A DNA stretch of 64,000 bases from Octopus vulgaris (Eukaryota), in NCBI GenBank assembly GCA_951406725.2, contig OX597826.1:30504001-30568000 (forward strand), written 5' to 3'. Position 1 is the first letter of the stretch. The number at the start of each line of letters is the position of its first letter. The translations under genes were made by a program, and so were the position numbers. This document shows positions 1 through 64,000 of this stretch, in pieces. Under the pieces are notes generated by a model, which was given only the letters and a program-made list of their open reading frames with translations, was not told where the DNA came from and made no database searches.

Positions 1-80
<80 letters not shown>
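1..80. repeat. (TA)n microsatellite, representative of dozens of (TA)n/(CA)n/(TATG)n tracts across the window
   Basis: Pure TA dinucleotide run at the window start. Confidence 0.98.
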
Positions 81-85
<5 letters not shown>

Positions 86-482
86 TTTCACTAAAGTTAT
101 ATCCCTTAGGTTTTTTTTCGCAGTAATATTATCACTACATAAATTATAATAATAGGACTACTTCAGTTATCAAATTTCGGCTTTTAAATTTCCATGCTTT
201 ATCGGTAAATTAATAGTCTAACAATTGCCAAACGAAAACCAATAAACTGTTTAGCTCAAACTGTGAATTAAAACATTTTCTGTATAGTCAGTGGCTATTT
301 TTATCTGTGCGTCTCGGTAACAGCTTTAAATAAACTAAAAAAAATTGTTATATTTGTAAATTGCACAGTCACTTGGAGGAGACTTATGCTAAACAACCGA
401 AAATTTCCAGTCTAATACTCGAATGTCATTCAACGCAGCAAAACTATGTTTAATAGTTATAAGTATTATTTTATATGTGGGC

Positions 483-578
483 GGGAGTGGCAGTATGGTA
501 AGCAGTTTGCTTACCAACAACATGGTTCCAGGTTCAGTTCCACTGCGTCTGCGTCGCACCTTGGGCAAGTGTATGTAT
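483..578 (+). mobile_element. tRNA-derived SINE head, family A (ggctgtgtggtaag...ggttcagtcccactgcgtggcaccttgggcaag)
   Basis: A-box/B-box-like segments; similar to copies at 6186, 18278 and 37790. Confidence 0.75.
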
Positions 579-610
579 GCATATGTGTGTGTGTGTGTAC
601 AACGGGCATT

Positions 611-659
<49 letters not shown>

Positions 660-662
<3 letters not shown>

Positions 663-810
663 GTAAAAATAAACAGGGGAAAATGAAAAAGAAAAAATAA
701 ACAAACAAACGTGAGAACATAGCACAAAGTATTAATATGATGCTCGGAGCAAGAGGAGAGTAGGTGTTTTACGTTTCGAGCATAGCTCGTCTTCGGAATC
801 AGGAAACACA
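660..810 (-). mobile_element. PLE-type 3' terminal fragment with hammerhead-like motif (767-798)
   Basis: Minus strand CCGAAGA-C-GAGC tat GCTC-GAAA-CG-TA. Same tail family as 14325-14506 and 24600-24790; flanked by (TA)n. Confidence 0.6.
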
Positions 811-821
811 CACGCACCCAC

Positions 822-876
<55 letters not shown>

Positions 877-1232
877 TATACAGACTTATCTCTTCTATTA
901 TTTGCTTCCGATCATAGTCTGCAGCATGAAGGGTTTTAGTCGAATAAATCGACCCTAGTATTTCTTTTTAAAGGTTTCCGAGCCTTTATTTTTACGAGCA
1001 CTAAACAAACCAGAAAAGGGAACAAATACAGACACACAGCTATCTACTCTCTCTCTCTCACATACACACACACACACACATACATACATATATATATCAA
1101 TACGGAGCGAGTAATTCATGAAGAAATATTTGCGAAGATATTATTGACTAGCTTATTATCTAGTGTAAAAATTAAAAATCATAACAACAGAATCGATAAT
1201 ATAGTCGATTGCTGGCCCAATAAGGGATTAAA

Positions 1233-1392
1233 TAACTGAAGGATTAAAATCAATCGAAGGACATAAGTATGTCTACCTGCTGGAAATAACAGTCAAATCT
1301 CTTATTTTGACGATTTAAATAAGAGTTTTGACTGTTATTTCCAACAGGTAGACATACTCAGTATGCCCTTTGATTAATTTTAATCCTTCAGC

Positions 1393-1394
<2 letters not shown>
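1233..1394. repeat. Imperfect fold-back inverted repeat (~75-bp arms)
   Basis: taactgaaggattaaaat...ctcttattt pairs with aaataagag...attttaatccttcagcta. Confidence 0.9.
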
Positions 1395-1433
<39 letters not shown>

Positions 1434-1554
1434 CTGTGTCTGTCTGTCTGTCTGTGCGTGCGTGCGTGTGTTTGTATGTATGTATATATAATTATTAAGT
1501 CTAAAGATAGAGAGATCTAATGGATATAAATTAATTTATTAATTCACATTGGTG

Positions 1555-1646
1555 CACCCTGATGACTTTCCATCCAAGGTATTTTAAAGTGCAAGATATT
1601 TATATATGCTTTGCAGTTTGGCTGCGAAATTAAACAATTGTAGGTG
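1555..1646 (+). ncRNA. Degenerate type I hammerhead ribozyme inside inverted repeat 1511-1691
   Basis: cacc-CTGATGA-[long stem II]-TAAA(for GAAA)-CAATTG-TA-ggtg. The sister copy near 2705 has GAAACAATTGTA. Confidence 0.6.
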
Positions 1647-1845
1647 AATATGTTAACTAATAGATTAATTTGTATCCTCCATTAGATCTCTGTTTTCACA
1701 CGTAATAACAATATTTGATATTTTACGATATCTTATATAATATATTCATTGAAGAAATATCTCTTCAAAATACAATATATCAAGCAAATGTATCTTGGAT
1801 AAAAATAAATATCCCTTTAAGAGGTCTAAATAACCCCATTGTGAC

Positions 1846-1893
<48 letters not shown>

Positions 1894-1924
1894 TATATAT
1901 ATGTTTGATTAATGAGAGAAACGA

Positions 1925-2128
1925 AAGATGGAAGATACGAGAATCTTTATTGATGACTACAATTGTTCCGACCCATCTAGCATCGATTCCTTGCAGGTGA
2001 GATTCAGAACACCTGGTTTAAGTGTATCCCTCTGTATAGATGTTCAGTATCCTACCCGCGTGTGATCTCTGGTAGATGTGTAGAAAACAATTGTAGTCAT
2101 CAATGAAGATCATCGTATCTTCCATCTT
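1925..2128. repeat. Inverted repeat (~43-bp arms) whose inner ends carry the hammerhead 3' half AACAATTGTA
   Basis: aagatggaagatacg...ctacaattgtt pairs with aacaattgtag...cgtatcttccatctt; flanked by (TA)n. Confidence 0.85.
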
Positions 2129-2282
2129 CCGAATAAGTGAACGTGCTTTACCGGCACACCACCAGATGTATGCATACAGTTTATTAACTAATAAACTATA
2201 TATATATATACATATATATATATATACATACATACATACAACGGTCTTTAAGGGTATTTTAAAATGCAAGATTATATATTTA

Positions 2283-2669
2283 CTAGCAGTATCGCCCGGC
2301 GTTGCTCAGGTTTGTAAGGGAAATAACTATAAAGCATTTTTAGAGAGTTATAGCCAAAAAATAGCAAAAAAATGGGAAAAAAATGATGGTAAATTTTTTT
2401 TTGAGAGTAAAAAAAGGTTGAGTTGCGTCCCCTAGACAGTCTGTGGTTTGTTTCTTTTGATTCTCGACCCCATGTCGAATTTATCGATTTTTTTCAGAAC
2501 TGGGGGAACTTTTCAAAATTTTCGCTGCGTTAGTTTTGAATTATGACATTGGGCTATGTGTGTGTCAAGTTTCATCAGAATCGGTTGAAAGCCGTGGTCA
2601 GGGTGAGGGTACGAGAAAACAGACACACAGAAACACGCACAGACAAACTGCCGTTTATATAGAGAGAGA
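2283..2669 (-). mobile_element. Non-autonomous Helitron
   Basis: Minus strand begins TC (tctctctctatataaa) and ends CTAG after a GC-rich hairpin (cctgagcaacgccggg); inserted between A and T with no TSD. Confidence 0.75.
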
Positions 2670-2741
2670 TGTATGTTTTGAAGTTTTAATTTTGGTTGTG
2701 AAATGAAACAATTGTAAGTGAATATATTAATTAATTAGTCT

Positions 2742-2882
2742 CCGACTACAAAATTTACTCACAAAGCAGTTTGATCCTAGGCCATAGTAGAAGACATTCG
2801 CCCAAGGTGCCGTGTTGTGGGACTGAACCCGCACACACGGGATTGCAAAGCGAGCTTCTTAACCACACTTCCATGCCAGCAC
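2742..2882 (-). mobile_element. SINE family A
   Basis: Reverse complement of the family A head (atagtagaagacattcgcccaaggtgcc...gggactgaaccc). Confidence 0.75.
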
Positions 2883-2893
2883 CTATATATAAT

Positions 2894-3090
2894 AGGCGAG
2901 CTGGCAGAATCGTTAGCACACCTGGCATTTCGTCTGACTTTACATCCTGAGTTCAAATTCCACATAGGTCGACTTTGCCTTTCATCCTATCTGAGTCGAT
3001 GACATAAGTACCAGTTGGGAAGTGGGATCGATGAAATCGACTTAGCCTCTCCTCGAATGATCTGGCTTTGAGCCAAAATCTGAAACCACT
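2894..3090 (+). mobile_element. SINE family B (ggcgagctggcagaatcgttagca...gttcaaattcc...gtcgactttgcctttcatcc)
   Basis: A-box/B-box-like motifs; more than 10 related copies in the window. Confidence 0.8.
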
Positions 3091-3936
3091 ATATGTAAAT
3101 AGTTAACACTGTCGCATTGAAAGTCAAAGTCAACCGCGTTGATATTTGAAGTCCGAAGCGTACCTGAGTAACGGAAGAACCTATGTCCATCTATTTAACA
3201 ATCTACCAAAATTCTGCTCTGAAAATGACCTAAATAATGTTTTCTAAGGCTAAAACATTTCTTTTGATTGATATATTCGGTTACTTCAAACCCAGTTATC
3301 AACTGGTAGTCATTTTGTAGACCTGGGAATCATGAGTGCTAAAGTATTTGAACAGAGAAGTTAAGGGGTGGGTAGTTGAATATTGTCAGACATTGTATTC
3401 CACACGTCGACAGATCCTGTCGATTTGTCGCCATTTCTGGTCTAAATAATGGTTTTTGACTGAGGCAAAAGGCCAGCAGTTTGGTCGATTCCATCGATCC
3501 CAGTTATTCAGACTAGACAATAACTGATAAAATATGCGATGGTCACGAATAGAAATCATTTGCTTTATGTGCAAATGGATTCCATTTAAGGGAATAAAGA
3601 ATAGCAATTTGAAAATGTCTCTCAGTCTTTCATTTTGATGTCATAGCGAGTAAAAAAGCAAAGGGTGGGCGTAGCATTTTAGGTGTTGAGGATTTGGTTT
3701 GGCTGATATTCAACCTGTATTGGTAACTATAATCTTTGGAAGTGGGGGCGGAAAACACATTCATCGCGTATACGTGCACAGGAATATGAACATACATAGT
3801 GAGTAATAGAGAGAGCTGGAGAGAAAGAGACACAGAGAGAGAGAAACATTACAATTCATTAATTGTACACGATAGACATAAACACTATCCCTCTCCTCAG
3901 ACACATAAAGAGAAATGTGCTCATACGCATACACAG

Positions 3937-3967
<31 letters not shown>

Positions 3968-4399
3968 AACGAAAGAAACATTAAAACGTCTGTTGTCAAG
4001 TAAGACAGCGTCGAATCAGGGACGCGCTAAAATAGGCGGGGCCAATACGGCTGCGCCAAACCGACTGTGACGAAAGGCCTCACACCCAGAAAGAAGACAA
4101 TGGTACTTTTAAAGGTTGGTTACATTTTTCTCTCCCATATCTGGAGAATCTGGAGTATTGGAACTTCCGTTCCAATACTCAATATACTTTTCTAATTACC
4201 TGTTTTATTTTATTTTGTTGTTGTTTTTAAGATTATTTATCAATTTATTTATTTATTGCTTTGTCGACTCGGCTTTGATTCCAGTAGCTTTGCGGTTTTG
4301 GAGAGAGTTCTCGTCCAAATTGAAATCTCCGACAAGAATTATCCAATTAAAATTGCAAATTAGATCCTTTGAAGCTAGAATCGGATCTGTAAAAATCTC

Positions 4400-4860
4400 C
4401 ATTCTTCGTGTTAATTACTTTGGTTAATGAATGAACTTCCTATCCACAAGACAACCGACAGTTGCAACAACAAGAGCATGATTGCTCATCAGAGCTAGCT
4501 ACAGAGAGTATAATTAGATATGTTTTGTTTAAATATGTTGGATTTTCTCTTGTGTGAACAATTGAATCTAAAGACGCCAATATAGCGGAAGTTGGTTGTA
4601 AATCGACTGTGTTATTGTCAGAGTATTTCCATATCATTAGAATCCGGAAGATAAAGTCCTTTCTTTTCTTTTACCAAAGTTCTCTCAACTTGTAAATTCA
4701 AGACTTCAGTTAATTTCATTCCGACATGAAAATTCTTGCAAACTTCTCAAAAATTCACTATTTCCAATTCAATTTCCAGATGAAATAAATATATTTACTC
4801 ATTCTATAACAAAGTTGTCATTTATTGAAAATCAAATTTCTTCCATGAGCAACAGCGAAA
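4400..4860 (-). pseudogene. Possible highly decayed hAT transposase C-terminal (dimerisation) region
   Basis: Minus-strand peptide PTYLNKTYLIILSVASSDEQSCS loosely resembles the hAT motif P-L-...-S-p-SSa--ERsFS; weak. Confidence 0.3.
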
Positions 4861-4965
4861 ACAAATCAGGTGTAAGTCATATGCGGTTACTGTTTGTAGA
4901 CCAAAGTCTCCTCGATCCAGTCCTAACCACCGTATAGGTTTTCAGACAATATATATCACAGACGG

Positions 4966-5549
4966 ATAGCTGGCAGAATCGTTGGCACGCCGGACGAAAT
5001 GCTTAACGGTATTTCGTCTGCGTTACGTTGTAAGTTCAAATTCCGCCGAGATCGACTTTGCCTTTCATCCTTTCGGGGTCGATAAATTAAGTACCAGTTA
5101 CGCACTGGGGTCGATGTAATCGACTTAATACCTATGTCTGTCCTTGTTTGTCCCCTCTGTGTTTAGCCCCTTGTGGGTAATAAAGAAATAGGTATTTCGT
5201 CTGCCGTTACGTTCTAAGTTCAAATTCCGCCGAGGTCGACTTTGCCTTTCATCCTTTCGGGATCGATAAATTAAGTACCAGTTACGCACTGGGGTCGATA
5301 TAATCGACTTAAAATGTCTGTCTGTCCTTGTTTGTCCCCTCTATGTTTAGCCCCTTGTGAGTAATAAAGAAATAGGTATTTCGTCTGCCGTTACGATCTA
5401 GGATCAAATTCTGCCGAGGTCGACTTTGCCTTTCATCCTTTCAGGGTCGATTAAATAAGTACCAGTTATGCACTGGGGTTGATGCAATTGACTTAATCCT
5501 TTTGTTTGTCCTCTCTATATTTAGCCTCCTCTGAGCAATAAAGAAAGAA
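4966..5549 (+). mobile_element. SINE family B, tandem trimer (~178-bp units)
   Basis: Unit ggtatttcgtctgccgttacgttc...aataaagaaata recurs at ~5008, ~5190 and ~5374. Confidence 0.88.
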
Positions 5550-5812
5550 ATATATCCCATATATTCATTGCGTTTCTTTTTAAAGACATTTGAATACAAT
5601 ATGAGAGAATTGGCTGCTATTTCAAGTAGATCAATCGATCACATACAGGCTACGTTATTCGTTGATGTAGTTGATATGTGACTTGTCTTGTTTAATCTAA
5701 TTAATCTTATTGTATGGTATTTGATATACCTGTGTTTGTCTATGTTTTTCATATAAATGCCATTGGCCCTTCAGTTATTTCTCCCAGCTCCTTTTTGTTA
5801 AATCTATATTAG

Positions 5813-5863
<51 letters not shown>

Positions 5864-6093
5864 TATGTGTGTGTGTGTGTGTGTGTGCTGTGATATTAAT
5901 GTTGATGATTTAGATGTTCGTGATGTTAGTGACGGTGTTGATGCTGCTTCGACCCGAGTTAGCCTTAAGAAAGTGGGGTCTGTCACCGACTGCGCTCCAG
6001 TTGTAAGTTTTTGTGTTCTTTTGTCTTCAGATATACTGTATCTAGTGCTACATTTACTAATCTCTGTCTCTCTTTCTCTCTCTCCCTCTCTCC

Positions 6094-6125
<32 letters not shown>

Positions 6126-6185
6126 ATATCTATATATCTCTCTCTGTCTCTCTCTATGTATGTACATGTATATATATATATGAGA

Positions 6186-6340
6186 GTGGCTGTGTGGTAA
6201 GTAGCTTGCTTACGAATAACATGGTTTCGAATTCATTCCCACCACGTGGCACCTTGGGCAAGTGTCTTGTACTATAGCCTCGGGCCGACAAAGCCTTGTG
6301 AGTGGATTTAGTAGACGGAAACTGAAAAAATCCCGTCGTA

Positions 6341-6391
<51 letters not shown>

Positions 6392-6590
6392 TTGTGCGTC
6401 TGTGTTTGTCTCTCCAACGTCGCTTGACAACCGATGGTGATGTGTGTACGTCCCCGTACCGGCAAAAGTGGCCGACAGAATAAGTACTAGGCTTACAAAG
6501 AATAAGTCCTGGGGTCGATTTGCTCGCCTAAAGGCGATGCTCCAGCATGGCAGCAGTCAAATGACTGAAACAAGTAAAAGAGTAAAGGAG
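6186..6590 (+). mobile_element. Full-length SINE family A with internal (TG)n
   Basis: tRNA-like head, internal microsatellite, 3' end ...gcagtcaaatgactgaaacaagtaaaagagtaaa. Confidence 0.85.
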
Positions 6591-6668
6591 TATATATATA
6601 TTATATATTTCATATATATATATGTGTGTGTGCGTGTGTGTGTGTATGTATGTATGTATGTATATATT

Positions 6669-6735
<67 letters not shown>

Positions 6736-6742
6736 GTGTGTA

Positions 6743-7160
6743 TCCCTAACTCTCCACTGAACTCTAGGTCAGAAATTTTCAGCGGTTGCAAGCATAATGT
6801 ATAAATATAATTTGAAGAATTGGAAAATTCCGCGTATTTCCGATTAACATGTTGATATCTTTCTAGCCTTATAATTTAAGGTCAAAGTGAATAACTCTTT
6901 TACCTCTTTACATTTTACTTTACACATTTTAGTCTTCGTGTTTCTTTTTCCGTTTTTCGTTTCCCGCTTTTTATCTTCTGCGTTCTCTATACGCTGCCTT
7001 CTCAGTTTTTTTTCTCATTTCTTCTCTTATCCAATTTTTTTTTAGTCCATTATGATATGTGGTTTGTGCTTGAAGAATATGATTGAGATATTTCTCAAAA
7101 TATAAAACCATTAGTAGCAATTAAAGGCATGTATTGTGTCCTTTAAATATATAATATTTA
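6743..7160 (+). mobile_element. PLE 3' fragment (end of GIY-YIG region plus tail with decayed hammerhead at 7067-7119)
   Basis: Peptide PLNSRSEIFSGCKH matches the PLE C-terminal LNxRxEIxSxCRH pattern; pyrimidine-rich tail; tgc-TTGAAGA-...-AAAA-CCATTAG-TA-gca. Confidence 0.55.
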
Positions 7161-8173
7161 TCTCTCACCAGGAGTACTTTTTCGTTGAATTTTTTTATCA
7201 CGCAACTAAACAAAATTTTGCTGTGAGGACTGAAAAATCCTACGATTCGGACGCTTGTCCTTCAGGGATTATATTGTATACTATGGTGGCTTTTCATTCA
7301 TTTTTTAACTTTTAGGGAATAACTTTATGGATGCAGATCCTCTTCGAGCTAGCTTGAGTTGTTAAAAATAGCATCCAAATGTCCTTCCAAATTATACTTT
7401 ATCGTCATAGGAGGTTTTTACCCAAAAAGATAAATGTGCACCTAAATGCCTTTGGAAAGGAAAGGATGGTCACGGCTGAAGTAGATTTGGTCATACGTCT
7501 GCTTAATTAGGACTGACCTGTGGTTAAATAGCTACATCAGCAACGTACATCTGGAATAGTAAAGCATACAGGTTACCCAAATTCAGCACATTTTATTTTG
7601 GTGAAATTTAATATAGCACCTTATTTGTTTCAACACACGATTTCACATCAAGAATCTTGCAAACCAAACTCGAAAACCGAAACATTTCTAAAACCTTTTA
7701 AGCAAAATGAAATTCCTATTGACGTCTTATATGAGTAGAAAATGTAGTTATGTGACGTTCGTATTTCATGTGAATAACACTAGAGACATAAAATGAAAGA
7801 AATTAACTGTAATTACTAATGAAAAGTGGAGAGCGGACGTAATGTGTTGACGTTTTATGGAGCGTTCCATTCATTTGAAAGCTAATCAATTTTTTCTAGC
7901 TAAACCTCAATGTGATGAATATATAAGAGAAGAGAATGGCTTCGACATCACCTTTGAATATTAAATAGCGTTTCATATACAAAATCTAATTCATTTTGCG
8001 CTGTATTGTTATCGCTATTAGCAATACTTTAACTAATGATGCGCGTGTGCATGTGTATCTGTGTGTATGTATATATGTAGGTAGACAGATAAATAGACAG
8101 ACAGACAGACAGATACATAGACAGAAAGATAGATAGATCAATAGATACATACATACATACATACATACATACA

Positions 8174-8206
<33 letters not shown>

Positions 8207-8526
8207 GCATACATATTGTGATTCTTGATGCTGTTGTGATCGTTTTTGCTACTGTTTAGCCTAAATCAATTTGGATAGGGTAGGTCTTTGATGAAAAGCT
8301 TTCAAGTTTTGACAATCTCGCCCTCCTTTTCTTTATTTTTCTTTCTTTAATAAATATTTGGTCCTGGGGCACATTAAGCGATGATTCCTTCCTGCTTTAA
8401 TATGTTCTGCTTTGTGATTAGGACATTTGGCTGCTGTTCCTGATGAATCATGTAGCCATATAAATGCTTCTTCACAGATACGTTTTAGATGACATATGTG
8501 TACGCATATGTGAGTATGTGTGTATG

Positions 8527-8577
<51 letters not shown>

Positions 8578-8603
8578 CTGTATATGCGTATATAAACATA
8601 TTT

Positions 8604-8678
<75 letters not shown>

Positions 8679-8900
8679 TAATAAAATATTAGGGAATAAA
8701 TTCAAACTTACAAGGAAAAATCAAATTTAGGATTAAATCCAATTTTATAATATAAATATATTATATTATATTATATTAAATTAGAGATAAAACCACTATT
8801 AGGCAAATCAAACAATGAAAAACATAAGCCAATACATAAAATTAATTTAATTTATATTATTTTAAATATATATATCAAAAGTATTAAAAGTTTAATAAAA

Positions 8901-8951
<51 letters not shown>

Positions 8952-9015
8952 CATGTATGTATACATATAAGTTTTTTCTGAATACTTATGTGTGTCTATA
9001 TATATGAATAGACGA

Positions 9016-9052
<37 letters not shown>

Positions 9053-9088
9053 AATATATATACATAAATATATATACAATTATATATA

Positions 9089-9123
<35 letters not shown>

Positions 9124-9173
9124 GTATATGTATATAAATATTCATGCAAATACACGCGCGCACAGATATATAT

Positions 9174-9204
<31 letters not shown>

Positions 9205-9224
9205 CATACATACATACATAAATA

Positions 9225-9225
9225 A

Positions 9226-9324
<99 letters not shown>
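9225..9324. repeat. (GATA)n microsatellite (further tracts at ~20500-20760, 21625-21725, 49058-49147)
   Basis: Direct reading. Confidence 0.97.
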
Positions 9325-9720
9325 TCAATGGTAGAATATAATATTCAGTAAAAGAAATGTTTACAACACCAGTTTCTTCGACCTTAAGTGGCCGCTGGCA
9401 ATGTTGGCAAATTCACAAATAGTGTGGAACCAAAATGAGATAGCAAACTAGATTACAACACCATTGACATTTGAATATCAAAAATTTAAAGTTTAAATGA
9501 TTAATAGAACGTTAGCAAATGATTATTTCCTTAATAAAAGAATAAACTCCAGTCGAATGTATATTATATTCAACGTATATGTATATATACCAGTGAAAGG
9601 CACGATGGTGTGATTTTTGTCTGAAAATGAAACATCTTTACATAAATATGTTAAATCATATCTTGATATTATTTGGACTGAGATTCCCGTTGACCGGCCT
9701 CAAATATTAAAGGAAGTATT

Positions 9721-10053
9721 AACATCATAAGCGGAAAGTGTAACCTCTCGAAAGAGCTGTTCTTCACTCCTGCTCCAGAGCGTCGGCTGCGGGGTCATTC
9801 CGAAAAGCTCTACCTGCGACGATTTCATCTCAATCGAAGGAGAGGAGCTTTCTCCGTCCGGGTTGCGTTCCGTGGAACAAGCTGCCAGACGAGATGGTGA
9901 AGATGCCGACGACCGCTTTGTTCAAAGCCTCCCTTGACCTCAAGTGGCCTGAACTTTTTACATGAACACCACCCTGTACTTAACTCCATGTCCCCCTACA
10001 TGGCCTTGCTATTTGCTTTTGAGCCAAATTAACTAACTAACTAACTAACTAAC
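9721..10053 (+). mobile_element. 5'-truncated CR1/L2-group LINE: ORF2 C-terminus, 3' UTR and (TAAC)n tail
   Basis: Translation LRGHSEKLYLRRFHLNRRRGAFSVRV/PWNKLPDEMVKMPTTALFKASLD matches the CR1 C-terminal RGH..KL...FS.RV...WN.LP...FK..LD pattern. Confidence 0.85.
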
Positions 10054-10289
10054 TTACAGTATGCAAATTAGCAGCTCCAATTTTCTGTCGCTACAATATT
10101 TGTTGAGTATCTAAACTGATTGCCTGCTTGTTTATCCAGGCTCGGTCGAATTTATGTAGACTCCTCTGATGAAAATCCAGTGGAATGCGAAAGTCGATTA
10201 AAGTTATTCATCGGATTCTGGGATTTTGTTTTCCAATCTCCGGAGAAATAGTTAAAAAGTGCTCTCTGTATATATTTATTAAATATATA

Positions 10290-11075
10290 TTGGAGCGAAA
10301 CAAACATCGACTCAGCAGTGACTTAGGAAACCACGGGGTACATTTTGGCCTTCTGGGGCCTTGTCAATGACGTGTACCTGCTTCAAATTTATCAAGACAA
10401 CATTCGAGTTTCGATATATAGGAAGCAGTGAATAATAACTTCACTAATGTTGCAGAAAGCTTGCCGAGCTGTAATAAATTCGGTGTAAACATTTGGAACT
10501 GTATTAAATTAAAATAGTCATCTATGTACCATGCTCAACATATATACACCACAAAACGACCCAATACAATTGTTTTTGACTGAGATATATCGGGTTAAGC
10601 GCATAATATATGCCAGAGCGAAGTGAACATTGTTTCAAAAGCGATTCACAAGGATAGCAGACGTGTTTCAGCCTTTTTCAGCTTTGAGAATTATGTGAAC
10701 CCGGTGTTCACATGCTTAAAATAAAATTGTTCCCCTCCAACATCTAAGAACCTCTGAATAATACACTTACTAGTATTGCGGAAGACACGCTGAGCTGTAA
10801 TAAACTTGGTGTATGCAATTTAAACAGTATCAAATTAAAATAGCTATTTGTGTATCAAGCTTAGCGTATATACACCAATTCTGTAGTTTTGGCTGAAAGG
10901 AAATCTCTTCAAAGACATGTTGTGTTACAAACAATATAAATACCGGAGAGGCGAACATCGCTCCAGCAGTTAGCCATGACAACACCAGACACGTTTCAAC
11001 CGTATTGAACCTTGTCAATGATATACACTTGTTTGTCACGTGTCTAAACGAAGGTTGACCCCTCCGTCATATAAG
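10290..11075 (-). repeat. Diverged tandem array (~325-bp period, ~2.5 units), each unit with a decayed hammerhead
   Basis: gc(c/t)gagctgtaataaa recurs at ~10463 and ~10789; hammerhead remnants at 10335-10372, 10655-10696 and 10983-11024. Confidence 0.65.
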
Positions 11076-11094
11076 ATAAATAAACAACAACTAG

Positions 11095-11210
11095 CACTCC
11101 GTCGGTTACGACGAAGAGGTTTCCACTTGATCTGATTAACCGAATAGTCTGCTCGTGAAATTAACGTGCAAGTGGCTGAATACTTCACAGAATTGAACAC
11201 ACGACATTAC
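11095..11210 (-). mobile_element. SINE family C, 3' fragment
   Basis: Reverse complement of the 3' part of 12768-13135. Confidence 0.7.
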
Positions 11211-11599
11211 GATCGAGAGTCGAATAAAAGGTAAAGTGCACTTTGTCAATTTCCTGAATGTCAAAAAGGCAGTGTGTTTCGTCCCCTTTAGTTCAAATCT
11301 AGACACAGGCCACTTTTAATTTTCATGTTTGTAGGGTCATTAAAAAGAGGTAGTGATACCAATATTATATTTCAATGGTGACGTCGTCTTTTATTTTGAT
11401 TTTCCGTCTTTTGGTAGGGTTCGTTAAAGATCACTATGTCCAGTTTCCTGAATACTAGAGTGAAACCATGTTAAGAGTTATCACAAACTAGGTGTGAACT
11501 TTACGTCAGCTTCGAGTAAAGAAGTCTAAGTAGGAGGTTGTTCTATGTTCTATTTGTCTGCCTTCGGTTTCATCAATTCAATAACATTCTTTAAATAAC

Positions 11600-12214
11600 A
11601 AGGCAGCAGGCTGGCAGAAACGTTAGTACACCGGGCGAAATGCTTAGCGGTATTTCGTCTACCGCTACGTTCTAAGTTCAATTTCCGTCGAGGTCGACTT
11701 TGCCTTTCATCCTTTCGGGATCGATTAAATAAGTACCAGTTACGCACTGGGTTCGATGTAATCGACTTAATCCCTTTAACTGTCCTCGTTTGTCCTCTCT
11801 ATGTTTAGACCCTTGTGGGCAGTAAAGAAATAGGTATTTTGTCTGCCGTTACGTTCTGAGTTCAAATTCCGCCGAGGTCGACTTTGCCTTTCATCCTTTC
11901 GGAGTCGATAAATTAAGTACCAGTTACGCACTGGGGTCGATGTAATCGACTTAATCCCTTTGTCTGTCCTCCTTTGTCCCCTCTATGTTTATCCCCTTGT
12001 GCACAATAAAGAAATAAGAAACGTTAGCACGCCATTAGAAATGCTCAGCAGTATTTCCTGTCTTTACGTTCTGAGTTCAAATTCCGACGACTTTGCCTTT
12101 CATCCTTTCGGGATCGTAAATTAAGTACCACTTGCGCACTGTGGTCGATCTAAGCGACTGCCCCCCACCCACAAAAGAAAAAAATTCGGGTCTTGTGCCT
12201 ACAGTAGAAAAGAA
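11600..12214 (+). mobile_element. SINE family B, tandem multimer
   Basis: Three head/body units like 4966-5549. Confidence 0.87.
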
Positions 12215-12701
12215 TATTCTTTAAGCAACTCTTTCCTTAGTTTTTCCAGCAACAGAAACTGAAGCCTATTTTCTTGTCTCAAATTATTTTTGGCAGATTA
12301 GACAGTCCGTTTCCTAACACCTGCTGATGAACGAGTAAATTGCGCATGTTAAATTGTATAGATGGACATACAAAGTAACTACCCTCGCCTAGCATATGTG
12401 TGTGTGTGCGCCTACTTGTGTGTATGTGTGTATATATATTTACATTAGTGTGATTGTTTATGTGTGCATGGTAGTATGTGTATGCGGGTGGATGTGTATG
12501 TGTGTGTGTGTTTGCGCGCGTGTATAAAGTGTATAAAGTTGGTGGTTTATTCCACAGTCAGGAGGATTTTCACGTGACTCAATCAGATCCATCCTGATAT
12601 AGACTGTCTAATCGCTTCACAACTTAAAATAGATTTTTAAAAAGCTATTGCCACGTAAATCTATTAAGCTTCTCTCAGTTTCATTTCAGAACGTCAACAC
12701 A

Positions 12702-12740
<39 letters not shown>

Positions 12741-12767
12741 CTATGTATGTATATGTATGCATATATA

Positions 12768-13135
12768 GTGGAGGCACAATGGCCCAGTGGTTAAGGCAAC
12801 TGACTCGCGGTCGTAGGATCGTGGTTTCGATTCCCAGACCAGGCACTGTGAGTGTTTATTGAGCGAAAACACCTAAAGCTCCACGAGGTTCCGACAGGGG
12901 GTGGTGGCGAACACTACTGTACTCTTTCACCACTCTTTCACTACTGTACTCTTTCTTCCTGTTTCTGTTGTACCTGTATTTCGAAGGGTTAGCCTTGTCA
13001 CACTCTGTGTCATGTTGAATCTATCCGAGAACTACGTTAAGGGTACACGTGTGTGTGGAGTACTCAGCCACTTGCACGTTTATTTCACGAGCAGGCTGTT
13101 CCGTTGAGTAGATCAGCTGAAACCCTCGTGCCACG
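12768..13135 (+). mobile_element. tRNA-derived SINE family C
   Basis: ggcacaatggcccagtggttaaggcaactgactcgcgg...ggtttcgattccc is a tRNA-like head with A/B boxes followed by a non-tRNA body. Confidence 0.8.
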
Positions 13136-13154
13136 ATATATATATATACACACA

Positions 13155-13199
<45 letters not shown>

Positions 13200-13438
13200 C
13201 AAAGTGGAAAATAGTACTCGAATACCAAAGGTGGATCATACACAAATAATAGGTACATACACATAAGCAAGCAATAGAAATAGATCGAATGGTTCCTCAT
13301 TGGTTTCGACAATGTGCAAAGGAGAATCAGTCCCCAGTGCTATAATGGTTCTTTATTTATCGCCCTCTAAAAGACAAAAGGCAAAATCGATTTTTGTGGA
13401 ATTTGAACTCGGAGCGCACGGAGAGCCGTGACGAACAC

Positions 13439-14504
13439 TGCACTTCTACCAATGTCATCAACTGCATCTCCTGCTCTTTCTGCCCTTCTCTATACATCGG
13501 GAAAACGGGACGCCACTTGACTGACCGGTTCGCGGAACACCTCCGAGACATCTGATTCGGCAATGATACCCTTGTCTCGCACCATTTTCGCTCTACCGGT
13601 CACTCTTTGCAATACATGTCTGTGTTCTGATTGTCCTTGCACAGGGGCCATCCGGACTCCCGTTTCGCCGTGAACAGGGATTAATCTTCTCTCTTCGCTC
13701 CTTTGCGACACATGGACTCAACTCTCCTCCCCTCTTAATCTACCCCTCTTCCCCTCTCCTCTCTCCCTTTCACACCTACTTCCTCCCACCCACCTCTCTT
13801 CCCTTGCACCGACTCCTACTTCTTCTCTTCCCTCCCACTCTCCTTCTCTCTTCTCTTCACTCCTACCACCTTCTCCCTTCCCCCTCTCCTTTCATCGTCA
13901 CCCCTCCCTCGTAACCCAGCCGTACACGGTGCAATCCCACCTTCACTATCCATCCAAATTCCAACCTCACCATATCCCTTACACCCACTCCCACATACCT
14001 CACCTCTACCGCCACCCTCAGCCTAACCTACACCCCAACCTTGCTTTCCCCACTCTCACTTCCCTCACAGTCCAACACCACCACACTACACCACACACCA
14101 CACACCACCACACGACACACCATCACACCACATACCACCACACCACACACCACCACACCATACACCACGATACCACAAAACACCACATCACATCACACCA
14201 CCACGTACATACATGCTCTCTTATACATACGAACACGCACACCTTCGTTTTGAGATCACCACTACTTTATTATCTCCCCTTCTTCGTAGTTCTGTGTGAC
14301 CCCTCTGTTCGGCATTCGCCATGATAGATCGCTAGCCACTGCACATTCTTTATTTTCTCTCCTTGCTCTTTTGTATGTTCCTTTCTGTGGAAGAGCGCAT
14401 GCTTGAAACGTTAAAGACTTATTCACTTCTCAAGCGTTAAACTAATATATATGTTTGTTGTCTACACCATCTGTCTTCGTCTTTTGTTTTTTTTTGTGAA
14501 TTCT

Positions 14505-14506
<2 letters not shown>
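13439..14506 (+). mobile_element. Penelope-like element 3' part: GIY-YIG endonuclease pseudogene, C-rich tail and hammerhead-like motif
   Basis: CTSTNVINCISCSFCPSLYIGKTGRHLTDRFAEHLRDI* is a PLE GIY-YIG pattern. Motif cttt-CTGTGGA-A-GAGC gcat GCTT-GAAA-CG-TT-aaag at 14381-14416; ends in (TA)n. Confidence 0.85.
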
Positions 14507-14564
<58 letters not shown>

Positions 14565-14599
14565 TTAGACAGAAGTATTAGCGCATCATACATAAATAT

Positions 14600-14952
14600 A
14601 TTCTTTTATTCTTTTATTTGTTTTAGTCATTTGACTGCAGCCATGCTGGAGCACCACCTTTAGTCGAGCAAATTGACCCCAGCACTTATTCTTTGTAAGC
14701 CTAGTACTTATTATATCGGTCTCTTTTGCCGAACCGCTAAGTTACGGGGAGGTAAACACACCAGCACCGGCTTTCAAGCAATGTTGGGGGACAAACACAG
14801 ACACACAAACATATATATATATATATATATACATATACGACGGGCTTCTTTCAGCTTCCGTCTACCACATCCACTCACAAGGCTTTAGTTGGCCCAAGGC
14901 TATAGTAGAAGACACTTACCCGAGGTGCCAGGCTGTGGGACTGAACCCGGAA
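14600..14952 (-). mobile_element. SINE family A
   Basis: Reverse complement of 6186-6590. Confidence 0.83.
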
Positions 14953-15151
14953 GCGTCAAAGTGTATGATCAGTTTTCAGACTATTGCACGTTGGGCAAGA
15001 TCTGCTATGTTACCGGAACGACCAATACCTTGTGAGTGAATTTGCTAGACGAAAACTGTCTGGAAACCTTTCATATGTATGTATGTATATGTATGTATGT
15101 ATGTGTGTATGTGTGTGTATGTATGTATGTATGTATGTATGTATGTATGTG

Positions 15152-15182
<31 letters not shown>

Positions 15183-15274
15183 GTATGTATGTATGTATGT
15201 ATGTGTTTTTGTTTTTGCTAACCTACACACCGCTTGACAATAGGTGCTAATGTGTTTATGTCTCCATGTCCATT

Positions 15275-15490
15275 TCTTTTCTACTCTAGACACAAGGCCC
15301 GAAATTTTGGAGGAGGGGGCAGCTCGATTAGGAGGAGGGGGCCGCAACTGGCATTTAATTTATCGATCCCGAAAGGATGATGAAACGCAAATTCGACCTC
15401 AGCGGAATTTGAACTCAGAACGTAACGGCAGACGAAATACCGCTAAGCATCTCGCCCGGCGTGCTAACGTTTCTGCCAGTTCGCGCCTTA
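15275..15490 (-). mobile_element. SINE family B
   Basis: Reverse complement of the family B consensus. Confidence 0.8.
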
Positions 15491-16247
15491 GTCTTCATAT
15501 CCATTTGCTCGACCAAAACCTCGAAGACATGTCTCTAGCAAGACCACAGTCCAGTGACTGAAAGAATTACAAGATTAAAACACAGAAGGAAGATTGTTTA
15601 GAGGAAAAACAGTTTATTAATTGTAAAGCGTTTAAAAGTGATATTGAGTGGGAGTTTTTTATTTCAAAATCTGAAGAATTTCACGCCTGATGGACCATCA
15701 ATTTGCCAAATGATGGAATTATGTTATCCATAATGAAGGGAAATATTATCTTGATTAAATATATTAATTAAGTGCAAACAAGCATTATTTCTTTCCCCTC
15801 TTGATATGCAACAGGACTTTCTTTCCAGCTTAATACTAACTGCACAGCTTCCATTTGTAGTTGGTCTCATATTTCATTATTTTCTCTATTTTCCTGCCTT
15901 TTTTTTCTTTTTGTATTTTGTTATGGCGGACAGATATTGAATCTTTGCAGCTAAAATAAGATATGATTCTATCTTTACAACAGAGTTTAGGAGCCACCGT
16001 TGGTCTTTCAAGCTCACTCACTTCCTCTTGTCGATTCTTATCAGTTTTACGACTGTATATTTATTCTCTCCATTACTTAAAATATATATTTTGAGCTCTA
16101 TTTTGATTTGTCTTTCACTGTAACTATTTTTTATTGTATCTTTTCACTTATTTTCTCCTTATTATAAATTGCTTTCACAGATTATTAGATGTGATTTGAG
16201 AGAAAACCGGCCACTATTTCTAGTACAGTGAGCAAACACATACAAGA

Positions 16248-16278
<31 letters not shown>

Positions 16279-16600
16279 TACCTGTACCTCTTTCCCCACC
16301 TCTCTCTTCATCTCAACTCTCAAATATTTCAGCAACGGCTGACATCTTGTGCAACCTTCAAACCAGGAATTATGAGATTACTGATTACAGACGTTCTTAG
16401 TTAGTTTATATTACTCATTTATCTATTCATTCGCTTACTCCTTTACTTGTTTTTTTTTATGATTCGACTGCAATCATGGTGGAGAACCTCGCTTCACCGT
16501 TTGGTTGAACTAGTTAATCCCAGTCCATATTTTAACTTTCGTGATTATATTATCATACACTTACTGAACTCAGGGATAAAAAACGCAAAGACACATGCAT

Positions 16601-16715
<115 letters not shown>

Positions 16716-16765
16716 GATAGATATATAGATAGATAGATACATACATACATACATACATACATACA

Positions 16766-16821
<56 letters not shown>

Positions 16822-16875
16822 TGCATACATACATACACATATGTAAGCGTGCCTGTATGTGTGTATGTGTATATC

Positions 16876-17093
16876 TGGCAGAAACGTTAACGCGCCGGGC
16901 GAAATGCTTAGCGATATTTCGTCTGTCGCTACGTTCTGAGTTCAAATTCCGCCGAGGTCGACTTTGCCTTTCATCCTCTCGGGGTCGATAAATAGAGTAC
17001 CAGTTTCGCACTGGGTCGATGTAATCGACTTAATCCCTTTGTCTGTCCCTGTTTGTCCTCTCTATGTTTAGCCCCTTGTGGGTAGTAAAGAAA
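16876..17093 (+). mobile_element. SINE family B
   Basis: Close match to 11600-11830. Confidence 0.85.
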
Positions 17094-17143
17094 TATATAT
17101 ATATATGTATATATATATGTATATATATATAAATATGTATATA

Positions 17144-17215
<72 letters not shown>

Positions 17216-17271
17216 ACATCTATATATGTATATATATATTTTCTAAGTTCGTTCACTTGAAACGTTTTGAA

Positions 17272-17395
17272 TGTTCAGATAAAGGCTCCTCCTTTTTTAT
17301 GACAGATACAGCCTAATGATACCAACTGGCAATACCAGTTCTTGAGGGGTCACGTGGAGTTGCGACGATATAATATAGGATAAATAATAATAATG

Positions 17396-17448
<53 letters not shown>

Positions 17449-17489
17449 CCATGGATGGAATTTTAAATATCTATAAATTCCATCCATGG

Positions 17490-17552
<63 letters not shown>

Positions 17553-17663
17553 TATCCTATATTATATCGTCGCAACTCCACGTGACCCCTCAAGAACTGG
17601 TATTGCCAGTTGGTATCATTAGGCTGTATCTGTCATAAAAAGGGAGGGGCCTTTATCTGAACA
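17272..17663. repeat. Near-perfect ~390-bp palindrome containing (TAA)n/(TTA)n tracts
   Basis: tgttcagataaaggc...ggataaa(taa)n ccatggatggaattt mirrored by aaattccatccatgg(att)n...gcctttatctgaaca; a few mismatches. Confidence 0.95.
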
Positions 17664-17664
17664 C

Positions 17665-17748
<84 letters not shown>

Positions 17749-17764
17749 CATTATTATTATTATT

Positions 17765-17931
17765 AAGGCTGCGAGCTGGAAGAATTGTTAGCACGCTGGG
17801 CGAATGCTTAGCACAATTTCTTCTACCGCTACAGTCTGAGTTCAAATTCCGCTGACGTCAACTTTGCTTTGCCTCCTTTTGGGTTCGATAAAGTACGTAC
17901 TAGCTGAAGACTGGAGTCGATGTAATCGACT
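17765..17931 (+). mobile_element. SINE family B (diverged)
   Basis: gcgagctggaagaattgttagcacg...gagttcaaattccgc. Confidence 0.75.
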
Positions 17932-17994
17932 ATTGTGTGAGTGTGAGCGTGTGTATGCGTGTATGTGTTTATATTGCAATGTTATCAAAGCCAC

Positions 17995-18126
17995 TCACCT
18001 GATGACGTGCTGGTATACAACTGCTGCTTGACGGATCTCATTTATTCCTATGATATTTTATGTAAATAGTATGATATGGAAGACGCAGCAACAGATTTTA
18101 TCAGTGCACAGAAACAATTGTTGTGA
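17995..18126 (+). ncRNA. Type I hammerhead ribozyme with ~105-nt stem II extension
   Basis: tcac-CTGATGA-c GTGC...GCAC a-GAAA-CAATTG-TT-gtga; stem I tcac/gtga; palindromic stem III ACAATTGT. Confidence 0.7.
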
Positions 18127-18181
18127 TTTGTGATTAAAGCCAGTTCATTCCACCTTGTTGCTTTATAACTGTTGTGTGTGT

Positions 18182-18235
<54 letters not shown>

Positions 18236-18277
18236 GTGTGTGTGTGTGTGTGTATACACGTATTTATTTATAGGTGA

Positions 18278-18420
18278 AGGGGTGGTTGTGCGGTAAGAAG
18301 CTTCCTTCCCAATCACATGATTCCGGGCTCAGTCCCACTGCGTGTCTTCTACTATAGCCTCGGGCAGATCAAAGCCTTGTAAGTGTATTTCGTAGCCGAA
18401 AACTGAAAGAAGCACGTCGT
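18278..18420 (+). mobile_element. SINE family A head
   Basis: Similar to 6186-6340. Confidence 0.75.
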
Positions 18421-19477
18421 ATATATATTTATATATATATATAATTGACAGCCTACTGCACAGTTTCTATCTAATACGAAAATCCCTCACAACCCATTGG
18501 TCGCCGACACTGAGCTAGTGTACAACACATTTGTCCAAATTCTCTCACACAGGGGTTGAACACGAAACCTCGGTGTCACAAAATAGCTTCTTAACCATAC
18601 ATTTATTTTATCTTTATATTTCTCTTTATTTTATATTTCATTGTTTTCTTTGAACAAAGGCATCGTTTGTTCCAGATTTCCGACAAGCGAAATGATTGGT
18701 TCACGGCATTTATGTACGGTACTTTGAGATTCTTTTGAGTTTCTTTTATGGTAATTTTATTTTCCTTTAATGGAAATAAAGAATACGATTCTTCAACAAT
18801 CGAACAATTAGGCAAGCACAAAAACAAAAAATCAATAGCAAAAACAATACAACATACAAAAGAGAGGAGGTTATTAGTAACGGATTTCGAAAGATCAAAT
18901 TAACTGTAATGTCTTTGGTAACTAGCCAAAAACAAATATAAAGAAATGAAAAACAGAAACAAAGACCATTTACGAATACTGGTGAGCACAACACGGTGAG
19001 AAAGTAACGAAGCTCACAAGAAAGATATGAAGATCATGCTACACTCCATTAGCTCCAATCATTAGCTAAAAAGAAAGCGGTTTTAAACGGCGACCATATT
19101 TAAACTGGATGTTTAAATGTGTAACGGGCCGGAAGAACGCAGTGAGATATCTAACTTCTACAGCAGTTTAAAATATCTGCGCTGAATGTAGTGGAGCATG
19201 CAAATTATGTCTGAATAAATCATTTATCCAGCTTAATTATCTGATCTGTGTGTTTTATAGGTAAAATGTGTAAATGATAAACAAGAGGAAATATATAAAT
19301 GATAAATAAAAGAAGTAAAACAATGGTTCCGTGAGATATCCAGCAGTTATTTATGTTTAGTCATAATTTCTTAGTCTGTGTCTGCTACAAAAATTAGTCA
19401 TATATATATTTACACACATTCATACACTCACATACATATGTATATATACGTGTGTGTTTATACCTGTTTATATATGT

Positions 19478-19527
<50 letters not shown>

Positions 19528-20005
19528 GCATGTATATTTATGTATGCATGCATGTATGTTCGTACTTATATTTATATCTATATATCTATATGAAAATATC
19601 TATATGTAAATATAAGATGCAGGCACATACACATAAACATGTAGATATATATAAAGACAGAGAAACGGACAAACACACACACACACACATAAATAAATAA
19701 ATGAATATTTTTTATTTGTAGAGAGACGAACATGCAATAATATATGCAAGTTCCATATGTTTACACAACAAGCACTGTTCGAGATTAATTTCAAAATACA
19801 TGCATGTGTGTGTGTGCGTGTGTACGTGTGTGTGTGTCCCGGTCTAGTTATTATCTCAGAAACTTAGCAGTCTACTCTGAGTTACAGAATGTGTTGTGAG
19901 AAACTTAGAGTAGAGTCTCATCTTCTGACATAGTAAACACATCTTTACACTCTACTGTACATATTGCGTGCTGTATCAGAACCCGTTTGCCCTATGTAAG
20001 ATATA

Positions 20006-20368
20006 TTCTTTTCTACTTTAGGCACAAGGCCCGAGATTTTGGGGGAGGGCCAGTCAATTAGATAGACCCCCAGTACGCAACTGGTACCTAATTTATCGAT
20101 CCCGAAAGGATGAAAGACACAGTCAACCTCGGCAGAATATGAACTCAGAACGTAAAGACAGACGAAACACCGCTAAGCATTTCACCCATCGTGCTAACGA
20201 TTCTTATTTCTTTATTGCCCACAAGGGGCTAAACATAGAGGGGCAAACAAGGATAGACAAAGGTATTAAGTCGATTATATCGTCCCCAGTGCCTAACTGG
20301 TACTTAATTTATCGACACCGAAAGGATGGAAGGCAAAGTCGACCTCGGTAAAATTTGAATTCAGAACA
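20006..20368 (-). mobile_element. SINE family B, two units
   Basis: Reverse complement of the family B consensus. Confidence 0.8.
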
Positions 20369-20498
20369 TTTGTCAAAACAAAGAAATTTATGGGTGAAAA
20401 ATATGGATAATCAGTCAAAAGCGTCTGATGACCAACGCAGCCCCAAGGAGATATTACGTTCATATAATGTAAAAAATTAGATAAACAGACAGACAGGC

Positions 20499-20590
<92 letters not shown>

Positions 20591-20591
20591 C

Positions 20592-20645
<54 letters not shown>

Positions 20646-20686
20646 CGGACAGACAGATAGGCAGACAGGCTGAAGAGATAGATAGG

Positions 20687-20753
<67 letters not shown>

Positions 20754-20813
20754 GTAGATATTTACTACTTCCTAGGTTCCGCTCTACTCCATTCCTTAAC
20801 CCTGGTATGTATG

Positions 20814-20897
<84 letters not shown>

Positions 20898-20901
<4 letters not shown>

Positions 20902-21066
20902 TAGCTTTATATCTGTTTTGAGATCTAATCCCCAAAAGTAATATATATGTATGTATATATAGTATGCATACATATATACATACACACTCAAACACACATA
21001 CGTATATGCATACGTATATATTACTTTTGGGAACTAGATCTCGAAACAGATATAAAGCTACACATA
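20898..21066. repeat. Inverted repeat (~55-bp arms) in TA/TG context
   Basis: tgtagctttatatctgttttgagatcta...cccaaaagtaatata pairs with tatattacttttggg...tagatctcgaaacagatataaagctaca. Confidence 0.85.
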
Positions 21067-21197
21067 ATACCACGTAAACACTGGGCTGGAATTCCTTAAT
21101 TTGGTGGATAGAAAATGCTGAAGGCAGTCTGTTGGACTCGAACACACAGCTCCTGCACATATATATGCATATATATATATATATATATGTGTTTATT

Positions 21198-21265
<68 letters not shown>

Positions 21266-21625
21266 TGTGTGTGTGGTATGTGTGCATGTATGTATATCTA
21301 TATATTTCTAGATATATATATATATATATGTATATAATGATATATTTATATATATATGTCTGTGGGTGTGTGTGTATATATATATGTGTGTGTGCATGTA
21401 TGTATGTATGTATGTATATATATATATGAATTTTCACGTTCATATAGTCGTACTAAGTCTTTCCAATAATCTATTTCCAATATTTAAATAAGCATTTTTA
21501 AGTGTTTAAGTGTAAAACAAATTGAAATTATTGATATTTACTCTCTCAAGCCAATATATAAACTATATGCATATATGCAACTATATAATAACAATAGACA
21601 GACAGACAAAATATAGATAGATAGT

Positions 21626-21726
<101 letters not shown>

Positions 21727-22004
21727 TTTGCTATTTCACTAACAGTTTGTCCACCATTTTTCGATGTTTATTCTTCGATTTCAGTTTCATTTTTGTTTTT
21801 GCATGTATGTGTGGTTGTTTTTTTTTTTTCACTTATGCAATATATCTGACAGATTATTTTCATATTTCTATTTAAATATCCAATACAATCTGCGTAATCG
21901 TCTGTATACGTGGTGATATTTACTTTCATTCTGCTCTCTTTTGTCATTATAATTATATTTTTTTCGCCCTCATACATACATACATACATACATACATACT
22001 TACA

Positions 22005-22064
<60 letters not shown>

Positions 22065-22624
22065 TCGCCATGATAAATCGTTAGCCACTACACACATTTT
22101 TTTCTCTCCTTGTTTCTCTCTTTATATATATATATATATATATATTCAAATATGAATGAGATGCAATCCGGGGAATATAAATAATATCGAATACACATGC
22201 ACAAGGTATTGCCAGTTCGTGGGCACGCTACGATTTATAGGTGTAAGTGAAAACTTTTCTTATCAATATGTCTGGTGCAAAAACACCTAGATGTCAGACA
22301 AGCGAGATAACTCACAGCAGGTCCTGTTACAGGAGTGGTAGACATTAATGTTTCGCCATATGTGACTTATCAATACCATGTACTCAAAAGGAAGCCAGAT
22401 GTGAGCTAAATCGCTCGCTTTGACTATATCCAAAATTGTGTAAGAACCATCTGCTGGTATGTTCCAACGTTTCATGCCACGGTAAAAATTCAAACATGAA
22501 TGAGAAGCAGTCCGAATAATATAAAGAATATTGAACACACAGCACGAACCTTGTTGAGTCAGATGTTGCAGCTCTGGACTAGATATCTCTATCTGCCTTA
22601 ATGCTCGATATTGTTGCACCACTT

Positions 22625-22880
22625 GCCCTCTATCTCGAGCCAGATGTAATGGCCTTCTTTGCGGTTTCTGACAGTTTTCGGAATCTTTTGTACCTTCGCA
22701 GCTAGTCCAAGTCTCTTGAGCATCGTGAGAACCCTGGTTCCAACAATTCCTTTAACACCTATCTCTACTGGAAAGCATATTATCTCTCATCCATTGTTTT
22801 CATAGATTGCGACCAACTCATTGGATTTTCTATGTCAGCTGAAGAAAGCTTCTCCGATGTTCCGCTTCCTATACAACTGT
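22625..22880 (-). pseudogene. Decayed RLE-type (HERO-like) non-LTR retrotransposon C-terminus
   Basis: Minus translation NIGEAF...NELVAIYENNG*EIICFPVEIGVKGIVGTRVLTMLKRLGL...HYIWL resembles the HERO-type GW...FPVEVGCRGF...LWL motif. Confidence 0.6.
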
Positions 22881-24599
22881 CTCCTTCATTTCCTAGCATG
22901 ACAGATTAGTTTTAGTCAACTTGCCTCTTATAATTACTTTAACACACTTCTGTAATTTCGTGTTCATCCCTTACGTCTTGGTTAAATTTATAAACAATTT
23001 AAATAGGTTTCCCAGCAAGTAAATATTATAAATTTGGAGTTACGAGGTGAAATCTCCAAGCAGTTTAAATGCACACATCTGCGATATCTACGTAGCTAAA
23101 AAGTAAAAGCGGAAAGGCACCGAAGGGTCATGACGTGGATGGAGCTCAGCCCCCATAGAATGTAAGAAGGGCCAAAATACTTTCATGAGGTGGGCTTCTT
23201 CACTGAAGAACTGCTGTTCAACTCTCTTGAGTTTCTTACCTCTTAGTCACACATAAAAAGGATAATTCTTGAAAGATGGACCGCAAAAAGAAAAAGTAGG
23301 GTGACGAGTAAAATGACTTGAGTTATTTAATTGGGAATCTCTATGTTCTGAGTACATATCTCACTGGGATTGATTTTCCTCAGGCTGACGTAGATCGAAG
23401 AAGTACATTCAAGAAATGAGATGGTATCAAACCGACTGTATTCTTCACACAATTTGTGACCATTATAGTGTGCTATGTTCAACTGCTACTTATTTTTCAT
23501 CGACACTGAAAGGATGAAAAGAAAAGTCAATTTCCGCCGGGGTCGACTTTGCCTTTCTTCATTTCAGGGTCGGTAAAATAACTACCAGCTGAATGTAGGA
23601 GTCGATTAAATTGACTTAGCCCCTCCACCGAAAGTCCCGGCCTTGTGCTGAAATTGGAAACCATTATGTCGTGCTATGTTGGAAATCATGTCCAGACTGA
23701 ACCCTTGCCTTCTTTTAGTAAAGAAAAACAGGTAATCATCATTGGCGGATACGAGTAAAAGAATTTGCATGATGGACTTGTTAGAAACGTTTGGATATTC
23801 AGTCGCATAGTTACTGCAGACCTATTTATCCGCTCTGACTTATGCATTCATACTTACATGTCATAAAATTTAAATGCCGTTTCCTTGTTACCATGTGATA
23901 TCGAATCATCGAACTATTTGTTAGCCTGAAGCCGTAATATCTCTGCCAGACACTGCTCGGAGTTATCAGATTTTCACACAGTAACAATTATATGTAAAAC
24001 AGAAATAAAAGAATACCACAAAAAGAACTTTAATGTTTTCGAGTGTTTGTGCCGGAACACAAGACTAATATTGGGATAAATTTATTGTATATCATGTCTG
24101 GAATTAACAGAGAAATAGATTTTATTTTTTGCCAAAATTTAATTACGTTGATATAGTGTTGTAATTTTGTAATGAATTTTAGATGGATTGGAGAAAAATT
24201 TAATAAGTACGAAAATTTATTCAGACATACATATATAAATTTATTTTGTGACAGCCGGTGTTGGAGTATATGTGTGTGCGTCTGTATATATGAATATTTA
24301 TATGTATATATATATGTATGTATTTATGTATGTATATCTTTGAATGTGTATAAAATATATGTGTGTATATATGTATGTGTATGTATGTGTATGTGCGTGT
24401 ATAAATAGATATTTGTGTCTCTCTATCACTCTCTCTCTCTCTCTCTTTCTTAGTGTCTGCCCTCTTTTACATTCGATATGTGCATTCATACATACATACA
24501 TACATGAATATATATATGTGTGTGTGTGTCTGTGTGTGTGTGTGTGTGTGCGCGCGTGTGCGTGTGTGTGTGCGCGCGCACGCGTGTGTGTGTTTGTGC

Positions 24600-24790
24600 A
24601 TGTAGTTGAAATTTACAGAAAAACAAAAGACGAAGACAGGTGTATCAACAGCAAGCAGGTGTATTAGTTTGAGGCTCGGGAAGGTGAGACAGTGTTTTAC
24701 GTTTCGAGCCTACGCTCTTCAATAGAAAGGAACACAAGAAAATAAACAGAGAGAGAATTAAAAAAGCTTGTGGATTTATCGCTCAATCAT
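24600..24790 (-). mobile_element. PLE-type 3' terminal fragment with hammerhead-like motif (24695-24728)
   Basis: Reverse complement of 14325-14506; ttt-CTATTGA-A-GAGC gtag GCTC-GAAA-CG-TA-aaa. Confidence 0.7.
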
Positions 24791-24812
24791 GGCGACTGTT
24801 TGTATATATATA

Positions 24813-24945
<133 letters not shown>

Positions 24946-25720
24946 GTATGTATAATATGTATATACATATGCAATCATACATATATATATACAAATATAT
25001 GATTTATATATGTATAATACACATATATATATAGGTATAAAATATATATATAAAGAAACAAGAACGTGAAATACACAAAGGGACGAACACATAAAACAGA
25101 CGGGTCATTCGAAGCCTTTAATCTTCAGTCAGAAACCGGATCATTATAGCAAATTTCGGCTGATTAATTCTGATATTTGCTCCGACGCGGCCAGCCCCGA
25201 TGAAAAACTAACCTGCGACCATTAGATTTCTTGGAAAAAGGAACGAATGTAAACGCAACAAGGACAGAAAAACGGACGAAGCCACACGAATATAAATACA
25301 AAATACGAAAACAAAAATAAAAATAAAAACAAGAATGGTAATAACAGGATAAAAGCAGGTGTCTTACGACTTTAGACAAATTGAGAAAAATTTAACTTAT
25401 ATAGCAGGCGTGTTTGGAAAAAATTGCCTTTTCGGCAGACGGGGAACGATGTTGAACGGGCTGCGGTCACCAAGGAAATGGCTTGTTATTCAGCAGGTCA
25501 CATGAGGGTAGAGAGAGAGAAAGAGAGAAAGAGAGAGAAGGAATTAAAGAGGGTGGAAGACACAGAGGGCGCCAAGGATTGACCAGGTCACGTGAGAGTA
25601 GGGAGAGAGAAAGAAGGAATTAAAGAGGATGGAAGAAAGAGGAGGGAAGAGACAGAGCGCACCAGCATATATGTGTGTGTGTGTTTGCGTGTATGTGCGT
25701 GTATGTGTGTGTTTGTGTGT

Positions 25721-26028
25721 ATAGTCGGTATCCAAATTTTCCGAACTACATCTGTAGCTCGACAAGAGATGGCAGTACACGGTTGCGTTTGCAGTAAGAG
25801 CTAGTAGTGACATCCATTAAGCCTTGTGCCGAGGGACATCGCTGTATTCGCAAGTGGTGAAATTTGTGTTTTTGTGATGACGTGAATAATGTAGCCTGCG
25901 ATTTTGTCATGGACAGGAAGTTGGAACAAAGAGCCAACGTGAAAATTTGCTTTAAACTTGAGAATTCTGCTACTAAGACATTAAGCATGCTTCGGCAAGC
26001 TTACGGTGATGAGGTTATGGGTCGTACG
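25721..26028 (+). mobile_element. Mariner transposon left end with transposase N-terminus
   Basis: ATG at 25909: MDRKLEQRANVKICFKLENSATKTLSMLRQAYGDEVMGRT, typical mariner N-terminal HTH. Confidence 0.8.
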
Positions 26029-27069
26029 TGCGTATTTTATTGACGAACGAGGGCATAATATCGATGATGTTCCAATTTACATTGAAACACTAATATCCTT
26101 GATCTCTCAGCTTCCAAATGAGACACGAAAGGATAGTAGGGAGGGTCCACCTTATTCTTAAACTTAAAATGGTTTGACAGTAGTTTCGTAATCCTTTGAG
26201 ATATTTCAAGTTAAATCCCATATAGTTCCTCTGGATAGCATCTAGTGAAATGAGCGTAGTTCTATAAACCAGAAGTCCCTCGAAAGACGTGTTCGGTTCA
26301 TGTAATTACAGATGGGGTTGCTGAAGAAGGGACGATGCAGAAGTATTATATTGGCTGTGGCTTGCAATATATATCGATTCTGGCTTGTCTAGACAGGAAT
26401 AACTAAACTTAACATTATGTGCGTCGAAGGTTTTGTGGTATTTATTTGATGCCGGAAAGTGCTGTCTTAGTAGCTAGATCGAAAGTTCCGAGCAATGTTT
26501 TATAGTAACGTCTAAATCTAGGGACGGGGAATCTTAAACAAATTTATTCTCGTTCTTTTAGACTTTCTGGTCGTTTGGGGTTAATGGTTGGAAAATGATT
26601 TTCTATATAAACTATATTCGAACAAAAAAAAAACCCACTTGAAGATAAGGCTAATTTATAAGTTGGATACTCTTCTACTTAAACGTATTATTTCCCAATT
26701 ATAGAGCTGAAAATGCTTGCAGTCCTTTTAGAAGTATATTATCTCTTTAGTTGGTTTTATATAAAAGTGGTGTTTATCTGTCTAAAGCTCAAGTGTAATA
26801 TTTAAGACAGCAGTCAAAGCGAGTTCAGGCGATGGCTTAGGATTTATGGAATATCTGGTCAATTAGACATGTCATTTCGTACTCAGAAAACTCGGAGGAA
26901 TGGCTCTGTATCTCAATAACCACCAACCTACACATATAAAATGTGTGAGTGTTTTTGTGTATGTCATACAGGCGAATGTGTGAACGTGCGTGAGAACTAT
27001 GGGAAATTGCCCTTCCAATGCAGATATATATACATGTATGTATATATTTTTTATTTATATTCATACGTA

Positions 27070-27115
<46 letters not shown>

Positions 27116-27813
27116 CACACATATACTTATATCATATATATGTATATATATGTGCATAGATGTATTGTATATACATGTGTGTGTGCACATATACATATAC
27201 AATTATATATACATATATATTTATAAGTATTTACATATATATGCATATATATATATGCATATGCATTTAAATATATATATATATATACACATACAGAGAA
27301 GGACTATACATATACATATATGTGTGTGTGTGTGTTCACGTGTGTGTGTGTGTGTGCGCGTGTGTGTGTATGTGTGTGTGTGTGCATTTATGTATGTATG
27401 TATGTATATATGTATGTTATGTATGTATGAGGCAATTATTTTTATCAGCACGACGTCGACTGTAGCCAGCAATTGAAAACGTTCGCTACAGACTCGAAAG
27501 GTTAAAGGTTATTATCTTCGAGTAACAATGGTAAACTGGAAGAAAATCGATTAATCAGGCGAGTGGATAGAATTTACGTAACAGGAAAATAAATGAAGAG
27601 TGGAATTTGGTAGAGAAATCTTCTACAAGACAGTTCAGAACTGTAGAATTCATTTGTATCTTGAATATTCTGTCGTAACATTCATCAGGCTGCAGTTAGC
27701 AAATGCCGTTTGTTTGTTTGTTTGTTTGTTTGTTTGTCTACGCATAAGAATCTGTGAAAAACAAACGTACCAAAATCAATGTTTTGAAAAGGAAGGAAAT
27801 GAGAGAAAAACTG

Positions 27814-27847
<34 letters not shown>

Positions 27848-27856
27848 TACATATAA

Positions 27857-27887
<31 letters not shown>

Positions 27888-27975
27888 ACGTCGGATGTAA
27901 TCAATTGAACCACACGCGTATTTATCGTTATGGTAAAATCTGGCGTGTGATTGAGTGGATTTCATCCAGATAGTC

Positions 27976-28051
27976 TTGGCTGACGAGCTACAAATGGATT
28001 TTTGTAAGTAATATTACATTTAATTCATTAATAGCGAAACAATTGTCCCAA
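27976..28051 (+). ncRNA. Type I hammerhead ribozyme, copy 1 (predicted GUC cleavage after 28047)
   Basis: ttgg-CTGACGA-GCTA...TAGC-GAAA-C AATT G-TC-ccaa; all core nucleotides intact. Confidence 0.82.
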
Positions 28052-28508
28052 AATAATCTGTATTTTTGTTATTTTTTATTTGCCCTGTCCGTGTGAGCTA
28101 ACAGTCGTACTGGCTTTCATGGGAAACATGTATTTTCGTGGTTGAAACCTTTTGGATTAACTGGTGCTAGAGTGAGCAATATAGTGACCACTCTCTTATA
28201 TTTATTTTGTAAAAATATTATAATATGTTATAAAATATTATAATAATCCAGGTTTCTCGTAGCACTAGGCCACTTGGTGTGGAATAAATATACTATTAAA
28301 TTAGTATCTAATTCTCTCACCCTTATTAATTAATTATAATTATGCTGCATTTATTTCTAAATGCTGTATTTGTTTTCCGTGAGAGTTTGGCGCGCTGTTG
28401 GTTGGGGCATTTGAATTATAACGTCGGATGTAATCAATTGAACCACACGCGTATTTATCGTTATGGTAAAATCTGGCGTGTGATTGAGTGGATTTCATCC
28501 AGATAGTC

Positions 28509-28584
28509 TTGGCTGACGAGCTACAAATGGATTTTTGTAAGTAATATTACATTTAATTCATTAATAGCGAAACAATTGTCCCAA
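28509..28584 (+). ncRNA. Type I hammerhead ribozyme, copy 2 (predicted cleavage after 28580)
   Basis: Same sequence as copy 1, 533 nt downstream. Confidence 0.82.
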
Positions 28585-28867
28585 AATAATCTGTATTTTT
28601 GTTATTTTTTATTTGCCCTGTCCGTGTGAGCTAACAGTCGTACTGGCTTTCATGGGAAACATGTATTTTCGTGGTTGAAACCTTTTGGATTAACTGGTGC
28701 TAGAGTGAGCAATATAGTGACCACTCTCTTATATTTATTTTGTAAAAATATTATAATATGTTATAAAATATTATAATAATCCAGGTTTCTCGTAGCACTA
28801 GGCCACTTGGTGTGGAATAAATATACTATTAAATTAGTATCTAATTCTCTCACCCTTATTAATTAAT

Positions 28868-28900
<33 letters not shown>

Positions 28901-29033
28901 ATATATATAGACATCTTTTGTCATACAAATATATACACATACGCGCGGGCAATTATATATAGATATACATACATGCATGCGCACACACAAATATACGTAT
29001 ATACATATATACATGCACGTGTATGCATAGATA

Positions 29034-29630
29034 AGTTTCTTTATTGGCCACACAGGGCTGCACACAGGTGGGACAAGTTACAAGGTAGAGCTTTTCTTTT
29101 GGGGGATGAAAAAAACAAAAAACAAAAGAAACAAAAAAAGGGGGGGCGTAGGTTTTCGATCAAGAGGGAAGAAAAGAACAAAAAATAAAATAAATAAAAG
29201 AAAAAAGAAAAAAGAAAAAGAAAAAAAGAAAAGGAAAAGGAACAAAAGAAAATAGAAATGAAAAAAGAAGAAAAAAGGGGAAAAAAAGGGGAAGAGGAAA
29301 AAAAACGATCAATAGGGATCGTGAATCACAGTGTTATGTAAAGGGGAAAGCAAGTAAGGTTTATCCGTGGGAAGAAAAGCCTACGAAAAAGACCACGGTA
29401 ACCTTGGTCAATATTGTTATATGTTACCACATTTGTTTGCAAGTGGGTAACCCTCTGTTTTCAATTTCTGGGTTCATAGGATTATGCTCAAGGTGGCTTC
29501 GTCATTCATACGTGCCATCCTTGCTACGTTCATTCATACGTGCCATCCTTGCTACGTTCACCCATCTTTTTTTAAAACATTCGTTAGACAAAACTTGCCT
29601 CTCTACTCTCACTTTCCTTTTCAAGTGGTA
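29034..29630 (-). mobile_element. 5'-truncated Tx1-clade LINE
   Basis: Same 3' end (cagccctgtgtggccaataaagaaa) and ORF2 tail as 54351-55419; 5' break abuts (GATA)n. Confidence 0.9.
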
Positions 29631-29652
29631 GATAGATAGATAGATAGATAGG

Positions 29653-29711
<59 letters not shown>

Positions 29712-29712
29712 G

Positions 29713-29752
<40 letters not shown>

Positions 29753-29806
29753 CTGAATGATTGATTGATTGATAGATAGATACATAGATTGATTGATTGA
29801 TTGATT

Positions 29807-29891
<85 letters not shown>

Positions 29892-29902
29892 GTTGATAGA
29901 TA

Positions 29903-30146
29903 AGTTTCTTTATTGGCCACACAGGGCTGCACACAGATGGGACAAGTTACAAGGTAGAGCTTTTCTTTTGGGGGATGAAGAAAACAAAAAACAAAAGAAA
30001 AAAAGGGTGGCGTAGGTTTTCGATCAAGAGGGATCGTAAAAGGGAAGAAAAGAACAAAAAAATAAATGAATAAATAAAATAAAAAATAAAAAAATAAAAA
30101 GAATAAAAAGAAAAAAAAAGAAAAGGAAAAGGAACAAAAGAAAAGA
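29903..30146 (-). mobile_element. 5'-truncated Tx1-clade LINE (3' UTR only)
   Basis: Same 3' terminus; (GATA)n on both sides. Confidence 0.9.
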
Positions 30147-30147
30147 G

Positions 30148-30229
<82 letters not shown>

Positions 30230-30531
30230 CTTTCTTTTATTAGCCACACAGGGCTGAACACAGAGGGGACAAATACAAATGCAGAGCTTTTCTTTTCGAG
30301 GGTGGAAAAAAAGAAAATAAATGTAAGATTGCGATCAAAAGGGATCGAGAGGAGGAAAAAAAAGGAAAAAAAGGAAATCGTGTATCACAGAAATAATGAT
30401 ATAAACATTGATATAACAAGATTGGCTTCATCCGTGGGAAGAAAAGCCTACAGAAAAGACCACGGGAACCTCAGTCAGGGAGGAAATAACCACATGAGAT
30501 CAAAATGCTCTCTTTCTTTCTTTTTTACGAT

Positions 30532-33500
30532 CTACAGGATCATGCTCAAAATGGTTTCGTTACTAGCACGCACCATCTTTGCAACATTCACCCATCTTTT
30601 TTGAATCTTTCGCGAGACAAAACTTCCCTCTCCATTCTCACCTTCCTTTTCAAGTGGTACTTGAAAAAGTTGATGAGCGATTGGCCAGAGAGGTAAGTGT
30701 TTGTCTCTAATCCTTTCGCTCGAGTCCACCACACACATTCTTTCACCATGGCCACCAGTACGATGAAAACTGCCTTGCCTTCCCGGTTGAGGGAAGGGGG
30801 CGGAGCAATTTTCACGATAGACTCGGCCGATAGGCGGATTCGTCCCACACGTGACAGCAGCCGTTCGGCATAAGCCCACAGGTCGGAAATGGTTGGACAT
30901 TGCACGAGTGCGTGCAGAACGGTTTCGTCGCTCTGACCGCATCTCGGGCAAGTCGGTCCAGTGTGTCTGGAACCGTGTCTGTAGAGCTTATCCTGAACAG
31001 GTAATGCTTCTCGATTGCACTGCCAGGCCAGGAATCTTTGGTGATTGTTCATAGGTCCCGGCCCGAATGTTGTCCTGTACAGGCGGGTCAGGTGTTCCTC
31101 GTCGACGCCCAGACTCTGCCCGAGTTCGTCGTCGCACCTCCCCTCCACTAATCCTCTATAGAATGCCTTTGTTGTGATGGAGTCGCACAAGTTCGATCCC
31201 GGACGGCAGAGTTGCTTGAGAGCAACGCGACACTCGCGGTGCCATTCGCCTAGCCTCGGTCTCTGCTTGATCCATGACTGTAGTTCGTCCAAGGAGACGA
31301 GCTGCGGGAAAGCGCGCCGCACAAAAGGCGACCACACCTGTTCACCGTTGTCTATGAAGCGCCGGAGATGTCGCAGTCTCAGCGCATGTCTGCGCATCAT
31401 CAACTACGGCATGCCCAGCCCTCCATTTAGCGGGTGTTGACAGCAAATGGATCGCCTAACCATCGGAACGTTTCCCTTCCACAAGAAGCGGAAGAGTATA
31501 CGTTCCAGTTTGGTGATGGTAGGGTCGGGACAAGGCACGACGGTCAGACGATACTCGATGACGGATGCGATGTACGCGTTCGCCACCTCCGCCCGACCTT
31601 TTAGGGATAGCTTTCTCTCAGTCCATTTCTGGGTGAGAGTAGCCACCCTAGTCGTTATCTCGCCCCAGTTCTTCTCCATTTGGAGGTCCGGACCGAACCA
31701 GACCCCGAGCAATTTAACCGGTCCGTCCGTCCAGCGTCCCACGATGGAGACGCTGTTGGACGGCATGGGCTTGCTTCTCCAGGTGCCGAGCCGCAAGCCC
31801 ACTGACTTTTCCCGGTTAATTTTTGCTCCCGTTACCGCTTCGTATTCTTTTAGTGTCTCGCCGACCAGCTCGATGTGCTCGTAGCTCGACACTATGACGG
31901 TGACGTCATCCGCGTATGCAGACACGCTCCTCCCGCATCCCAGCTCTCGTGGGATGCCCCTCAGCGTTGCCAGTTTCCGCAGTAGTGGCTCAAGAGTCAG
32001 TACATACAGCAGCGATGAGAGGGGGCATCCCTGACGAACCGAACGCATGATGTTAAAAGGTCTGGATAGATGACCATTTACGCGAACTACTGAGCGGATG
32101 CCGCTGTATAAGGCAGTGATCCAACCGCGGAAAACTGGACCGAAACCAGCCGCTTTAAGGACAGCCTCCAAGTAGTGATGGTCTACCCTATCGAAGGCTT
32201 TTGATTGATCCAAATTGATCAGCGCCCCACCCATGCCAGGATTTTTAACTACCCTGTCTATGATGTAGCGCATCAGATGGAGGTTGTCATGAATACTTCT
32301 ACCCGGCACGGCGCATGTTTGTGCCTTGTCGATTAGTTTCTTGATGACAAGCGCCAACCTCTCGGCTAACACATTGGCCAAAATTTTCAAATCTGCGTTG
32401 AGCAGAGTGATGGGCCTGAAATTATCTATGACGTCCCCCTTGTTTGGGTCTTTCTTAATCAGTGCCACTGCTCCTCGCTTTACAAAAGCAGGAATACTCC
32501 CGTTCTGCTGCCAGTTGCAGTAGACAGCTGCCAAGACGCCTCCAAACAAGTCTGGCATATGAAAATAAAGTTCGTAGGGCAGACCATCCAAGCCTGGTGA
32601 CTTGTCTCTCGCGCAGCCTACCATCGCATCCTGTACGTCCGCAGCTGTGATAGGCCTTTCACAAGACTCCACCTCTCTTGCTGAGAGTCGTGGCAAGGCA
32701 TGCAGGTAGGCACTAAAGTCCACTCTGCGTTCTGACCCACCACTTGTCCCAAACAGTTGGGTGAAGTGTTGTTGAAAAGCCCCACACATCCTTTTAGGCT
32801 CGAGCAATTCGCGCCCCTGTTCATCTATAAGAGACTTGATGGTGGCTCTGTTGCCTCGTTGCGTCTCCACCACTCGGGCCTCTTGGGCGGCTCCAACTCC
32901 TTCGTTCCTCAGAGCACGCATCCTAGCTCTGACAACGCCAATCTCGCCGCCAGCACGTTGGACGCGATGCCAGTTCTAAGTGCCTCTTCTAAAACCTTAA
33001 CTAATTCTCCCTCTATTCTATTTCGGTCTAATGCTAGGGCTCTACTGTATCTGACTGATTCTGCTTTAATTGCTTTTTTTAGGGCATACCACCATCTGTT
33101 GTTGATGATGGTACCCATCAAAGCTCTCTTAACTAATGTGCTGATCCGGTCCCTGTAAACCTGTCGTGCTGTAAAAGACGCGTTCAGTTTCCAGTAACCA
33201 GGACCCTGCCTATGTGTCTTATCTAAGTCAAGTGTACAAGTCACAAACTTGTGATCTGTGTAACTGACTATATGAAATGTGGACAACCTACACTATTTTT
33301 ATCTATTGTCCTACAGAATACTCTATCTAAGTATGATCTGGACGACCCGATGCGGTTACTCCATGTCCACATTGGCACATTCGGGTGGTCCAGTCGGTAC
33401 CTGTCAGACAGTTGGAAACGTCTGAGCAGGTCTTTGAGGCATTTGCATCCCCTTCTATTGCTATCTCTGCCCACGTAGTCTAGATGCGTGTCCAGGGTGG

Positions 33501-33930
33501 CATTCCAATCCCCCACTAAAAGTAAAGGACGAGACGTTCCCATGAAAGACTCTAGACGTCGAAAGAAATCTGGTCGGCCTGTTAAGGACGGAGCATAAAC
33601 TGCTATCAGTCGAAAAGCACACTCATTGCTGCCATCGACATCCAAAACGACCAGCCTACCCTCCGGGTCTAGGAAATTTGCTCTTACTTTGAGATCCAGA
33701 CTCTTCCGGATAAGCACCGCGGTGTCACTTCCGCCCATTCTCGGTAGACACGGAGAAAAATAAATGTTGAAATGTGTACCGAAAATGTGCTGGAGTGCCC
33801 GCAAGCTGTGGAGTCTGGTCTCACTGATGGCTATGATATTCAGATTTAGTGATTTGATGTCATTTAACAGGTAGCCTTGTTTCCAAGGCGACCCCAAACC
33901 ACGTACATTTATACTGCCTATTCTGAGCAT
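30532..33930 (-). pseudogene. Tx1 ORF2 (AP endonuclease, reverse transcriptase, C-terminal zinc finger), frameshifted
   Basis: APE motifs INVRG, ISET, VGDWN, SYLD, TDH; RT motifs KSPGLDG, NFRPITLLN, DQSKAFDRVDH, QGCPLS, YADD; CPRC..ET..H...C. Split over several track ORFs. Confidence 0.95.
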
Positions 33931-33996
33931 GTTCCGATAAAATTGTGTTTTACACACGAAAAGAAAGTGCAAAAAAGGAAAGAGAGAGAGAAAAGG

Positions 33997-36070
33997 TTAC
34001 TTGTTGTTCGAAAGTCCTGTGTCTTTCACCTCACGGTCTTCTTCTATGAGGCTTTTGTACAGTTTTTTCGATGAATACTTTTGAAATCTCCCTACTGCAT
34101 CAGGGTAAAGAGATTTCAGGATGCTGTATGTGTTCTGTGTTACGTGTATTATTTTAATGTGTTGTGGTGATGTTGTGTGTGGGTGGTTACTTGTTTTTAT
34201 GTCGTTTTCAGTTATGTTGGTGTTTGACCTAATGTGTTCCATTAGGTCGTGGTTGTTTGTGCGTTTATGGCTGTCAACATTGTTGGGGGGTTTGATGATG
34301 GTGTTTGTGTTGATGTGTTTGTTTTCTGTGGATGTTTTTGTTTCGGGAGTGGTGTATCTTCCTGCTTTGTTTGTTATTTTTTCTTTTCTTTTTTTTCCCC
34401 TTTTTCTTCTCCCCCCTGTGACTATTTGCCAATCTTCCGTGTCTTCTTCGTCTAATGACAAATCAGACGAATCAGAGCCTGGAAGAGGGAAAATATTGGG
34501 GTCTATTGTCGACTGTGTTGATTTTGTTGTTGGTGTTGGTTGGTGAGCGTTTGGTTGTGGTGCATGCGGTTTTGGAGGTGGGGTGTGGGTATTTTGTGTT
34601 TGAGTGATTGTAGATATTGTTGTGTTGTTTGGGGTCTCAATTTTGTGGGGATTTGGAGTTGTAATTGTTTCTTCATTTTCGCTGAGTGTCTTTTTGGCAG
34701 ATGTCCTTGGTTTGGGAGTTGGTTTATTCTTGGTTGTTGTTGTTGGTGATGTTGCTTCTGTTCTTGGTGCTGCAGTTGGTGTGGTTGTTTGGTTGGTGAG
34801 GTTTGTTCCTGCAAAACGTGGTGTGGGTAGTAAACCTGGTTTATTTGTTTTTTTCCGGCTGTTGTTGTTGTTGCTGTTGTTTTCTTGCGGCAGATTTGCA
34901 GTCTTTTTTTAGGTGTTGCTCACTGCCGCATATGTAGCAACGTGGTCTTCTGCCATCGACGACCACATACAACTTGTGGTCGTCTGATACACATATCTGG
35001 GTGGGTATTTTTTTTATGTCTTCTTGATTTATATGTCGAAGAAATTCTACTTTTTTCCCCACCCAGTTTTTATGCTCCGTGACCGTGGTTTCTAAAATAG
35101 TAAAATTTGTCATTTTTACACATAAGGCCTTTACAAGCCATAGATTATTAGCTATTTTGGGGACATTGTTTAAAGTGATCTTAGTCACTTTCTGTCACCG
35201 ATAGATTGGTGTAAGTTGGAGTTCATCTGAATGAAGAGTTAGCGTTGAGAAACGTCTAGCTAACTCTTCGGTGTGGAAAACCACTTGTATATGGGCGAAC
35301 TTGTTCCACCAGGTCACATAGTCTTTGTAGTTCCAGATGGGTTTCAAGCATTTTTCTATTTTGCTTGTGTTAGCCTTCTCTGGGCTTTTTGTTTTCTTAT
35401 TAATTATTTTATAAATAATTGTTCTTTTTTTCATCTTCCAATATTTCTTCTGGTATGTTTATCTTCGCTATACCATCTAATTCTGTTATTGTAATGTTCG
35501 TGTCCTGTATTTGTTGAGCCGTAAAATATATTGTTGTTTTTTTTCTTTAATCGCCTCAGCGAAATTTGTTGTTGTTTTGTTATTGTTGTTGCTGGTGGTG
35601 ATGTTGTTGTTGGCTGCAGTTTGTAAAATTGGTGTGTTTGGTTCGATTGTGCAAGTAGGAAGGGGTGGAAAATTATTTTCATAATTTATCCCTGTATTCG
35701 AGCAGCTTTTGTCAATTTGTTTGGTGGTTACAGTTTTTTGTTTATTCACTTCAGTTCTTGTTGTTGGAGTAAAACAGGTCTGAACGGAATTGTTGTTGTT
35801 GTTGTTTTTGTTGTTGGTGGTGGTGTCAGTGGCAGAAGAGACAGCCGAGGCAGCAGATATCGAAATGGTGTCGCAATTGTTGTTATTCTTGTTGTCATTG
35901 TTGTTGTTGTTGGTAGTTGAGGTAGTGGATGACGTGGTGGTGGTGGTGGTGGTGGTTTGAGTATTATCCATTTTACTGTCAGCGCGTTTGTCGATTGTAT
36001 TTTGCAAACTGGGAAAGTTTTCTTCAGAAAACATAGCAGAATATTTTTCCACTATAAGATTTCTTGACAT
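33997..36070 (-). pseudogene. Tx1 ORF1 (gag-like, CCHC zinc knuckle), frameshifted
   Basis: CYICGSEQHLKKDC (CX2CX4HX4C) in 34841-35188; low-complexity T/N/Q tracts; lies upstream of ORF2. Confidence 0.85.
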
Positions 36071-36494
36071 TATTATTTTTTTGTTTCAAGAGAAAAAATA
36101 AAAATAGATTGAAAATGCCCTTATGGGCGATTTCTATATTTAACACAGGCTCAAACGAAAGTTGGGCGTTTGGAAAGTCACAACACTACGACAATGTGGA
36201 ACGTAAACAATGGATACAAACGAGAAGAAAGAGAACAGCGTTCGTAATTTACTAGAAACGCTTCGCCGACATTATGTTAAAAAACAAGTTATTGCAGCCA
36301 AAATTGTGAAATATATTTGAGGCTGAAAATGCCCCTGGGGGCATAATCCCCTCCGGAAAACACACCCAGACGACAGCTGGGTGTCTTACACACTCCGTGT
36401 GCAAAATTTACAACGAAACTTTTCGAGAAACACAATAAAATAAGTAGTTAACTTACGAGCCGATCTGTCAACGAATACTATCAAAAGAGATAGA

Positions 36495-36599
<105 letters not shown>

Positions 36600-36871
36600 C
36601 TGTGTCGAGAGCTCTGCAATATTTTGGTAATTCATTTGCTTTATTCAAGTTACAAAAAACGCAGCCTTGTATTCAACAGAGAGGCCATCGTCTTGCACAA
36701 TGCGCAGCCACTTTTTCGACCAGTTCTTTGATCCCACGCTGATACCAATTCTTGTCCTTCGAGCAGAAGAACTCCTTCACCGAAGCCTCTGCTTCCTCTC
36801 GGTCGATGAATCGTCGCGAATAAGGCAAAGAAGTTGCCAAAATATTACAAAATACTTTTGGCTCAACACAG
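36600..36871 (-). mobile_element. Internally deleted mariner element (transposase C-terminus between imperfect TIRs)
   Basis: Minus RRFIDREEAEASVKEFFCSKDKNWYQRGIKELVEKWLRIVQDDG; ends ctgtgtcgag...gcaatattttgg / ccaaaatattac...ctcaacacag. Confidence 0.75.
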
Positions 36872-37789
36872 TTCTCTGTAATAGAAAAAGTCCAGAGACG
36901 ACGAAAAGGAGGGAAGTGAAGATAGTCTGGAGAAACGTCTATGTGTTATCATAAGGCCATGCTTGCATATGTATATAACGTAGCGGGTATTTTTGAATGT
37001 CTGTGTGTGTAAGTGTGTGTGTGTGTACATACATATTATTCTTATATAAGAATGTTGATAGTGACTTTGAAGTTTCGGCCAGCTAAGCCATCGTCGGACA
37101 ATGGCTAAACCGGTGAAAACTTCGAAGTCACTAATCAACATTCTTGGGATCGTGGTGGTTTTCGTCACAGTTTACAATTTTGTTCAAATTGTTTTAAAAT
37201 TTGGAATATGGATTAAGATTAATTTTCCTATAAATCGATAATTAACAAGTTAGCCTGTAAAATTTGCAAAATTTGGGTATTTTACATATCACCGTAGCGA
37301 AAAAATTTCTATTTCCATAGTAACCAAAGCAAAGAAGCACCACGTGTTGCATAGCTGATTGCGAAGAACTGTTTCCATTGTAAACAAAGATACTGCGCAT
37401 GCGCACAAGGAGGAGAATGAGATACGAGAAAAATAATTTGTTTTATAAAATACTAGTTTAATGCTTTGACATGCCGATGACCCCCTCTCCCCTGATGATG
37501 GAAGAGGAAGCGAACGTGCTGTTTTCTGATTGGCTGAAAATTCTGAAAATTATCAAACTTTGAATACCTCTAACATTCTAGCAAAATTTTTCTGGAATAA
37601 ATGAAAAACAAATTCGGATTCTGTGTCAAAAAGTACAAATGATACATAAGAAAATTTGTTTGAGGAAAACCAGAGAGATTCCATTTTTGCATAAGAATAA
37701 TAAATTTGTCCTCTACAAAAGTATAGAGTAATCCACCAGATTAATGTAAACTTATTTTTATAACTGAAAATAAAACAAACATACCCACA

Positions 37790-37945
37790 GGAGTGGCTGT
37801 GTAACGAGAAGCTTGCTTACCAACCAAATGGTTCCGGGTTCAATGCCACTTCGTAGCACCTTCGGCAAGTATCTTCTACTATAGCCTCGGGCCAACCAAA
37901 ATCTTGTTAGTGGATCTGTAGGCGGAAACTGAAAGAAGCTCGTTG
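37790..37945 (+). mobile_element. SINE family A head
   Basis: Similar to 6186-6340. Confidence 0.78.
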
Positions 37946-37946
37946 C

Positions 37947-38011
<65 letters not shown>

Positions 38012-38112
38012 TGTACATATATATACATATACATACATACATACATATATATAAATATATATATATTTATATATATATACATATATATATATTTATATAC
38101 ATATATATATAT

Positions 38113-38177
<65 letters not shown>

Positions 38178-38411
38178 TATAAGATATAAGTTAGAGATTA
38201 TGCAACCATCTAAGGAATAGATGTATCCGAGGGACTCTTGGTGTATTACCTCAGTATGTATGGTTCTCGTTATAAGGTATACGGTAATAGGTAATTTAAA
38301 GGTAAAACCGTGGTTTAATATATATAGAGACGATGAGAAATGGAGCAGCAATTAACAATGAGAAGCGGATCATTGGTGTTTTAAAGTCATTCTTTAATTA
38401 AATTAAGAGTA

Positions 38412-38490
38412 TTTTTACAGCTGTTTCTAATTATGAAAATGGGGCAAATTTGCATTTACCTCGTTACAATTGATAAATATCTTCAGAACG
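38412..38490 (-). ncRNA. Hammerhead ribozyme motif within a (TA)n-flanked segment (~38180-38785)
   Basis: Minus tt-CTGAAGA-ta...ta-GAAA-CAGCTG-TA-aa; palindromic stem III; stem I weak. Confidence 0.55.
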
Positions 38491-38785
38491 ATTATATGAC
38501 AAAGATAAAATAGAAGGAAAAATAGAAGGAAAAAATAGAAGAAAAAAAAGAAAAGTGTTCGTGAAAGCAATAGTCTTACATTTTAGTGACATACATAACT
38601 CAACGTGTCAGTAGGAGAATAAAAGAGAGGTTCATTAAATCCATAGTCCTAGATTTAGTGACTTTTATGTTTCCACGTGTCCGTAAGTTCCTATATTTGG
38701 TACTAATAGTGGTAATGGGGACACCAATGATCAACTTTTCATTCTCAATTATTGCTCCATTTCTTATCGTTTCTCTTTCTCTCTT

Positions 38786-38869
<84 letters not shown>

Positions 38870-38897
38870 TAGCGGTTGTAGTAACCGACTAAGGGAT

Positions 38898-39055
38898 GAA
38901 GAAGAAGAAGAAGAAGAAGAAGAAGAAGAAGAAAAAGAAAAAGAAGAAGAAAAAGAAGAAGAAGAAGAAGAAGAAGAAGAAGAAGAAGAAGAAGAAGAAG
39001 AAGAAGAAGAAGAAGAAGAAGAAGAAGAAGAAGAAGAAGAAGAAGAAGAAGAAGA
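38898..39055. repeat. (GAA)n tract, ~50 units
   Basis: Direct reading. Confidence 0.97.
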
Positions 39056-39235
39056 CACTAGGGAGGGCCTGAAAATTTTGGGTAGGGGTTAGTGTGCAAC
39101 CGGTACTTGTTTCATCGACCCCAGGAGGATGAAATGCAAGACGGACCTGGACAGAATTTTAACTCAGAATGTCAAGACGGATGAAATGCCGTGAAGCATT
39201 TTGTTTGATGTGCTAACAGTTCTGCCAGATCGCCG

Positions 39236-39237
<2 letters not shown>
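39056..39237 (-). mobile_element. SINE family B (diverged)
   Basis: Reverse complement of the family B consensus. Confidence 0.7.
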
Positions 39238-39318
<81 letters not shown>

Positions 39319-39324
39319 GTAATG

Positions 39325-39356
<32 letters not shown>

Positions 39357-39360
39357 GATG

Positions 39361-40740
<1,380 letters not shown>

Positions 40741-40757
40741 ATAATAATAATAATAAC

Positions 40758-40819
<62 letters not shown>

Positions 40820-40820
<1 letters not shown>

Positions 40821-41035
40821 CCTTTCTACAAAAGGCAACAGGCCTGAAATTTGGGGGAGGGGGGACTAGTCGATTACATCGACACCAGTGTTCAACTGGT
40901 ACTTATTTCATCGATTCCGAATGGATGAAAGGCAAAGTCGACCTCGTCGGAATTTGAACTCAGAACGTAACGGCAGACGAATTACCGCCAAACATTTCGT
41001 CCGGCGTGTTAACGATTCTGTCAGTTCGCCGCCTT
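40820..41035 (-). mobile_element. SINE family B
   Basis: Reverse complement of the family B consensus. Confidence 0.83.
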
Positions 41036-41125
41036 AATAATAATAATAATAATAATAATGGTGGTGGTGGTGGTGGCGGTGATGGTGGTGGTGTGGTGGT
41101 GCTGGTGGTGGTGGAGGTGGTTATA

Positions 41126-41176
<51 letters not shown>

Positions 41177-41179
<3 letters not shown>

Positions 41180-41640
41180 GATGGGCTACAGCAAATATTC
41201 TGCTCAATACCACAGATTTGATTGTCAGTTGTTTGACCGTAACCAGTTGAGCATGTCCCTCAGTGGCTGACGATATGTGCATCTCTGATCACGAGCAGAA
41301 GTAGTGGGGGAGCATCATAGCCATGTGTTGAGAGGGATTCTTTGGGGTTTGAATAATTCACCTCTGGAAACATGGGTGGTTCTTTCAACATCCTTAAACA
41401 ACCCTATTCAGGGACCTTTTGAGCGGGATGGGCTACTCAACCTGAAGAAAATTCTAACTGGGCCCCACCCGCAAGGTCATGTGCTGTTTATCTTGATATG
41501 AGATCACCATGTCGCGCACATATGGTTGTGATGCATGTGCCTGGTGTACCCTTATCAGACGGGTAGTCATGATGGGTATATTGGGCTTCGTATATTTTAC
41601 TCCAGTGTTACTTTGATGGCATGCACTGCTCTCTCACTCA
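41177..41640 (+). mobile_element. Non-coding interspersed element bounded by (TAA)n; overlapping 5' portion at 43311-43448
   Basis: gctacagcaaatattct(g/a)ctcaataccacagatttga is shared with 43410-43448; both copies abut (TAA)n. Confidence 0.65.
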
Positions 41641-41646
41641 ATAATA

Positions 41647-41748
<102 letters not shown>

Positions 41749-42117
41749 ATAATAATAATAATAATTGAAAGGAAATAACTCCTGCCGCTCAAATGCCTTT
41801 AGTTTTCCATAAAAACAGAAGTAAACCATGTATTATCCCAACTTTTGTGAATGTTTCTGATTCACTCAACCATTTGGTCGCATATCACTGCACTGATCAG
41901 CCATTTCTAGGCAAATAAATGCGCAGTAAAAATTTGGAAACCTGCCTACAGACGCCTGACATTGCTGAATGTTTGTTTCTTCCGTTGTCATCTTGCTGTG
42001 AGTGCGCATGTGTGTAACAATGTGTATGTTCGTCATCTTACTCGTAAATTATGCGACGGTCTGAGCATGTGCTTTTCTGTATGCATATCAACAGACATAT
42101 ACATTTACATGTGCATG

Positions 42118-42198
<81 letters not shown>

Positions 42199-42199
42199 G

Positions 42200-42243
<44 letters not shown>

Positions 42244-42433
42244 CATACATATATATATACACATATATGTGTGTATATTCACGCACACACACATGTGTGT
42301 GCGTATGTATTTATATGTGTGTAGAAATACGTAGATGCGTACAAGTATGTATACGTACTTTAAGGCAACTATGTGTGTATATATATGTGCGTGTGTGTAC
42401 ATATATATATATATATATACACATCTCTCTCTC

Positions 42434-42464
<31 letters not shown>

Positions 42465-43262
42465 GTTTATACATATATACATACACGTATACATAGGCAC
42501 ATATCTACACACGGGTATATATGAAGACTGACATGCATGTATACATGCCTATATATATACACACATTATCACTGTCTCTTCATCTTTTATTCGTTTATGT
42601 GAATGCTGTCGATGTGTACACACTCCAAAATCTTTATGTAATCAATTTGTTTATCTGCAACAAGAAGTGTATTTACCGAAAAAAAAGTGCGTGAATCTGC
42701 GTTCATACTCCCAATTTTTTGCCTTTTTTGGTTAGTAGTTCTTTATTTTGAGCGAAACGGTAATGTTTTCATGCCCACCCCCACCGAACATGATCAAAGT
42801 TAAGATAATGAATGCTGCCTGTTTGAACATTATTATTACTATCTTTGGGAAGTAAACAAACAGACGTCAGTAGCAGCGAAACACAGTCTCGGTTCTTTTC
42901 GAAAAAGTTTTGCTTTTATAAATGTTTAGCTCACAGCATAATTTGCAAGAAAAAAGAAAAAAAAAAAGAAAAGAAAGAGAAGACAAATGAAGAAATAATA
43001 AAAAATAATAAATAAATCTTATCACGAAGAGGATCATATCACCAACTGTGCCATCAACTTCGCCACCATCGCCATTCTAACTAACATCACTATCGTTGCC
43101 ATGATGCTGCTTAACATCGTGACAACCATTGCTGTCGTAATGATCATCATCATCATCATCATCATCGTGGTGGTTGTCGTCATCATCATCACCAGCAGCT
43201 TCACCATGATTGTTATAAGCCTTATCATCGTAATTGTTACCACCATTACTATCATCATCATT

Positions 43263-43313
<51 letters not shown>

Positions 43314-43866
43314 GCCCTGACGCTGTACCAGGTAGTGGTTCTCATGGTTTCTGATCTTAACTGATTGGAAGTGTTATCATGTACATTGTTTTGTCTAGGT
43401 ATAAAAGATAGGCTACAGCAAATATTCTACTCAATACCACAGATTTGATAGTCAATGGATTATTCTACGGTCTCAAAGCAGGCAGAATCGTCAGAACATC
43501 GGAATAAATGGTGTCCGTTATTTGTTCCGGCTCTTTACATTCTTTTTTTGTTGAGGTAAATTTTGTTTTTAATCCTTCTGAATTCGATTAAATAATCTAC
43601 CCGTCACTTATTGACAGGTTGTTTAAAACACCCAAAATCTTTGTAAGCTATTAAGTGCATGCTCTTCAAGAGTAGGCGGAATATATAGTGATGACGGCAT
43701 TTCCCCTTTCCGTGATATTCTTCGTTGTTCCATACTGAGTCTCAGTTATCGCGTGCAATCTTGCCTAAGTGCATGCGTGCATATATGTGTGCTTGTGTAC
43801 ATGAGTGCGTGTGTGCGCATATACATGTGAAAGCACGCAGATACATGTCTCTATATATGCATGTAG

Positions 43867-43900
<34 letters not shown>

Positions 43901-44626
43901 GTACGTGTGTGTGTGCGTTCGTGCGTGCGTGCGTGTGTGTGTGTGTGTAGAGGCTGGCTGTTGTACATTGTAAGCTACATAGGAAGGAAGGAAACGAATA
44001 TAAAATTGGTGAAATGAAAGAAAACGAAAAATAACTGAATACTATTAAAAACGAAAACTATTGAATTTGCAGGTTTTTTAGATGGCGTGAAACAAAGAGA
44101 GAGAAGATGGGGAGATAGACTAAGAGTGACTAAGTAAGAAATATTTATTATGTACTCTCCATGTAAAGGTGTGTTTGTAGTATATACAGAGAGAGAAGTA
44201 AAAATAATAGAAAGAAAATAGGAAAGAGAGAGAGAAGAGAGAGAGAGAGAGAGAAGAAAGAGAGGGAGAAAGGTACAGGAACATAATAAAAATGTCGAGA
44301 GATGCAAAAAGATGAAGAGGGGATAAGGGAAATATTGAAAACCAAATTTCCGGAATAATATATTTATTTAGAATAGAAAATGGATGAGTCAAAGGACATA
44401 AAAAAGTAAGGACACATACATGGGTAAATAGTTAGGTTTAGCGACTAAGAGGACCAAAATGACGGCAACGATAGAAAGAGGAGGAGGGAGATAGTAGTAG
44501 GGAGTAGTAGTAGTAGGTGCTAGTATACAGGAGTGAGATAATAGTAAGAGGTAAGATGTGTATGAGGTTGAAGAGTGTAAGGAGGAGGAAGAAGAAGGTG
44601 GGAGGGTGAGATCAGAAAGGAGGTAT

Positions 44627-45030
44627 ACTCTTTTACTTGCTTCAGTCATTTGAGTGCGGCCATGATGGAGCACCGCCTTAAAGGGTGTTCGTCGAAGAAA
44701 TCGACCCTAGAAATTATCCTTTGTAAGCCTAGTACTTATTCTATCGGTCTTTTGCCGAACCTCTAAGTTACGGGGGCATAAATATACCAGTATCGATTGT
44801 CAAGCGATGGAGGGAGGGGGGGGGGCAAACACAAACACTCAAGTATATACATATATATATATATATATATATACGACAGGCTTCTTTCAGTTTCCGTCTG
44901 CCAAATCCATTCACAAGGCTTTGGTCGGCCCGAGCCTATAGTAGAAGATACTTGCCCAAGGTGCCACGCAGTGGGACTGAACCCGGAACCATTAGGCTGG
45001 GAAACAAGCTTCTCACTACACAGCCAGGCC
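44627..45030 (-). mobile_element. Full-length SINE family A
   Basis: Reverse complement of 6186-6590. Confidence 0.85.
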
Positions 45031-45089
45031 TGAGCATGTCGGTATATCATTAGATGGTAATATGTTTGTCTTTTATTTTTACTTATTTA

Positions 45090-46022
45090 AGTCGATCGTC
45101 TTAAAAGAAGCTGACAAAGGTGGAGCGATAGTAATTATGGATACAGATAGCTACAAAGAAAAGATACTAGAGATACTTAACAACCAGACACACTATGAAG
45201 AGGAATCAACACAACCGGAGAAAGCTACATTAAAAAATCGGAACATTAGTCAATGAATACCAGGACTCCTTTACAGACAAGGAGAAAAACTTATGCAACT
45301 CAAGAACCAAAGAAGGCAATTTTATGGACTACCTAAAGTTCATAAAAGCTCTGAAATACAGAGAGCCATAAAAGAACAGAGGAGCCATTATATAAGAATA
45401 CAAAGACCCACAGACCTCACGGGCACCAACACAACAACTAAGCCACTACATAGATGTACTCCTCAAACCTTTATGCCCACTGATAGCAAGCTGTATAAAG
45501 GATGACAGACTTTCTCACACACATTCCAAATACGGTTCCGGAAAACACCATACTTGCAAGCTTCGATGTCACAATCGTATAGACGAACATACTACACATC
45601 CTAGGTCTGAAGGCGATAAAACAATGGGTAGAAAACTACAAGGAATTCATAGATAAATGCTTCAAAACAGATTTATCACCAAAGCCACCCAATTAATACT
45701 TGAAGAAAACACACTCACATTTAACAACAAGACATACTGACCGATAAATGGCACGGCTATGGGTACGAAATTCGCACCTTCTTATGCCAACCTGGTTATG
45801 GGTTTCCTTGAGAACAAACTAGACGAGGAAATAGGGAAAATCTTCGAACACGACTTCAGAGAAGACATCAAGAAAAAGAGGAAATTCTACCTCGATGATT
45901 GTTTCATCTTTTGGAACAGATCTACGAATATTCCACAACATCCTTAACACACTGTACCCTTCTAACAACTTTACGACGGAAACCAGGTATAACGAACTTT
46001 CCTTCCTAGACGTCAACATCAA
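45090..46022 (+). pseudogene. Penelope-like element reverse transcriptase fragment (decayed)
   Basis: IVLKEADKGGAIVIMD; FYGLPKVHK; ASFDV; GTAMGTKFAPSYANLVMG; YLDD; FLDV. Ends in (TA)n. Confidence 0.9.
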
Positions 46023-46033
46023 GATATATATAT

Positions 46034-46089
<56 letters not shown>

Positions 46090-46092
<3 letters not shown>

Positions 46093-46314
46093 GATGCAGC
46101 AGAAAGGTTGTCCCGATTTCAAAGGTTAATAAATGACAAACACATGAAGATGCATGAAAACACTTTGTATTTCTCTGAAGTTCTTTAAATGCCATTTCTT
46201 TTCTGTTTCAGGTCGTACCCACCATCGTCTGGAATGGAGAGCATCGTTTTTCTTGTATCTTCATGTGTTTGTTTTTTAACCTTTGAAATCGAGTAACCTT
46301 TCTGCCGCACCATG
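46090..46314. mobile_element. Tc1/mariner-type MITE
   Basis: ~40-bp TIRs caggatgcagcagaaaggtt...cgatttcaaaggttaa / ttaacctttgaaatcg...aacctttctgccgcaccatg; preceded by TA. Confidence 0.75.
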
Positions 46315-46330
46315 AGTATGTCTATATATA

Positions 46331-46366
<36 letters not shown>

Positions 46367-46424
46367 TGTATGTATGTATGTATGTATGTATGTATGTATG
46401 TATGTATGCATGTATGTATATTTG

Positions 46425-46575
46425 CCTTCTGAGTTCAAATTCCGCCAAGGTCGACTTTGCCATTCATCCTTTCGGGGTCGATAAAATAAATACCCTTTAA
46501 GCACCGGGCGTCGCTGTAATCAGCGCTATCCCTTTTCTATTCCGAATTTCCGGTCTTGCGCCTATATCAGAAAAG
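46425..46575 (+). mobile_element. SINE family B fragment
   Basis: ttctgagttcaaattccgccaaggtcgactttgcc. Confidence 0.75.
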
Positions 46576-47559
46576 CTTATTGCTATCAAGTTTTCCGGTT
46601 TCTATGAAGATTAGGAGAAATTTAAATCATCTACCACCCCCGCCTCGCATAACACCTCAAGGCAAATCTATTACACCGCCTTGTTTCCGTTAACATGTAG
46701 GTTTCTCCAGGTGAATAACTCCACGCATTTATTCGAGAATTAATTACTTTTCTCCTTTCATTTATTCACTAATGAAGTGTAAGATGAAACAAGCTTCTCC
46801 TCGTTAGTAACCCACCATTTTTTTTCAGCAAAAACATAATAAGTCTATATACAATGTTTTATTTCGTTATTTACTGGTTGCTTTTTCTGTTTTTCTGTGT
46901 TTGTTCTTGTGGGTTTCAATAAACAAACACATTTTCAAGCATACATACATACACAGACATATGTTTGTATGTGTATGTATGTATGTATGTATGTATGTAT
47001 CTATGTATGTATGTATCTATGTATGTATGTATGTATGTATGCATATATGTATGCTTGTATATATATATATATGTATGTATGCATTTATCTATTCATGTGT
47101 TTATGCATGTATACATGTACTATATATGTATGTACATGTATGTATATGTGCATGGATGTATGATTGAATGTATGCTTGTATGTATGTACGTGTATATATA
47201 CGTAGATATGCAGGCATGTATGTATGCTTGTCAGTATGTATGTATGTAGGCATGTATGTATGCTTGTATGTATGTATGTATGCATGCATATATATATGTC
47301 AATATGTGTGCATGTATGTTTGTATGTATGCATGCATGTATGTATGTATGTATCCATGTATGTATGTATGCATGCATGTATGCATATATGTATGTACATA
47401 TGTATATATGGACGTATGCATGTGAACATGTATGCATGCATGTGTGTATGTATATTTATGTAATTAGATGTATTTTAACTTTGTATTAGTCCTTGTTTGT
47501 GGATCGGAATACTCTGCCTTCGCTATTTCTCTCTCCTTTTCTGTCTTTCTACCTTTCTG

Positions 47560-47623
<64 letters not shown>

Positions 47624-47677
47624 TCTTTGAATAAATATTTTTGTGTGTATGTGAGTGTGTGCGTGTATATATGTAGC

Positions 47678-47700
<23 letters not shown>

Positions 47701-47710
<10 letters not shown>

Positions 47711-48045
47711 TTCATAAATGAGGGCAAAGGAAAAAGTTTCTAATGCCAAATATACCGAAAAATTGGACATATTGTCCAATGAGATACTTCCATGGGTATG
47801 AGTAAGTATCTCATTTATTTCTTTTGCCACATGTATCACTGACGAAGAAAGGACTCTTAGTAGCTAACTCTGAAATCGGGCCGATATGGTAATAATGGAA
47901 TTTTAAAGAAATTTCTGTCAGCCTTTTTTCGAGTAGCATGCGTATTGCGAAAACATTATATGGTTAATGGACAATATGTCCAATTTTTCGGCATATTTGG
48001 TATTAGAAACTTTTTCCTTTGCCCTCATTTATGAATTGTTTATAA
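47701..48045. repeat. Inverted repeat (~80-bp arms) enclosing an intact hammerhead
   Basis: ataattcataaatgagggcaaagg...ggacatattgtcca pairs with tggacaatatgtcc...ccctcatttatgaatt; (TA)n on both sides. Confidence 0.9.
47834..47891 (+). ncRNA. Type I hammerhead ribozyme (predicted cleavage after 47886)
   Basis: tatca-CTGACGA-AGA...TCT-GAAA-TCG ggc CGA-TA-tggta; 5-bp stem I, paired stem III. Confidence 0.75.
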
Positions 48046-48140
48046 ATTTAACCGTTAAAGGTATTTTTTAATATGCTGGCCATTGATAAAGATTTTTTCG
48101 AGAAAATTCTTTTTTTCGAAAAGAATTTTATCCTCACGTT

Positions 48141-48177
<37 letters not shown>

Positions 48178-48180
<3 letters not shown>

Positions 48181-48883
48181 GGTGCGATGGTTAAATTGCC
48201 GCCATTTAATATTCTGTTAATTTTGCGCGTGCGTATTGTTTGTATTTGATTTCGTCATTTTTACAGTATAGTAGAGTCAATTGGGCACTGTCTATGAGAA
48301 AAAGAGCACCATGACGCAATTCATTCTGCCAAAAATTGGGAAACGACATGCTGTGCTGCTTGGCATTCACGCTGGAAGCTCCAGTACGAACTTTTCAGGG
48401 TGTTGGGTTTCAATCTGAGTCCCTAAAACATGTACTGAGAGTGATAAAAATCAAATGCTTGGAGAAGGTAGTGCTGCCCTGGGTCGAGAGGGTGGCTGCT
48501 GGAAGACCCTATGTCTGGTAACAGGACTCAGCACCATGCAACACAAGCAGGAGAACCCAGTCATGAATTTCAATTTCCGGATGACATCTTTCCTAACATC
48601 TGGCCACCTAACTCCCCAGACTGCAACCCCTTGATTATTTTGGGTGCGGTGCAGTTGAGAGACCAACAAATCTCCTTGTAGCACCAAAGATGAACTGAAA
48701 ACATGGATTATGGCAGCAATCACCAACTTGAAGAGTTGCAAGACTTTCCGAATCCGTCTGAAGGCCGTGGTTGAAGTCAATGACGATTTTGTTCAATTTT
48801 ACTGAATATGTCTGTTAAAGTGAGATGTCAGCTTTATTTTCCGTTATGCGTTATTTAGATGATGGTTTATTCACCGAACCCTG
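48178..48883 (+). mobile_element. Internally deleted Tc1/mariner (maT/DD37D-like) transposon
   Basis: TA-flanked cagggtgcg / cgaaccctg ends; VVLPW...YVW*QDSAPC and WPPNSPDCNPLDY catalytic-region motifs. Confidence 0.82.
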
Positions 48884-48913
48884 TATGTATATATGTATAT
48901 ATATATATATTAT

Positions 48914-48965
<52 letters not shown>

Positions 48966-49056
48966 TTACATATAGTTATACATCTATATATCCGAGCATA
49001 TATATTACGCATACATATGTTATATTAGTAGATACGTATTTGGCTAGATGCATCGC

Positions 49057-49147
<91 letters not shown>

Positions 49148-49685
49148 TTTGCCTCGTTGGTTACTTGTTTCATTCATTGAATGATTGATTGGGTGTGTGA
49201 CTGATGACGAGATGAAGTGATTAACACTGACAGGTAGGTGCATAGTGAGACCAAAAGAAGAAGATAAAGAAATTATACACTGACAGAGAGAAAGCGAAAG
49301 AGCGGGAGAGAAAGTGGTGGAGACGGAGACAGTTTAAATAGAGAATATGCTTGTGTTTATGTGACAGCTTGTCTCCGTTTACGCGTGTCTGGGGAATTGT
49401 ATACGAGTGCGTGTATTCCTGTTTGTATGTAGGTGCTGGAATGCTGGTATGCTTCGCATATGTAATTGCAGGTTCGCGTAAAATGTGATCGTCTGCGGGC
49501 ATGGTCGTTTATCGCGATGTGTGAAGTATTTGTGTTGCGTATGTGTTTGCGTTTGTGTGCATATATATATATATACAATAAGGTTATGATATTTACACTA
49601 CTGCACGTGTTTTATTCTGTGTATGTATGTGTGTGTATATATGTGTGTATATACATATGCGTGTGTGTGTATATATGTATTTATG

Positions 49686-49717
<32 letters not shown>

Positions 49718-49744
49718 CATATATATGTATCTGCATATATATAC

Positions 49745-49804
<60 letters not shown>

Positions 49805-50133
49805 ATATAAATGCATATACATTTATATGTATATTTATATATATATATATTATATATCTATATATATGTACATACATACATATGTGTGTGTAAATATGTA
49901 TGTATGTATATATATATATGTATGTATGTACATACGTTATGCTGATGTTTACGTGCCTATGGTATTAAGGGAGAAGAAAAACAGTAACAAGTTTTATAAA
50001 AACAATTTATCAAAGAGTGTGAAAAGAATACACACACACGTGTACATGTATGTATATGTGTAAGTATGCATGCAGGTATATTATATACATGTAAATATAT
50101 ACATTTACATATACGCATGAATATGTGTATATA

Positions 50134-50169
<36 letters not shown>

Positions 50170-50594
50170 GTATGTATGTATGTATGTATGTATGTATGTA
50201 TGTATGTATGTATGTATGTATGTATTTATGTATTTATGCATGTATATTTACATATATATGCACGTATACAAATCAATTTAAAAAGAAGATGGGAGATAAA
50301 TTAAATTATCAATGTTTCCTGTAAGCTTGAGTCTTTTTGCATTAGTTATTGTTTTTTTTATATTTTCTTTTATTTTACAGTCTCCGATTTCTCACTGTTT
50401 CTGGCAACGAGTGTAAAATTCCTTGCTTTGATTAAATCGCATAACTATGACAAATGAAACAAAATATCGATACCACAGAACATGAGGATATCCGCGTATT
50501 AGAAGTGTTGTCACTTTGTGAAAAAACGTTGGTTTTTTAATGTAAGAAGACGATGAAGAAAGTTTTCAGCGTGGTTCTCTATATTTTATCTATC

Positions 50595-50636
50595 CTTCAC
50601 TGACGACGTCCAGATATACTCGAAACATGCCCGGAG
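50595..50636 (+). ncRNA. Degenerate hammerhead motif
   Basis: cttca-CTGACGA-...-GAAA-CATG-CC-cggag; cleavage-site U replaced by C and stem II poor. Confidence 0.35.
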
Positions 50637-50987
50637 TTATCACTTTTCCCTCCTGACTAGGAGAAGATTGTTTATATGTAAATTGTTGTATTAAAATAAT
50701 CTTCCCTTGACTCTCGAAACTAATATCAGTTACGATGATAACTTCGTCTTCGACGATGAGGATGATGATTATGATCATGACGACGACGACGAAGAAGATA
50801 TACAGTCAAATGGCTAAGAAGTTTATCTCACATTAACGATTGAGCAACTGAACCTTCATTGTTGAAAACGACGGAGAACCATTCATATATATATATGTTT
50901 GTGTGTGTTTGTGTATGTGAGTGCACGAATGTATATATGCGCATATACATGTATATCTATCTATCTATATCTATCTATCTATCGGTC

Positions 50988-51050
<63 letters not shown>

Positions 51051-51077
51051 ATATATATATATGTATGTATGTATATA

Positions 51078-51113
<36 letters not shown>

Positions 51114-51148
51114 TGTAGGTAGGTAGGTAGGTAGGTATATGAGAGGCA

Positions 51149-53165
51149 TTGGTATCCAGGAGACCCAAGGTGGCAGGTAAAAGCTATATAAGTGTTATGG
51201 AAGGACATCCTCTCTATCAACTTTCTCTTTGTTATCAACACTTACACTGTAACATCTTTGAATATATGAGCCCCCAACATGTTCATAGCTCCAATATCGA
51301 ACCCCTTACTTTAGATCACAACAAAACCCCAACCAATCCCACATACACTAACCAGAATACTACCACCCCAGCTTCCACCACTATTACAGATAGGATAAAT
51401 AACAATAACGATAGAAATAGTAATAATAATGTTAATAACATAGACCAATCTACCCCCATTTCTTACCCCTTCTCAGATAGTGTTACCTCCTCCATTCCTG
51501 AGAATAATCCCCACAATGCCCTACCATGTAACTGCCGCCCTGGGACCATCTGCCCTCTACATTCCTGTTGCAGAACGTCTAACCTAATTTACAAATGTAC
51601 CGTCCTCAACAAGTTGCACAATTCTACAACCATATATGTAGGGGTCAATTATAAATTTTTAACAGGTCGCAACTTTTTAGATATGAAAAACACAATAAAT
51701 CCACGACCATCGCCGGTCACATACATCATCTCAAATATAGAAATATTCTATACATCTTGTCATGGTCCATAATAAATTCAGAGCTTCCATAGGGTCACCG
51801 CGCAGCCTGTAAGTTATGGCTAAAAGAGGCATTCCACATATTAAAATACAACTGTTCGATACTATTAAATGAATATAATAATGCTTTGGATACATGCAAT
51901 CACCGCTTTTCCATACCTTCAGATTTTACCACAATTCTAAATGCAACCTAAATCACCACACAGTACATATCCCGAACACTTCTTAGGTAATCTCCAACAA
52001 CCCTATTTGACATTCTATAATCTACGTTTTTAAATAGTTTACCTCTCCAATCTTATTTTTAATTGTCTAATAATACATATAGGGACATGTATACATGTAT
52101 GCATACATATGTGCGGATGTAATTGTGTGTGTGTGTATGTATACGTGTATATGTGCGTATGTCTATGCGTGTATATGTGCGCACGTGTATGTGTATATGA
52201 ATTTGTCTATGGGTATGTGTGTGCATATATATATATATATATATATGCATATATGCGTATGGCTTTAAGTTCATAAGTATGTGGTCCTATATAATAGTGC
52301 ATATACACACGTATATGTATGTGTGTGCGCTCGTGCATACGTCTTTCTTTCTCTCTCTCTGATTCCTTAGCCCCCACTATTACATTAGCAAGTACAATAA
52401 ACACCTCCATCTATTTTTTTAGAAACTTGACCATTATATCCTATTCTCTTCCTTTTTGAGGTTTACAACTCACTTTCGTAACCACCCCCGTAACTTTTCT
52501 GTACTCATCCCTCCAATTTTATGCCTTTCAACTCCTCATACATATTCATTCCTTACATTCTTATCCCTCCCCTACTTCCCCATCACCTCATCATATATTG
52601 ATCACAAACTAACAATCCTGTTTTTCTTTTTTCCTTTTCTCTTCCCTTTGTTTCTTTCTTCTTTTCTCACCTATTCCTTTTGACCATCTCCTCATTTTAA
52701 CATACACATTTTTTCTCTCCTCTTTATCTATTTAACACTACCACTACATTCTCAAAATTTCATTCATACCACAAGACCACTTTGAATGAACAGCACATGG
52801 AATCTACGTCTCCACACTTTCCATTTCTAATGATAAGATATGAACTCCTATTGGAATTTACATGCCATGGACAAGAAGCATTTCTACCACTTCTACACAC
52901 CACATTCCTTGGATAATGGAACTGCAACTATAGCATCTTACACATATTTTTATTTTTACTTTTATTCTCTTATTTCCCTTTATACTTTTTATTTCCACTC
53001 TTTTTCTATATAACTCCTTCTAGTTCCCTTTATTCAACCATCTCACATCGTCTCGGATGAAGGAATATCCCTAATACACCAGAAACAGCTATAAGACTAA
53101 CTTTCTCTTTATAAATGTCCTGAAAGTTCCACACAGCCTTGGCTTTGTTGTCTCATTTTATTTAA
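51149..53165 (+). mobile_element. PLE 3' half: N/T-rich linker, GIY-YIG remnant, pyrimidine-rich tail, hammerhead at 53050-53097
   Basis: CNCRPGTICPLHSCCRTSNLIYKCTV...IYVG and LLNEYNNALDTCNHR; gtct-CGGATGA-...-GAAA-CAGCTA-TA-agac. Confidence 0.8.
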
Positions 53166-53243
53166 CACACACACACACATATATATACATATGTCTGTGT
53201 GAATGAGTGTGTGTGTATGTTTCCATGTGTATGTATATACATT

Positions 53244-53280
<37 letters not shown>

Positions 53281-53324
53281 GTGAGTGGTCTAAGAGACCA
53301 TAAATCGGGAAAAGATGCACTCGT

Positions 53325-53412
53325 ATATCTGTCAGTGGATATACTATCCGAAATTGATAGTATTAAAAATCCAACCAGCCGCGATGAATATTTAATACTA
53401 TACATTTCGGAT
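53325..53412 (+). ncRNA. Degenerate hammerhead (53325-53363) overlapping a short inverted repeat (53346-53412)
   Basis: atat-CTGTCAG-t GGATA tac TATCC-GAAA-TTGA-TA-gtat; the 5' core deviates from CUGAnGA. Confidence 0.4.
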
Positions 53413-53454
53413 TATATATATAAATACATAGAGACCCACACTAATTCATATGCA

Positions 53455-53582
<128 letters not shown>

Positions 53583-53674
53583 TATCGATCAATCTCTGTG
53601 TCTATTTGTCTGCAACTGTCATTCTGTCTTTCTAAATCTGTTTGTATCTATTTTTTAGCTTATATCTTTTGTCT

Positions 53675-54112
53675 TTCTACCTGCTTCAGTCATTGGACTG
53701 CAGCCATTCTCCAGCAACGCCTTCAGGCGACTTAGTCGTAAGAATCGCCTCCAGTGCATATTTTATTTCAGGCCAGGCACTTATTTTATCGTTCCGTTTT
53801 GCCGGATTGCAAAGTTACGAAGATGTGAACAAACCAACATAGGTTGTCAAGCGGTGGGGGGGGGGGGACAAGCCTAAACACAAAGACACACACAAATATA
53901 TACAAACATACACACATCACGCGCTTGTGTGCGCGTGCATGTGTGTGTGTGCATGTATATGACGGGTTTCTTTTAATTTTCATTTACCCAATCCACCCAC
54001 AAGGCTTTCGTCGGTGCCGGGTTTTAGTAGGGGAAAATTGCCAAACGTGACAAGCAGTGGGACTGAAACCTGGAACGATATGGTTGGGGTGCAAAATTTT
54101 TACTATACAACC
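53675..54112 (-). mobile_element. SINE family A (diverged)
   Basis: Reverse complement similarity to 6186-6590. Confidence 0.72.
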
Positions 54113-54350
54113 ACAATTGTGCAAATATATACAGACAGTCAGAAAGATTGATTGAGAGATACCAATCTGTCTTTCTTTCCATATCTTTATGTATGTATGT
54201 ATGTATGTATGTATGTATGTATGTATGTATGTATGTATGTATGTATGTATGTATGTATGTATGTATGTATTTATGTATGTATGTATGTATGTATGTATGT
54301 ATGTGTGTATGTATATAGTATATATATATAGAGAGAGAGCGAGATAGATA

Positions 54351-55419
54351 AGTTTCTTTATTGGCCACACAGGGCTGCACACAGATGGGACAAGTTACAA
54401 GGTAGAGCTTTTCTTTTGGGGGATGAAGAGAACAAAAAACAAAAGAAAAAAAAGGGGGTGGCGTAGGTTTTCGATCAAGAGGGATCGTAAAAGGGAAGAA
54501 AAGAACAAAAACAAAAAAAAATTGAATAAAATAAAAAGAATAAAAAGAAAAAAAAGAAAAGGAAAAGGAACGAAAGGAAAGAGAAATGAAAAAAGAAGAA
54601 AAAATGGGAAAAAAAGGGGAAGAGGAAAAAAAGAACGATCAATAGGGATCGTGTATCACAGTGTTATGATATATGGTGTAAAGGGGAAAGCAAGTAAGGT
54701 TTATCCGTGGGAAGAAAAGCCTACGAAAAAGACCACGGTAACCTTGGTCAATATTGTTATATGTTACCACATTTGTTTGCAAGTGGGTAACCCTCTGTTT
54801 TCAATTTCTGGGTTCATAGGATTATGCTCAAGGTGGCTTCGTCATTCATACGTGCCATCCTTGCTACATTCACCCATCTTTTTTAAAACATTCGCTAGAC
54901 AAAACTTGCCTCTCTACTCTCACTTTCCTTTTCAAGTGGTACTTGAAGAAGTTGATGAGAGATTGACCAGAGAGGAAAGTGTTTGTCTCCAATCCTTTCA
55001 GACGCGTCCACCAGATACATTCTTTCGCCATAGCCACAAGGATGATGAAAATAGCTCTTCCTTCCCGTTTGAAGGAAGGAGGCGTGACAATATTGACGAT
55101 AGACTCAGCTGATAAACCGACTCGTCCCACACGTGACAGCAGTTGTTCGACATAAGCCCACAGGTCGGAAATTGTTGGACACTGCACGAGTGCGTGCAGA
55201 ACGGTTTCGTCGCTCTGACCGCATCTCGGGCAGGTCGGCCCCGTGTTTCTCGAGCCGTGTCTGTAGAGCTTATCCCGAACGGGTAGCGCTTCTCGGTAGC
55301 ACTGCCAGGCCAGGGATCTCTGGAAGTTGTCCATGGGCCCTGGCCCGAAAGTCGTCCTGAACAGGCGGGTCAGGTACTCCTCGTCGACGTCCAGGTTCGC
55401 CCCGAGCTCGTCGTCGTAC
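54351..55419 (-). mobile_element. 5'-truncated Tx1-clade LINE (ORF2 C-terminal zinc finger and 3' UTR)
   Basis: ORF 54870-55334 is clearly homologous to 30588-31403; 5' break joins (GATA)n. Confidence 0.93.
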
Positions 55420-55441
55420 AGATAGATAGATAGATAGATAT

Positions 55442-55520
<79 letters not shown>

Positions 55521-55529
55521 TTATACATA

Positions 55530-56376
55530 CGTGGTCTGATCAATAAGTATCCGGAGTGTTGCCATAGCAATGAAGTTAAAGGATACAGAGTAAACCCGCT
55601 TTGCACAAATTGACCTTGTACTCTGCTATGCATGCTGTTTACAGCAGTGCTTCGAAAGAAGGTGTGTAGTGTGTGATCGTCACATTGACCATGGCAGAAA
55701 GTTGAGCAGAGAATCTAGATCAAATTTTGCCAAAATCTTGGTGATACCTGCTCAAAGGTCTACGCAAAGTTTTCGAAAAGTGTTCATCGCTCCCGACACA
55801 ATCAAAGAGATCTTGTGCAACTGAAACCCGAGATCCTTTTGGCCAGCTGAAAGCAGTTTTGACACAAACTTAACGGACACGCTTCTCATACCCAAATCTT
55901 CAGTGATAATAGACTGAACTGAACCGTAACTAATCTGCACATCATCTGATTGTGATTTGAAGATTTCCCCCCACAGTTGCACACACATCTGTGATGTTTT
56001 CCTCAGTTCTTCTAGTTGCGGGTCTCCAAGAACGATCGTTACTATTGACACTTTTCGGCCATCTTGGAAACGTCTGAACCATTCGTATACTTATGTGTAG
56101 CCCACACACTCCTCTCCATACACTTTTTGCAGCTTTGCGTAGGCCCCTGAGCAGGCATCGCCATGACAACTTTCTCTGTCATTATCCATGTGACGATCAC
56201 ACGCTACACACCTTCCTTCCAAGCACTGCTGTAAACAGCGGAAGTGAGTAAGAACGTTAAAATTTAGTGTACATGCACAGCAGAGTTCAAGGTTAATTTT
56301 TGCCAAGCGACTTTGCTCTGCGTGCTTAAGCTTCATTACTAAAGCAACAGCCCGGATATTTATTGATCAGACCTTG
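55530..56376. mobile_element. Mariner-derived element with long inverted arms (two left ends) and TA TSD
   Basis: cgtggtctgatcaataagtatccgg / ccggatatttattgatcagaccttg. Minus-strand transposase remnant (VYGEEC...VYEWFRRF...SYGSVQSIITEDLGM); + strand EQRI*IKFCQ start. Confidence 0.85.
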
Positions 56377-56395
56377 TATACATACATACAACACG

Positions 56396-56435
<40 letters not shown>

Positions 56436-56799
56436 CACACATATATACATACATGCAAATACAAATACATACACAAACACACACACACACACATACACCT
56501 CACAAACACACACATATCAATTGATGAGTAGCTTGGAAGATTAAAGGATACACAGATGGAAAATTGGATAGATTGATCAATAAATACATAGATCGATAAA
56601 TGAATACGTACGTAGATTGATTGAACGTTAGGTAGATAGAAAAACAGCTCGTTAGATAATATGAATGATCGATCGATAGTTGGGTGGATAATTTGATTAA
56701 AGCTTAATGAGTAATCTTCAAATAAATCACAACCTTTTCGTCCATGCAAGTTGTGTAGACTAAAGATTTATCGGATGTGAATTTTGGTGACTATTTGTA

Positions 56800-57465
56800 T
56801 TTATCAAAACTCCAATGAGACTCTTCATGGTCACAAGGTGTACTAGAAACAGCAGCAAAATCACACACTATTGTCTCAGAAACAATCTGCTAAGTTGGGA
56901 TGTTCATGGATGGAATGCCTTTGATCATAGGTTTACACGGTCAGGTTTCACCTGTGGTTAAACATTAACATTGACAACAACGATCTGGTTTACCCGTGCC
57001 AATAAGAGAACCTTTATTTGGTCGTTGGATGTGCTCGAAACAGCAACCAAATTTCATTGACATCATATACAAACGCCTTAAAGAAAGGAAAAGCACATAC
57101 AGTAAAGTTTCTTAGATGCACAGCGTCAAAAAATTGGACTGATTAATCACCATTGGAACGCCTTTGATCAAAAACGCAGATATGGGATTTGCTTTGAGTT
57201 AAACAGTAATGGCTATATTTTATTTCATGCGGGGCTGAGACCACGAAGGAACCTGTGCGTGTTAGTGAATATCTCTACGGTGCGTACTAAAAAGGGTGGC
57301 AAAATGTCCCTCAAATCAGACACTGTTGACTTCAAAAAGAAAATAGGGTCACATTGGATAATTTGGTCCGAGGTACACTACGACTGAAAATCAAGCAACG
57401 AGAATGTCACGATCATAACGTCTTTATTTGCGCGGCCAGGACTGAGCTTGTAGGTTAACCACAAT
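56800..57465 (+). repeat. Three diverged tandem copies of an old interspersed repeat (also at ~7350-7545)
   Basis: Recurring gaaacagca(g/a)c..aaat, tggaa(t/c)gcctttgatca and gttaaaca motifs. Confidence 0.55.
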
Positions 57466-57482
57466 AAGTACTACTACTGCTG

Positions 57483-57531
<49 letters not shown>

Positions 57532-57966
57532 AAGAAAAGAAGCACAACAGTTCATTCTCCTAATACTATTGAGAAAAACAAAATGCAAACAATAGAATCA
57601 CGAGGAAACTGAAATTAGTCAATGCAACTCAATATATTTCCTAAACATAATGACCGGCAGCGAATACAAATACCTATCTTTATACCTATATGTATATATA
57701 TATGTATATATGTATGTACATATATATATATATATATATAATATATATGAATACATATATATATACATGGATAAATATATGCATATATATGTATAAGTAC
57801 ACATATTTTCTCACACATATACACATTTACGTATTTACATAATGTATACGTATTGTATATAATATATATATATATATATGCTTATATTATATATATATGT
57901 ATATATGTATGTATATATATATATATACCTATACATATATATATATACACATACATATACATATAC

Positions 57967-58029
<63 letters not shown>

Positions 58030-58035
58030 TATATG

Positions 58036-58106
<71 letters not shown>

Positions 58107-58846
58107 GTATATATATATGCACATATATATATATGTGTGTGTGTGTGTGTGTATGTATATATATATATATGTGTGTGTGTATATATATATATGCGACTTG
58201 CTCTACCCACATACACGCACGTATAGAATGAGACATTCTTATATGTGTATGTATATGTGAACATATGTATATGTATACGTAAAGCGAAATAATACGTACA
58301 TGGATGCTAGTGAGGTTTAATAAACATAAATGTAGCCGGCCATTCCGTTCTGTTATACAATACGAATCAAATAATATTACATCCATCCATCAAATTGAAA
58401 CACTAATCGCAGTCAACTTCTCAAACGGCTCTCCACGAATGACCCACCAATTATTACCGCAGCCATTAAATTAACTCATTTTGGAATTCCAGTTCTTACC
58501 TATTTTCGCCAAATACGATGCCTAATCTTCGAATCTATTGAACTCGATTTCCATTGGTATATTCAAATACGATCATTCCGAGGTGATCAATATTCGGTGA
58601 AATAAAGTGTTTTGAATTGAAAATCGCCAACCAGTAAGAGTGTCGATCGGTTGCACGTCTATGTCGCTGGTGCGGACCACATTGGCAGGCAGATGGCGAG
58701 TTAATCAAATGATTCAATGGCACCAGCTAATAAAATTTTTACATGTACATATATAGACATACACACAAAACACATAGACAAAAATAGATCGATAGATAGA
58801 TAGATAGATAGAGAGAGAGGGGGGAGAGAGGGAGAGATAGATATAG

Positions 58847-58884
<38 letters not shown>

Positions 58885-58991
58885 GTAGGTAGGTAGGTAG
58901 GTAGGTAGGTAGGTAGGTAGGTAGGTAGGTAGGTAGGTAGGTAGTTAGTTAGTTAGTTAGTTAGATAGACTGATAGATAGACAGACAGACT

Positions 58992-59022
<31 letters not shown>

Positions 59023-59039
59023 GGACAGATAGATAGATA

Positions 59040-59691
59040 AGTTTCTTTATTGGCCACACAGGGCTGCACACAGATGGGACAAATTACAAGGTAGAGCTTT
59101 TCTTTTGGGGGATGAAAAAAAAGTAAAGTGGCGTAAGTTTTCGATCAAAAGGGATCGTAAAAGGGAAAAAAGAAAAAAGAAAAAAGGTAAAGAAACAAAA
59201 GAAAAGAAAAAAGAAAAAAGAAGAAAAAAGAGGAAAAAAAGGGGAAGAGGAAAAAAACCATCAATAAGGATCGTGTATCACAGTGTCATGATGTATGCTG
59301 TAAAGGGGGAAGCAGATAAGGTTTATCCGTGGGAAGAAAAGCCTACGAAAAAGACCACGGTAACCTTGGTCAATATTGTTATATGTTACCACATTTGTTT
59401 GCAAGTGGGTAACCCTCTGTTTTCAATTTCTGGGTTCATAGGATTATGCTCAAGGTGGCTTCGTCATTCATACGTGCCATCCTTGCTACATTCACCCATC
59501 TTTTTTAAAACATTCGCTAGACAAAACTTGCCTCTCTACTCTCACTTTCCTTTTCAAGTGGTACTTGAAGAAGTTGATGAGAGATTGACCAGAGAGGAAA
59601 GTGTTTGTCTCTAATCCTTTCAGACGCGTCCACCAGATACATTCTTTCGCCATAGCCACAAGGATGATGAAAATAGCTCTTCCTTCCCGTT
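59040..59691 (-). mobile_element. 5'-truncated Tx1-clade LINE
   Basis: Nearly the same sequence as 54351-55069; GATA arrays on both sides. Confidence 0.93.
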
Positions 59692-59693
59692 AT

Positions 59694-59773
<80 letters not shown>

Positions 59774-59774
<1 letters not shown>

Positions 59775-60222
59775 TTCTTTATTAGCCACACAGGGCTGCA
59801 CACAGACGGGACAAATTACAAGGTAGAGCTTTTCTTTTGGGGGATAAAAAAAGGGGTTTTCGTTTTCGATCAAAAAGGATTGTAAAAGGAAAGAAAGAGG
59901 AATGTAAAAAAAAGAAGGGGGATAAAAATAAAAGGAAAAAGAAAAAATCGATCAATAGGGATCGTTATCACAGAAATGTCAATATAAAGTGTAAAGGGGA
60001 GGACAGGTGAGGTTTACCCGTGGAAAGAAAAGCCTACGGAAAAGACCACGGTAACCTCGGTCAATGAAGTCACATATATTTTTTTACAAATAAGCAACTC
60101 TCTGTATTAATTTTTACGGTTCGTAGGATCATAGTCAAGGTGGCTTCGTCATTCATACGTGCCATCCTTGTTACATTCACCCATTTTTTTAAAAACATTC
60201 ACAAGACAAAACTCGCTTCTCT
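59774..60222 (-). mobile_element. 5'-truncated Tx1-clade LINE, third subfamily
   Basis: Same 3' terminus with diverged UTR; starts in (GATA)n and ends at tagata. Confidence 0.88.
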
Positions 60223-60514
60223 AGATAATACGCTAATATCGAACAGTGGGAATAAGCGCTCAACATCCCATTGATGGATATATTTTCTTTATTTGCTAGT
60301 TAGCAAGCCTACCTATGGTTTCATGTCAAGAGGAATCTCATAACAATTATGGAGCCTGTCATATGGTAACGTTGTTTCTCGTCTCCAAAATGAAGACATG
60401 TACAAATGTTCTCATGTGGCTGGCTTGATTATTGTTGAGAGATCCCTCTTCACATCAAAGCATTGGTAGTTCACATATACACTCTATATAACATATAATA
60501 TAGATGCGTGTGTA

Positions 60515-60571
<57 letters not shown>

Positions 60572-60640
60572 ATATTAGGGAATGAATCCAAAATTACAGG
60601 GAAAAATCAGATTTAGGGTTAAATCCAATTTTATATTAAA

Positions 60641-60972
60641 ATATTATATAATATAATTCGAGACAAAACCACTATTTTAAAACCAAACAAGGAAAGACTT
60701 AATCAATACATACAATTTTTATATAAATTAAATAAACCGCCACTACAAATTTTCATGTCTGCTACCGACAATCTTCAGGTGGATTTTCGATCTTCTAATC
60801 AGTATCAAATTTTCAAAATTTGATACTGATTAGAAGATCGAAAATCCACCTGAAGATTGTCGGTAGCAGACATGAAAATTTGTAGTGGCGGTTTATTTAA
60901 TTTATATTAAAATTTTATGTATTGATTAAGTCTTTCCTTGTTTGGTTTTAAAATAGTGGTTTTGTCTCGAAT

Positions 60973-60987
<15 letters not shown>
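60641..60987. repeat. ~345-bp palindrome centred at 60814 with a hammerhead-like motif on each strand
   Basis: ccac-CTGAAGA-t TGTC ggtagca GACA t-GAAA-ATTTG-TA-gtgg at 60846-60888 and its mirror at 60740-60782. The left flank resembles 8676-8850. Confidence 0.9.
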
Positions 60988-61003
<16 letters not shown>

Positions 61004-61004
<1 letters not shown>

Positions 61005-61119
61005 CAAAATAAGTAACAAGGATATCCAGAGATAATGCAGTACGATCGTTTCATGCAACTCCATTTAATGAAACGATCGTACTGCATTACCTCTGGATAT
61101 CATTGTTGCTTATTTTGAT
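61004..61119. repeat. Inverted repeat (~50-bp arms) with hammerhead 3' half GAAACGATCGTA at the inner ends
   Basis: tcaaaataag...gcagtacgatcgtttcat pairs with atgaaacgatcgtactgc...cttattttga. Confidence 0.9.
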
Positions 61120-61228
61120 TTTAATCACCTTACTTTGAAATTGTATGGATAATACCGTACTAAATTCTGGTGCCTCAACAAGTACCATATTCATCTAAAT
61201 CTATCTATCTATCAATATATATATATAT

Positions 61229-61271
<43 letters not shown>

Positions 61272-61440
61272 CACATATATATATATATATATATATAATT
61301 TTGTTTATTGCCTTTCCCTCTCTTACTAAGAGGCAATAAAGAAAAATTGATCGAGTCGATAGCACCGATCTTGGAAGGCCAACGAATGCCTGCCATGTGT
61401 ACAGTTCATTCTTCCATAAAACCAAAAAAAAAAAAATAGT

Positions 61441-61673
61441 CTGTTGTATCTGGGGAAAGTCATTTTCTTTTTGTAGCTTATAATGTAACACACGCACCGG
61501 TAAAATTTCCACTTTTTTTATTTTTATTTTCCAAAAAGTTTCGTTACATCTTGCAACCTTTTCAATAGTCTTATTTTTTTAGGAAAATAAATATTAAAAA
61601 AAGTGGAAATTTTACCGGTGAGTGTGTTACATTATAAGGCACAAAAAGAAAATGACTCTCCCCAGACACAACA
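61441..61673. repeat. Inverted repeat (~90-bp arms)
   Basis: ctgttgtatctgggg...ccggtaaaatttccac pairs with gtggaaattttaccgg...ccccagacacaacag. Confidence 0.9.
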
Positions 61674-61769
61674 GAATATGCTTCAATACACGAACTCATA
61701 TAAAGAATCTTGCAAACCAAATCCAAAAACGAAAAAAAAAATAGCTTTAAGCTTTAATCTTTTGATTGT

Positions 61770-62180
61770 TCCATTTATTGGACTGTGGCCACGCTGGGGC
61801 ATTGCTTTGAATGGTTTGGACAAAGAATTCTCTCCCGGTACTTATTTTTAAGTTTAGTACTTCTATCACTCTTTTGTGGAGAACGTACACATACACAAAG
61901 ATACGCACACACACACACATACATGCGCACGCACGCACTTACACACATACACGCACACGCACTCACGCACTCACACACACACACTCACACACACACATAT
62001 ATGAATGCATAGACAACGTGCTTTCTCATAGTTTCTGTCCACCAAATTTTTCACTTATGGGGCTTCGTCGTCCCAGAGTAATAGTTGAAACCACTTGTCC
62101 AAAAGTGCCGGGCAGTGAAACTGAAACCAAAACCACGGGGTCGCAAAGCGAGCATCTTAATGATGTGGCCATGCCTGCGC
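61770..62180 (-). mobile_element. SINE family A (old, diverged)
   Basis: Reverse complement similarity to family A with internal (CA)n. Confidence 0.6.
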
Positions 62181-62200
62181 CCAGAATAAACTAAAATAAT

Positions 62201-62669
<469 letters not shown>

Positions 62670-63261
62670 ATTTAAATGCAAAGCCAGTCAAGTACCGAGG
62701 TTTATGTACTCAATTTACATTTATTTGATATTGTTCTTCTGCTAGCTGCAATTTCTAGCCGATCGAATGACTGCATTGACACTCCATTGTTGGCTTGCAA
62801 AAGGTTAAATTGCAACCAGACTGAATTAGTTGACGAAGAATTACTTGTGAAGGCTTTAGTGAGGCGTTAACAACACTGGAATAAATGGAACTGATTCCAA
62901 TACAAAGATGTAGAACAATGTTGAAGAATGCAGCTATAAAGCACCATCATGAACCATTTATTGGTAGTTTTTGTCGTCGTTCTTCGAGAAATAAATAGTT
63001 TTAATAGTTCCGGCCTATTCCAAAATATTACGTTTCTTCATGTAAAGCAAATATCACAATGTATAAATTTGTGTGTGTTGCAAGGTAGTATGTTTGCATG
63101 TGTGCGTGTATACACACACACATACACATAAATGTGTGTGTACGTGTGTGTGAGTGTGTGTGTATACATATATACACACACATATATATACATACATACA
63201 CAAATATACTAGCATGCGTATATGTCTCTGTGTATGTGTATATGTATGTGCTTTTCACTGT

Positions 63262-63308
<47 letters not shown>

Positions 63309-63520
63309 GTTGTTGTTGTTATTATTATTATTATTTAATTTGTGTGTGTGCGTATGCATATGTATCTATATATATATGTATATATATATATATGTATGTA
63401 TATATGTGTGTGTGTATACATATGTATATATGCGTCTTTATAAAAAACATGACTGTTCTATAACAATACTAGACGGTAACGTTTATTATTTTTTTTGCTT
63501 ATATACATACGTACATACAA

Positions 63521-63640
<120 letters not shown>

Positions 63641-63746
63641 CTACATATGTGCACATGCACAATGAGCATAAAAGAACAGTAACACAGTAGGAAAAAGGTT
63701 TAACAAATAGATTATTAGTTTCAGAATATAATGGAAAGAGAAAGCG

Positions 63747-63782
63747 TCTTGATGTTTCAGACTTTAGTCGTTCGTCAGAAAA
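63747..63782 (-). ncRNA. Minimal PLE-type hammerhead motif
   Basis: Minus tttt-CTGACGA-A-c GACT aa AGTC t-GAAA-CA-TC-aaga; upstream pyrimidine-rich tail runs to the window end. Confidence 0.55.
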
Positions 63783-64000
63783 AAAGAAAAACAGAAGCAT
63801 GAAGCGGGTGGGAAAGAGGGATAGTCGATGAAAGAGAAAAACGATCGAAATCAGGTAGGAACGTTGTTCTGTAAAGAGGAGTTAAGACAGAAAGTAGAAA
63901 GTACAGGAGTCTATCTGTGTCTGGAAGTGAGAAAGAGAGAGAGGAGAGAAAGAGAGAGAGACTGTATGTGTGAAAAATTTCTACAAGTAATGGAATGGTG

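Follow-up and report, generated by a model that had tools for sequence, protein, structure and literature searches.

A young, dispersed family of ORF-less hammerhead repeats in the common octopus with Penelope-like insertion footprints

The window analysed here is a stretch of 64,000 nucleotides on contig C13 of the 2.80-Gb octopus assembly in which our genome searches were made. It holds an insertion of 1.85 tandem units of 533 nt, with a GC content of 33%. An earlier note on this DNA had described a 455-bp block repeated 533 bp apart, and self-comparison of the window bears this out exactly: 27884-28338 and 28417-28871 are the same 455 nt with a period of 533. The 78 bp between the blocks had been taken for a unique spacer. 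They belong to the unit instead, and occur a single time since the insertion extends over 1.85 units. The flanking (TA)n that had been reported is there on both sides, and the unit is indeed without coding capacity, since its longest ATG ORF has 54 codons. The layout is as follows.

27814-27887, no strand: left (TA)n target
27884-28871, + strand: whole insertion, 5'-truncated at unit position 370 and with its 3' end at unit position 291
28048-28580, + strand: predicted 533-nt monomer, between the two predicted cut sites
28339-28416, + strand: 78 nt of which the insertion has a single copy (unit positions 292-369); part of the unit, not unique DNA
28868-28909, no strand: right (TA)n target

The predicted monomer folds far better than its shuffles (z -6.9; 0 of 100 shuffles). 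Two complete type I hammerhead cores had been claimed for the insertion, and both were found as described, GUC positions included. The cores CUGACGA start at 27980 and 28513 and the GAAA at 28036 and 28569, and C17 of the GUC lies at 28047 and 28580, which are the predicted cut positions. Helix I is UUGG/CCAA with an outer extension, helix II is GCUA/UAGC, and stem III has two pairs (A-U and C-G) with a palindromic AAUU loop.

27967-28060, + strand: hammerhead 1, type I, with an extended helix I, core at 27980-27986 and a predicted cut after 28047
27987-27990 with 28032-28035, + strand: helix II of hammerhead 1, followed by GAAA at 28036-28039
27991-28031 (second copy 28524-28564), + strand: 41-nt unbranched hairpin that extends helix II, from folding
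28500-28593, + strand: hammerhead 2, an identical copy with a predicted cut after 28580

Two parts of the first description do not hold. The stem II insert was said to be branched, but 27991-28031 folds as an unbranched, interrupted hairpin, and its distal stem is 98% paired across families. The ribozyme was also called minimal. According to the accessible text of PMC4209133, the minimal hammerhead of Penelope-like element (PLE) pseudo-LTRs is without helix III or loop 3 and has a short helix I, and its helix II of 7-8 bp is preceded by an unpaired base. Here a 4-bp helix II comes directly after the core, helix III is two pairs with a tetraloop, and helix I is extended, so as far as predicted pairing goes the hammerhead is canonical by those definitions and not minimal. 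A need for dimer folding is therefore possible but not implied.

A type I fold scan of the whole window finds these two hammerheads and one more at 47839. The covariance-model check that the earlier note proposed comes back empty, with no Rfam match at gathering score in the window and no hammerhead family at E<=10 in 27800-28950, probably because the long helix II insert defeats the models. In the circle as in the local sequence, the active fold is less stable than the minimum-energy fold by 5.6 kcal/mol, so the cleavage rate cannot be assumed. The hammerhead pattern is intact in 200 of 208 pieces from the 40 top-scoring loci. Two-sided changes affect 10 of the 21 pairs among 20 related sequences from sister families, and 90.7% of cells are paired there against 29-40% in slid controls; these sequences are kin, so that the counts are not independent events, and the structure was taken from the window copy, which makes the covariation support and not a probability.

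The unit is widely dispersed. The assembly gives 260 matches of 98-100% identity from the best 40 of 763 candidates, many of them in tandem, and matches lie on at least 25 contigs. A 30-mer across the cut site has 2,072 exact matches, against 0 for its reversed control. These numbers show the dispersed multimers that a genome-wide search had been expected to find, and dispel the concern that the duplication is an assembly artefact. Arrays reach up to 14 hammerheads per locus. We examined 77 loci: the top-scoring 40, another 9 picked because of a variant, and 28 sampled by position along contig C1. Of 32 C1 loci sampled by position, 15 have at least two hammerheads on one strand. The units of this positional set are about 93 to 100% identical to that of the window, so there are several subfamilies, of which the window's is among the youngest. 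This is a young, dispersed, mobile tandem family without ORFs and with a hammerhead fold in each unit.

The family is also carried by a DNA-type sequencing run with a second species label, in which another subfamily's variants dominate. A run labelled wastewater metagenome (X20) is listed with 74% of the sampled words. The flanks of the window insertion are uncovered in the sequencing runs compared.

There are older relatives as well. One sister family, colinear with the unit, has 1,549 candidates and a period of about 525. A further 1,984 hammerhead patterns with the same helix III and a long helix II occur genome-wide (control 17), and by these patterns they make up a clan of TA-targeting elements with several families. 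Families among them (L155-L184) end about 40/135 or 167/260 nt past the cut site. The window itself holds a second ORF-less hammerhead element in (TA)n at 47705-48145, with a short inverted head; it has 2,557 candidates at about 94% identity, two 3' ends 95 nt apart and a tandem period of about 500 in L124, and is probably another retrozyme family.

How these units entered the genome is recorded in their ends. Head-to-head insertions make up 43 of the 77 loci and one-arm insertions 33; the remaining 1 is complex. (TA)4 or longer stands at the 3' end of all 33 one-arm loci and also at the 5' end of 26 of them, and 39 of the 44 loci with both strands have (TA)n at both outer ends. At the 3' side, insertions stop at either of two TA-like sites, unit ~160 or ~290.

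28195-28212 (second copy 28728-28745), + strand: end site A, unit ~150-165, TA-like; the short 3' end and a putative reverse-transcription start
28321-28338, + strand: end site B, unit ~274-291, CACCC then TA-like; the long 3' end and a putative second start
28208-28338, + strand: the 'tail' of about 130 nt between the end sites, on one arm only in head-to-head loci

The window insertion uses the second copy of end site B, at 28854-28871. One arm ends at ~160 and the other at ~290 in all 41 classifiable loci of the 43 head-to-head loci (38 mixed by script, 3 more by reading, 2 unclassifiable), and like ends on both arms occur in 0 of those 41. Truncation at the 5' side is spread evenly round the unit (62 points, KS p 0.87). 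Linear cut templates would be expected to enrich 5' ends at the cut site, and only 2 of the 62 lie within 10 nt of it, which is not beyond chance. One locus, L065, has a target duplication of about 12 bases. At L241:2113-2192 some 60-70 nt of foreign sequence replace unit ~10-67 after the cut site on one arm.

These are familiar marks. The available part of PMC8557442 ascribes to PLEs a tail on one side, (TA)n targets and inverted copies truncated at the 5' end. A PLE protein, a predicted dimer, nicks and extends both strands in vitro and starts at two internal RNA sites, the distance between which is the tail, a signature called unique to PLEs in the part of PMC11167929 available to us. The two-end rule is footprint evidence for mobilisation by Penelope-like machinery.

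Such machinery is at hand. At least two intact PLE families, of 775 and 781 residues, are present in this genome with a reverse transcriptase (RT), a C-terminal GIY-YIG, a CX4CX2C linker and many near-identical copies. The RT piece of the 775-aa element has 100% identity in 150 of 150 scored matches. Its ends come in a short and a long form, about 30 nt apart, and one of each is found in 12 of 12 two-arm loci. This intact PLE follows the same end rule as the unit, although its assignment as the partner is not firm. The tail is about 130 nt in the unit and 30 nt in the 775-aa element; a CACCC before the long end is common to the unit, the 775-aa element and the sister families, and is the sole likeness of the unit to that element. 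PLE mobilisation, which the earlier note had only inferred, thus gains the support of the two-end rule, of (TA)n targets and of an intact PLE with the same rule.

The 775-codon family (L185-L204) is very young, forms full head-to-tail tandems with a period of 4,271 at L195 (G000:C8:53365500-53375400), and has a 454-codon frame upstream of the RT-endonuclease frame. Its hammerhead-like motif has the core CCGAAGA, and the same core change is seen in retrozyme locus L219. The 781-codon family (L105-L114) has a 504-bp repeat and a tail of about 30 nt, and its hammerhead-like motif, read by eye, seems to carry the U3-A8 core variant described in the accessible text of PMC4209133. The window has a decayed PLE-type endonuclease-region fragment of its own at 51143-51772 (+), without a Pfam match. 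It has a presumed Cys-rich linker and GIY-YIG-like motif. Following this fragment in search of a partner led only to decayed copies, with a longest frame of 371 aa among 150 scored of 5,019 candidates.

We think it probable that the unit is a young non-LTR retrozyme, whose transcripts are predicted to cut themselves, likely circularise, and would be copied by rolling circle into (TA)n by the protein of an intact PLE. The earlier note had predicted a retrozyme with a 533-nt monomer, and the family-wide evidence supports it. Transcripts would cut themselves at the hammerheads to release 533-nt monomers, and these would close into circles. A PLE RT-endonuclease dimer would nick both target strands, and reverse transcription would start at the two internal TA-like RNA sites, unit ~160 and ~290. 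Each RT would then make a varying number of turns on the template. A head-to-head locus would come from two products that are joined, and a one-arm locus like that in the window from a single product. Transcribed head-to-head loci would give long double-stranded RNA, open to ADAR editing that would destroy the core GAAA.

The most serious objection to this scheme concerns the circle. The unit could be a non-autonomous PLE passenger copied from uncut linear multimers, with the hammerhead kept for some other step or rarely cutting, and with uniformity produced by descent and gene conversion. We consider this unlikely, though several observations speak for it. In the available part of PMC11167929, uncut RNA is the dominant insertion substrate and ribozyme mutants left insertion unaffected in vitro. 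A further point against the preferred scheme is that only 1 of 9 frog retrozymes cleaved in vitro, according to the accessible text of bioRxiv 10.64898/2026.07.22.740005. That the active fold is not the minimum-energy fold is in keeping with the linear reading, as are contigs of sequencing runs that span the cut site.

The variants in the arrays speak to both sides. Four loci that were noisy, rearranged or masked (L046, L061, L211, L224) were dropped from the counts over the enlarged set of loci, where columns that were AT-rich or homopolymer were masked too. In the positional sample from C1 (54 units), units of the same array differ by 1.0 base and those of different arrays by 11.5; overall (181 units, 73 loci) the differences are 0.9 and 5.6. 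A variant is present in every covering piece of 9 of the 31 multi-unit loci in the first set, eight of them on both arms, and 16 fixed variants are private to one locus, in 14 of 64 loci. In L063 the variant 63C>T is carried by 7 of 7 pieces, spread over the two arms, and the genome has it only once elsewhere. Several array-fixed variants turned out to be lineage marks common to other loci once more loci were added, so homogeneity alone could come from homogeneous parents. Against linear templates stands the argument that linear copying with frequent 5' truncation only shortens arrays, yet many lineages have long uniform ones. The variant 336C makes the same point, since it runs through four consecutive units in L207 and at most two in its relative L070. 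So do the 70 single-unit variants, for despite them most arrays carry one haplotype. The 11 variants common to only part of an array favour the linear reading, as do L066 and L070, where two of these variants cross the arms and the outer units of both arms are alike. A single monomer circle leaves such partly shared variants unexplained, and therefore conversion or multimer templates must also act. Overall, array uniformity favours rolling-circle copying of one excised monomer as the likely rule, with exceptions, and the circle is likely.

Three other observations belong here. G>A exceeds C>T among single-unit variants, by 25 to 4 and then by 18 to 7 under stricter filters. One whole unit of a foreign subfamily sits inside an array of the window's subfamily at L040:3877-4473, and the change from one to the other falls somewhere from unit position 498 to 44, a span that includes the cut site; this single case is possibly a template switch or a mixed circle. 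A 563-nt contig from run X5 (533+30, a closed loop, with three variants of the commonest haplotype) was rejected as evidence of a circle, since tandem DNA gives the same contig.

Among the outcomes that the earlier note had named as refuting the retrozyme is that the unit might be merely the terminal repeat of an autonomous PLE. A version of this, in which 5' truncation left a pseudo-LTR that unequal crossing-over then multiplied in place as a satellite, has precedent in the pseudo-LTR model discussed in the accessible part of bioRxiv 10.64898/2026.07.22.740005, and PLE fragments do lie near 10 of the 75 loci screened by tblastn. We find it very improbable. No PLE ORF is contiguous with the unit in those 75 loci, about a tenth of some 760. 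The PLE pieces near L057, L068 and L231 are separate insertions, parted from the unit by microsatellite and other DNA, and in the other 7 the fragment lies, by coordinates, beyond the 3' end or the TA run. Units join head to tail without an ORF in the 77 of about 760 loci covered, and inversions carry fixed variants on each of their arms. Comparison of the unit with the two intact PLEs gives nothing significant (best E 0.053 for the 775-aa element, none at E<0.01 for the 781-aa loci), and no autonomous element with the unit as its repeat was found in 60 sister or clan loci with 1.5-kb flanks. L151 has a truncated PLE after a TA run.

Mobilisation by a LINE or another retroelement has hardly any claim left: LINEs that target microsatellites are abundant here (window 30532-36085 is an example) and the unit has no sequence link to a PLE, yet it has no poly(A) and no fixed single 3' end, and its two internal ends, one each per inverted pair, are the PLE tail signature of PMC11167929 (in its accessible part), reproduced by the 775-aa PLE. 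Non-LTR remains in the window are the following.

30532-36085, - strand: broken LINE with endonuclease (PF03372) and RT (PF00078) frames
29027-29630, 29896-30004, 54348-55520 and 59033-59951 (approximate): truncated LINE 3' pieces, beside (GATA)n runs
39680-40363, + strand: zf-RVT (PF13966) fragment of another non-LTR element

The preferred retrozyme reading also predicts double-stranded RNA, and two sequencing runs bear on this.

28546-28589 (equally 28013-28056), + strand: stretch with only A>G changes, core A14 and A15.1 included, in contigs of two probable RNA runs

A contig end from run X4 differs from 28560-28589 (30 letters) at 9 places, all A>G, which changes 9 of 15 adenosines, and one from run X15 differs from 28546-28575 (30 letters) at 10 places, again all A>G, in 10 of 14 adenosines; these are two single contigs from two studies, among the loose ends listed, and the kind of RNA in X4, X5 and X15 is our guess. 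The core GAAA has become GAGG in both. The adenosine follows A or U in 18 of the 19 changes, and C or G precedes 7 of the 10 adenosines left unchanged. ADAR has a neighbour bias that matches an A or U before the edited adenosine. The A>G form was not found as a family copy in the assembly, where its 2 matches both lie in an unrelated duplicated stretch. The contig ends are likely the product of ADAR editing, and the pattern points to + strand RNA in a duplex, as from a transcribed head-to-head locus. The A>G forms could come from host read-through transcripts. At window 28151, X4 and X15 also have one contig each that leads from a shared outside sequence through a TA run into unit ~104. This is one 5'-truncated locus, caught with its flank in two studies, perhaps as a read-through transcript. 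The edited site 516A>G occurs on two or three haplotype backgrounds. The idea that ADAR edits are written into the genome is unsupported, the locus-private fixed variants being 4 A>G and 4 T>C.

A bolder scheme can be built on the same material, and we hold it only tentatively, as something that may well prove wrong. One ribozyme-made circle would be copied at once by both halves of the RT-endonuclease dimer, each nicked strand priming its own TA-like site, so that head-to-head multimers arise in one event. The 775-aa element would be the enzyme, ADAR editing of GAAA would act as a brake on the ribozyme in vivo, and the clan of about 2,000 hammerheads would record repeated waves in the lineage.

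The octopus unit has, judged from its sequence, the properties of an animal non-LTR retrozyme, which is a known kind. It resembles those described in the accessible texts of PMC7229834 and bioRxiv 10.64898/2026.07.22.740005 in having tandem units without ORFs, every one with a single canonical type I hammerhead, as well as in low GC, dimers to multimers, dispersal, a strongly self-paired monomer and PLEs in the same genome. The mollusc case known from these texts is a mussel retrozyme of 350-390 bp. In the accessible main texts there is nothing on cephalopods or on A>G editing of the core, and no (TA)n target, head-to-head array or pair of fixed 3' ends is reported. The 41-nt hairpin extension on helix II is unlike the animal retrozymes described there. 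Circular expression has been demonstrated for the known ones, whereas the octopus unit is known from sequence. The earlier note thought the unit long for its kind. That is so against the 170-400 nt of Cervera & de la Pena 2020 (PMC7229834), but 533 is within the range of 51-972 bp given by Li, Clavereau & Pollet 2026 (bioRxiv 10.64898/2026.07.22.740005), again in the accessible parts of both.

Other systems share single features. EN+ PLEs, Neptune-type by their CX4CX2C linker (Craig et al. 2021, PMC8557442; Frangieh et al. 2024, PMC11167929), have the same 5' truncation and partial tandems, the same inverted 5'-truncated copy, a tail at one end, a (TA)n target and a hammerhead in the repeat, as far as the available texts go. 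The octopus unit differs from them in having no ORF, a tail of about 130 nt where theirs is 30-40 nt, up to 14 hammerheads per locus and a canonical ribozyme in place of a minimal one. Newt satellite 2 and axolotl HHR_Amex have the same short helix III with a palindromic tetraloop in tandem repeats, and the octopus sister families have a U-U mismatch at the base of helix II, as described for HHR_Amex2 (PMC7229834, accessible part). Compared with these amphibian retrozymes the octopus helix III is two-pair as in invertebrate motifs, the unit is longer, and the copies number about 2,000 against 126,000 (same source). The plant LTR retrozymes treated in the available part of PMC7229834 are alike in a non-coding RNA bounded by two hammerheads and a proposed circular intermediate. 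Theirs are type III with Gypsy-type footprints, against type I and PLE-type footprints in the octopus, where an LTR pair, primer-binding site and polypurine tract are neither expected nor seen.

The earlier note knew of no description of this family in octopus, and our literature searches on octopus or cephalopod hammerheads, retrozymes and PLEs, on the structure of insertions and on editing listed none; repeat libraries, supplements and subscription papers may hold one. None of the words hammerhead, ribozyme and retrozyme occurs in the main text of the repeat annotation published in 2026 for the common octopus (PMC13282606).

The case that both retrozyme papers make for PLE mobilisation and for rolling-circle copying is built on co-occurrence and phylogeny, and by their own account, in the parts available, the mechanism by which animal retrozymes re-enter the genome is still to be shown (PMC7229834; bioRxiv 10.64898/2026.07.22.740005). 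The octopus family is young enough to keep its insertion footprints, and an intact, near-identical PLE family is in the same genome. This pair of RNA and enzyme fits the published in vitro PLE assay, with predicted starts at unit ~160 and ~290 and multimers predicted from a circle. The family is ordinary in kind, and its unusually clear footprints tie it to PLE machinery, which makes the mechanism testable. It would add a source of circular and double-stranded RNA to its lineage. That lineage is noted for heavy RNA editing. Editing of the core is a candidate reason why circles with an exposed hammerhead would persist.
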